In this document: positions 1 through 64,000 of the stretch, piece by piece
Layout of the letters: every line of letters starts with the position of its first letter
Position numbering within the stretch: the first letter of the stretch is position 1
DNA from: Adineta vaga
Lineage: Eukaryota; Animalia; Rotifera
DNA: 64,000 nucleotides
Assembly (NCBI GenBank): GCA_021613535.1
Contig: CP075494.1
Span: 13,268,001 to 13,332,000, forward strand
Direction of reading: 5' to 3'
Notes under the pieces: model-generated
Databases searched by the model: none
What the model was told of the DNA's origin: nothing
The model's input: only the letters and a program-made list of their open reading frames with translations
Position numbers and translations under genes: made by a program

Positions 1-292
1 TCCTAACCGGCATTGATTCTAATCAAATGATTGATTCAATTTAGTTGATTACGTCGAAGTAATGCTAATCAATTAAAAATTACCAAACAATATTGATTAA
101 CAAAACTTGGATATTTATATTGAATCGAGTGCTGATAGTAGAAATACGTGCTTCCACCACTTCCACACTCTCACACACGTAATTCTACCCCTGTCATTAT
201 TGAATCTCACACCCTCTGACATAATCTATAGCTAAACCAAGTTCATTTTTTCGTCTTCGATTAACAAAAGTGAAAAGCTACTGACTTAGCCT

Positions 293-822
293 ATATACCC
301 CTTCGAGTCCCAGTGGGACATATATGTCCCACCTAACCAAAACAAAAGATTCTCATGGAATTTGAAATATTTTTGAGGTTTTTTTAGCCTGAAAGTGGTA
401 TTTGTGTTTAAGTGCGCTAATATTCAGATGAATAGACTGTATCAAAAAGTCTACCATGGTATGCTCATTCGATTTGAGACACTGTCCTCAACAGTTCAAA
501 TTTCGAAAATCTTATATTTCGACTAATTAAGTTATAGTAACAGGATTTACTAAAAATACGCAGTCGTCGAGTGACCCCTATATACTTTCGAGTAAATGAA
601 GATGATTGATTTGATGATCCCCCACTGCAATAAGCGTAGTCGCCTAGTATTCGAACAATTTGAACGTCCTTGAAAAAACAGTTGACTGCGTATAGTATGA
701 TGGATTCGAATTCTGATTCCGATGAAACTCGATCTGACGAAAGTAGAAGTTCGACTACTTCTGATGAACTAGATACTAGTGATATAAACATATCGATGTT
801 AAATCACAGTTTTCTGTTGTAA
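293..822 (+). mobile_element. Possible degenerate piggyBac-like transposon left end
   Basis: TATA-CCCCTTCGAG resembles a TTAA-CCC terminus. It is followed by a perfect 20-bp palindrome GTGGGACATATATGTCCCAC (313-332) and a short acidic ORF at 697-822 (MMDSNSDSDETRSDESRSSTTSDELD), like the N-termini of piggyBac transposases. No catalytic domain or right end was seen. Confidence 0.3.
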
Positions 823-3141
823 CACAGGGTTTGCAATGGAAATCTATAACAAAGTGTACATGTACATTTTGTTTTTATCAATAAAGTGTAAAAATAAACT
901 TTGGTTCCAACAACAAAGTGTACAAAATAAATCAATTTTTTTTTCATCTAAAAAAACAAATAAAGTTCCTATAGCTTTGGTTGATTTTGATTCATCAATC
1001 AAAGATCTAAAATATAAATCAGAAAAATATTTCTCTTTACATCATTAAAAAGATAAGAGATTTACGTGAACTAGAAAACTACAGCGAGAATTAATGAATT
1101 CGATAAGGAGAAAGATGATGATAGAAGCAAAACTCGAGCTGTATAAAACCAATAATAAAATCATTCGAAAGAGGTCACAATCTAATAGTATATACAGATA
1201 ATTTTAATTTTATATAACATTTTCAAAAATATCATAATAAACCAAAGTGTAAAATTCTTTTTCAAAATGTACTGTGCACACTCCGGTTTTTTTAGCAAAG
1301 TGTAAAGTAGCGTGTACACTTGCCATTGCAAACATTGCTTCAAGTTGTAACATGGTCCGACATCTCGTAATACCATCTAAATGCTTAATATGATGTTTTA
1401 CTGAACTTATATTCAGTAAAAAGAATTTGGGACTCAAAAGGATACAAAAGGGTTCATTTCGCCATTGTAAAAGAGGTGGAGAATGTTATTCTTTCTGAAA
1501 CAAAAAGGATCTGTTCTCACATTGTAGAATCCTAGTTAGAGGAATAAAAGGAGAATCTATCTAACTATAGGACGCTTTTATTAATTTCAAAACAGTTGCG
1601 AAAGTTTCTCAACGTCTTCTATTCTAAGGCTGTTGTTGTCTTTCCCAAACATTTTCAATAATACATTTTCGTTTTTGACGAGACGTTTTGCATTTGCTAG
1701 AAAAATAATTCAAGTTTTCACGACAACATTGCGTTGTAGAGTTATGCCAAGTATACAAATTTATACAAAACATTTGCTCTGTCCGCTATTCATGAAAAGT
1801 TATCAGAAAAAAACTACTCACCCCACCATATCCATGAAAATGCTCGTTAGCAATTAAAGATAGATTATTAGTCGCACGACTTACGTTTTACTGTTTTCTT
1901 CATACGAAAAGAATTCTGCTTCGAATCCTTTCATGACACTATTTCTCCAAACAATATTTGTTTTACTAATGAAAAATGTGACACAAACTGCTCTGTGCGT
2001 TGGAAAGAAAAAACATTCAAGACGAAGAGAGAAACATAAACAGTTATAAAGAAAAAAACTACGCATTAGGATATTTTGGCATTGAAAAATACTCAGGTCG
2101 AAAAAAATTTGAAAACATCTGCTCCAACAATGCTAGTTCTCTTTAAATGTGGAACTATTTATCATTTATCTACATTTGAAATAAGAGGAAAACGAACTTT
2201 TTGTTCATCAATATCATCACTATAATTCTCTAAGGTCATTGTCAGGATGATGTGAAAAATCTAAAATATTGCATATAGCAACGATCATATATATTGACGG
2301 AAAAATGAAGATACCAAGCAGAGGTCAACCGTGCATATCTATCCTTTCATTGTCACCAACTATCATCTTCATTTAAAATTATCGTTAAATTCTCTAGTAG
2401 TTGAATTGATTTATCATATTCTAACCTTTCTTGGTACAGGAACAACCTTTCTATCATTACATAAAGTATGCAAACAATTGAAAACCATTATTGAATCCTA
2501 CCATTAATGTCAATTGAATTTTTCTCTCATCTCAAAATCGATTTTTTTTATTTATATCTCGTCTTATTCATTGTCAAAATATTATTGTTTTAACAATTTA
2601 TGATGGTCATAAAACTCGTGGTCAAATGCAATATTTTCTTCAATTATTTAATCTCGAACAAGAACGAGAAGATTTCAGATCTGTTCAGCGTGGACATGAT
2701 TTCCATCTTTGACTTGATGACAAACAATTTCGATAATCCAACGAAAAAAAAACTCGATTTTATTTTCCAAAATGAGATGAATAAATCCTTCCTTCTTTAA
2801 GAATACACAAAAGACAAGTTTATAGTAAACGAACTCCAGAGCATAAAAAGAAAAAAAATGTCAATCTTGTTTGACTAGGACCAATAACAAAACAAATAGT
2901 GCATAAGAAAGAAGAAGAAGAAGAAAATAATTTAAGGACAAGCATGCCTTCATTGTTACGTTTATATATATTTATATACAATCAAAGAGCACTCCAAATG
3001 ATAGAAAAAAAGAGAGTGTGTGTGAAGAAAAACAAAACCGATAGAGCACTGTTTCGAATGTATGTTGATGATACAAGAACAAAACAAAATCGAATCGCTA
3101 ATAACTGATTCAATGAAAAGAAGAAAAAGAAATCGAACTAG

Positions 3142-5426
3142 TTATGCATTATTATTATTGTTTTTATCATCTTGATTGTCTGTTGTTAATGGTGATGAAG
3201 TTGTTCGAGTTGATAAATGTTCTAAACGACGTCGACGAATAAGATCAGTATCATTTTCATCGACAACTGGAGTCGAAGGTGTAGTAAGAATTTCATTAAC
3301 ATCAGTTTGAAGATTTCTTAATATACGTGAACCATTTTCCATATTACTACAAAATAAAGAAATGTACGATTAATAACAGAACAAATTCGATAGACAAACC
3401 TTTGTGTCGATACGATATTCATGTATTGTTGCATTTGTATCATTGATGCATCTAATAGAGTTCGTACATTACGTAAACATTGAATACGTGCTTGAACATG
3501 AGCTAATTCAGCTCCTTCCATAGCTCGAATGGCTTCTTCAGACATTCCAGTAAAATTTACAGGTGGTAAAGGTGGAGGTGGGAAAGCTAATTAATATTAA
3601 CAAAAAATTATCGATTTTGTTTGTCTATTAGAAAAACATACCGAATGGTGGTAATACCATGGGAAATGAACCGAATGACATTTGTGGCATCATGAATGTT
3701 GGTGATGATGTTTGAGCAGTTGTTGGATTAAATGATGTAAAGTTAAAAACAGGTGGAATAGTTGATGAAGCTGCAGAAGGTGGAGGCGATGACGCTGAAG
3801 TTGATGAATGTGGCGCGGAAGATGCGCCTGGAGGAACTTGAGCTAAAACATTATGAAATTATTCACTATTGATCATTTTTTTCTATTTGCTCCTTTTACC
3901 TCCATTATTAGGTGCTTGACCTTGATATTGTTGCTGCTGCTGTTGTTGTTGAGGTTGTTGTGCTGCTCCTCCAGCAGGTGCATTTGCAGCTGCTCCTGCT
4001 GTTCGAGGAGCTGCTGGTCGTAAGACCGTTGTTCGACAAATAGGACCTAAATTTGAATTGATAATTTAGAAAAACTATTTGGTTGAACATTTTAACTTAC
4101 AAGTTTGTTGCCGTTGAAACCATGAGCGTAAACAATTTTTATGAAATATATGTTGACAACCAAGACGTTTAATACTTTGTTGTACTTGCATTTCTTCTCG
4201 ACATATAATACATGTCGTATCAGTAACATTAGCAAGTTCTTCTGCAGTTAAATCTGCATACATTGTATTTAAATTACGAATAGCTCGTCGTGATTCAATC
4301 ACATCACTACAAGATTTACGGAATGCTCTAAAAGAAAACAAATACACAATAGAAGAATATCAGGGGAAAAATATCAATACATACTTCATGGCAAGAAACA
4401 TTGGTCGAATGGCAAACAAAGGAAATGTATGAATTTTCATCATAACAATCATAAATATCATATAGAGTAACACACGAAAAAAGCCAAGAATAAGGTCCGA
4501 ATAAAGCATAAATACACCTTTATTTTCCCATTGTTCACCGGTACGAATTTCAACTGTATGTAGAATATATTTCATAGAAGTTGAAATAACAGTAACAAGC
4601 AGAATAGCATACTAAACGAAATTTTCATAAATGAATTCTCTATCAAAAAACAAGACACCTTGATCTTACTTCAAAACCAAATACAATTTGTACAGATGCT
4701 CCTCGTGTTATTGTATGTGAATATGCTGACAGAACGAAGAAATAATCCAAAAGAAATAGAACACTTGATAAACCTATACAAAAAAAATATATACTTTACG
4801 AATGAATAAGACAAAGAAAAAACTCACCAATAACCCGTGCGTGAAAGATTGGACCAAGGACAGGACTTTGTTCCATCTATAATCACAATTCATTCGGTAA
4901 AATTCAATATATTTTGAAATGTATCACTTACATAATCGATTCGATCTTCTAATAACCAGTGAAAACATTTTAGAAATAATAAAATAGCAAATAAACCAAC
5001 AAAACGTGGACTGAAATCATCTCGAAAAACAGTAAATGCTAAGCATGTTTCTGTTACTGAAAACCATGTACGATCATAAAGATGCTGGAAATAGAACAAT
5101 GAATAATCATATAGAAATTCATTTCATTCCACGAACCTCTGTTTCAATTGCTCGTAGTTGACCAAGAAATATTTTTTGAATAAGTTTACCAAATAGAATA
5201 ACGAATACGAATGCTTGTACATAAAGTACCTGAAGAGATAATTTATAGAATCGATTAAATCTTATATTGAATTATTTACTGCAAGACTTGTACTTGATTT
5301 TGTTAGGTAGACAACAGATGGATAAAATTGTTTTTTCGTATAAAAAGCATTTGTAACGACAGAAAATGTCATGAAGAAACTAAGCAATACTAAATATTCT
5401 GCTTTCATTGATGCAATTTGAGGCAT
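3142..5426 (-). CDS. SYVN1: E3 ubiquitin ligase synoviolin/HRD1 (multi-exon)
   Basis: N-terminal KKQFYPSVVYLTKS, then TETCLAFTVFRDDF, FPLFAIRPMFL, RING-H2 [32 protein letters not shown], a Pro-rich region and C-terminal IRRRRLEHL. Confidence 0.95.
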
Positions 5427-7707
5427 TTTTATTTTTAATTAAATAATGATCTGAAATATTAAAAGATTTCTTTTTCGATTATATTCTTTTCTCTGCAACT
5501 GTAATAGACACGTCGAATGAAATAGACAAATAAGAAATATAATGTCTCAAGCATGTTTTTCTACAATTGGTTATTTTGTTCCTCCAATAAATATCAAATT
5601 TTTAGTCGAAAGAGGTCTTCTTTTCGGATTATGATAAATTCGATTGAATGACAAATGCTTTAATTTCTATTCATTGTTTCCTTTTAAAAGCAATTCGATT
5701 TCATTAAAGAGAAATGCTCGTGTTTTTGTTCTTCTAATATTTCTGCATGCGTGCATCTTTGAAGAAATAGATTGTACCGATCAATATAGAAAAGTTCTTC
5801 TGCTATAGAGAAATTCACCTAGATTCTTTCACTTTCATTTACTCTCTTTCTGTTTTTCAGTATTGCATGACTTTTTTTAAAGGAAAACAACATGAATGAA
5901 CACTTGTTTTTTCTTCTTCTTCTTCTTCTTCTCTCAAACTAATTTCTTCATGATCAATATTCTCATTCGATCATCGAATGCTTCACTTACGTTGAGAAGC
6001 ACATTTATCTATAATAATATATTCGCATGAATGCTTTATATGCATTTATTTGATCAAATGAAGAGACACTCTAAATAGAGAGATCTATTCGATTTCGAAA
6101 AGATGCCAACATTAAATAAGTTTATGATGCAAATCGAAACAATGAAAGAAAACTTTGAGAAAAACATTTATCACAAGAAAAATGATTGACATGAATGAAT
6201 TATAGAATATTTGATGTAGTTGAATGAAGCATAATGAAAGGAGAAATGCTTTAATTACTGAAGAAGTTCATCATTTATTCGAATATGAAATGTAATTTTC
6301 TGATTATTAATCAAATTGCGTCAACTAGTTCGATTTGATTTCGTTGTCAAAGAGACTAAACCTAACTGATGATTATTTCGAGCATTTTCCTTTCTCTTTT
6401 TCATATCGAGATTTTGATGATTACATATCTGTTTTAGCATGACTGAATTCTTTTATCTTCCAACGCATCTGTCGTCGTCAATTTTTCAGTAACAAATAAA
6501 AAGATAAAATATTATTTCAAATGCATGATTGCGTGTATGTTGTTTAGATCGTTCCTTTTCTCCTTTGTTTATGTGTCATATGTAAAGAATGACGAATACA
6601 TGATAATATTCAAAGTACGAGATATAAGTCCAGCGTGGGTGTTGCGTCAGGTGATAAGTTTTTCGTACGTTTCAGTTTTATCAAATATCAGAATGACTTT
6701 TATGAGAAAAGAATAACGATAAGAAGAAAAGAAGAAAAAAAGACTTTCCAAGGAAATATTTTACCGTATTTTGAGCTACGAGTGATTTATGTATATGTCA
6801 GTTACCTTCGTCCTTTTTTTTTCTTTTTTTTTTCTTTAATGTATATAGACACACGAACACGTATGCTAGCTTGTTCTCAATAGTATTATAGAAGAAAAAG
6901 AGAAGAAAAAGAAAGAAAAAGAAAAGACTCGCCAGTTCCGTCTGATAACAAACGTTCTTTTCCCTCTTTTCCTTCTATTGCGGGTGTGAGCTCCGTTAGT
7001 CTGTCAAAAAAAAATATATTAAAAATAGAAACAAACTTCAATATCTGCTCATGTACTTCATTCATTTCAAGATATCCTCATAATTAATCAAGATAATTTA
7101 TGTGTAATATAGCAACAAGGAGTACTTATAGGAATTAGATACATATAGGTAAGATAATTTAATCATATTATAGAAAAACCAAGGTCAAAAATAGATAGAC
7201 TTGAAGAATGAGAGAGAGGGAGAGAGAGAGGGAGAGAAAGAAAAAAAAAAGAATGCTTTCAATTTCATTTCTATTCTCTTTTATTATGCCGTGCCTAATA
7301 TACATATATAACACGCACAGTAGGAGTAGAAATAGTAGTGAGACAATGAAGACAATTTCATTGTTGTCTTTTTCTTGACAAAAACAGATGTGGCAGTCTC
7401 CCATATCATCATCATTATCTTCATCGATCGTCGACATCGACGTGGGCAGACAACATGTCGTAAGAAAGAGAGAAAAACGCACACACGCATACAGAAAAAA
7501 AAATGAGAGGAAAAAAGAAATAACTGTCACATACGATAAAGATGTTCACACTGTTGATGAGTAGACTATTACTTCGAGAAATAACATCGTTTGCGTTTTT
7601 TTTCTGCCCTATCCTTTATTTTTTTTGCCTTAATAATGTTTATATTATAAACATACTTTCTGTTTTCTTTTTATATTTAAGTCACTTTCTTTTTTTCTAA
7701 AGAAAGA

Positions 7708-10410
7708 ATGGCAGAATCGGCTTCACCGACCATATCACGATCACCACATAAAATTGAATATCCATCATCGTTTCATACAACATTACCGTCACCAACCACA
7801 ATAACAAAACCGTATCATTCAAGTTTCGATTTTATTAGTGAGCCACGTGATTATGACACGTTAACAAATTACAATCAAGATAATAATTACACACCTCCTC
7901 GTACGTTAGAAAATGATTTACGTCAATTAGATATTGATGATTCTAATCGTCGTATAATTCAAACAAAACATAAAAAATTAGATCGAACAGAATCAATCTC
8001 ATTACCAACAACACCAACTGAACAGTTATCACCATCCTATGAACATAAATATCGTCGATTGATTGCTTTAAAAAATGGAATTAATAATAGTAATGATGAT
8101 GATGAACCAGAATTTACTTATCCATCTCCAAATGATTATATGAATGCTTTCACTGAACAAGATCTTCAACAGCAAGTATTAACATCACAAGTAAACGATG
8201 AATCCATATCCATTTCGAAGAAGTAATAATCAATCATCATGAAAAGTAAACTTTCAATATATTTTTTGTTTTATTTATTTAGAACATTAGAACCAACTTC
8301 CTCTTCTTCCTCTTCTTCAAATACATCATCCGAAATAAATTCCGCTATTACATATGGTATTGATTGGAGTGATCGTGCAACTCCAACATCACATTGTTGG
8401 TTTTCATATAAATTATCAGATCTATCTTCAGCTCAACCTTGTGGTTTTTTCTCATGTAAAGATCCTAAATCTAATCAATATACTGAATTTGTTCAGTGTG
8501 AATCATGTTCATTGATTGTACATACTCATCATCTTCTCGATTTACAAGCAACAACAACAACAAATTTCATTCCACCATGTCGTCCATCATTTTCTGAAGC
8601 GATCAATTCTAATTCATACAATCAGAAAGATATCAATGATCCAAATCGATTCGATCAACATTATTGGTCGCATGTTTCTCTTCTTACCAAACCATGTGCT
8701 CTATGTAAACGAAAATCAATGTCTAGTTCAATATTTGGTGGAAATCGACCTTCGACAATGCCATCATTAGATGCCATGAATAAAGGTACATCGAATAAAA
8801 GTCTCGGATGTGATAATGCAAGTCCGAAAATGTCTGGAACATCAAGTGGTTTTCAATGTTTGTGGTGCTTACGTGGTTATCATCGCCGGTGCTGGGATCA
8901 AATATTTAATCAAGATGAAAAGAATAAATGTGATTATGGAGTATTGAGGTAACATCGAATTGAATTGAATTGAATTGAATTGAAAAGTAAAGATAGAATT
9001 TGATCGATTATGTTCTTCTATAGGAATATTATTGTTCGACCACAATGGTTACGTCGTATTCCTGGTCCTCCATCTCATTTTCGTGCTCAATATCGTTTTC
9101 ATACATTGAATGATTCATCGACATCTACAGACAATTATACACCATTACTTCTTTTTATTAATAAACGTTCCGGTGGTCAAAGTGGAGAAAAAATCTATCG
9201 AAAATTATTACATCTTCTCAATCCTCGTCAAGTATTTCTACTCGAAAATGATGCAACTATTCTTCATGCTTTAGAAATCTATTCTTCATTATCAAATATT
9301 CGTATTTGTGTTTTCGGTGGAGATGGAACAGTTGGATGGATTCTTAGTTGTTTAGCAGAATTGTATCCATCTCTAAACAATCCACCTGTTAGTATATGTC
9401 CATTAGGAACAGGTAATGATTTATCACGCGTTCTATTATGGGGTGAACAATATGATTCCAAACGTTTATTATCTATTTTAACACAAATTCCTCATGCATT
9501 ATCAACAGCACTTGATCGTTGGCAAGTAACGATTGAACAAGTTGAAAATCGTAATGAAGAAAATGCTTCAACAACTCGAACATTTCTACCATTAATTAAT
9601 CATCCAAAATTTGTTCGTGATCGAAATCGTGCATCCTATCAAAATAATCGTGCATTACCAAATACACGTTTTATTAATTATATGAGCTTTGGTTTAGATG
9701 CAGCTATTGCTTTAGAATTTCATGAACGACGAAAACATGATCCAGGAAAATTTTCATCACCTTTAAAAAATAAATTAATGTATTTAAATGAAAGTCGAAA
9801 ATATTTAAATGATTTTGCACGTTCAAAAATGTGGAATTTAAGTTCTTATATACGTTTAATATGTGATGGAGAAGATCTAACTGATTCCATACGTAATTGT
9901 CATACATTATTAGTATTGAATATTCCATGTTATGCATCAGGTACGAACCCATGGGGTAAATCATCGAATGCTTCGTCAGCATCCTCTCAAACCATTATTA
10001 TTCAGAAAGATTGTGATTCATTTCAAGAAATATCTACAAGTTCAATTGAAATTATTGATTTACCAGCAAATACACATGAAGTTTATGAATTAGTGACATT
10101 AAATGATTGTCCTAATGATCAAATCAATATTCCATCAATTACAACAATAACAACTCCAATTGGTCGATTTGATCGTCAAGATTTTGGCGATAAAAAAGTT
10201 GAAGTTGTCGGTTTAAGTACAACACATATGGCCACGATTCATATGGGTTTTCGTGGTATACGTATTGCACAATGTAGTAATGTACGTATTGAAATATGTA
10301 GTCCAATGACAGCACAAATGGATGGTGAACCATTCTATTTACCGGAATCCGTTGCTGTCAATGTGGCACATGCTGGTCAAGTGTTAGTTTTACGAAATGA
10401 CAATAGATAA
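7708..10410 (+). CDS. Diacylglycerol kinase, zeta/iota-like (3 exons)
   Basis: DWSDRATPTSHCW followed by two C1-like Cys/His domains; catalytic PLLLFINKRSGG, GGDGTVGW, PLGTGNDLSR; accessory NYMSFGLDA and QMDGEPF. Confidence 0.92.
8957..8983. repeat. (GAATT)n microsatellite in a DGK intron
   Basis: About five tandem GAATT units. Confidence 0.8.
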
Positions 10411-11486
10411 ATATAATTCCATGTGTATAGTATATATCAATGAACTTGTTTTGTTAGATTTTGTTTTCTCATAATTTCTTTTTTCTCTATGTATGTGTGA
10501 ATGTTTTTTTTCCAATTGACTCAAAGAAAAAAAACAAACGAACAGATTTTCTAATGAGCGAAGCTCATTGTCTGTGAAAAAAAAGGAAGAAGTTTTTTTT
10601 TTCGGTTTTTCTCCGAACGAAAAGTTCGAAAGAATATCTTGAATACAGACTAATTGAAAAACTAGCATATAAATCTGTTCCTCGTTTTGTGAATATTGAT
10701 TCTATATGCATATGAATATCAGCACCTTGAATAATATAATCAAGATTATGCAAATCAAATCACGTCACATACTTGATTTGCGTCGATTTTCAGTGTTCCA
10801 TTCTGATTGGTAAACAACTTGTGGTAGATTAACGATAAAGATAAACACAGTTTCTTTTCTTCAAATGAACTTCTTCTCAAAATAGAAGTGAATATTTTGC
10901 TTTGTCATAACCACTCAGAATAAAACAATATCTTTTTTTTATTAATATTCTAACAATTTTATTGTATCACCTTTTCAAATGAGTCATTCGTCATTGAAAT
11001 AATGACTAAATTTAGTTAAGTATATGAATATTTAAAATTGCTCACACAATAGACATTTTTTCGAACCTTCTTCTAAATAAATAATAACCCGAAGAAGAGT
11101 TACATCTATTTAGATCAATGATTCATTTTTTCGATTATTCATATCCATCTGTTTATTCTCTTCTTCATAGAAAACAACACTTCGATCTATGATGTAAGAG
11201 AAATATGAGGAAATTAATGTAAACTGAATCAGCCATATATTTTTTTCTTACAGAATCATCATCTTACATTTGATTACATCATCCATCGTGTCGATGACTA
11301 ATTGTAATTACATAAAAGAAGTTTGCCACGTTTAACAAAAACACACGTTTTCTAGACTAAGTTTTATATTCATTGATTTGACTATGTTTTGTTTTTAATA
11401 ACAGATAGAACATTAAAAAAGAAAAACAATAACGATATATGCACAACATTCATAAACATATACAAAAAAAGCTAAAACCAAAATAA

Positions 11487-13169
11487 TTATTTTTCATGTT
11501 TTAGTTTCTTTTCATATTCTAATAATTGTCCCATAAAATTGAGATTGGGTGAAACAATTGAACGTTTTTTCTTCACGAAATCATATGCATCATTCATATT
11601 CATTTTTGCATAACGCATGAGAAAACCAATGACAATTGCGGGCGACCGACTAATACCAGCAACACAATGAACAAGAACTTTTTCGTTATTTTCAAGACAT
11701 TTATGAATAAATGAATAGGCTTGATCGAAATATTCTAATAGATTTTGTTTTTGTGTATCATCAGCAGGTAATTGACAGTATTGAAATTGTTCTGAATGAT
11801 ACAAAGGTACATGCGATGTAACATTCACAATCGATCGAATTTGTTCAGAAGATAATTCTTCGAGATTTTTCGCATTGAATTCACTACCAATGTATAATCC
11901 ATCGATAATATGTGTCATAGGATAATTATCGATATCAGAACGTTCAATTGTTGTTGATGGAAGTAGAAATGAATTGTGCGTTGGAGGTGCTGTTTGAGGT
12001 GGTGATGATTCATCAGAATGATTTGTTGGTGATGATGGACAAGATCGAGGTTGTAGAGATTCACATAAATGTGGATATAAATCAAAAAATTGATTAAATG
12101 GACAATTTAAAATAAGTATTGGAGGAAAATTAACTGTGGGACAACGTTGAATTTCTTCGCATGCACTTTTAAATGCTGCTGATAATTGCTCATCATCGGA
12201 TGATGTAGAAATCATACATTGACGTCGTGTACTCTTATTATCATCATAGAGAATGATGAAATGACTTTCATGTAATTGTTTGGAATCGATTGTTGACGGA
12301 TGATTTCCATTTGTTTTCAAACGTTTTCGAGATATTTTATCTGCTACACGAAGAAGAATAGAATTACGTATACGATGTTCACTATGACGAAACGGTGAAC
12401 CACAATCGAAAACTGTTAGAGGAATTTTTTCTTTTAATTTATCTGATAAATCAGTTGGCGAAATAAAACGAATCGATAATGATGATGATGATGGTAAAGA
12501 TTGGCTAGGAATTGTAGTAATAGGTGAACATGTCGGTGTAAATGTTAATGTCTGTGGACGAAGACGTTTGGCTGGCGGACACGAAAGTTCAGGCAAAGAT
12601 GTAAATTTTAATGGTGATAAGAGATTATCTTCCGTTGACGGAAATATACTCGGTGATGTCGATGGATGACTTAGGCACGTACGTAAAAGTGATAGTGAAT
12701 GATGTGCTGTTGTATTTGTTAATAGTAAGGATGTTGGTCGTGTGGGTGTTGTCGCTACTAGAAAATAAAGATAATTAATGTGTTTTTTCTGTTGCTTTTA
12801 TTTGTCAGAAATGAAAGATTTATTGAGATAAAAAGAAATTCAATTCTTACTTTTATTGATGGGCACAGCTTTTGATTGGCAGATGTTATCAGTTCTCGTT
12901 CTTGTTTTCTCACAAATCGTATTGTTGTATGTTTCAATTTCACTCAATCGTCGTTTTCTTGATGATGATGGTATTGATGATGATGATGATGATTCTTGAT
13001 CTGTTTTTTGTGATGAATCATTTATGATATTTGTCGTAAGAAAATTAAATGAACATCGATGACGATGAGGTTCCGAATTGGTTGATGATGGTGTTTGTTC
13101 CATTGTATTTGTTGTCTGACAATAGATTGGTGCTGTAGCTGATGCCTCTTCAACTATGCATGCAGCCAT
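11487..13169 (-). CDS. Dual-specificity MAP kinase phosphatase (rhodanese/KIM + DSP; 2 exons)
   Basis: Rhodanese-like DCGSPF..HIRNS with basic RKRLK docking motif; GLYIGS; catalytic VHCVAGISRS; SPNLNFMGQL. The start at MAACIV (13169) and the intron at ~12758-12849 are inferred. Confidence 0.92.
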
Positions 13170-13429
13170 GAACGAATAGGAAAGAAAAAGAAGAAGACAA
13201 AGAGAGTGATCTAGAATGTAGAAAAGTATAGGAAGGAAAAAAAATGAAACTAATCGATCGCTAGATGTAATGGATAAGTCTATGACCTTTAGCCGCTTAG
13301 AATTCAATCATGAAAAATATCGAAAGGCCACTTGCTTTTTTCAGGCTTTTTTCGCTTAAAAATGAAAAAATACGACTTTATTTAATGTCACTCATTCACT
13401 ATGTGTGTCTACAGGTCGTGTTAGTAGAA

Positions 13430-13733
13430 TGAGTCAGCAACGAAAGACATCATCGTATATATATATATATATTTATATAAAATTTTCTCTTCTCGTCTGT
13501 TCTGTTCTCTTCGATGTTGAGACGTAATGGATGAGTCATCATATGTCATAGAGGTTAAATCGAAAGCAACTGATAATATTGAAAAAAAAACTATCATTGC
13601 TAGCATTTACCATAGAGAATTTTATGAAAGAAAATCAAATTTTGACTCATACAGATCTTTCGAATCATCGGTAAAAACGAATGGGATTCATCTGATCTAT
13701 GACAATCCCCCTATGCTACCTTTTCTGACGTCA
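13430..13733 (-). promoter_or_regulatory. AP-1/CRE/ARE site cluster and TATA-like element upstream of the MAPK phosphatase
   Basis: TGAGTCA(GCA) at 13430, TGAGTCA at 13532, TGACTCA at 13643, TGACGTCA at 13726; TATATAAA near 13472-13482. Confidence 0.55.
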
Positions 13734-14827
13734 TTTTTTTCTATTTGAGTTTAAATAATATGCATAACAAAAAGAATAAAAACAAACAACACGTTTTCGC
13801 ACACGAGCGAAGCTCTACTATATTCAATTAAATCATAAATCACATGAATATTTCATTAGAGAACAACGAGAAGGACATGGACCATTTTTATGCTTTTTTC
13901 ATGGTCTCTTTATCGAAAAAAAATGTTACTCGTTACGGAAATGATTGTAATGCATTTCAAGACAAAATGTGATACATGATATGGCCTCAAAAGTGTAAAA
14001 CGAAAAAATCTAACAATAATTATCAATTCGAATAAGGAAGAAGTTGTAAACATAACGAATACGATCAAAAACTTTTCATGCATTGCTCTATGAATTCAGA
14101 CATTGGAAAAAATCATGTTAATGACAATAGTTGTATATATTTCAAAGCGAAATTTTTTGTCATATCTAATCAAAAACAGTGGTAGATCGGTCGTTTCACT
14201 CATCGCAATTAGTCATGTTTGTGCACTAATCATAGAAATTAACTTTTTGTTTTTCTTTAGAATAATTCTATCCTACGTGACGAGAAAACTAAGTCGTTGA
14301 GTCGATTTCAAATGGTTCGGAATAGATTCTATTCATATCGATGAATGATTAGAGGTTTATCCATTTACGTAAATCAATCAATAGAGAATCGATCAAGTGT
14401 ATACACGAGCATTTTTACTCAAATATTTGACGATAATGATGTCATTTGCCTACACAAATGATGTTTTTTTCTATATAATTTTAAAAAAAAAGAAACGAAT
14501 AAAATCGAAACTGTTTGCTTTCGAAATATATCCCTATTTTATTTATTCGCATACAGGCCTGACATATTCTTATAAAAAAAATGATTGAAATTAAAATGAA
14601 AGCATCATTTTTAAATCCTTTTTTTTCTTCATACCATATTTTTTACTTCAATATCTTGAATTTAATCTCAATTGTCGATTGTTTTGGTATTAAATTTCAG
14701 AAATGCATATATCCAAACAATCAATTCACTGCTAAATAACTTAACAGAAAAAAGAAAAGTACTTACATGATGATTTCCTACAAAAGCCGAGCATCAATAT
14801 CAATCGGCACTTTCGAAAAGACTCCAA

Positions 14828-16098
14828 ATGATGATATTGATTCCATTTCTTATCTCGTTTCTATTTTTACCATTGAATATTTTTGCGGGACAGGAACTTT
14901 CGATATTTTCTGATTCCACCTGTGATCCAAATCGATCGACATGGACTCCATGGTTCAATACACAGAATCCATCGATTAATAATGGATATGATGTTGAAGA
15001 TCTTGTTATGATTCGACAGTTATATGCAAATACTATTCAATGTGATACAGTTTTAAATGTTGATTATGCTATAGTCCAACCATCAGCGAATCAACTGGGA
15101 ACATATCAAACATTGATTAATCATGATGGTCTCTTTTGTACTGGTTCTCGATCATCACCATGTCCTGATTATAAAGTTCGCTTTTGTTGTGCATCTTCCG
15201 GTAATGTTCCAGCACCTCAATGTGGTCAACCATTTCATCAACCTTATTTATATGCATCTGCACGAATAGTCAATGGTCTTCAAGCAAAAGCGCATTCATT
15301 TCCATGGGCTGTGTCTTTACAATATAAAGGCGTTCATGATTGTGGTGGAGTAATTATTGATGAATTAAATATCTTGACAGCAGCACATTGTCTTGATTAT
15401 GCGAATGATCTTGGTAACTATTTTGTTCGTGTCGGTGCGCATGATCGATCTTCATCAGGTCAATTGATACCCATTGCTAAATTGATTCTTCATCCGAATT
15501 ATGATGAGAGCCGTTCGACAGATGATATTGGTATCATAAAATTAGCTTCACGAATTCAATTCACAAAAGAAATTCAACCTATTTGTCTTCTGGATAGTGT
15601 TAGTATATGAAGAGAGAGAGAAAGAGAGAAAAATAAAATCAATTTATTATCAATTAAACATTGATTCGTTTAGATAGTGGAACCACCCTTAGATTCAACT
15701 GTTTATGTTGCTGGTTGGGGTAATACTGTACATAATCAATGGAATAGTGGAAGTTCAGTTCTTCTTCAAGCTCGTCTTCGTGTTATTTCGGATTGTTCTA
15801 TGTATTTTGCATATGAACCACAAAAACAAATCTGTACAGCTCCAAATGGTCCTACTGATAGAGATCATGGGTTTGTGATTGATCGATATGGATTTTTTTT
15901 TAATTTTATCTTTTATTCTTTAGCTCATGCCAAGGTGATAGTGGTGGTGGTTTATTCTATTTTAAAAATGGTCGTTGGTATACTGCTGGTGTAGTTAGTT
16001 ATGCTATTGGCTGTGGAAGACGTGCATTTCCTACAGTATTCACGAAAGTATCCGCATATCGCGACTGGATTCGAACGAATACGAATCGTCTAGCATGA
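14828..16098 (+). CDS. Secreted WxxW-domain trypsin-family serine protease (3 exons)
   Basis: Signal peptide; WTPWFNTQNP...CPDYKVRFCC (WxxW/CILP-like); activation site R-IVNG; TAAHC, DIGIIKL and CQGDSGGG give a complete triad; ends WIRTNTNRLA*. Confidence 0.92.
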
Positions 16099-16720
16099 AT
16101 AGAAGCGTTTTATCATTCAATAAACTAATCAACGAAAACGAGCATCATGATGATGTCTCACAATAATATTGTAAAATTGATAGTCTTCTTTCATTTTTAT
16201 TTCAGAAACCATATATTACTCGTTTCATCTATACAATCTATAAGCAGATGAGTTTAATCGAAGTGATAATAAAGTGACATCTATTCAGAAGTATGAATTC
16301 GTATAATTGAACGAAAATTCCATCAATGTTTTTCGAAAAAGATGTTAACATCTCTATTGATTGCTTTGTAAAATAAAATCTCAACAGTGATTTGTCATAA
16401 TTGATTGGTAAGATTTGCCAATCCTTGTTCGTGTGCAATGAATCATCGTCATCTTCATTCTTTATCGTGTTGAGTTGGCCGCTTGTTGGTTCGATAGTTA
16501 AAAAAAAGAGGAAAATGTAAGAGTTCGTTCTGTCTTTGATTACTATTCTTTTTTTCTTGTTTTTCTGTAAATAAAATTTATATTATTAGTCAAAATGTTC
16601 TTTTTTCAATGAAATTACAAACAATCTTTAGTTAACATTGACTTTGAAGAAAAAGTAGAACGAATCTTCATTTATTTATTTTAGATTCATCAATAAAACG
16701 CATCTCATTCATTTTCAATA

Positions 16721-19202
16721 ATGGCAGGGAGTTCCACAACCAAAAATAAACGTCAAGAAGAAAAATATGTTCAAATGATTCGCGATTTGGTATCTTTACC
16801 GATGAATAAACAATGTTTCGATTGTAATTCTAAAGGACCAACTTATGTTGAGTATGTTGATTGAGAATTATGATCATGATAAGAAAAATATTTTGTATTT
16901 TCTAGTGTCACTGTTGGAAGTTTCGTTTGTACCGCATGCAGTGGTCTTTTGTAAGTAGATTAGAAACTTATATCGTTGAAAAAGAATTGAGAAAAACGAC
17001 AATTGTTCTATTATGGTTTATATCAAATCAGACAAATTAGATTAGAAAGAAATAGAACGAGGCCGTCAAGTCTCCGAAGTGAAATGTGTTAGACTACTCG
17101 GTAGATATTAGTCGGGAGTATGTCAAAGGATTATTGTATACTATTTTGTAATAGTGATATATAAAAATCAAAAATATTTATGTTCATATATCTATTTAGA
17201 CGAGGATTAAATCCTCCACATCGTGTTAAATCAATTAATATGTCAACATTCACTCAAGATGAAGTCGAATTTATGAAATCTCGTGGCAATCAGGTTTGAT
17301 TGGAATTCTACCGAAAAAAATTGTATAAAATTTCAAATTTAGTTGAATAAAATGGTTTATCTTGGTTTATATGATGCAAATGCTGGATTTTCACCTGATC
17401 CAAAAGATACCGAACGTTTTAAAGAATTTCTTTCTCAAAAATACGAACGAAAAAGGTAGAAAAAAAACATTCTCTAGTTTGATTTCTTCCATATGAAATT
17501 CTTTTTTATAGATGGTACGTAGAACCAACTGAAGTAATGAAACAAAAGGTGAAAGCTGATACAGAAGCTAATCTGGAAAAAGCAACACCGACTACCAATA
17601 ATACAAAATCTTCATCCAATCTTCCGCATTCAAATAATATAACAAATACAATTAAATCTCCTCCCGAACCAGCATCAACTGTACCACAAAATGCTACACG
17701 TGTTAGTTATTTGAAATTTTATTTGATAAAATCATTCTCGTTTCATTTTATTAGTCACATCGTACTCCATCAGTCACATCATCTCAACCACCAATGCTTG
17801 TATTCGATGCACCAATTACTACAACTCCTGCAAATACCACATCTCCTACATGTAAGTCTAATCAATGTACTAAATATAGAATTGTCTGTATTGAACGTTG
17901 TCAATTCCTTCGTCTTCTCAATTCAATAGTATATGAATAGTTTTAAAAAATCCCATATTTCCTTGTTTCAAATCAATTTGTTATTGCTTTTCAGAATATG
18001 AGGTAATGAATTGATTTCTTCTATAATTGCGATCTTATGTAAAAAAACAAACCGCTTGTATATATTGATGTACTTGGTACATATGCTATAGTAGTTTGGA
18101 ATATCAGTCTTAAAGTACTTTGTATTTCGTAATTGTCGTTTTTCTAGTGCTGTTTTTGCTTCATTCATACTTATACTTAAGAAAGTTTCTTCTTAACTAA
18201 TGCTTCTAAAAATTCTATTCAACAAACATTTATTTAGCATTATTCGATGATTTCTTGCAATCTTCAACATCACCAGTAGTTAGTACGTCGCCAACTAAGA
18301 ACTTCTTTTCTGGTAAATTATTTACTTACTGTTAGTCTTTTCGTTGATCCGAATTCTCTTCATCTAGATCAACCATTTACTCAAACAACCACAACATCAT
18401 CGAATGATACGAATTGGGGCGCATTTGTGGAAACAACAAAACACCCTACAACCATGCTTACTAATGTACCTCCGACGAATACAATGTCAATGCCAAGCAA
18501 TAATTTTGCTCATCCACCACCGGAACCAGTTCGTTATTTTTCTTTTCTGTATTTGATAGAAAAACAATTACATGCGTTTTAGGCTGATAAATATGCTGCA
18601 CTTTCAGAATTATTCAGTTCACAAAATACTTTGCAAGATCAACATTCTTCAATTTTTGGAAATACGGCTAACGGCAGTACGAACATATTCATTCATAAGA
18701 ATCAAACAATTTTATATCTGATGTTTTTCTTCATAGGTCATCGAACATCTTCTTCAGGTCCCAACAATTCTATATTTGGCAATACATCTTATTCATCTAC
18801 TCCACAAATACCATCGTCCTCTACGAATACAGCGCCAAAATTTCCTGTTCAACAAACACATCAAACTAATATGTTTTCGTCTCAACAATTTCCACCACAA
18901 TTTCCTCCTCCTTCGAATCCATTTGGCCAACAACCATTCGCACCTAGTAAGATCAGTATATCATTATTCTAAAAAATATCTTCTATTCATTTATAGATCC
19001 ATCCAATTTCTTTAACATGCCATCTACCAATCAACCAAATCCATTTTTGGTATAAACATATTTGTAAAAATAATCTTCTATGAAACTTCATCTTTTTCTA
19101 TTCTAGAACATTGCTCAACAACAACAACAACAACCAGCCGCTCAGCAATTACCCAATCAATTTGGCAAACCACGAGCGAATTCAACAAATCCATTTCTTT
19201 AG
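16721..19202 (+). CDS. AGFG1: ArfGAP with FG/NPF repeats (AGFG1/Hrb/drongo)
   Basis: KRQEEKYVQMIRDL..NKQCFDCNSKGPTYV..VGSFVCTACSGLLRGLNPPHRVKSI; DKYAAL motif; several NPF motifs; ends STNPFL*. Confidence 0.92.
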
Positions 19203-19663
19203 AATTCTCAAAAATATTCGAACAAAACTTAGATATATTAAGCTTCAAGCACTCGTTCTTCATCATTTATTTCTTGCTTTCTCACACTCATGAACCTCGC
19301 AGAAATCTATCATAGTCCTTTTTCTTTCCCACTTCAAACAAATTCAATTACATACACAGTGAGACTGCTTGTTTAGTCGAGCAGTACGAATCATTCTTTT
19401 TCGATTAATCATCTCTTTAACTACTAATCAAACATACTGAATTGTTGCGATTCATTTTATTCGTATACAATTAGTCTTTATTAATTATTTTTTTCTCTCC
19501 TTATGATAATATAAACGACGTCAATAAAAGAAAAACGACGTTTTTTTTTCTTGTTGTTTTTGCTTGTTGCTGTTGTATTGAATTGATTGTAATGAGAAGA
19601 AAAACAAAAGACAAATCATTCATATTTGTTTTCTATTTGTACTTTGCACAACAGTTTTTCTAG

Positions 19664-21023
19664 ATGGTCAGTTTAAATACACAACATGGACGAAGTGGAG
19701 GAGTGAGTCTAGAAGGTTTTTGCTTGTTTTGCTCGCCATTCATAAAATTGATTAGTGATCAAAGAAATATTCAGCTAAATTCATTTGATTTTATATAGCT
19801 CGATTTTGCTATACATTCTAATTGAACATATTTGGAAATTTTTCATTGAAATACAAAAATATTATTGAATAAGCTCAGAAAGTAAAACACCAGGAAGACT
19901 ATTGAATATGTTTCTCTCTTTTTTTCTTCGCAATAAGGGTATGTCCTTTGATGATCGATCATTTGCTGGTGCTGACGAAACTACACGTGAAAATACACCA
20001 CTTATTGATAGTCTAGAACAACCATATCGACCGATAAAAACAACTGGTTTCATTGTGCTACATATATTTCTTACCGTAAATGTTTCATATTTATAAGAAA
20101 AAACAAACATTCAGTAACTTATCAAATATTGTCCATCCTAGATTGCTTTTATCACAGGCATAATTCTCTTTCCAACAACGATTTGTCCTGATCCTCCCTA
20201 TAATGATACAATAGGACAATGTAGTAATCATTCTGGTTATAATATAGCATTATATATTCATGCAGGTGGTTATATTGTTAGTCTTGCTTTTGATCGGTTT
20301 GTTTATATAATTTAAATGAAAATTTTGAAGAATTTTAATCTTTAATAGATTATACCATCATTATCAAGATCTATCTCGACGAGATGGTTATCTTGAATTC
20401 TATCGTCAGTCAAGAAATCTAAGACGTACACCTTTGTTTATTGTGTCTACCGGTAGTTCTAATTATTATTTCTTCTGACCCTCTTTTTTTTCTCTCTGTG
20501 TTCAATCATAGGTAATGCAATTCTTGTCGCTTTAATTGAAGTACTCGAATCCAATCGTGATGCACTTGCTCAATTACGTTGGAAAATGTATCCATGGTAT
20601 TTTTTAGCATTGCTTACTTCTCTTGAAGTACTCATTATATTAATAGCACTTATATGGTATCTTGGTAAGACAATAAAGTGAAGAGTATATTGAAATCAAA
20701 GTTATTGAAATTTTAGTTCTTACATTAAAATTTAATAAACGACGTGCACGTCCTGATGCGACACAAGAAGATCTACTTTCAAGTTTTGTGACTTCACAAA
20801 CATCAGCAAATGAAATTGGATTTCGGTTTGTTCATATTTGATACTTTTATATAATCATATACGATTCATTTGTAGTGATGAAAGTTATAGAGAAAATGTC
20901 TTGGAAAAACAAGCAGATTTAATACGATATTTACGTGAACGTAACGAACAATTAGGTCGACTTGTTCTTCAATATAAACAACAAAATGATTTTCAACATG
21001 GTATATCAAATCGTAATCTTTAA
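19664..21023 (+). CDS. TMEM192: Lysosomal transmembrane protein 192
   Basis: Starts MVSL; hydrophobic segments; RRDGYLEFYRQSRNLRRTPL; FNKRRARPDA; C-terminal LEKQADLIRYLRERNEQLG coiled coil. Confidence 0.88.
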
Positions 21024-23319
21024 ATTTGTTGAATGAGTTGTTTAAGTAATCAATCGTCTTTCAAATGATTTTTCTTTTGTGATATAAACTTAGAATGTTA
21101 TAAAATGATCGCGTTTTTTTAAAAATATGCATATGTATTCTTGATAAAAAGAAAACAAACTAGAAATAAACAAAATTCAATGTAGATTTTGATCAGATTA
21201 ATTCAAAAAATGTATCTTATTAATGAACATAGAGAAAAGATTATTAATGAATTCACACATTGCATGCTCAATCACTGATCCATTTCATGATGAGCAATAG
21301 TAAATTCGTCGTCGTCATCATCATCATCATTTCTGTCTGACCGTCTGTCGATGTCATCATTCAATATAATATTATGCAGATCAACTCCCATAGTCACATT
21401 GTATTGATAGAGAAAAGCTCTATGGAATTACTTTGACTAAAAGCAAACTTTCGGACATTGGACAACGGAATCCTTGATTATGTAGAATATTGTGTCAAAC
21501 ATACAAATTCAGCGTTGCTAATCGAATCAAATGAATACGAGACAGTCAGGCAAATCTCATGAGTTGAATACCAATGTGAAAGGCGGATCATTGACGGAAA
21601 TCAGACGAGATGTTCAATGTAGCTAATTGATATTCATTACATATTACTGTTGAATTTCTTATTGCTTTTTATTGTATTCTGGTTAGATATAGATCCGCCT
21701 TTTACATTATTCAATGTGTTGAATGATATACGCATGCATGTACGTGTATCGATTGATAAAAAATAAACAATAGAATTGACGCAACAAGCATTTCCAGTTG
21801 ATGAGAAACGCCCTTGATGAACATAAATAAACATCTTTATCCATCTGATCCTTTTCTCACTATTGCTCCTCCTTTTTTCTTCTTCTTTTCAATTTTCTCT
21901 GTATATTGTTAATGTAAATGTGCATCATTGAAACGTTTGATCTCATCCATTTTTCTATTTGGTGATGACGGAATCGACGATGGTTTAATCTTTTATTCAA
22001 TAGACTTAAACACTCTATACAAATATATGAGTAATAATTTGCACGAGGAAATGACACCATCTCAATCACTCAGTTGGCGGCGGCGTCACTAGACATAAGA
22101 AAAAGAAAAACGAATCCGGATATGATGATGAAAAAAACTGTACAGTCTATAATTAAAACGGCGTGCCGAGGATGACTTTTCCTTTCTTTCTTTTTTTTTT
22201 ATGGAAATGATTATGATGCCACATGCTGTGCTATACAGACAACCAGAGAAAGTTAATCACTTCTTCGTCGATATCCGTAACAAATAATTATTTTTCAAGG
22301 TGAAATGTAATGATGAATTTTTCGATCATTCATCAAGATACGTATTGTATCTTACATAATCAATCGAACGAATGTGAAGAAAAGCGTAAAAACAGTCTGT
22401 GTAACACCTGGGATTATCTCACAGGTGTTTTGTAGATGTGTGTTCATTCATATAGAAATTTTCTTACTGAAGACAAAGGCGAAGCATAACGTTCGTGTTA
22501 AACAGGATGTTTGGTTCAAATAAAGAATTTCAGTTTCTTTTTAATGAGACCGGAAACATTTGGTCATGTAATATCTATAGTTTAAGAAAAGAAAAAGTTC
22601 TGGAAATCAAATCAGATATTGCCAAAGGAGATCAATAGAAGATGAGTCTTTTCGAAGACGTGAATGTTCAATTGTCGTCGTCGTCATCTTTCTTGTCGCG
22701 TTTCTTTTAGCTTCTTGATCTGTCCAAACCGAAAGCTCGAGGGATCTTGTGTCTGTCTTCTGTCATCATATGTATATAACTTTGGAATAGAATTAGAAAG
22801 TTTCTGTACATTTTTTTCTTCTTCTTTTTTTTTGTTTCGTTGTCTTTTGACATGTCTCCTATTCTTATTTCTTCTTTTTCCTTCTTTCTTCTGGCGATTT
22901 TTTCTATAACGAGAGAGAAGTAGAAGAGGAGGAGGAGAGACACATAGCGAGAACGAGAAAGAAGGTAGTGGTCATTCATTCATTCATTTCTCTTGCTGCG
23001 CGAGCACATATTTGCCCATCATCATCATTGCTATACAAGCGAAGAGAAGGAGAAGAAAAATCAGTCAGTATTATAATTATTACTCTCTTTCTCTATCCTA
23101 TCCACACAATCGAACTGATCCTCTCTTTCTTTTACTTGCTTGTCGTCATACAGTTTATTTATAAATTCATTTCTATTCGGATCGAGAAAAGAAGAAGACA
23201 TATACATTCTTATGTTGAACTTTAACTTGACGTAACAAAAAAAAGAAGAATTCACCTACGCCCTTGTACACAGATTAAGGATTTCGTATTCGAACAGTTC
23301 ATTTGCAAAACTTATCCAA

Positions 23320-26300
23320 ATGAATACAACGACAATAATTTTCGGTAAGTTGTTTCTTATTATTAATACATTGTCAAGTGTCAGCATTGAGTACAACAGC
23401 CGGCATATATCCATCCTTGATTCAAATTGACAGCTAAACAATTTCTTTTTACGTGTCAATTAAGATTATTTCTTATATTGGACATACATGTCCGTTACAC
23501 AATCATCTTCTACTTGACTTCGTATTTGAAACTAAACTATTTCTGAAACAGACCATTGTTTTTTTCCCTTTACTTCTCTATTGATTAGCGTTGGCGGCAA
23601 TGATGTGTGTTACGTCTATAGGACAATTCTATCCAAGTGTTAGCGCTCAATAATGTTGATGATGATGATGATCATGACAGGAGCTCGTGTCGATCTTTGT
23701 AACAAATCTGCCCTACTTAGGAAAGAAAAACGACAGACGAGATGAACGTGTAGAAACAAAAATAATCAGATAAGGGCGTTAATAACAATAATACTTCTTA
23801 CAACATACGTGTGTGAGATAACTCCCTACGGCAACTAGACAAGAAACAATCCATACGAAGCAAAGATCCATTGGTTTAATTCATATTATTCTCTTGCGTT
23901 TTCTTTTTCACTTGTTGTTGTGTTGTGTATATGCATTGAGAGTTGTCTGCAATTCGAGATGTGCGAATAGTTGGATTGAATTACTGTGAAGAAACGTATC
24001 TATTCTTCGACGTAATTTGAATTAGTTTTAAGTCTGTCTTTTCTCTTGTTCGTGTGATTGATATCAATATCATGTTGTATTGAACAAGAAAGCGCGTTGA
24101 ATTTCCTTCTTCTCCCTTCTTGAGAATCAACATTTACTCATCTGCTGACGTTCATATGTTGTTTGTCTCCTACTCAATTGTTAATTAAGAAGAGTGACCA
24201 AAAAAGTTTGCTTAAATCAAACACATCTGTCTTGACCTCATATTCCCATTTGATTAAGAAGGAATTTCTGGTTTTCTATGTATTGAATAAAAGACTGATT
24301 TCCGTTTCGGGCACTTTTCTTTTCTATTTTTATTTCGTTGATCAAGATGAATCAAATATGCGTTTAGTTGACAGGCAGAAAATACGATCAATCTCGTTTT
24401 CATTTCCCCTTTTGACGCGTCTAGGCGATAGGGCAGATAATGATGATCTATTTGATTTCAAAAATGCAAAAGAGAAAGAGATAGACAAAAGATGATTGAC
24501 ATTTTGTCGATAGAAGACAAAAAAAATGAAAGTGGTTACGCTTGAATAATCGATGAGTGAAAAAAGCACTTTCAATGTGTGTGAAGTCAAGACTTGCATT
24601 GATAACTATCAGCCATGTTTAGATATGGGTGCAAACGAATTAAAGTGACACGTCCTATGATGATTTTTTTTGATAAAGAAACTATAGAAGCCTTACAATT
24701 AAGATTGTACTATAATCTTTTTTTTTTGCCTTATGTATAGGATTGTTATTATTCATTATTACTATTGGTTGTTTTGATGCATCGACCGTACTTAGTACAC
24801 GAACAATTACAGAAAAACAAGGTCGAGATGTGGTATTATCATGTCGATTCGATGGTCTTACCGATCGAGATCGAGTCATGTGGTAAGAAAGGCAAAAGCA
24901 AACATGAAGATCAATTCATATTTTCGTCTTATAGGTCAAAAGATGGTGTTGTTCTTTCTGTTAATCAAGAAATTTCAGGCGATAAACAAAAATATGAAAT
25001 TATCGGAAAATATGATTTAATTATAAAAACAATTGCTGGAAATGATAGTGGACGGTATTTATGTCAAAATTTTGATCAAGCTTTATCAATGACTATTGTA
25101 TTAACCGTTCTAAGTAAGTGGAAAGAAGATCGTGTAACAAAAAAATACAACCTTGATCCCACACATACACATGTCTTATTAGGATCAGACGAAATTCGAT
25201 CTTAACCGTGTGTGTGTGCGTGTATAATGTAGAGAAGAGACTTTGATTTTAACGCGCATTCATCTATAAAGCCTAAAGCAACGAGTACTTTCATTTTCAA
25301 TTTAAACATATACATACATACATATATATATATATATGTTCAACTCAATTGTGAGACACAAAAGAACAAGGTTGTATCGGCGTATATAGAATGATAGTGA
25401 AATTGAAGCCGATCAAGCACGAATATATGAACACTAATCATATATACATTGTCGTTTACTTCTTTTCTTTTGTATTGAAAAAAAAGAGAAAGAAAGAAAA
25501 GAAACATTATTATTAGTAGATGTAAAAGACGATGTATGTTTTGCCGTTTCGAAGGACAAAAAACATCAAAAGAGATATAGAAATTAATTTTTTCATTTTG
25601 TTTTTCTTTCTCTGCCATTTCTGAGTTGAACACACGACAATATCCGGAGTTGATTTCCGTGTCTGAATTTCATGGAATGCATGAACGACAGACAAACAGT
25701 AGGACGTCTATTCTCTCCTTTGGGATGTAGAAATGAAGGTCAAGTCAATGATTGATGTCTGACCATACTTCTATTGTTTCGATTTCTGATTCTAATCAAG
25801 GACATGAAGGTCAAAATTCTTAACTGTTGATGTAACATTTTTTTTCTATTCTTTGAAGTATACATGTACATCATTATCTTGGGAACAAAACAAAACTCTA
25901 AGAACGGAAATAAAAATAATCGATAGATGATGAAGAAGAAAAGGAATTAGAATGAACATAGAGATAAGACTAATCCATAGACGTATATGTATATATCTCT
26001 ATCAAATGAATAATGATCTTTCTATCATGCTGTTTTATTATTATTAGCACGTCCAACCAAACCGGAATTATATCAGTCAAATGAGACTTTAATTGAAGGT
26101 AGTTTAGCATTATTTATTTGTACAACGCAAGGAGGTAATCCATCACCAACATTTACTTGGTTAATTAATCAAAAACCAATCAATGGATCATTCTATACTG
26201 TCTCTCCAAATACAAGTGAACTACGTTTACCATTAGAAAAACGTTTCCATAATGAACAATTGATATGTCAAGTTAATAATCAAGCATTGGATAATCCATT

Positions 26301-29300
26301 GAGTACGTCACTTCGATTAAATATTCAATGTAAGTCAAAAAGTTTTATTTGATTAAAAAACAAAAGACATTTTATTGATATGTTTTTAGATAAACCTGAA
26401 ATCAATCTTCGTCATGGTTCATCATTGGTCACTAATCTGAATTTACTTGTGATTGAAAATGATCGATTAACACTTGATTGTCATATTCAATCGAATCCAT
26501 CAACTATTGAACCAATCACATGGTTAAAAAATGGAGCATCTATGACTGGTTTGTGATTTCTTTTGACTTTTCTTTTCTTCTTTAAACAATCAAATTAATA
26601 CCTTTAGGTATCAATTCACCTACATTGACATTACAAACAATTAAACGAAATGATGAAGGAGAATATACATGTATGACATCGAATATAGTTGGTCGTAGTC
26701 AAGCATCAGTTCATATTCGTGTACAATGTAAGATAAATACACTTGAAAAAAAAAGAAACAGAATCAAAGACAAATTTCTTTTTTCAGATGCTCCAATTGT
26801 TCGATTGAGTGGTGGTGGAATTCTCTCTGAGAATAAACGTTTAGTTCTTACATGTATTGTTGATGCTTATCCATCAATTGATTCATATCAATGGTTTAAA
26901 AATGATATTAAATTAAATACTAGTTCAACAACATCATCATTAATTATTGATAAAGTATCAAAATATGATTCAGGAATTTATATGTGTATAGCAAGAAATA
27001 CATTGAAATATTCAAATGGTAGTGCAATTGAAAAATATGATAAAACACAAACACGTGTCACTATTGAATGTAAGAACAATTGATTATCTTAAAAAGAGAA
27101 GAGTACTATCTTGTATACATAAGATGAATTGTTAGTCCCATATGTAGTATTATTGATGTGATAAGATACTTATGAAAAGACGAAATCTAGAAGATTGACA
27201 TTTAAATAGATTAGTTATGAGTATGATGCAAGCAGCTAATGTTTATTTATATTGAATGTCATGACTATTGAAAATGAAAAGATAGAAGAACGAAAAATTT
27301 CACACTCATATGACAATTCTATTAGCAAAAAATGAACATATCTTTCTTTGAGATTATCGATTGACTAATGATTATTTTTTTTCTCTCTCCAGATGCTCCA
27401 ATTGTTCATTCATCTATACCAATTCTTGCATCTGATCCATTTACATCGAATACAAAACTTGAATGTGAAATCGATTCATATCCCGAATCAAATATTCTTT
27501 GGACATATAATAATCGACAAATATTTCCTTCTAATAAATATTCAATTATTCAAAATAAAACGACTTCATATTTAATAATTCAACAATTACAATCAAATTT
27601 CGATTATGGTCTCTATACATGTAATGCTTCGAATAGACTTGGACACAATTCCACTACAATACAATTAAGATCAAAAGGTAACTAGAAAAAAAACGAGCAG
27701 TTCTTCTTTCTTTCTTTTCTTCCTATTGTTTGCTCAAAAACAATATTGATTGAGAAGTTCAAACATACTGATCATCAATCATATGTGTACCAGTTGTTTC
27801 GTTAATGAGAAATCTTTTAAGTTCGATCGTCTCTCATTTAGATGTACCTGAAACACCAATAAATGTTAATCTAACGAGTGTAACATATTCAACGATTAGT
27901 TTAACATGGCAAGCAGGCTTCGATGGAGGTTGGCCACAAACATTTTGGGTTTCACTTAATAACTCATTATGGAAAGAAACAAATGAAAGTCTCTATACAT
28001 TTACAAGTATGTTCGATAATTAAGAAAAAGGTTTCATTTGTAATAATGAATCGTCTTTTCTTTTCATTTCGAATAGATCTTCAACATTCACAACTTTATA
28101 ATATTACCGTTCGTGCACAAAATCGTCTAGGTCACAGTCGTAATGCCTCATCGATAAGTGTACAAACAGAAAATGTACCAATAGAAAGAGAAAGTATGTG
28201 TTAAACAGAAATTAAATTAAGACTATAATGTCCTGTTAACCTTTAGATTTACCACAAATTGAATATGCTACGATACATTTCTCAGAGGAAACACTTGATT
28301 ATCGTTTGAATAATTTTACTTTTCTTTCCTTGAAAGTTCCACTATGTATTCGAATTGATATTTCGAATCAATCAAATCTTTGTGAACGTATTGTTACATC
28401 AAGTGGAATTATAAAATTAGAGAAAAGTGATTTATTAAATGTTCAAAATGTTTCGATTTGTCTTGATCAATATGAAGATTATTGTAGCAATTCTGTTGGT
28501 GTTGAAATGAGTATGAATGAATATGATTTGTTCAACATAGAATTTATTTTGTTCCTTCTTAGAACGTGAAGTCGCATTTAATTGGATATTTATTTTAATT
28601 GCTTCGATTATTATCGTATTTTTTCTTATTCTTTGTGCTCTATGCATATTTTGTTTTGTACAAAATCATAAACGACGACGAAACAGTAATGCTCATACGA
28701 GTAAGCAGATCAATTTGTTTATTCTGAACGTATTTGTTTTCATAATGATCCTTTTTTTTTAGTCACTTCTTCAATTAAAAAACCGCCAATCGTGATTGAA
28801 TCTATTCCAAGGTAAGAAGAAAAATAGGAATGAAATATTATTTGTACGAAACTTCTCTTTTTCTTTAGTCCAACAAAATTATTTTCTTATCCAGAACAAC
28901 ATCTTCATTCATCGTTTTCGAAAATTGCTGAAATCCAAAAACTTGATCAATATAAAGATAAACAAACAAATCGTTTGATTGTTACAACAACAACAACAGC
29001 CGCCGCAGCTATGAATGGACATTGTTCGAGTAATGCAAGTGGTTCAAGTGATCCAATCTTATTATCAAATCCAAATTCATCATCGTTATCGGGCAGTGAT
29101 CAATTAACAGTTACCGATTTCTATCCATCAACAAATCCGACAGATTTATCTTATAAATCATATACAAATCCAACTGATTTACCATTATCATCTGCTCAAA
29201 ATGATCTACTTTGGACACAATCACAATATGGTAGTTATGGTTTTCCATTTTACACTCCAACAAGTAATATACATGAAGTAGTATCAAATAAACATATCAA

Positions 29301-29385
29301 AGAAGATAGTGCTGAAAGTGGTTATTCAACCCCATCGAAAACTCATTATCAAAACAAGAAAACTGTCTATGAAGTTGTCGTATGA
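23320..29385 (+). CDS. Ig-superfamily adhesion receptor (5 Ig + FN3 + TM; nephrin/echinoid/sidestep-like)
   Basis: Signal peptide split over exons at 23320 and 24742; five Ig domains (DSGRYLC, GGNPSP, DEGEYTC, DSGIYMC, DYGLYTC); FN3 with WQAGFDGG; TM helix at ~28575-28660; cytoplasmic tail ending in PDZ-type YEVVV*. Confidence 0.88.
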
Positions 29386-31202
29386 TGAACAAATTTGTTT
29401 ATCATTTATATGACAGTATTGGACAGTGAGAGAATGTTTTAAACACATCTACATAAGAAAATAACTTTGTGTATAGTTCATTTTGTGTTGTGGTGATTGT
29501 ATCTGTATGTGCGCATGTATATGTATATCTTTGCTTATCTAGCAAGAAAAAAAAAGAAATAAAAGGTCATGTTAATCCATGCTTTGATTTCATTATATGA
29601 ACAGAAACAAAAAAAAAGTTCAACTGATGATGTAACGACATAACACAACAATTGATTGAATCTAAATAAACATTGTTGAGAATAAGAAAAGAGAATGATG
29701 TGGAAAAAGGTCAGCAATTAGAGATGTGACCCGTGACTTTTTTGTCTTATTCTAATTAAAAGAATTGTAATGTACCGTGCCGGATTTACACACTGTTTGA
29801 TGCCTTCAGGAGCATTACTTACTCAGTAGGTGACCGAAATGACACGTTTAAAAAGTGTGAACGGAAGACAACACATGCTCATTCAATTACACGCATATAT
29901 AAGATCATTCTTTTCTTTTTCTATTCCTGTTCATTCTAAAGTGATCAGAACTCAGCCGACAATGAAAATAATGATGAGTCAAATAACTTTAAAGAGATAA
30001 AATTCTCATGACTATTCATTGAACAATTTTTAATTAGAACAATGAGTTAAAGACACATACATACATACACATCTGCTTCATCATATTCTTTTTGATCTTA
30101 TTCACTGAATCTGTCATGGATGGCACTTTATGTGGAGAGGGGAGGATCCCAAGCATATATCCATATACATTGATATAGATAAAATTCATCATTGAAAGTT
30201 ATAGATATGCATTCAATCACTCGAGCGTAGAGCATTGCTTGGCTGACATTTGGTTCATTGTAAAGTGTCGCATACTAATTGACAGTCATTAGAGAAACAA
30301 GTATCCTGCTGTGTATATCGCTCTGAACATTTGTGACCTATTCACAGAGGTGTCAACTGTCCTTCGAACAAACAAATATATATCCATACAATTCCATCAA
30401 TTAGTAGTTCTTCTTCTTGATCAATATTTGATTCATCGAACCATTTATGAGAGTGATTTCTCAGCATGGTCATACCTTATTCTCGCGATATTTTCTATAG
30501 GTAAAATTTCAATAGAGAAGATCATTTTTCTCTCGTCATCATCTGGCTTCCGTACGTAAAGAAACGGAAAGATGACCATCGGCGATAACGAAGTACATAT
30601 GTGCATTTTTCTCTTCTAAAAGACTAGAAAAGTAGACAAGCAGATGGTGACTGACTTCATACTGATTTGTCGTGACAATGTCGAAGTTCGTTTGCTTTTT
30701 GTCAAATAACATCAAACAAGAACACGAAAAGAATTTTATTCTGTTAATTATTCAAAAAATGTCCATGCATTATTTTTAATGACCTTGAATTCATCTAATT
30801 GACTGTTGATTTCTTCGTCTTTTTTTTTTTGAAAAGTATAAACACAACGATAATCAATTAAATTTACCAGATGGGTTATTTTCTACTTTAATGAAAAGAT
30901 TGTGAAAACAGAAACGAACTTAAACAGTAAAAGGTCATCTGTAATATTCATTGAAAAAGAAATTTTGATCATTTAAAAACAATTTGTTAGAAAACATCAG
31001 AGCTGTCGACTTGTTTTTGTTCAATATAGATTATGATTGATTGAAAAGGTTAATATATAGCTGAACCGATTGAAGTCATCACAAGGTAGTTATATGATAA
31101 TCAACAATGAACGATCTCTTACATACAGCATGAAGTTTTCCTTTTTCAATAACAAAAACATCGTTTTATTTCTCATTTGTTTTTCGATACAAAAAACACA
31201 TA

Positions 31203-34057
<2,855 letters not shown>

Positions 34058-34240
34058 CTAAAACATTTGCAAACAGTGAAAACATACAATAACTGAAAGA
34101 TTACAGTTAATAGTTTCAATCGTACTGAAGAAAACAAAAAGAGAAATGCGGAAATAATCGTACAAAGAAAAGAAACTAAATTTGATTTTATCTATATAAA
34201 AAAATAAGGAAGATACTACGGATGTTGTTGTTCGTTCATG

Positions 34241-34642
34241 TTAAACATTAAATGATTCACCACAACCACATGTTCCTTTGATATTTGGATTATTAAAGAT
34301 GAATTCACTTGATAACTTATCCCGTACAAAATCCATTTCTGTTCCCAGTAATGATAATTGTGCTTTTGGATCAATTAATAATTTGACACCATCTTGAGAG
34401 ACTTCTTCATCCATCTTCTTCTTTTCATTTGCATAATCAAGTGTATATGAAAGACCATTACAACCACGTTGTCGAACACCAATACGTAGTCCAATGGCAT
34501 CAGGTTTAGCAGTTAAAATTTCTTTAACACGATGAACAGCTGATTCAGTGAGAGTTATGGCTGCACGAGTAGGGAGATTAGTTAAGCGTCTACCTCTATT
34601 AACAGCTCGAATAGAGCCCGAAACAAATGCTGATGCTGACAT
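34241..34642 (-). CDS. ISCA1: Mitochondrial Fe-S cluster assembly protein ISCA1 (intronless)
   Basis: N-terminus MSASAFVSGSIRAV..PTRAAITLT; RGCNGLSYTLDY; NPNIKGTCGCGESFNV. Confidence 0.96.
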   Translation of the reverse strand: MSASAFVSGSIRAVNRGRRLTNLPTRAAITLTESAVHRVKEILTAKPDAIGLRIGVRQRGCNGLSYTLDYANEKKKMDEEVSQDGVKLLIDPKAQLSLLGTEMDFVRDKLSSEFIFNNPNIKGTCGCGESFNV

Positions 34643-35043
34643 TATTTAATTGAAAATGATGTACCACAGGAACAACCTTGTTCAGCGTTTGGATTATTAA
34701 CAATACGAAAACTTGCTTTAATTAATTCTTCTTGATAATCAATGATTGAACCTTTCAATAGTTCTAATGAATCTTTATCGACGACGACTTGTACACCGTC
34801 ACGTTCAATGATAAGATCTTCCTCTTTAGTTGCTTCTTTATTTGATTCAACAGTAAATTTATACTGAAAACCAGAACAACCACCACCTTCAACGAAAACA
34901 CGAAGTTTTTCCGATGGATCTTTTAAAATTGCTTGAAGACGTCGAACACAGTTGTCACTTAGTTTTAATTCAGTTGTTATTGCTTTTGTCGTAAGAAATC
35001 GTTTGGTTAATGCGATGAATTGATATCGACCAAAGATGCTCAT
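34642..35043 (-). CDS. ISCA2: Mitochondrial Fe-S cluster assembly protein ISCA2 (intronless)
   Basis: Presequence-like MSIFGRYQFIALTKRFL (likely true start 35043); VEGGGCSGFQYKF; NPNAEQGCSCGTSFSIK*. Confidence 0.95.
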   Translation of the reverse strand: MSIFGRYQFIALTKRFLTTKAITTELKLSDNCVRRLQAILKDPSEKLRVFVEGGGCSGFQYKFTVESNKEATKEEDLIIERDGVQVVVDKDSLELLKGSIIDYQEELIKASFRIVNNPNAEQGCSCGTSFSIK

Positions 35044-35209
35044 CAAAAACAGAAAAAAGAGAAAACATATAATCTTATGTGTGTTCTTTGTTTTCTTGCT
35101 AAGAATATCTGTTTGACAAAGTATTAATAAAAATGAAACGATGAAATCGAACGAGACAAATAGAAAATGAAAACAACATTGAGAGAAAAGAAAGAAGAAA
35201 ACTTTATTG

Positions 35210-36029
35210 CTAGAATGATGAAGCATTTAATTCATTACGAATATTTGGATTACGCCAATCGTTGGAAATCGAATCTAAATGATTGTCAAAATCATTTATT
35301 TGACGATGTTGTTTACGTTTGACAAGATTCATAGCAGATAAACGACTTTCATCACCGACAATATGCCTAAAATGATATTTTAAGTTAGAAAATAAACATT
35401 TTAAGTTTAATTAAACTTACGAATCGTTAATATTTTTCCAAGTTTTGTCAGCCAATGCAAAAACATTATAAAATCGATCATTTTCAGTCAAATCCACAAG
35501 ACTATTGTCGATCTAAATAAAATTTTCGATATAAATAAATCACAATAAATAGAATCTATTCAATTTACCATAAATAACACAGCATTTGGATTGTTATCTT
35601 TGATTTTTTCCATTATTTTTAAAGCCGTAAAATTCGGACTAAAATAAACAAAATTAATCTAAAATTTCCTCAAAACCTTTTCTATTTACTTCGGATCAGA
35701 ATAATTTTCATTTGCATGATAATAACCCGCAATCATTAAATTTCGTGTTGAACAGTAAGCATCAATCTATATATTTTATCATATACAAAATGTTCTGTAT
35801 TTCTTATTTCAATTACCTGTGATAATGCAACTTCTAACATAGGTGATAAAGATAAAATACCATGGAATAATGGAATACAATCAACGAAATGAAGATATGA
35901 TGATGAATCAACATCATCATTTGTCGAACTTGTTCGTTCACTTAATAAAATACCATTGACAGCTAATTCAGGATATTTAGCTAGATGAAGAAACATTTTT
36001 GTAAATGCTAATGTATTGATTTCCGACAT
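35210..36029 (-). CDS. ER membrane complex subunit 8/9 (multi-exon)
   Basis: AFTKMFLHLAKYPELAVNGILL; DCIPLFH; PMLEVAL; IAGYYHANE; DFDNHLD..DWRN. AATAAA follows directly after the stop. Confidence 0.92.
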
Positions 36030-36349
36030 TTCTAGAAATAATCGAAAAGATTTCTAATAGGTGATGCAACGAGTACAGATCGATGCTCTTTGAATGAATG
36101 AATAAAAATGACATCGATCGATTCTGATAGGAGAAAACGATGAAAACCAATGGTATTTTCAATTCCTTCGTCATTTAATCAGCGACATCTACAATGATGT
36201 CATTAGAAGTCTACAGACTTTTGATACAACTAAATTTATTTTATATAATGAATTGACAAACAATAAAAGCGTTTTAGATACATGATTAAAAAAAAACGAG
36301 AAGCAATCCGGAATGTTAAGATTATGAGAATATTTCCATGTCCGTTTTT

Positions 36350-37083
36350 TTAAAGATCACGAATTTGCATTATGAGAGAAAATAATGCTTCACGAACGAT
36401 TTGATTTTTATAGAAATTTGCAAATGGTAATAATAGATACTAAAAATAAGTAAACGAAACGAAAAAAATAAGAAAAAGTTCTTTTTGAAATTTTACCTGA
36501 AAAAGAATACTTCGTCGTCGTGTATAAACACTCCATTCAATGCGAGTTGAATTCACATTTGATGAACTTTCTTTTAATTCAATTGAATTTGTTTCAAGTA
36601 ACCAAGAATCAACAGAATAGATAAATTGTTTCGGTCGATCATCTGTATGTATTATTAGATCAGATGAAACATCACCTAAACATAACCCATAAGAATTATA
36701 TTAGTTTGGAAAACTTAAAGTACGAACCGATCAAAGGCATTATAGTAATCAATTGATACTTTTCACCTTCATGATTATGCACACGTGATGGAACTAATTG
36801 AATATGTTCAACACGAGCAACATTTGGATACCACTAGAAAACATCATATTTCAATTCAAATCCAATTAAAAGCAAGCTTACATACCAATGAATATTTCTC
36901 AATATTGGTTAGAACTCGATATACATGTGTACGATCATGTTGAACAGTTGCAATTTTTGTAAACATCAACGTTTTTCTATCGTTTGATGATGAATTTGAA
37001 GGAATTTCATAATTGGAAAGTATAGCAATTAACACAACAATTAATGAAAGATATTTTAAATAACGTGGTAAAGTAGTTGCCAT
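36350..37083 (-). CDS. N-terminally anchored SRPBCC/polyketide-cyclase-like protein (4 exons)
   Basis: Spliced ORF MATTLPRYLKYLSLIVVLIAIL...HDRTHVYRVLTNIEKYSLWYPNVARVE...TRIEWSVY...IVREALFSLIMQIRDL*. The pattern resembles the START/SRPBCC fold; the fold call is an inference. Confidence 0.6.
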
Positions 37084-37381
37084 TGCGTCTATTCGTAGAA
37101 AATATTGATTATGCAAAAACAATGTTACTTCTCGATTAGATCTCGAATATATATGATATATTTCTTTTTCTTTTCTCAGAAAAAAAATCAATTTCCCTGT
37201 GGACTTGTATAAAAACCAATGGAACAAAGAAATGAAGTTTTTCATAAACAGATGGCATTGAACTCTTTTTCTATGGAAAAAGAGAGACATCTTTGTTCGC
37301 AATATTATAAGACGAAAAATACACGTCATTTATCAAAAGTATTAAAAACACACACACACACATATAAATTATAAATATTCG

Positions 37382-38341
37382 TTACAAATTAGCCGTTCGT
37401 TCATGAATGATCTTTTCTGTCCATTTCCAAAATGTATCAAGATCATCATCATTCCATTTATCGGCTAGATTAGTAACAGTTGAATTATCAAAATATCGTC
37501 CATTTTCATTTTCTAATCCAGGTTTTAATGCACAAAATACAGTCGTAGCTGCACCTTGTTCAGCTGTTTTCTTTCGAACTAACATTTTTAAAACACCTTG
37601 TAATGGTAGATTTGAAGTGAGATTTGTATCAATAATACCAGGATGAAGTGAATAAGCAGTAATTTGCTGATCTCTATAACGTTTAGCAAGTGCACGAGCA
37701 AATAAAATATTTGCTAGTTTACTTTGTTGATAACTTCTCAACATACTCCAACCTTTACTAGGATTTTTTACGGCACTACTCATATTTTCTAATGCTGGAT
37801 AATTCAAAGGTGGACCAGAATGTAATTCAGATGAGACTATAACAATTCTTGATGGCGCATTCGTAATCAATATTGGCATTAATAATTGTGTTAAATAAGC
37901 ATGACCAATATGATTTACTCCCATAACTTGCTCAAGACCATCAACAGTTTGAGCAAAATTAAAATTTAATATTCCAGCATTGAGTATTAAAATATTCAAT
38001 GGCATTTTATCTTGAATGAATTTTTCGGCAAACTTTTTTATACTCGCTAAACTATTTAAATCACAAAGTACACCTTGAACAGATCCACCTGTTGTTGCTT
38101 GTTGTAAATCTTTGTTAATATTTGCTATGACTTCTTGAAGCTTTGTTTCACTTCTACCCATAAGATAAACTTTGCCTCCAGCAAGTGCTAATGCTCGACC
38201 AGTTTCAATGCCAATACCAGATGTTGCACCTGTAACAAGAATATTTGATTGTTTGACTTTACTTTCGTCACCACATTCACGAATGATATCTTGTGCAGTC
38301 ATATTACGACGAGAAACTGTATGTGAACTATTGGAACCCAT
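37382..38341 (-). CDS. Short-chain dehydrogenase/reductase (retinol-DH/WWOX-like), intronless
   Basis: TGATSGIG, LNAG, VNHIGH, YQQSK (YxxxK), SLHPGII, EQGAAT; MGSNSS is a possible myristoylation start. Confidence 0.95.
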   Translation of the reverse strand: MGSNSSHTVSRRNMTAQDIIRECGDESKVKQSNILVTGATSGIGIETGRALALAGGKVYLMGRSETKLQEVIANINKDLQQATTGGSVQGVLCDLNSLASIKKFAEKFIQDKMPLNILILNAGILNFNFAQTVDGLEQVMGVNHIGHAYLTQLLMPILITNAPSRIVIVSSELHSGPPLNYPALENMSSAVKNPSKGWSMLRSYQQSKLANILFARALAKRYRDQQITAYSLHPGIIDTNLTSNLPLQGVLKMLVRKKTAEQGAATTVFCALKPGLENENGRYFDNSTVTNLADKWNDDDLDTFWKWTEKIIHERTANL

Positions 38342-39439
38342 GTCGAATTTTCTGATCTAGAAGTGAAACGTAACAAAATATAAGTTAAATTGTTTGCTGT
38401 ATTACAATGAAAAGAAATTGAGAAGAGCAAGATATGCGAAAAGAAATATACAGCGTTTTATATCATCGACATTTTGCTTTATCAGTATGGCAATGCATAA
38501 AATTTGAAAGAACGCAAAAGAGAAAAAGTAACTATCATAAACCTACTGTATTAGTCATTTTCTGTTGTGCATGAAATCGCATGCTTTAGCCGTACGTAAT
38601 GTACTTGAATGTATGTAGGGTACGACATTTTGCAGAAAGAGATAATATATTACACTCTAAAATGCTGAATCATTTCATATAGATGAAATTGAAAAACGTT
38701 TCAGTGAACTAACTGTAATGCAACTTACAGTTAAAAAAGACGAAGGGTATGATCAATATCAATTCCTAGCAATGCAATTATTTTTAATGAGTTTAAAGTA
38801 TTAAGCATTGGAAGAGCTATGATATGAATCGTTTTTATAGCTTGAAAAGACCAAAGTGAAGTATGTAGATACATAAATACTCTTGGTGATTATGTTCTTT
38901 CACTGGACAGTACTTCATTCTACATGACATATCAGTGTTAAAATAATGAGTACATATATTTAGTTTTGTAGTAATGTTTAAGATCATGTTTCTTATAAAT
39001 ATCTACATACTTGTTGAAATATTAATATAACAAACATACTTAAACATTTCTATACTATTGTTTTATTCTCTTTCTTTTATGTAGGTTACATATGCAAACC
39101 ATTTTTACTATTCTTATCTCAAACATACTAATCCTTGTTTTTCTAACTATGCTACTTGAATTATCATCATAATATTAATATATGTTGAAATATTTGTGAC
39201 AGATTTGTAGTGACATTAGTCTACATGGTAAATCTTCGTAACTAAGTAACACATTTCTGCAAGTTTTATTTCTCAATATTTTTTTCATCCTATTTCTTCC
39301 TACGCTTTCCTGTTGACGTCATATGGAAATGTCGATGTTTTTCTTCCTATTCTATTCTTATACTAGAAAATTATTCTTTCGTATTTTCTGTGGAGATAGT
39401 TCTTTTCAGAAAATAAAACAAAAAAAAAGAAACTCTTCG

Positions 39440-40456
39440 ATGGCTATAAATACAGATTTTTGTTCATCAAATTCCGATACAACATCTCATTGTACAGCTT
39501 GTTTCTATGGACCAAACTGTCAGTTTACTACAGCATATTATAGTATTACATCTTTAGAAATTCTTTTCTGTTCCATTGAATCGATTCCAACGAGTGTAAT
39601 ACTTAGTATTCTCTTTCTTGGTAGTCTATGTAATGTGTTTTCTATTGCGACGTTCTGTCAATCAAACACACGAGAAATTGGCAGTGGAATATATCGTTTA
39701 TGGATGTCAATTATTGGTCAAATTGGTTTAATGATTGTTGTTAGTCATTTACTTTTTGAGAAAAATCAACTAATTGCATGTTATCTTTTCGAATACCTTC
39801 GGAAAGCTTTTCATGCTCTATATGATTCATTAACAGCATGTATAGCATTAGAACGAACGATGGTAATTTATCAAGGGATTACATTTAATAAAATTGGAAG
39901 TCGACGAATAGCAAAATTAGTAATACCAATCCTGTTTTTATATCATTTTATTAGTGTTCTTTATGAACCATTTTTTCGGCAAATAGTCGATACATCGAAT
40001 CGATCTTGGTGTACATTAAAATCTTATCATTATTCACTTTTGAATTATGAAAGTACAAGAAATATATTTCATTTTATAATTCCTTATATGATTAATTTAT
40101 TATTTCCAATTCTATGGATATTTACATTGACAAAACAAAAATGTACATTATATCAAAATGTCTCAACTTGGATTAATTTACAAAATGTTTTATATACTTA
40201 TAAACATACGATTATCAGTTCTTATATTCTCGTTCTTCTTAATACACCTCGTTTTATTCTTACATTCTCATTAACTTGTATTGAACACAAATGGCAAAAT
40301 ACAGCCTATATAACAGCATATCTTCTTTCATTAATTCCAATGATGATGAATCTTTTTATCTTCGTATTACCATCTCCAAAATATCGACCTGTATTTATCG
40401 GTCTTCTTCAACGTCTTGTTCGATATAGACATCGAAATGAATATGATCGTGCATAA
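39440..40456 (+). CDS. Rhodopsin-like GPCR with a short Cys-rich (EGF-tail) N-terminus, intronless
   Basis: CFYGPNCQFTT followed by about seven hydrophobic segments; ACIALER (DRY variant); FVLPSPKY. Confidence 0.8.
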   Translation: MAINTDFCSSNSDTTSHCTACFYGPNCQFTTAYYSITSLEILFCSIESIPTSVILSILFLGSLCNVFSIATFCQSNTREIGSGIYRLWMSIIGQIGLMIVVSHLLFEKNQLIACYLFEYLRKAFHALYDSLTACIALERTMVIYQGITFNKIGSRRIAKLVIPILFLYHFISVLYEPFFRQIVDTSNRSWCTLKSYHYSLLNYESTRNIFHFIIPYMINLLFPILWIFTLTKQKCTLYQNVSTWINLQNVLYTYKHTIISSYILVLLNTPRFILTFSLTCIEHKWQNTAYITAYLLSLIPMMMNLFIFVLPSPKYRPVFIGLLQRLVRYRHRNEYDRA

Positions 40457-41600
40457 ATACAATTTATACACATTGTTTAATACTGTTGTTTCAATATAGA
40501 AGAAGAAAATCGGATAGAATCGATGAATCCTGAAGTTGAATTATTAACAAATCAAGTTTTTATCGTCTTCGCAGAACTAATAAAATACGAATGTTTGTTA
40601 TATGATTTGATCTAGTCTAAACAACTTACAATAATGTAAAGATATAAGTAATTGAAATAGAACAGAAAGAAATATCGTCATAAAACAGATGATATAGATG
40701 TGCCGAGTCAAAAGAATGCTTTGGTAACTTCATCAATTTCAGTTGTCCCATTGAATTGCTTATTTATTTAACTTATCAATTGAAAATCTACAAGTTTCCA
40801 ATTTGTATGTCATCCTTCCCCTTAATGTAAGATGCGCACTTATCACAGTTATACGCATGAAATTTCATACTTCGAAATGCATCTCATTTAAAATGTTAAT
40901 TTTGACCTCTGGAAGTACCTAAAACCAACTTGGAGGTCTCGAGAAAAGTATCTTTGCATCTTTTACGAATACTTTGATATAAAATCAAGTGAAAAGAAAA
41001 TCGACTTTTTCTCGTTTTGATTTCGACTATGCGAAAGAAAAATAAACATATTTTGTATGGCAGATTTAACTGTTCTTATCTATATCTTTAGATTTTTTAT
41101 GAACATTATTTACTAAAATAACTAAAGTCGATAAATTAGCTCGATATGCAACGCCATCTACATCGAATTTGGATATTTGTCCGTGAAGTTCTATGGCCTG
41201 GAAGCCAGATTGATCTATCGACGATGTTTTCCTACTCATAATAATTATCGTTTTGTTAAATTTTAAATCATTTCAAACAATTCTTTGTTGTAGAAAATGT
41301 ACTTAAATGAACCCTCTACTCCCTGACATTGACTAAGCATTGTACCATACATGTCCAGAAAAGATTTTCGTCGATAAATAGTCAATGCTACGATAAACTT
41401 ATCAATGACAGATAATTAAATAAATAAACTTTGTTTATTTTCATCGTCCTTCATTTTTTTTAGATATCCGATCGATTATTTTTATCTTTTATCTTTGAAT
41501 CGAATCTTCATCGGCAAAAAAGATATTTTTATCTGTGTGCCCAATATCATATTATATGTACGAATTAATAATCAACTGAAAAGAAGAAAAAGAAAACAAA

Positions 41601-44600
41601 ATGCCAATTTCAAAAATAAAACATGCTGCAAAATCATTGAGAACGTTTCAAGGTATTAATTTTGAATCTTGTTTGGATAATGGTGAAACTGCAGAACAGA
41701 TGAATAAATGGCTCCTAGAAGTATCATGGGAAGTCGCTAATAAAGGTAAACAAATTATTCGCATTGATTGTTTATCGAATGAATTCATTTAGTTGGTGGA
41801 ATCTATACGGTTATTCGTTCAAAAGTACCAATAACGAAAAAAGAATATGGAAATAATTATATATGTATGGGTCCATATAATGACTCATTTGTTAAAACTG
41901 AAGTTGAAGTTGGTGAATCAAAAATTGAAGCAATACGAGAAACAGTTAATGAGATGAAACGTTATGGTGTTCATGTAAATTGAACGAAATCGATTTAATT
42001 AAAACTTGAAATGATTCTTATAGGTTGTTACAGGCAATTGGTTAATTGAAGGTTTTCCACAAGTTGTTCTCTTTGACATCGGTTCAGCTGCACATCGATT
42101 AGATGGATGGAAAGGTGATTTTTTCGAAAATGCTCATATTGGAATTCCATACCATGATCGAGAATCGAATGATGCATTAATTTTTGGTTTTTGTGTTTTT
42201 TGGTTTATTGGAACAGTGAGTTGAATGATGAAATATATTGTTTCATGTACTATGAAATATTTTTATAGTTTATTGAACATGTTAAACGAATCAAAAAGTG
42301 TTATGTCATTGCTCATTTTCATGAATGGTTAGCAGGTGTTGGTCTAGTGATGACACGACTTCGTGGTTATGATTGTTCATTGATATTTACAACTCATGCA
42401 ACACTTTTGGGACGATATTTATGTGCTGGTTCAACTGATTTTTATAATCATTTAAGTTGGGTAAGAATCTTTGTTTTATAAGACAATGTCGAATTGAACT
42501 TTGTTTTGTTTTTATAGTTCGATCTAGATAAAGAAGCTGGTGATCGACAAATCTATCATCGATATTGTATCGAAAGAGCTGCTGCTTCTTGTGCGCATGT
42601 TTTTACAACAGTTTCAAAAATAACTGGCATCGAATCGGAATATTTATTAAATAGAAAACCTGGTAAAGAAAATCTTTTTCTGTTTATATTATGTTCATTT
42701 TGCTCTACATATGATTTTTAATTTTTTGCTCTCAGATATATTGACGCCCAATGGGCTTAATGTTCAAACATTTGCTGCTTTGCATGAATTTCAAAATATT
42801 CATGCTCAAAATAAAGAAAAATTGAATGCATTCATACGCGGACATTTCTACGGGTAATATTTGTTTTTCCATAGATCTTTTAACACCCAATGGTTTAAAT
42901 ATTCAATTATATCGACGTAAATCACGTTCGATGTGGACAGTAGATCCAATGCTTGTATCACAAGAAAGAATAACAAATTTTGTACAAGGACATTTTCTAG
43001 GGTAGAGTACTATTAACGACAAAATGTATTGATTTTGCAATAGAACTTCTTATTTCTTTCTTTCTTGTCTCGTCTTGTCTCGTCTCCTTTTCCTTCTACA
43101 AATTTTATTCATTTAGACATTATGATTTCGATTTGGATAAGACTCTATACTTCTTCATTGCTGGACGATATGAATTTACGAATAAAGGTGCGGATATGTT
43201 CATTGAATCACTAGCTCGATTAAATCATATGCTTAAAGTATGAGAACATCTATTCTTCAATCATTGTTACATGATTTATTCTTTTGCAGTCATCTGGTTC
43301 TGATGTGACCATCGTTGCATTTATGATCTTTCCGACATCAACAAATAATTTCAATATCGAATCATTAAGAGGACAATCAGTTGCTAAAATGCTTCGTGAT
43401 ACTGTACAAAATGTCCAAAGTGAAATTGGCAAACGACTTTATGAAATTTGTCTCAGGTAAAAAATTGTTGTTCACTGGAATAAACACCGATTTTTTCGAA
43501 ATAATAAAGAACGATCAATGATTAGTATTTGAGTTTTCAAGTGAATTATTATATTATTTGAAAAGAATACTGACATTCTTTTGAATGCAATCCTCTGATT
43601 CATCGAAAACAAAACATAGTTATATTTAGTAACAGACACGTGAAAGAATAGAACAAGGAGTAAAAAACGACTAACTGATAGGTATATCTAGAGAATGCAT
43701 ATTGTGTAAAATACCTAATCTATATGGTTAGTCTGTTTTTCATTTCAGAGGTCGACTTCCAACGCCAGACCAGATATTACATCCGAGTGATTTAATTGAA
43801 TTGAAAAAATGTATCTATGCTTCACAAGTATATTATTTTTCTCTGCGTATTTCTTCTTATTCTTCCTTTATGTGGTTTCTTTTTCTTAGCGATCAAACTT
43901 GCCACCAATATGTACACATAATGTAACTAATGATTCAACAGATCCTATATTGAATGCACTACGTCGTTGTCAATTATTTAATGGACGATATGATCGTGTT
44001 AAAGTTATATTTCATCCGGAATTTTTACGTTCAACAAGTCCATTATTACCAATGGATTATGAAGAATTTGTTCGCGGTTGTCATCTAGGTGTTTTTCCGT
44101 CTTATTATGAACCATGGGGTTATACACCAGCTGAATGTACCGTTATGGGAGTACCAAATATCTCTACAAATCTAAGTGGATTTGGTTGTTTTATGGAAGA
44201 ACATGTTCAACAAGCTGAAACATACGGTATTTATGTTGTTGATAGAAGATATAAAAGCGCAGAAGAATCTTGCCAACAGCTAGCTCAAGTAAATAGAGAA
44301 ATTTCTTTACTATTCCAGACTATTTTTAAAATTCTGATTTTGGTTTCATTTTTTAGTACATGTTCGATTTTTCACAACTTACTCGACGACAACGTATTAT
44401 TCTACGTAATCGTACTGAACGATTAAGTGAACTATTAGATTGGAATACATTGGGCATTGTAAGTCCATAAGTATATTAAGTGAGAATAATTTGAATGTAA
44501 TCACATTTATAGTATTATTATCGGGCTCGACAAATGGCTTTACAACGTACTCATCCCGAATTTGAAGAAGAAGCACTTCACTTTGTATGAATATTCTTTT

Positions 44601-45441
44601 ACTTCAATGAATAATAGTCATAATAATACTTCGTTAATTATTTATTTAGACTAGTCAAACATTTTCTGGTCCGTCAACACCTGCAGTGTCTCGTTCATCC
44701 ACACCAGCACCACCAGATCGTGAAGATGCGAGTGATGAAGAAGAGGAACAAGATCAACCATCATCTCCACATCATCAAGAACAGAATACATTCGAAAAGG
44801 TAATATCATTGAAGATGCAGAGCGCTATAACTATTCAATTATAAATGTTACACAGTTTCACGATAAGAAAATTTATTTCAATTTTATTTTTACATGTTTA
44901 GATATCTGAACAGAAAACACCGTCAACAACTCGCGAAAGTTATGAACCACATTTGGAACGTGCGGATTCTGTTCGACTTCTTTCAAATAATAAAAATCTT
45001 CGCCAAGCTGCTGTTGCTGCTGCTAATGCCGCCGCTGCTAACGATCCACAATTTGAACCTCATCTAACTGATGCCAATGATGATGAAGTTCAAGAGCTAA
45101 CCCGTGGAAACCAAAACCAAACAAATACTTATGTTAGTACAAGTAATAGTAAACCAGGATTATTACCTGATGCTCAAACAACAGCATTCAATAAAAAGCT
45201 CAATCTAGGCCTACCTAATCAAGGTACGTTTGCAGATCCACATGATGGTCAAAAACAAGCACCCGATGGTGACAATAAATCATCAGTATCGACACAAGAT
45301 GATATGCCATCTGCTCATGTTCTACATAAATCATTAAGTGGAAATAATACAACATCCTTTGCACCCATTAGTTCATCTAATACTCAATATAAATCAGCAT
45401 TTGTTGATCAACAAGCTGCCAAAACCACCGGCAAAGAATAA
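41601..45441 (+). CDS. GYS: Glycogen synthase (GT3), multi-exon, with an alternative exon pair
   Basis: [76 protein letters not shown]; Ser/Pro-rich phosphoregulatory tail. Confidence 0.97.
42736..42853 (+). CDS. GYS: GYS mutually exclusive exon A (canonical, 118 nt)
   Basis: Bounded by AG and GT; encodes (D)[39 protein letters not shown]. Confidence 0.92.
42875..43001 (+). CDS. GYS: GYS mutually exclusive exon B (divergent, 127 nt)
   Basis: Bounded by AG and GT, same phases as exon A, open frame: (D)[42 protein letters not shown]. Confidence 0.75.
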
Positions 45442-45490
45442 ATGTAGTTCTCAACCATGAAACCATTTAGTCTTTCACGTATTCCCAATT

Positions 45491-45876
45491 AACAACATTT
45501 ATTTCCAATCAATAGAAAAATCCCTTAGTATTATGTTCTAATCCTGCTTCGTAGAAGACTTGATCAACATACATATAGTATTATCTTAGTATTGGATTTA
45601 GTTTATTTTGATTCTATTTTAAATAAATCGTTTTATCCAAGCATTAGAAAAAAAGCAATCATACTAAATCTATTCACGGAATACTCATTACATTTCCTGG
45701 ATAGATGAAAACAGGAATACGAACAGGGGGAGACGAACTTGATCGCCGTGACACGGACAAGTTTTTCAGAAATTATTTGTAAACGAATGAATGAAGAATG
45801 TTACTTTAAACTAAGTAAGAATGTGTTTCGTACATTTTTGTAAACAAATTGGATAGGAAACCCTTTGAAATCATGA
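45491..45876 (+). repeat. Left copy of a direct duplication (GYS 3' region + CEP76 3' end)
   Basis: Aligns to 51074-51569. The first ~186 bp differ at about four positions; the remainder is diverged with deletions. Confidence 0.9.
45690..45876 (-). pseudogene. Degenerate fragment of the last two CEP76 exons
   Basis: Decayed copies of HDFKGFPIQFV and GDQVRL..RIPVFIYP; frameshifted and missing the segment containing the stop codon. Confidence 0.8.
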
Positions 45877-46606
45877 GACAACAAAGTTCATGAAATAACA
45901 CACGAGACGATCTACTTATATTTGTTTAGCCGTTTTGTCACTACCACAAATGAGAAAGCAACACTTATACCAAGTCATTCTTCACAGAGCAATTTACAAA
46001 AACCAGTTAATCTAGACACAGTTTCTAGTGGAAATTATTTGGAATATCTACGCCACAAGCACTGTTTTTACATCTTCCGTTTTTTTCTGATGCATCTCGG
46101 AATATTACATCGATTTTAGAATGAATAAGTGGAGAAAGAGTACGTCACACCAAGTGCATTCGAACAGAAGTGCAGTTTAGTAATCTTTTCCCGTTTGATG
46201 TATACATCGATTGAAAGTTATAATATCATATTTTAAATGTGTGAATATTCAAAATAAAAAGAAGTGAAATGATTTACAAAGCTTTTATTATTCACTCGTT
46301 AGAATAATGAATGAAATACAGCTTCGTTGCTAAGCTAATATAGGTCGAAGATGCAATCTTGATAGATGCCGCGAGTTTATAGGATGAAATATGATCCGAG
46401 TTCATCAAGATTTTCAAAAAATCCTTTGAATTAAAGTCTCATAGATAGTGAAGTAAAATACTATTTATACATACTACCTTTCTACCCATCTAAATAAAAG
46501 ATTCCAACTTATTAAGATCGCATCCAATCACGATTATCGTAATTTTTCTCAATTTATTTCTTGCCACTCATTGAACACAATTAACTTTTAAAAGATATAT
46601 AGTTTT

Positions 46607-49600
46607 ATGCTTACCAAATTGTCAAATTACCATTTAACATCCTTGATTATCTTCCTAAGAACTTCAACTTCAACTAATGTTCGCTCTGATTTTGATTTGG
46701 TAAAACAAATGAAATTCTATAACGATAATCAACAATTTAACAAAGTTCTTCAATTATTTGATGATTATAAGAAAAACAATAAGACTCCTACATTCTCAAG
46801 TATAACTATTACACAAGCGTTGAAAGCATGTACACAGCTGAGAGACATTCAATATGGTAAGAGTATTCATCGTCTTGTTTCTGAACGTGTACAAGAAGAT
46901 TATTACATATTTTCATCATTAATTCACATGTATAGTAAGTTTCATAAAGAGATTTTCTCTCACATTGCTTCTCTTTCGTTCAATAGTGCAATGTGGTGAT
47001 ATGACAAATGCTGAAACATTATTCGCGAAAATAACAAATAAAACACTGCCAGTCTACGGAGCCATGATGAAAGGTAATTAACTGCTGCCTTTTTTAGCTA
47101 TTTCAAGTCATTATTTCTATTTAGGTTATCTGAAAAACAATCAAGCACAAAAAGCAATTGATCTTTTCAGTACAATTGAGAAACCTGGTGAAGTGACAGT
47201 CAATCTTTTCTTTAACGCGTGTGCACAGTTAGGAACACATGAAGCTTTGGATTTAGTGAAGAATGTTTTGAAACAAATTCCAAAATCGTTTCATGGAAAT
47301 TCATACATTAGACCGTCTCTAATCGATGCATCAATGAAATGTAAAAATATCAAATATGCTGAAAGCGTCTTTAACAGAATAACGGGAAAAACATTAGCAA
47401 TGTATGGCGCAATGATAAAAGGTCATCTACTTTTTCTACATGATTATGTTAAATCTTTGTTTGTTTTTTTCATCTCTTTTTTGTAGGGTATGTAAGTAAC
47501 AATGAAGCAAGGAAAGCAATTGAGCTATTCAATGAAGTGAAACAACCTGATGAAATTCTTTTCAATGTATTGTTCAATGCTTGTGCTCAATTAAGAACTG
47601 ATGAAGCTTTGAATACAATATATCGAATTCTAAAACAAATGCCAAAGCCCTTTCACTCAAATCCACTTGTTGTCACCTCATTAGTGGATGCATTGATGAA
47701 ATGTGGTGATACGAATCGAGCTGAATCTATCTTTGGTCAAGCGACCAACAAAACACAGTCTATGTATGGGGCAATGATGAAAGGTAAGTGTCCATATTGT
47801 ATATCATGTAATGATCCGAACTTAATATTTATTATCAGGTTACATCGAAAATAATCAAGTCAATCAAGCAATTAATCTTTTCAAGGAAATCAAAAACCCA
47901 AATGATGTGATTCTGATAATTTTATTCAATGGTTGTGCTCGTCTGAAGACAAAAGAAGCATTGGATTTGACCAGAAAAGTTTCGAGACAAATGCCAACAT
48001 CTTGCGATTCCAATTCTCGCCTAATAACTTCATTATTAGATGCATTAATGAAGTGTGGAGATATTCAGCAAGCAGAAAAAATATTTCATACGTCAAGAAT
48101 CAAAGTCTCTGCAATGTATGGTGCAATGATGAAAGGTAACGTATGCGGTTGTGAATGAATCGATTGATAGCCAAGTTTTTTTTTCTATTTTTAGGGTACA
48201 TTGAGAATAATGACGCAAAAAAAGCAATTGATCTTTTCTATAAAATCAAACAGCATGATGCGATTGTGTTCAATCTCGTGTTTAGTGCTTGTACACGATT
48301 AGAAAGCAGTGAAAAATCGTATCTTATAGAAACGATTTTGAAACAGATGCCAGTATCATATTATTCAAATCCGCTTCTTGTCACTTCGTTGTTGAATGCA
48401 TTAATGTCATGTAACGATGTTGACCAAGCTGAAGCGATATTTAATCAATCAGTCAACAAAACATTATCGATGTATGGAGCTTTGATGAAAGGTGCGTATC
48501 AATTTTATTATCATATGTAAGATTATGCTCAAGATGTTGTTGTCGTTTTTAGGTTATATAAGAAAGAATGAAGCCGAGAAAGCCATTGGTCTTTTCGAAC
48601 AAGTCAACGATCCTGATGAAATCGTATTGAATCTGCTGTTCAATGCTTGTGCTCAAGACAGAACTTCGAAAGCATTGAGTTTGGTACAGAATATGTTTCA
48701 GAAGATGCCAAAATCTTTTCATTCCAATTTACTTCTAATCACTTCATTGTTGGATGCATTGATGAAATGTGGTGATGTTAATCAAGCTCAGTCGATATTT
48801 GACCAATCAAAAAATAAAACATTGCCTATGTATGGAGCCATGATGAAAGGTGAGACTTTTTTTATATTACAAAAAATGTTTAATAAAAATGTGTTTTAGG
48901 GTTTGTTTTCAATGAATTACCATCGAAAGCAATAGATCTCTTCGACAAAATACATGAACCAGATGAAATTAATTTTACTATATTTTTCAATGCTTGTGGA
49001 CTACTAGGAACGAATGTTGAATTAAATAGAATGAAAGATGCTTTGAACAGAATGCCTGAATCTTTTCTTTCGAATGATTATCTGGTTCATTCTTTAATCG
49101 ACAGTTTGATGAACTGCGGTGATACTCAATGTGCTGAAGCTTACTTTCATAAAGCAACGAAAAAGACATTGTCAATGTATGTAATCATGATGAATGGTTA
49201 TAATAATAACGAATTTCCTTCGAAAACATTACATTTATTCGATCAAATGATAGATCATGATTTAGAACGAGACAATGTTACATACCTACGCTTAATAAAA
49301 GCTTTATCGATGATTGGTGATTATTCAACTGCTCAATCCTATGTCACCAACGTTCCTCATGAATTTTTCGGGAATAAATTTATTTCAAGTGCATTGATCG
49401 ATATGTGGGTATGTGTAATCAATCTTTTCGTTTTGGTTTTTCTCAAAAAATTAATTTAGGGAAGAGTTGGTAAAGTTGATCATGCAAAACAAGTATTTGA
49501 ACAAGTTCGTGATAAAGATTCGTGTGTATATACAACAATGAGTTTGTATCATAGCAGTACTTTGGTACATTTCCTCATCATATTATTCATTTTTAGTTAA

Positions 49601-50875
49601 TTCTTATGGTTTGAATGGTTGCGGTAGTGAAGCTGTTGATCTTTATCGTAAAATGTCGAGACAATCAGTCTCTGAAGTGACAAATATTTGTGTACTGAAT
49701 GCTTGCTCACATTCCAGACTAGTGGATGAGGCTCGTACAATCTTTGAAAATATTTCGATCAAAACTGAAAGAATTTACAGTGCAATGGTGATAAATGGAC
49801 TATTTTATTTTACGTTTCGTATAATTTCTGTTGTTTGATTCGTTTAGATTGATTGTTTATGTCGAGCATCGTATTTTGAAGAAGCTCAATTTCTCATCGA
49901 TGAACATGAAAGATCAAATCCACCTTTTTTAACAATGTATAGTGAGTACTGATTTTCCTCAATGTGTTTTACAATCCATTGATGTTATTAAGAAACATGT
50001 GCTAGATCGGATAAGTAGTACCAAGCAAAAATGTTTTATTTCGTAGAGATGAAACCAATCAGTCAAATATTGTTTTCATGAGAGAATCATTAATGGCACT
50101 GATGAGACAGCTTTGATTTCGTTGTAATTATTTTATTTCTAGTGGCAATGTTATCAGGTGCAAGAAATGTTCGGAACGTTGATTTGTCTGAAAAAATTCA
50201 TGATCGAATGAAGAAACTGTTTCCCAAATCAACAGAATCATTGACAGCAGCAACAGTCCTTCTTGCCAATACTTATGGATCAGCAGGAGAAAGTGTAAAG
50301 GCAGCAGCTTTACGAGAGCATTTACATCAATCTGATGTAAAGAAGAAAATTGGTGCCTCATGGACTACGATCAATGGACAAGTGTTTGTAAGTGTCAAGT
50401 TTTCGTTATAGTTAACATATGATATGTGAGATGATTTTTTTATAGAAATTTCAAGCTCATGATGTAGCTCATCCTCGATCTGCTGAAATCTATAGTGAAA
50501 CCAAGAAAATTTCGAAAGAACTCGTTGAACATGGTCATGTGTATGACTCAAGTTGAATTACGCGACCACTATATCAGAGTGAAACGGTTGCATCAGCACT
50601 CAATGGACATAGTGAACGCTTAGCAGTTGCTTGGAACTTTGTGGTGAATCCCAAAACAACAAGAATACAAGTGACCAAAAATCTTCGTATTTGTGGCGAT
50701 TGTCGTAAGTGATTATTATTGTTTTCTTATCAGTTTTCTTTTTACTTTGATTTTCATAGATAAAGCAATGAAATTGATTGCACAAATTCGACAGTGCGAA
50801 ATTGTTATCAGCGATGCTAATCGCATTCATCATTTCTCCACCGACGGTACATGTTCTTGCAATGAATTTTTTTGA
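46607..50875 (+). CDS. PLS-type pentatricopeptide repeat protein with E domains and a DYW cytidine-deaminase-like domain; in-frame TGA at 50554-50556
   Basis: Presequence-like N-terminus; repeated LFNACAQL / SLLDALMKCGD / MYGAMMKGY; VLNACSHS; VLLANTY; PG-box KKKIGASWT; HSERLA; KNLRICGDCH; DANRIHHF..GTCSCNEFF*. Confidence 0.92.
47125..48849 (+). repeat. Five tandem 297-nt phase-1/phase-1 PPR exon cassettes
   Basis: Exons 47125-47421, 47487-47783, 47839-48135, 48195-48491 and 48553-48849 each encode 99 aa from GY.. to ..MYGAMMK. A sixth copy begins at 48900, fused to downstream coding sequence. Confidence 0.92.
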
Positions 50876-51073
50876 TATAGTTGCGGAATTTGTTTGTATT
50901 TCCATCTAACTTGTAGCAAAAAGAAAATAAAAGTCGTTTCTAAAAATCGAGCAAATTACAATGGATTCTAAAGTTTTTAATAAGAATTAAAAATAGTGTG
51001 TAGGTGTACGCTTTGGTTTATGCTCGTATACTCATCATTGAAAACATTAAATGAAAATAGTACACCATGAACG

Positions 51074-51569
51074 AACGACATTTATTTCTAATCAATAGAA
51101 AAATCCCTTAGTATTATGTTCTAATCCTGCTTCGTAGAAGACTTGATCAACATACATATAGTATTATCTTAGTATTGGATTTAGTTTATTTTGATTCTAT
51201 TTTAAATAAATCGTTTTATCCAAGCATTAGAAAAAAAAGCAATCATACTACATCTATTCATAGAACATTCGTTACCGATTCCATTTTGTACATTTTCTAT
51301 TTTGTTGAACCAACACTTTTATAACGACATGCAAACATCATCCAAGTCGCAATTGCATTTTCTGGATAGGTGAAAACACGAACACGAACAGCAAGACGAA
51401 CTTGATCGCCATGACAGCAGACAATTTCTTCACATAAATTATTTCTAAGTGAATGCATGAATGAATGAACGAACGAAAAGTGAATGAAGAATGTTACTTT
51501 AAACTAAATATAAATGCTTTTCGAGCATTTTTGTGAACAAATTGGATAGGAAAACCTTTGAAAGCATGA
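51074..51569 (+). repeat. Right copy of the direct duplication (intact CEP76 3' end and downstream region)
   Basis: Aligns to 45491-45876. Confidence 0.9.
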
Positions 51570-53898
51570 CCATTTGGTACTGCTCGTCGAACAGCTTCTT
51601 GAAATTCTTCACTGCCAACAGATAAACCAGTGACACGTTCTAATTCATATGAAGAAAGTGCTGGACTTAGCAGATAAGATAAATGATCATCAAATTGAGT
51701 TGTATAACCAAGATCCTAAATAGAATAGGAATAATAGAGAACAGCTAATGAGATTGACTTACTTTTCGATGTTGAATAATGAGAGCTCGAATTTGTTTTT
51801 CAATATCATTTGATAATGCAATTGGATTAAGTGTATTCTGTGATAAATGAGGCATAACGGGTGCAGTAATAACAAGACCAGGTGTATTTATTGATGGAAT
51901 TGCATCTGGTGACATTGCTTTCCATTTTGATTGATCTGTTAAACGAAATACACATGTATCCACATTACACGTCGGCTAAACACAAAACAAAACAAGAGCA
52001 TGAATTACTTCAGTGATTATTTTCATACTTGTATATTTGCGTAGAAGGATTTATCATTAAATATACAACCAATTGTTCGATATGGATGACGAATATTATT
52101 TAATGATAATTTATCAAGTGGAGGATCATCAGGATCAATGGATGTATGTTGATATCTGAATGATTTGAATTAAATTTATATCGAAGAATGATTTCATTTC
52201 ATTTAGTAAATTTTACCTATTTCCATTTAAACTTTCCCAAAAGAATACATCATCTGTTCCAATTGTAACAACCCACGAATGAATTTGATTTTTACCTTTT
52301 GTACCAATACCTAAATAAAAATAAAAGTCAATTATACAAAATCAAATTCAATTCCACTAAATACATACAAACATAAGCATCAAGACCAAAACCAAGTAAC
52401 AAACTGCAAAGAAGTACTGCATGATTTTCACAATCCTAAGATAATATTTTAGAAATCTATTGAAAAAAATCTTTATAAAATCTATATACCCCACAATTTC
52501 TTGCAAGAAATGCATGCGTATGTGTCCACATTTCTGTTCGATCTGTATTTCCTACAACTGAATGACGATCATAACCAATTAAACTAACAAATCGTGCTGC
52601 TTCTCTTGGTGTATCAAGTAAACGACCTGAACGTAATGGCTGAACAAAAGAAACAACAGGATGATTAACACCATTTTCATCCTAATCAAATAATTTTTTT
52701 CCATTTAAATAGATAGTTATAGAGAGAGAGAAAAAACTACTTGTCCAAAGATTTTCACAAGTCTTGTTCGATGTTCTTCACGAATTTCTAAGAATTCTTT
52801 CCACCATTGTTTTGCATAGATTAGAAATAAACGTTCTCGTTCAGTACTCTTTGTATGTTCAAGATTTATTTGTGCTGCGAGAACTTCGTCAGCAACAGAT
52901 TCTTGTAGTGGAGGAATTAATTGTAAACATACATTGATAATTCCTACTGGTAATTTATTTTCAGCACCTAACAAAACGAAATAGTTGATTGATAGCAACG
53001 TTTGAGAATCTTACCAATGCCATTCAGTTCAAGCATTCGATTGGTTTTATTTGCTGGAGCACAAAGAACTTGCCGCCATTCGAGAAAATGTGAAGAAACA
53101 AGATGAATTTCGCCTAGAGTATCTTTTCTTGTTAAAACAATATGAACACGATCACAAATTGAGAGGAGAGTTGACGAATCGGCCTTAGCACCGAATTCAC
53201 CTAAATTAAAATCAGATCATTATCGATTTAATACAATTAACAAAGTTTGCTCATAGTGAACTTTCATTCTTAGTACCTTGTTGTTTATCTTTATGGAGTT
53301 CAAGTAAAAATCCCTGATTTATATATGGTTCACCAGCACATGCAAATGGTCTAGTGCGAAAACGTTGATTACGAAATAGAATTGAAATACTAAATGATGA
53401 AGCTAATGATGATGATGAATAACCTGGATAACCTTCCGATTGTGGTTCATTCAAATAATCTAAATAAATTCTAATTATGAACAAAACATATGATATTTTT
53501 TCTATCAAAGATATACCAGTAAATGCTTTTCCATTGAGAAATTGTAAATAGAGATGTTGTCGATTTGGATCAAAATTGACTTGTTGTAAGGGAACAGATA
53601 CTAATTGATCTGTATCAACCGTATTCACAGTTGGTTTTTGTGATGGAATTGATTGACGTTGTCGTGGAGAAGGTTGTTGAGTACCAAACTGAATATTTTC
53701 CATCATTGAATCCACAACACCACGATTTTTTAATTCACGTAAAAGAGCATCTCGACTTATTGGTCCTGAATTTGGATGTCGTTGCGCATAATCATTAAGA
53801 ACATCACGAATAGCATTGTTCATATCTGATTTAGATAAATGATTGGATATGATTTGTTTAATTTCAAGAATTTTATCTGGTGCTACGGAAGAAGCCAT
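51297..53898 (-). CDS. CEP76: Centrosomal protein CEP76 (multi-exon)
   Basis: FRNQRFRTRPFAC; ERERLFLIYAKQWWKEFL; LLDTPREAARFV; DCENHAVLLCSLLLGFGLDAYVC; FKGFPIQF; GDQVRLAVRVRVFTYPE. Confidence 0.95.
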
Positions 53899-53949
53899 CG
53901 TTCAAAAATCTGAATACAATGTGACATCGGTCATCATAAGGATATAATC

Positions 53950-53962
53950 GTTGCTTAGTAAC
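53950..53962. promoter_or_regulatory. Putative RFX X-box upstream of CEP76
   Basis: GTTGCTTAGTAAC lies ~50 bp upstream of the CEP76 ATG, with CCAAT at its 3' edge. Confidence 0.55.
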
Positions 53963-54285
53963 CAATGGTCGACAAAAAAGTCTGACATTATAGAACGTAA
54001 AAATTCAAAAAAGATTTCAAATGTTTAGAATCACAGATATTCCAATGAAATCAAAATTACAATGATGATATTTCGAACGCCATCTACAATCCTTCCTAAA
54101 TTTCTCTTTCGAACTTCTACATATTTCTACCAATCAAATCTATTCTTTCAACCTTAAATAAATTTTACACCTTGCTCGTTCGATTCGATACATGATATTT
54201 TTTTCATATCTATATATTATGTCAACCATTGAATACATATAGATAGTTCGAAAAGTCTTTTTTCTTTTAGATTTTCATATATAAT

Positions 54286-55353
54286 ATGTCAATATTATCT
54301 GTTCTACGGCGTGAACTTCCCGATGAAAAGTTCTATCTATTCATCAATCGTTTTATATTTACCTCACTTTTTCTTTTCGTTGGTTTACCATTATGGTATT
54401 CAACAACAACAACATATCGTGCATCATTACCTTATTCACGTATATCAACTCTTGCATCAAACTCTATGGAGTCAATTGAAACAAATTTAACATCATTTCA
54501 AACGGCATCTTCTTATGAAATCTCGTTTTATTTAATCAATAATAATGATGAAAGCTATAGTCTAAATAAGAGTCATTATGAAGAAATTATTGAATCAACT
54601 ATTGCTCCTTATCTAATTAATACTTATTCAAAATATATTGATTTTGATATATCAACAGAGATTATATCAAATACACGTGGAATTTTACCAAGTGAAACAA
54701 TCCACAGTTTAGAAAAACGACAAATTCCTTTTTTTATCAATAAATTAGAATATTTATTACATCGTTCAACAAAACATTATCGTGAAAAAATCTTTTTTAT
54801 TCTTTTCATTCCTGATGAAAAACAATCACCTTTAACTGTAGAAAATAATCCTCAAAATTCTATTATTGTGCCTAAATGGGGTAGTGTGATATTTTACAAT
54901 AAACAAAATTCATCTGATCAATTAGATTTTATTCTTAAACAATTTCTTAACCATTTCAATCAATTATTAGGAATCAATACACTTGATCAATGGATTTATC
55001 TACGTACAATAGAAAATTATAATAATGGTCGACAAACATTATTAACTTTATCTCAATTGCTTCTTTCAATTCCAAATATTGTCATTGATGATACAATGGC
55101 AAAAAAAATACATCATTCAGTTGATTTATTAGAACAATGTCAAGAAAATAAACAACATAATCTTTGTCAACAAGGACGTTTACTTGCTGATCAAGTTTTT
55201 TTTGATCCATCATTACTCAAATTACTTTACTTTCCAGACGATCAAAAATTTGCCATCTATGTTCCTTTATATTTACCTATGGGTGCACCATTAGCATGGA
55301 CATTATTAAATGATATGAAATTTTTGATAAATCTTGTGAAAAAAAATCGCTAA
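54286..55353 (+). CDS. PIGS: GPI transamidase component PIG-S (intronless, compact)
   Basis: GLPLWYSTTTTYRASLP; IVPKWGSV; FFDPSLLKLLYFPDDQKFAIYVPLYLP. Confidence 0.93.
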   Translation: MSILSVLRRELPDEKFYLFINRFIFTSLFLFVGLPLWYSTTTTYRASLPYSRISTLASNSMESIETNLTSFQTASSYEISFYLINNNDESYSLNKSHYEEIIESTIAPYLINTYSKYIDFDISTEIISNTRGILPSETIHSLEKRQIPFFINKLEYLLHRSTKHYREKIFFILFIPDEKQSPLTVENNPQNSIIVPKWGSVIFYNKQNSSDQLDFILKQFLNHFNQLLGINTLDQWIYLRTIENYNNGRQTLLTLSQLLLSIPNIVIDDTMAKKIHHSVDLLEQCQENKQHNLCQQGRLLADQVFFDPSLLKLLYFPDDQKFAIYVPLYLPMGAPLAWTLLNDMKFLINLVKKNR

Positions 55354-55429
55354 TTTTTTTCTTTTGTCTTTCGATTGTACAGAATAAAAACTAAATACAT
55401 CGTTTATCTTAACTTTTTCTGTCTTGTAG

Positions 55430-57688
55430 ATGACACATTTTATTCGAACAGTTACTTCAACTGTTGCCTTAACAGTGAATCGTATGTTAAATTTGGAGAT
55501 TTATAACTACTAAAATCAGAAAATGGAGATAATGTTCTTTGATATTTCAGGTTCTTCATTTGGAACATTTCGAAGAGGATTACCTATTCATGCCCGTAGT
55601 ATATTCTCTAGTGCAGGAATTGGTATTGATAATTTCAAATTGGCTCGAGAACAACATCTTACACGTCATGCACCATCACTAGGTACCTGGTATTCTTCTC
55701 ATCTTTTCTTCAATTATTTTCTTCACGTTTAGATAGTTTCAAAAAACGTTTTCTTGATTCTGTAAGCAATTCGAATGTACAAATATTTACGGAAGATCTA
55801 CGTAATATGATTATGGCAGCTGATAATGATCAAGAAATTGATGCAGTAGTTCAAGCTTTGAAAAAGTAGAAATATTCTTCAAACTTTCACTTTTAATACG
55901 TTCTTAAATTTTGAAGGTATAACTCTAGTAAATATAAATTTACTGATTTTCATTTTGGTTCACCCATCATGCGTTTATTATATATTCATAACAAACCTGA
56001 TTTAGCAATGCAATTATTTATAGATGATGTAAGTGTTTTATTCGTTTCTTATTGAATGTTTTTCTTTGAATCGTTATTTCAAAGGAACTAAAACAAGTAT
56101 TTCAAGATGCAGGTTCTGCTTTGGTTCTTTTGAATAAATTAATCGAAGATAAACGTTATGATGATGCTATAAAAATATTTGAACATGGAAGTGAACGCGG
56201 TTTTTCCACTACGACTGGTCGAACATATCCATCCGATGTGGTTATGTTAGCTATAGAAGCATTATATCGACAAGTAAGAAACATTTCTCATCAAATAAAA
56301 GAACGGTAGGAACATTGTGATATATGTTTAGAATACAAAACAATCATTTACAAAAGCAAAAGAAGTAATATCAAAAGTAATGCAACGAGATGCAGATATT
56401 AATCCACGTACAGCTGCAATGATTGCTTTATTAGCAATTCGACAAGTATGTAGAATATTATTATAAAACTTTTTCGTTTGGTTTAATCACACTTGAAATT
56501 ATTAAGGGTGAACCAGCATTTGCTTTGGAAATCATCGGTGCCGTTCGTACACAGAATTTAACTACAATACAAAATATTCGAGTAAAAATGACTAGTTTTT
56601 CGTTATCATTTGTCTATTATTCATGTTAATTTGATTATATAGGCACTTTGTTATGCTGAATTAGGACGAGTTGAAGAAGCAATTAATATTGTTCATTTAC
56701 TTGCTGATCAACCACCGATTGAGAATGATCGTCGTCGTGTATTTTCACTTGTGGTTTGTTTCTTTTTTTGCAAAAACGTAAAGAAGACAGATGATTGATC
56801 TCCTTTTATTTAGTTACAACATATTCAAAAAGCAATTGAACAATCGAAAGATACCGATTCAAAAGCACGTTTTGAAGATTTATCAAAATTTGTTTCTACG
56901 AATGATCGTTTATCAACTACAGATTTAACTGATTTCATCGAGGAACCAATCAGGTACATCTCATTTACGTAGATCATTGTTGTCTCGAACACTAATTTAT
57001 TTTTTAGTCGTCGTGGTGCTGTAATGTACAATCGACAAGGTGTAAAACAAATGTCAAGTAGTAGTGGAAATGTTGTAAGTGAATGGAAACTTTAGAGAAA
57101 ATAGGAATCTTCATTTCTTATATTTTTCAGCGTGACTCAGGTTTTCGAGGTGGTTTCAATCAAGGATCAGGTTACATGAGACAGGGAAGTGGTAACAACG
57201 ATTACAATCGAACCAATCGTCGTTTTGGAAATGACAATTATGAACGACGGTATGTTATTTGTCAAAAGAATTAAGAAAAAAAAGAATAATGTTTGATTTT
57301 TAGTCCACAAAATACATATGTTGGAAATGATCGATTATCCAATCGTAATCAAGGATCATCATTTGGTGAATCTTTTCGTCGTGAGAATAATCTTACACAA
57401 TCCAATTCACATATGAATCGAAATGAAAGTGGTATTTCACGTGAACGAAGAAATGATCGAAATGTTTCTCATCGTAATGAAAACAAACCTGAACCAATGG
57501 AAACAACATCAACATCACCTATTCCTCAACGTGTAAAACAAACAACTGAAGATAATGTTCCAAAATCAAGACGAAAAACTGATGATCAATCATCATCCTT
57601 TGGAAAACAAGATGAACGACAAACGGGTGCAAACACAGGAATTCAACAACAAAGTCCATGGGATGATAGTACTAGAAGATCAGCTTAA
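55430..57688 (+). CDS. PTCD2: Mitochondrial PPR protein, PTCD2-like, with a low-complexity C-terminal tail (multi-exon)
   Basis: Presequence; SIFSSAGIGIDNF; IFTEDLRNMI; FHFGSPIMRLLY; VLLNKLIEDKRYDDA. Confidence 0.75.
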
Positions 57689-58711
57689 ATCTATTGAGTC
57701 TTTCATCTAGATCAATTATTCACGTTTGTTTGTGTTTTGATCATTAAAAATAGAATAAAAACTATCTGATAATCTTCTACGTACGTCATATGTTTCTCTA
57801 TCCAACGTCTTTTAAACATTCAAGTCAGAGTTACGAAAGAATATCTGTACAAAAGAACTTAAAATGTCTTGTGATATTCATGAAATGTATGACCATGAGT
57901 CTCCAGGTATTAATAGCATATCTGATAATAATGTCTGAAGATATTGTATATATTTAAGACAGAGATGGTTGTTGTTTAATGATCGTACTTGAATTATTTG
58001 ACCGTGATTCATTTTCTAATCGATATCAATTGAAAAAGAACACAAAACAAGGCCGAAACGTTGCCATACAAAATAACAATTACGTCAATAATTCATTAGT
58101 ATAAACAAAATAAAGAATGAATATGATTTCTTTTTCTTGTATTGCTATTCAATTACATTTTATCGTTGTTGACAGACACGATATATGCTTTTCTTCCAAG
58201 CATAGATGCTATGATGATTGTTTTTGTTATTATTGTTGGTCATTAAATATATGCACTATTATCAAAAGCAATAACACGTATACACCTTTATATTTTTAAC
58301 ATATAAGATGAAAAATAGAAGAAAAAAAATCCTCGATATGAATTATATTGATTTAGACGAAAGAGGAACTAATAGAGTATATGACTAAATTTGTGGTTTG
58401 ATTATTTCTCGTTTTTTCGGATATTAAAACACAAGGTCGAATGTTATTTTTCTTCTGCTATTTGAATAGGAAAAATAAAAACGAAAGGTAATGTGAGGTC
58501 TTTTTCTTTTCTAAATATACATACATATCATGTTTGATAGTAATAAACACTAACAAGAAAATGATTGCCTGGAATTTCAGATCAAATTATTCGTTCATAG
58601 ATTCTTTTTTGTATTGCGTTTTTTTTCTTTTATTTAATGAAGGAAAATAATAAATACTAAATAATCAATATGTACAAGATGGAATAAGCAATAGTTTAAA
58701 AGATACATCTT

Positions 58712-59509
58712 TTAAGCACCACTTTTGAATAGTAAAATTGATAATGGACCTTTTGTAAAATAGATAAAACCATTCATTTCATGTGTAACATAAGAACTAA
58801 ATTGTCTTCCAACAATACAATGCCAACAAGGTGAAAATGTTTTATCCGCTGATCGTTTAAGAAAACCAGCTAATTCACGTTGATTTGTTATTTGATATTT
58901 TTGAAAAGCTCCTCGAACTAATAAAATCATTTCTTGCTCATACGATGCTGGCAAATCAGTAGATTTAACAATTAAATCATCATCATTATCTTCGTAATCT
59001 GTATATTGTTCACGTCTTGGCTGTCGATTATAAGATACATTATTATTATGATTATTATAACGTGAATTATTAAGTGATGTTTGAGATCGATTTGTATCAT
59101 TGTACAAATTATCATATGAATAAGCTCGGACATTACCACTTAAATCATACCGTGTTGTATTTGGACGATAGGATTCATTATCATTTCCATATGAACGATA
59201 AGTTGATGGATATGTTGTTGATTGATATCTACCTGTATCATTTGATATATTGTTATAGTTATCCGTATATCTTCGCGGTGATGTTGGTGTATAGAATGGT
59301 TGTGATGATACGGATGTTGTCGAATTATTACCATGAGGACCAGAAGTACCACGTCTCATAGACATATTATTATCATTCATTGTTTTAATATCGTTATTTG
59401 TTGAAGAATGATAATATTCACGATGATAGGATTGAGTTTGATGGTTTAGTGGTCTTGTCTCCGATGTTGATGTTCGAACAGGCGACGATGAATAGGGTGA
59501 TGTGTACAT
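58712..59509 (-). CDS. Dynein light chain (LC8-type) domain protein with a long disordered N-terminus, intronless
   Basis: C-terminal IVKSTDLP...LAGFLKRSADKTFSPCWHCIVGRQFSSYVTHE..FIYF..SILLFKSG. Confidence 0.88.
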   Translation of the reverse strand: MYTSPYSSSPVRTSTSETRPLNHQTQSYHREYYHSSTNNDIKTMNDNNMSMRRGTSGPHGNNSTTSVSSQPFYTPTSPRRYTDNYNNISNDTGRYQSTTYPSTYRSYGNDNESYRPNTTRYDLSGNVRAYSYDNLYNDTNRSQTSLNNSRYNNHNNNVSYNRQPRREQYTDYEDNDDDLIVKSTDLPASYEQEMILLVRGAFQKYQITNQRELAGFLKRSADKTFSPCWHCIVGRQFSSYVTHEMNGFIYFTKGPLSILLFKSGA

Positions 59510-61278
59510 ATTGAGACGGGACGGTTTGTTATATATGTTCTTCCTTTTTTTCTTCTTGTTTTTTATTCGTTCTATTTGTGTTTAGAATATGTGTATGAAA
59601 GAGATGAAAAGAGAACAAAATGAATAGTTTGCTCTCGTCATCGAACCTAGTCTATATAAATCAAAAAAAAAACATTTTCAAATACAGAATATAAATTTGA
59701 TCAGATATTTTTCGATAGTAAAGCTTCTTCAAATGAGAATAAGAAAGAAAAGAAAACAATATTGTCGAATAATATTATTCGATTCGAATGAAAGATAAAA
59801 TATTCCAATAGATTTAGATTTCTTATCGTTTAAATACCAACATCGAACATTTACTGACCCTGAACGGAACGATTTTAATGTCAGTATCTTTCGTTCTTTC
59901 TTTCTTCTCCTCCTATGTTATTGATCTCGAGATTGTCTCTTTCGTTTCTTCTTCTATTCTTTTATTCGATGAATTGAAATGCCATTTTATGATAACGACC
60001 ATATGGGTCTTCATCAATCATTGCACCTGTCACAAATGACTGCCTAGGCGTCATCTTTTTCTCTCTTGTGATATTATGCAATAAAAATTAAATTTATCAA
60101 AAAAAAAAAGAAGAAGATATGCAATTGTTGAATGTCAATTTTACATAGGATTACAACTGTATACCATAACCTTGACCAATGTTTTGTCTGTTAACCCACT
60201 GTATCAAGATTCTTTTTTTTTCGAAAAAAATATATACTTAAGCTTTAAACACCTACTTTTTTTTGGCAAGTATGCATATATTTATATATGAGAAAGTATT
60301 ACATTACATTATATAGTACTCTCATCATCTTCATGTGTACGTGATCATCAACATTTATACCATTAATCTGTTAGAATAGTAGCTTGTAAATCATTGGCTT
60401 AAGTTCTATTACCTCATATAGTCTTAGAATAAATAAATATATCATTGAAGAAGATTATTTAAATTCAAGGAAAAAAAAGAGAGAATGAATTTATTGATTC
60501 ATCAATTTTATCATGACGCTTAATTCAAATGTTGCCGATTGATTTGTTCATGAACTATTGCGAAAAAAAAATTATCAGAAAAGATTTTTTCCTATATTCA
60601 TATGTGATATAAAGTCATGCATCATAAGTCAAGGATAATATCGATAAAAGCCTGAATGACAGCGTTATTCATTTTTTCGTTGCGGTAAGTTGAACGTTTA
60701 GATTCTTTTTTTTTCTTTTGAGTATAACATACCACATCCTATCTATATTCGATGAGAAAAACTCTCATACTCATACGTTTATATTCCAATATGTAGAGAA
60801 AGAAATCAGTTAATATTTCCATCTGAATAATGCAAGAATGTATGATTGTATTTTGTTCAAACATATCATATATCATCTGTTTTTGTGTAGATTTGTAGAA
60901 AAAGTATTGATGTTCGTATAGCAAAATTCTAAGATTCATTATAGTAGTTCCTATGACAATCCCTTACCCTGATGTTTGATTTCTACCGCCATCTATCAAA
61001 ACAAAGATTTTTTTCTGACCTTGACTTGTGTATTTTTTTAAATATATATGTAATATATAAGAAAAAAAAAGAATCATAAACATCGATGAATGAGTCACTT
61101 TTATCGAACGTGATATTATTTTCTTCTAATCATGCTAGTGGATTATTTTGGAAATAAAGGATAGAAGTTAAGAGCCTATCCGAATGCGCATATCGGTTAA
61201 ATCATTCATCCATCAATAATAATCATATCGAAAGACGATTCGAACTCAATCATGTTTTATTGAACGTTTTTTTCAGAG

Positions 61279-63758
61279 ATGAATCCTTCTGTACCGAAAA
61301 ATTCAAATAGTCGAATACAGTCATATAAACATCATGGAAAAGATCTTGATGAACTTCGACGTCGACGTAATCAATACAATGTTTCATTGCGAAAAGTATG
61401 TATTCAATTTCCATAATCTCTATATGTTATATTTTGATTTCGTTTTTTTTTAAAGAATAAACGTGATGAACAAATTCAATTTAAACGTAATTTAATTGTA
61501 GAAGATAGTATGTCAGATAATGATGATATTGATGATGATCATGAACAACGTCGGCAATTGAATTTAAATGAAATTATATTAAAATCTCAAAATTCAGATC
61601 TAGCTATATGTTTCGAAGGTGTTCGTGCTGCAAGAAAACTTCTATCTATTGATCGTAATCCTCCGATTGATGATTTAATTCAATTAAATTTTCTTCCTAT
61701 TCTTGTTCAATGTTTAACTTACGATCAACATCCTGAATTACAATTCGAAGCTGCATGGGCATTAACAAATATCGCGTCTGGAACTTCTCAACAAACACAA
61801 GCTGTTGCGGATGCAAATGCTTTACCATATCTTTTACGTTTATTACATTCACCACAGGCAAATGTTTGTGAACAAGCCGTTTGGGCTTTAGGAAATCTCA
61901 TTGGTAAATAGTGAATCTATATTGTGTTTGAAAAATCATTTCTTTTTTGTTTGTTTTCTAGGTGATGGACCAAAATTACGTGATTATGCAATTGAATTAG
62001 GTGTAATTTCACCATTGATAGAATTCATTCAAAAAGATATTCCTGTTACTTTTCTTCGAAATGTTACATGGGTTATCGTTAATCTATGTCGTCACAAAGA
62101 TCCACCCTTACCAAACAATTCTGTTCAAGATATTTTACCTGCATTAAAATATCTTCTTTCATTCGTTGACGTTACTGTATGTTGTTTGAAATTTTAGGTT
62201 TAACAAATGTCTTATTTGTTTCGATTAGATTCTTGTGGATTGTACATGGGCATTAGCATATCTTCTAGATTCAGGAAATAATATAATTCAAGTAAATTTT
62301 TTTTGAAAATAATTTATATTGAATATTAATCATTTGTATTTTAGTTGGTAGTGGAAGCTGGTTTGATACCTCAGATTGTTAAATTATTAAATCATAATGA
62401 AATTAAAATCGTTACAGCTGGTAAAATAAAAATGATAATGATTTTAAAATTGTTTTTCTTTATCACTTTTCGTTTAGCTTTAAGAGCTGTTGGAAATGTT
62501 GTAACGGGTACAGATGAACAAACACAACTTGTCTTAAATCAAGGAGCTTTGAATTGCTTTTCTAAATTACTCAAACATCCAAAAGATAAACTTAATAAAG
62601 TAAGATTAATAACGAAGTCCAGGAATGTACATTGTTTATATTGTTAGAAAGTTCAGGGATAGAATGATAATAGCTAGTTTATATGTCAAGTTAGTCGATG
62701 ACGTCATATCTTTTGTTATGATTGTTGACTTCATAACAGATGAAGATTGAATGGATTGATAAAAGGAATGTTCTTTCATCAGTTATCAAGGATAAGAAAA
62801 TTTGATATAGGTGAAATCCATTATAATTGTACCTGGATTGTAACCAAATTGAATAATAATAATAATATCAAGAATTGTTGAAGAAAAACTAAATTGAGTT
62901 TGCGAATATCTCTCAAAATCTCCTCAATTTCTATTTATCATTATTTTTATCTTAGGAAGCTGTTTGGTTCTTATCAAATATAACAGCAGGCAATCAACAA
63001 CAAGTTCAAGCTGTGATTGATGCTCAACTTATACCTGATGTAATACATCATTTACAACATGTAATTTCATCTAATTTATATTGGAACAAACGACTTTATT
63101 TTTCTGTTTTGTTTTTTTCTCAATAGAGTGAAATTCAGACACAAAAAGAAGCAGCATGGTGTATATCAAATTTAACCATGAGTGGTTCTGTTCAACAAAT
63201 TCAATATGTCGTGCAACAACATATTATTCCTGCCCTCTGGTAAATTTAGGATTTGTTTTTTCGAACTTTTCTCTTCAATAATTTTATCTTCATTTTTAGT
63301 AATCTCTTACAACAACAGGATTCTCAAATTCTACAAGTTTGTCTTGATGCAATACATAATATTCTTAAACAAACTCCTGAAGAAAATCTTGAACCTTTAA
63401 TTACAGAAATTGAAGAATGTGGAGGTAGTAAAATGAAAATATTTCTATTCGTATATATTGGATTTTTTGTTTTTTTTGATAAATCTAGGACTTGATAAAA
63501 TTGAACATCTTCAAACTCATGCAAATAGAGAAATCTATCAGCAATCTTATGAAATTATTGAAAAATATTTTCCAGCAGATAATGTATGTATAATCAGATA
63601 TCTTATCGAGAGAAATGAATGTAATCATGATTTTCTTTCTACATTAGGATGATGATGTATCTTCAATGAGTCAAGTACCACGTAATGAAGAGTTTCCGTT
63701 TGGTAATAATAGTACTAATCAAACTGTACCTGAAACTAATCTTCAATTTAAATTCTAA
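61279..63758 (+). CDS. Importin alpha, alpha-3 clade (KPNA3/4-like), multi-exon
   Basis: IBB domain [26 protein letters not shown]; [16 protein letters not shown]; [17 protein letters not shown]; [19 protein letters not shown]; EIEECGGLDKIE; ends FKF*. Confidence 0.95.
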
Positions 63759-64000
63759 ACTATCATTTCCGAAGCATTTTCAGTTTATTATTATCTACTT
63801 TATTTGTTCTTTCTTTTTTAAATATGCAAACAAAAATGATTTGTTTCTCTTCGTTTGTTTTTATATATATATCATGATGACATAGATCAGGAATCTTTGA
63901 TTTATGTATTTGTTGTTGTCTTTTGCAGATAGTTTCGAGTAAAACTTTAAAAAGAAACAAAGGAATCGAGATCTGTTTATATACTTGCATTTTTGTTGTT

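Follow-up and report, generated by a model that had tools for sequence, protein, structure and literature searches.

A conserved exon in a rotifer glycogen synthase gene, paired with its neighbor in the manner of mutually exclusive exons, carries a replacement for half of the glucose-6-phosphate site

A stretch of 64,000 nt of Adineta vaga DNA, referred to here as the window and taken from a 100.8-Mb assembly of six contigs, contains a glycogen synthase gene that begins at approximately position 41602 on the + strand. Contigs from four RNA-like runs, examined over positions 41550-45050, confirm 13 introns in this gene, each with GT..AG ends. The lengths of 11 of the 13 fall between 47 and 102 nt, 47 nt being the shortest, and the remaining two measure 263 and 292 nt. 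Between two constitutive exons of this gene lie two related exons, designated A and B, whose positions and flanking features are listed in Table 1.

Table 1. Features of the glycogen synthase gene in and around the exon pair (positions are those of the window).
Feature	Position	Strand	Observations
Constitutive exon upstream of the pair	42518..42662	+	Last base, G, starts the split codon completed by A or B; 42662>42736 joined in 4 runs
Intron preceding exon A, 73 nt	42663..42735	+	GT..AG joint present in RNA-like contigs; UUUGCU twice, at 42699-42704 and 42725-42730
Exon A, default, 118 nt	42736..42853	+	Spliced to both neighbors in 4/4 runs; aligned to human GYS1 276-313; dN/dS 0.017
Spacer, 21 nt, GT..AG ends	42854..42874	+	Below the shortest confirmed intron (47 nt); read-through gives G and then an in-frame TAA
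Exon B, putative alternative, 127 nt	42875..43001	+	Open, in the phase of A; three additional residues; basic patch LYRRKSRS
Intron following exon B, 115 nt	43002..43116	+	Donor GTAGAG, read through, gives an in-frame TAG right after GHFLG; one UUUGCA, at 43034-43039
Constitutive exon downstream of the pair	43117..43237	+	Accepts A or B in one phase; 42853>43117 joined in 4 runs
Small predicted hairpin within exon B	42908..42935	+	-9.8 kcal/mol, z -2.3; overlaps a codon block lacking synonymous change; weak evidence

Translated in the common phase, exon A encodes 39 residues plus a glycine begun by its final bases, and exon B encodes 42 residues plus the same (G) with no stop codon. The two exons are alike at their edges, since the two starting bases of each complete a codon that begins with G and the last bases of each are GG. 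Homology between them is supported by a global alignment score that was reached by none of 2000 shuffles of exon B. The alignable portions are the ends, TPNGLN at the start and NF.(R/Q)GHF at the finish. The middle cannot be aligned, and its likeness when taken alone is not significant (186 of 2000 shuffles reach the score). The whole assembly holds one copy of exon B.

The arrangement leaves little room for both exons in one message. Including A and B together adds 245 nt and including neither removes 118 nt; neither figure is a multiple of three, and both outcomes shift the frame. With a 47-nt minimum among 13 confirmed introns, the 21-nt spacer lies far outside the intron range of this gene and is too short for removal. 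The original prediction had described this pair from the sequence, and its coordinates, the 118- and 127-nt lengths, the 21-nt spacing, the homology and the identical phase were all exact on re-examination. Its further statements, that joining both exons breaks the frame, that reading through the spacer meets TAA at once and that the spacer is far below the usual introns here, were borne out as well. Homology, equal phase with similar length, a frame break and coding conservation of both members, as expected of a mutually exclusive pair arising by tandem duplication, were all found. With respect to the mechanism of exclusivity, spacers of 21-43 nt were measured in this gene and its relatives against the 47-nt minimum intron, a comparison of distances only. 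Taken together, these features give A and B the anatomy expected of mutually exclusive exons.

Evidence of use was sought in RNA, in the form of assembled contigs rather than raw reads, from four RNA-like runs belonging to three studies; contigs of this kind drop rare variants. Every main contig in 4/4 runs joins 42662 to 42736 and 42853 to 43117, which is the A form, at depths ranging from 11 to 92. Exon A is clearly the default and main form in cultured animals. The corresponding B junctions, 42662>42875 and 43001>43117, were present in none of the assembled contigs of these runs, and no contig was spliced into or out of exon B. As to the mutually exclusive use that had been proposed, the anatomy, the frame and the spacing stand, but B junctions were not seen in the contigs of four runs. 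Two profile searches of a 5.8-billion protein collection, covering proteins of 23-72 residues, returned no spliced B peptide, and the matches were two genomic read-through ORFs. These negative results are weak because the RNA was available as contigs only, because assemblers are expected to collapse equal-length bubbles such as these, and because the protein search was limited to 23-72 residues.

One contig does cover exon B. In run X1, a contig of low depth (3.4 as compared to 70.9) extends unspliced over 42839-43052, across the donor of A, the spacer, exon B and the donor of B, and is the only cover of the whole of B in any RNA run. Because it is unspliced throughout, it represents retained or nascent RNA and gives no evidence of B use. 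Low depth was also observed in run X17 across the 3' end of B and the intron that follows.

Conservation of exon B was assessed in relatives, whose genomic contigs were fetched using the gene's 133-residue exon as a query and then exon B itself. A representative-library search with the 133-residue exon yielded mostly fragments and no full-length rotifer proteins, and served to fetch contigs. Orthologues of exon B were found in eight further lineages, seven of them from metagenome contigs and one from a Logan assembly: L005 (identical in L006-9, L015 and L016), L010 (= L014), L011, L012, L013, L017, L026 and L027. In 9/9 lineages, the window included, exon B is 127 nt long, open, free of indels, preceded by AG and followed by GT. 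Over equal distances, the flanking introns of the B-bearing relatives are rich in indels, vary in length and can barely be aligned. The spacers between A and B measure 21, 28, 33, 21, 33, 24, 26, 39 and 43 nt in the nine lineages, so that all three frame classes are represented. Because of this mixture, run-through from A cannot account for the reading of B, whose constant frame can be reached only by splicing from the upstream exon, skipping A. A small protein read from an ATG within exon A (the 59-aa ORF at 42826-43005, with P0151 and P0152 in metagenomes) was considered and rejected, as the run-through frame is not conserved among spacers in three frame classes.

The pattern of substitution in exon B is that of a coding sequence. 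Fitting a codon model to the nine sequences gave a tree length of 3.8 substitutions per codon and a dN/dS (omega) of 0.146 for exon B; a likelihood-ratio test rejects dN/dS = 1 (2dlnL 67.8, p 2e-16). Exon A gives 0.017 under the same model. Variable sites in exon B number 20, 9 and 33 at codon positions 1, 2 and 3, respectively. When A and B of the window are compared over their alignable ends, pS is 0.66, which is near saturation, and pN is 0.26 (0.12 at the 5' end; Fisher p 0.006-0.01); high pS with low pN is a contrast not expected of a copy that was dead from birth. The selection on exon B that the original prediction had suspected is thus upheld by nine lineages open at 127 nt and by the codon model, and the copies that it had proposed to look for in relatives are intact in eight more lineages, without stops or frameshifts.

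These data bear directly on whether exon B is simply a duplicated exon that has died and is decaying. Such decay would account for a middle that no longer aligns with exon A and for the absence of B from RNA contigs. It does not account for nine lineages, separated by the tree length given above, keeping frame, length and splice sites, nor for an open frame that 42 random codons of this composition would retain by chance in only 3.8% of cases, nor for the rejection of neutrality. Conservation and the codon model rule this reading out as far as sequence goes, and we assign it almost no credence. An open exon in a constant frame, under selection, behind spacers of mixed frame, instead provides strong evidence that exon B was translated throughout the history separating the nine lineages.

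Selection could in principle act on an RNA element. Exon B might act, always untranslated, as a pseudo-exon with a regulatory or decoy role, adjusting how the 263-nt intron that follows exon A is spliced or retained. Spliced B is unseen in the contigs and in the protein collection, and the low-depth unspliced contig spans the 263-nt intron, as compared to a mid bin of the 292-nt intron (43539-43655) with zero depth in 4/4 runs. A block of codons in B that lacks synonymous change, the small hairpin and conserved UUGC motifs in the flanks would also suit an RNA-level role. However, an RNA element needs neither an open frame nor a fixed length of 127 nt, nor would it require changes to be three times as frequent at third as at second codon positions, and the low dN/dS together with amino acids kept through synonymous changes points to translation. 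The hairpin, moreover, lacks covariation. A role confined to RNA is improbable on this balance.

RNA structure was also evaluated as a candidate in its own right. RNAalifold, applied to the spacer, exon B and its flanks, gave -17 kcal/mol with a positive covariation term. Only a single pair shows a double change, and this pair belongs to an outer stem (columns 4/254) linking exon A to the intron after B. The hairpin within B has almost invariant pairs without covariation and is weaker in L005; this is too little for a conserved RNA structure to be claimed.

The donor of exon B raises a different question. GTAGAG stands apart from the gene's 13 other donors, all of which lack G at +4. Across the nine lineages, the window included, seven share the start GTAGA, and the two that are most distant have GTAGCT and GTACTG instead. 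Selecting B might then serve to silence the gene: the weak donor would remain unused, and the message would be degraded, or translated as far as the TAG after GHFLG into a protein consisting of the N-terminal domain only. In keeping with this, GGG TAG follows B in 8/9 lineages, with GTAGA invariant in seven, and the unspliced X1 contig continues past the donor of B. That contig, however, is also unspliced at the donor of A, so the TAA stop precedes B. In L027 the donor GTACTG places a TAC codon after the glycine, with a stop one codon later, and GTAGAA begins an intron in L018, itself inferred from a protein alignment. Unproductive splicing would also exert no selection on the amino-acid sequence of B. 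We consider a shut-down function very improbable.

These observations are best explained if exon B is genuine and translated, an alternative exon within one of two glycogen synthase genes and a tandem duplicate that probably replaces exon A and is never used together with it. The pair would have arisen by tandem duplication of an exon encoding a loop and the first half of helix alpha13, a segment at the subunit interface where glucose-6-phosphate (Glc6P, G6P) binds. Exclusion would be imposed by geometry, the gap between the A donor and the B acceptor (21 nt here, 21-43 nt in relatives) being shorter than every intron observed in this gene, and again by frame, in that both exons or neither would cause a frameshift. 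We infer that present-day splicing includes exon B in cells or conditions outside those sampled.

Of the genome's two glycogen synthase genes, only the copy adjoining CEP76 has exon B. In the other copy, on the C2 contig, exon A is followed by a 62-nt intron and there is no exon B. In the window, L005, L012 and L026, the gene is followed, in tail-to-tail orientation, by CEP76. It was not found downstream of the B-less genes (the C2 copy, L021, L018 and L004) in the sequence available, which for C2 was approximately 0.5-0.7 kb past the long exon; a search with the CEP76 family gave no match near the C2 copy. Exon B is absent from the C2 copy and from four relatives, L021, L018, L004 and L019, the last of which is a more distant genome that lacks even the intron. 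In a gene tree built with nine exons as separate partitions, L021 groups with the C2 copy (94-98% support). The B-bearing genes do not form one clade in that tree, yet such a clade is not rejected (AU p 0.054). The CEP76 pattern, which is clearer than the tree, shows that exon B belongs to the CEP76-linked gene copy. The relative order of the duplication and the genome doubling is not readable because synonymous sites are saturated both between A and B and between the two gene copies.

The consequences of exchanging the two exons can be read against known structures. Exon A aligns to human GYS1 276-313 as well as to worm GSY-1 and yeast Gsy2p (solved chains), and it holds the H, E, Q and K of HEFQNxHxxxK, which align to Glc6P contacts. 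The yeast residues His280, Gln283, Asn284, His286 and Lys290 are presumably the human contacts at an offset of 11. In the cryo-EM structure of human GYS1, the Glc6P contacts in this stretch are His291 and Glu292, which reach across the dimer interface, along with Gln294 and Lys301 (PMC9287172). The segment lies at the dimer interface, and helix alpha13 moves when GYS1 is activated (PMC9287172). The four contacts are kept by 0/9 B exons, in which the HEFQNxHAQNK of exon A is replaced. The assignment of G6P-site residues to exon A, and their wholesale replacement in exon B, had been anticipated from the window and agrees with both the alignment and the nine B exons. When forms are judged by their alpha13 contacts, the A form has those of a G6P-activated glycogen synthase (GT3, Pfam PF05693), and the B form does not.

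What exon B supplies in place of these residues is itself constrained. The loop of B is three residues longer than that of A, and TPNGL, LYR, R17-S18, QE and NF.QGHF are invariant in the nine lineages. The second half of the helix is retained with conservative changes (K/R, L/I, I/V). As read from the aligned sequences, the swap keeps the half of the helix that holds the fold and turns the half that contacts the ligand into a basic loop. Choosing B would keep the catalytic fold and the second helix half (SQERIxNFxQGHF) and lose the Glc6P-contacting side chains of this segment. The enzyme would gain in exchange the longer basic loop, ending in an invariant Arg-Ser. As exon B lacks the Glc6P-contact residues, the B enzyme can reasonably be expected to lose activation by G6P.

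The expectation of a working, G6P-blind enzyme has a competitor. Exon B could be made into protein and yield instead an inactive or non-tetrameric dominant negative, or an enzyme that still senses G6P through its arginine cluster and His501. The remaining Glc6P contacts, Arg579, Arg582, Arg586 and His501 (human numbering), are indeed encoded outside the exon and are unchanged. A spoiler would be consistent with the position of the segment at the dimer interface and its movement upon activation (PMC9287172), and with a proline at the start of the helix in 7/9 lineages (DP or NP; L005 has DP and L026 has DS). Retention of the second helix half and of the flanking motifs, with a dN/dS of 0.146, is more in line with a folded, working module than with a spoiler, and we judge the competing outcome unlikely.

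The original prediction had also pointed to RRKS in exon B as a PKA-type site. This motif proved not to be conserved: it is found only in the window and L027, with RHKS, RRKP, RRRP and RKLN elsewhere. Within the basic patch, R13, R17 and S18 alone are invariant, and what is conserved is a basic patch ending in Arg-Ser. A phospho-switch could, for this reason, rest only on the invariant Arg-Ser. A bolder version of our preferred reading, in which exon B is a translated alternative to A, would be a G6P-blind glycogen synthase made by exon choice in bdelloids. The serine of the Arg-Ser, once phosphorylated, might dock in the enzyme's own arginine cluster, and splicing would pass control of glycogen storage from metabolite to kinase. 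Such a form might be used in a state that standard cultures do not cover, for example in eggs, in dormancy, or during entry into or exit from drying. We offer this combination as speculation that, taken whole, is doubtful.

The choice between exons may be influenced by the flanking introns. In the intron before A, the core UUGC occurs 18 times as compared to 1.5 expected in eight B-bearing lineages, and once as compared to 0.7 expected in four B-less ones. The intron after B contains 10 copies as compared to 2.3 expected (eight of the nine B-bearing lineages, the L010 contig ending just past B). Most copies are UUUGCU or UUUGCA, and enrichment in the introns flanking the pair is seen only where B is present. 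These counts are not independent because the lineages are related, and the introns are otherwise not conserved. The UUGC motifs are candidate sites for the binding of a splicing regulator. With a spacer of only 21 nt, the branch site for the acceptor of B would be expected to overlap or abut the donor of A, and recognition of one would block the other. The weak GTAGA donor and the UUGC-rich introns may help to keep B off by default.

Exon pairs of this type are known from other genes. Exons 9 and 10 of pyruvate kinase M (PKM) exchange the pocket that binds fructose-bisphosphate at the interface between subunits, giving an activator-dependent or an activator-independent enzyme. Like A and B, these exons (PKM1/PKM2) are a duplicated, mutually exclusive pair in a central enzyme of sugar metabolism (PMC6420622, PMC6595688). 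PKM differs in enzyme, fold and ligand (FBP as opposed to G6P), and both of its forms are abundant and have been assayed, whereas B is known from DNA conservation only. Exons 4a and 4b of OGDH, which encode Ca2+-insensitive and Ca2+-sensitive E1, are likewise mutually exclusive, determine how sensitive a metabolic enzyme is to its regulator, and are kept apart by proximity (PMC7969005). OGDH is a vertebrate gene with another regulator and with mapped branch points, whereas the overlap of A donor and B branch site is deduced from the 21-nt distance. In alpha-tropomyosin, joining of exons 2 and 3 is barred, as proposed for A and B, by splice signals that lie too close together. There the exclusion is by steric hindrance within a longer intron, the branch point being the sole element that is too close, whereas between A and B the entire 21-nt spacer is below any intron of the gene. 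Steric exclusion of the alpha-tropomyosin type has been reviewed (PMC7404189). No paper linking glycogen synthase to mutually exclusive exons or to exon duplication was found in the literature. The architecture of the exon pair is well known; the novelty lies in what it targets, one half of the glycogen synthase G6P site.

Glycogen synthases engineered to be insensitive to G6P, by knock-in changes to the arginine cluster, are controlled by phosphorylation alone, and glycogen synthesis drops (PMC3837029). Those knock-ins were made in the laboratory as point mutations of the regulatory helix, whereas exon B is a natural exon that removes the other half of the site, with an effect that is predicted. 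To our knowledge, activation by G6P is regarded as a core and universal control of eukaryotic glycogen synthase, and we know of its removal so far by laboratory mutations only. The animals that carry exon B depend on the management of carbohydrate stores to survive drying and starvation. If the reading given here is true, exon B would join pyruvate kinase M as the second clear example of alternative splicing that exchanges a sugar-phosphate sensing pocket. A natural exon, maintained by selection, that swaps half of the G6P site would then be a ready-made experiment on the purpose of that control.

UUUGCU and UUUGCA are strongly over-represented in both introns flanking the pair formed by exon A, the default exon, and exon B, its alternative, in the lineages that carry exon B (the window, L005, L010-L013, L017, L026 and L027). 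The core UUGC occurs 18 times in the intron before exon A, compared to 1.5 expected (eight lineages), and 10 times in the intron after exon B, compared to 2.3 expected (8 of the 9 lineages, as the L010 contig ends just past exon B). This excess is absent from the same introns of relatives lacking exon B, with 1 occurrence compared to 0.7 expected. UUUGCU/UUUGCA may be recognised by a splicing regulator.

Features in and around the glycogen synthase gene (window numbering unless L005 is named)
Feature	Position	Location or note
UUUGCU motif	42699-42704	intron before exon A
UUUGCU motif	42725-42730	intron before exon A
UUUGCA motif	43034-43039	intron after exon B
Donor after exon B	43002-43007	GTAGA in seven lineages
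Small predicted hairpin	42908-42935	exon B; -9.8 kcal/mol, z -2.3
L005 exon A	3961-4078	compared with L005 4107-4233 (exon B)
Second short match, CEP76 C-terminus	45804-45878	immediately behind glycogen synthase gene
CEP76	51497-53937	downstream, tail to tail with glycogen synthase gene

The GTAGA donor places an in-frame TAG directly behind GHFLG; the two most distant exon B lineages have GTAGCT and GTACTG as donors. Within exon B, the predicted hairpin overlaps a codon run without synonymous change in most lineages. No covariation was found for it among the exon B lineages compared, and it is weaker in L005. At synonymous sites, L005 differs from the other lineages with pS of 0.6–0.75 in exon A but only 0.23–0.38 in exon B, and in the gene tree it clusters with genes lacking exon B. 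This pattern suggests that part of the L005 gene may have been converted by its sister copy.

Some RNA-like contigs align to the conserved exons at high depth, with a mismatch cluster at 43367-43415 and joints at 43451>43789 and 43827>43992 that have non-canonical ends (CT..GT, GT..AT). Their most likely source is the second glycogen synthase gene, on contig C2 of the same assembly, whose transcripts would then have been placed on the wrong copy. If they do derive from that gene, both glycogen synthase copies are expressed.
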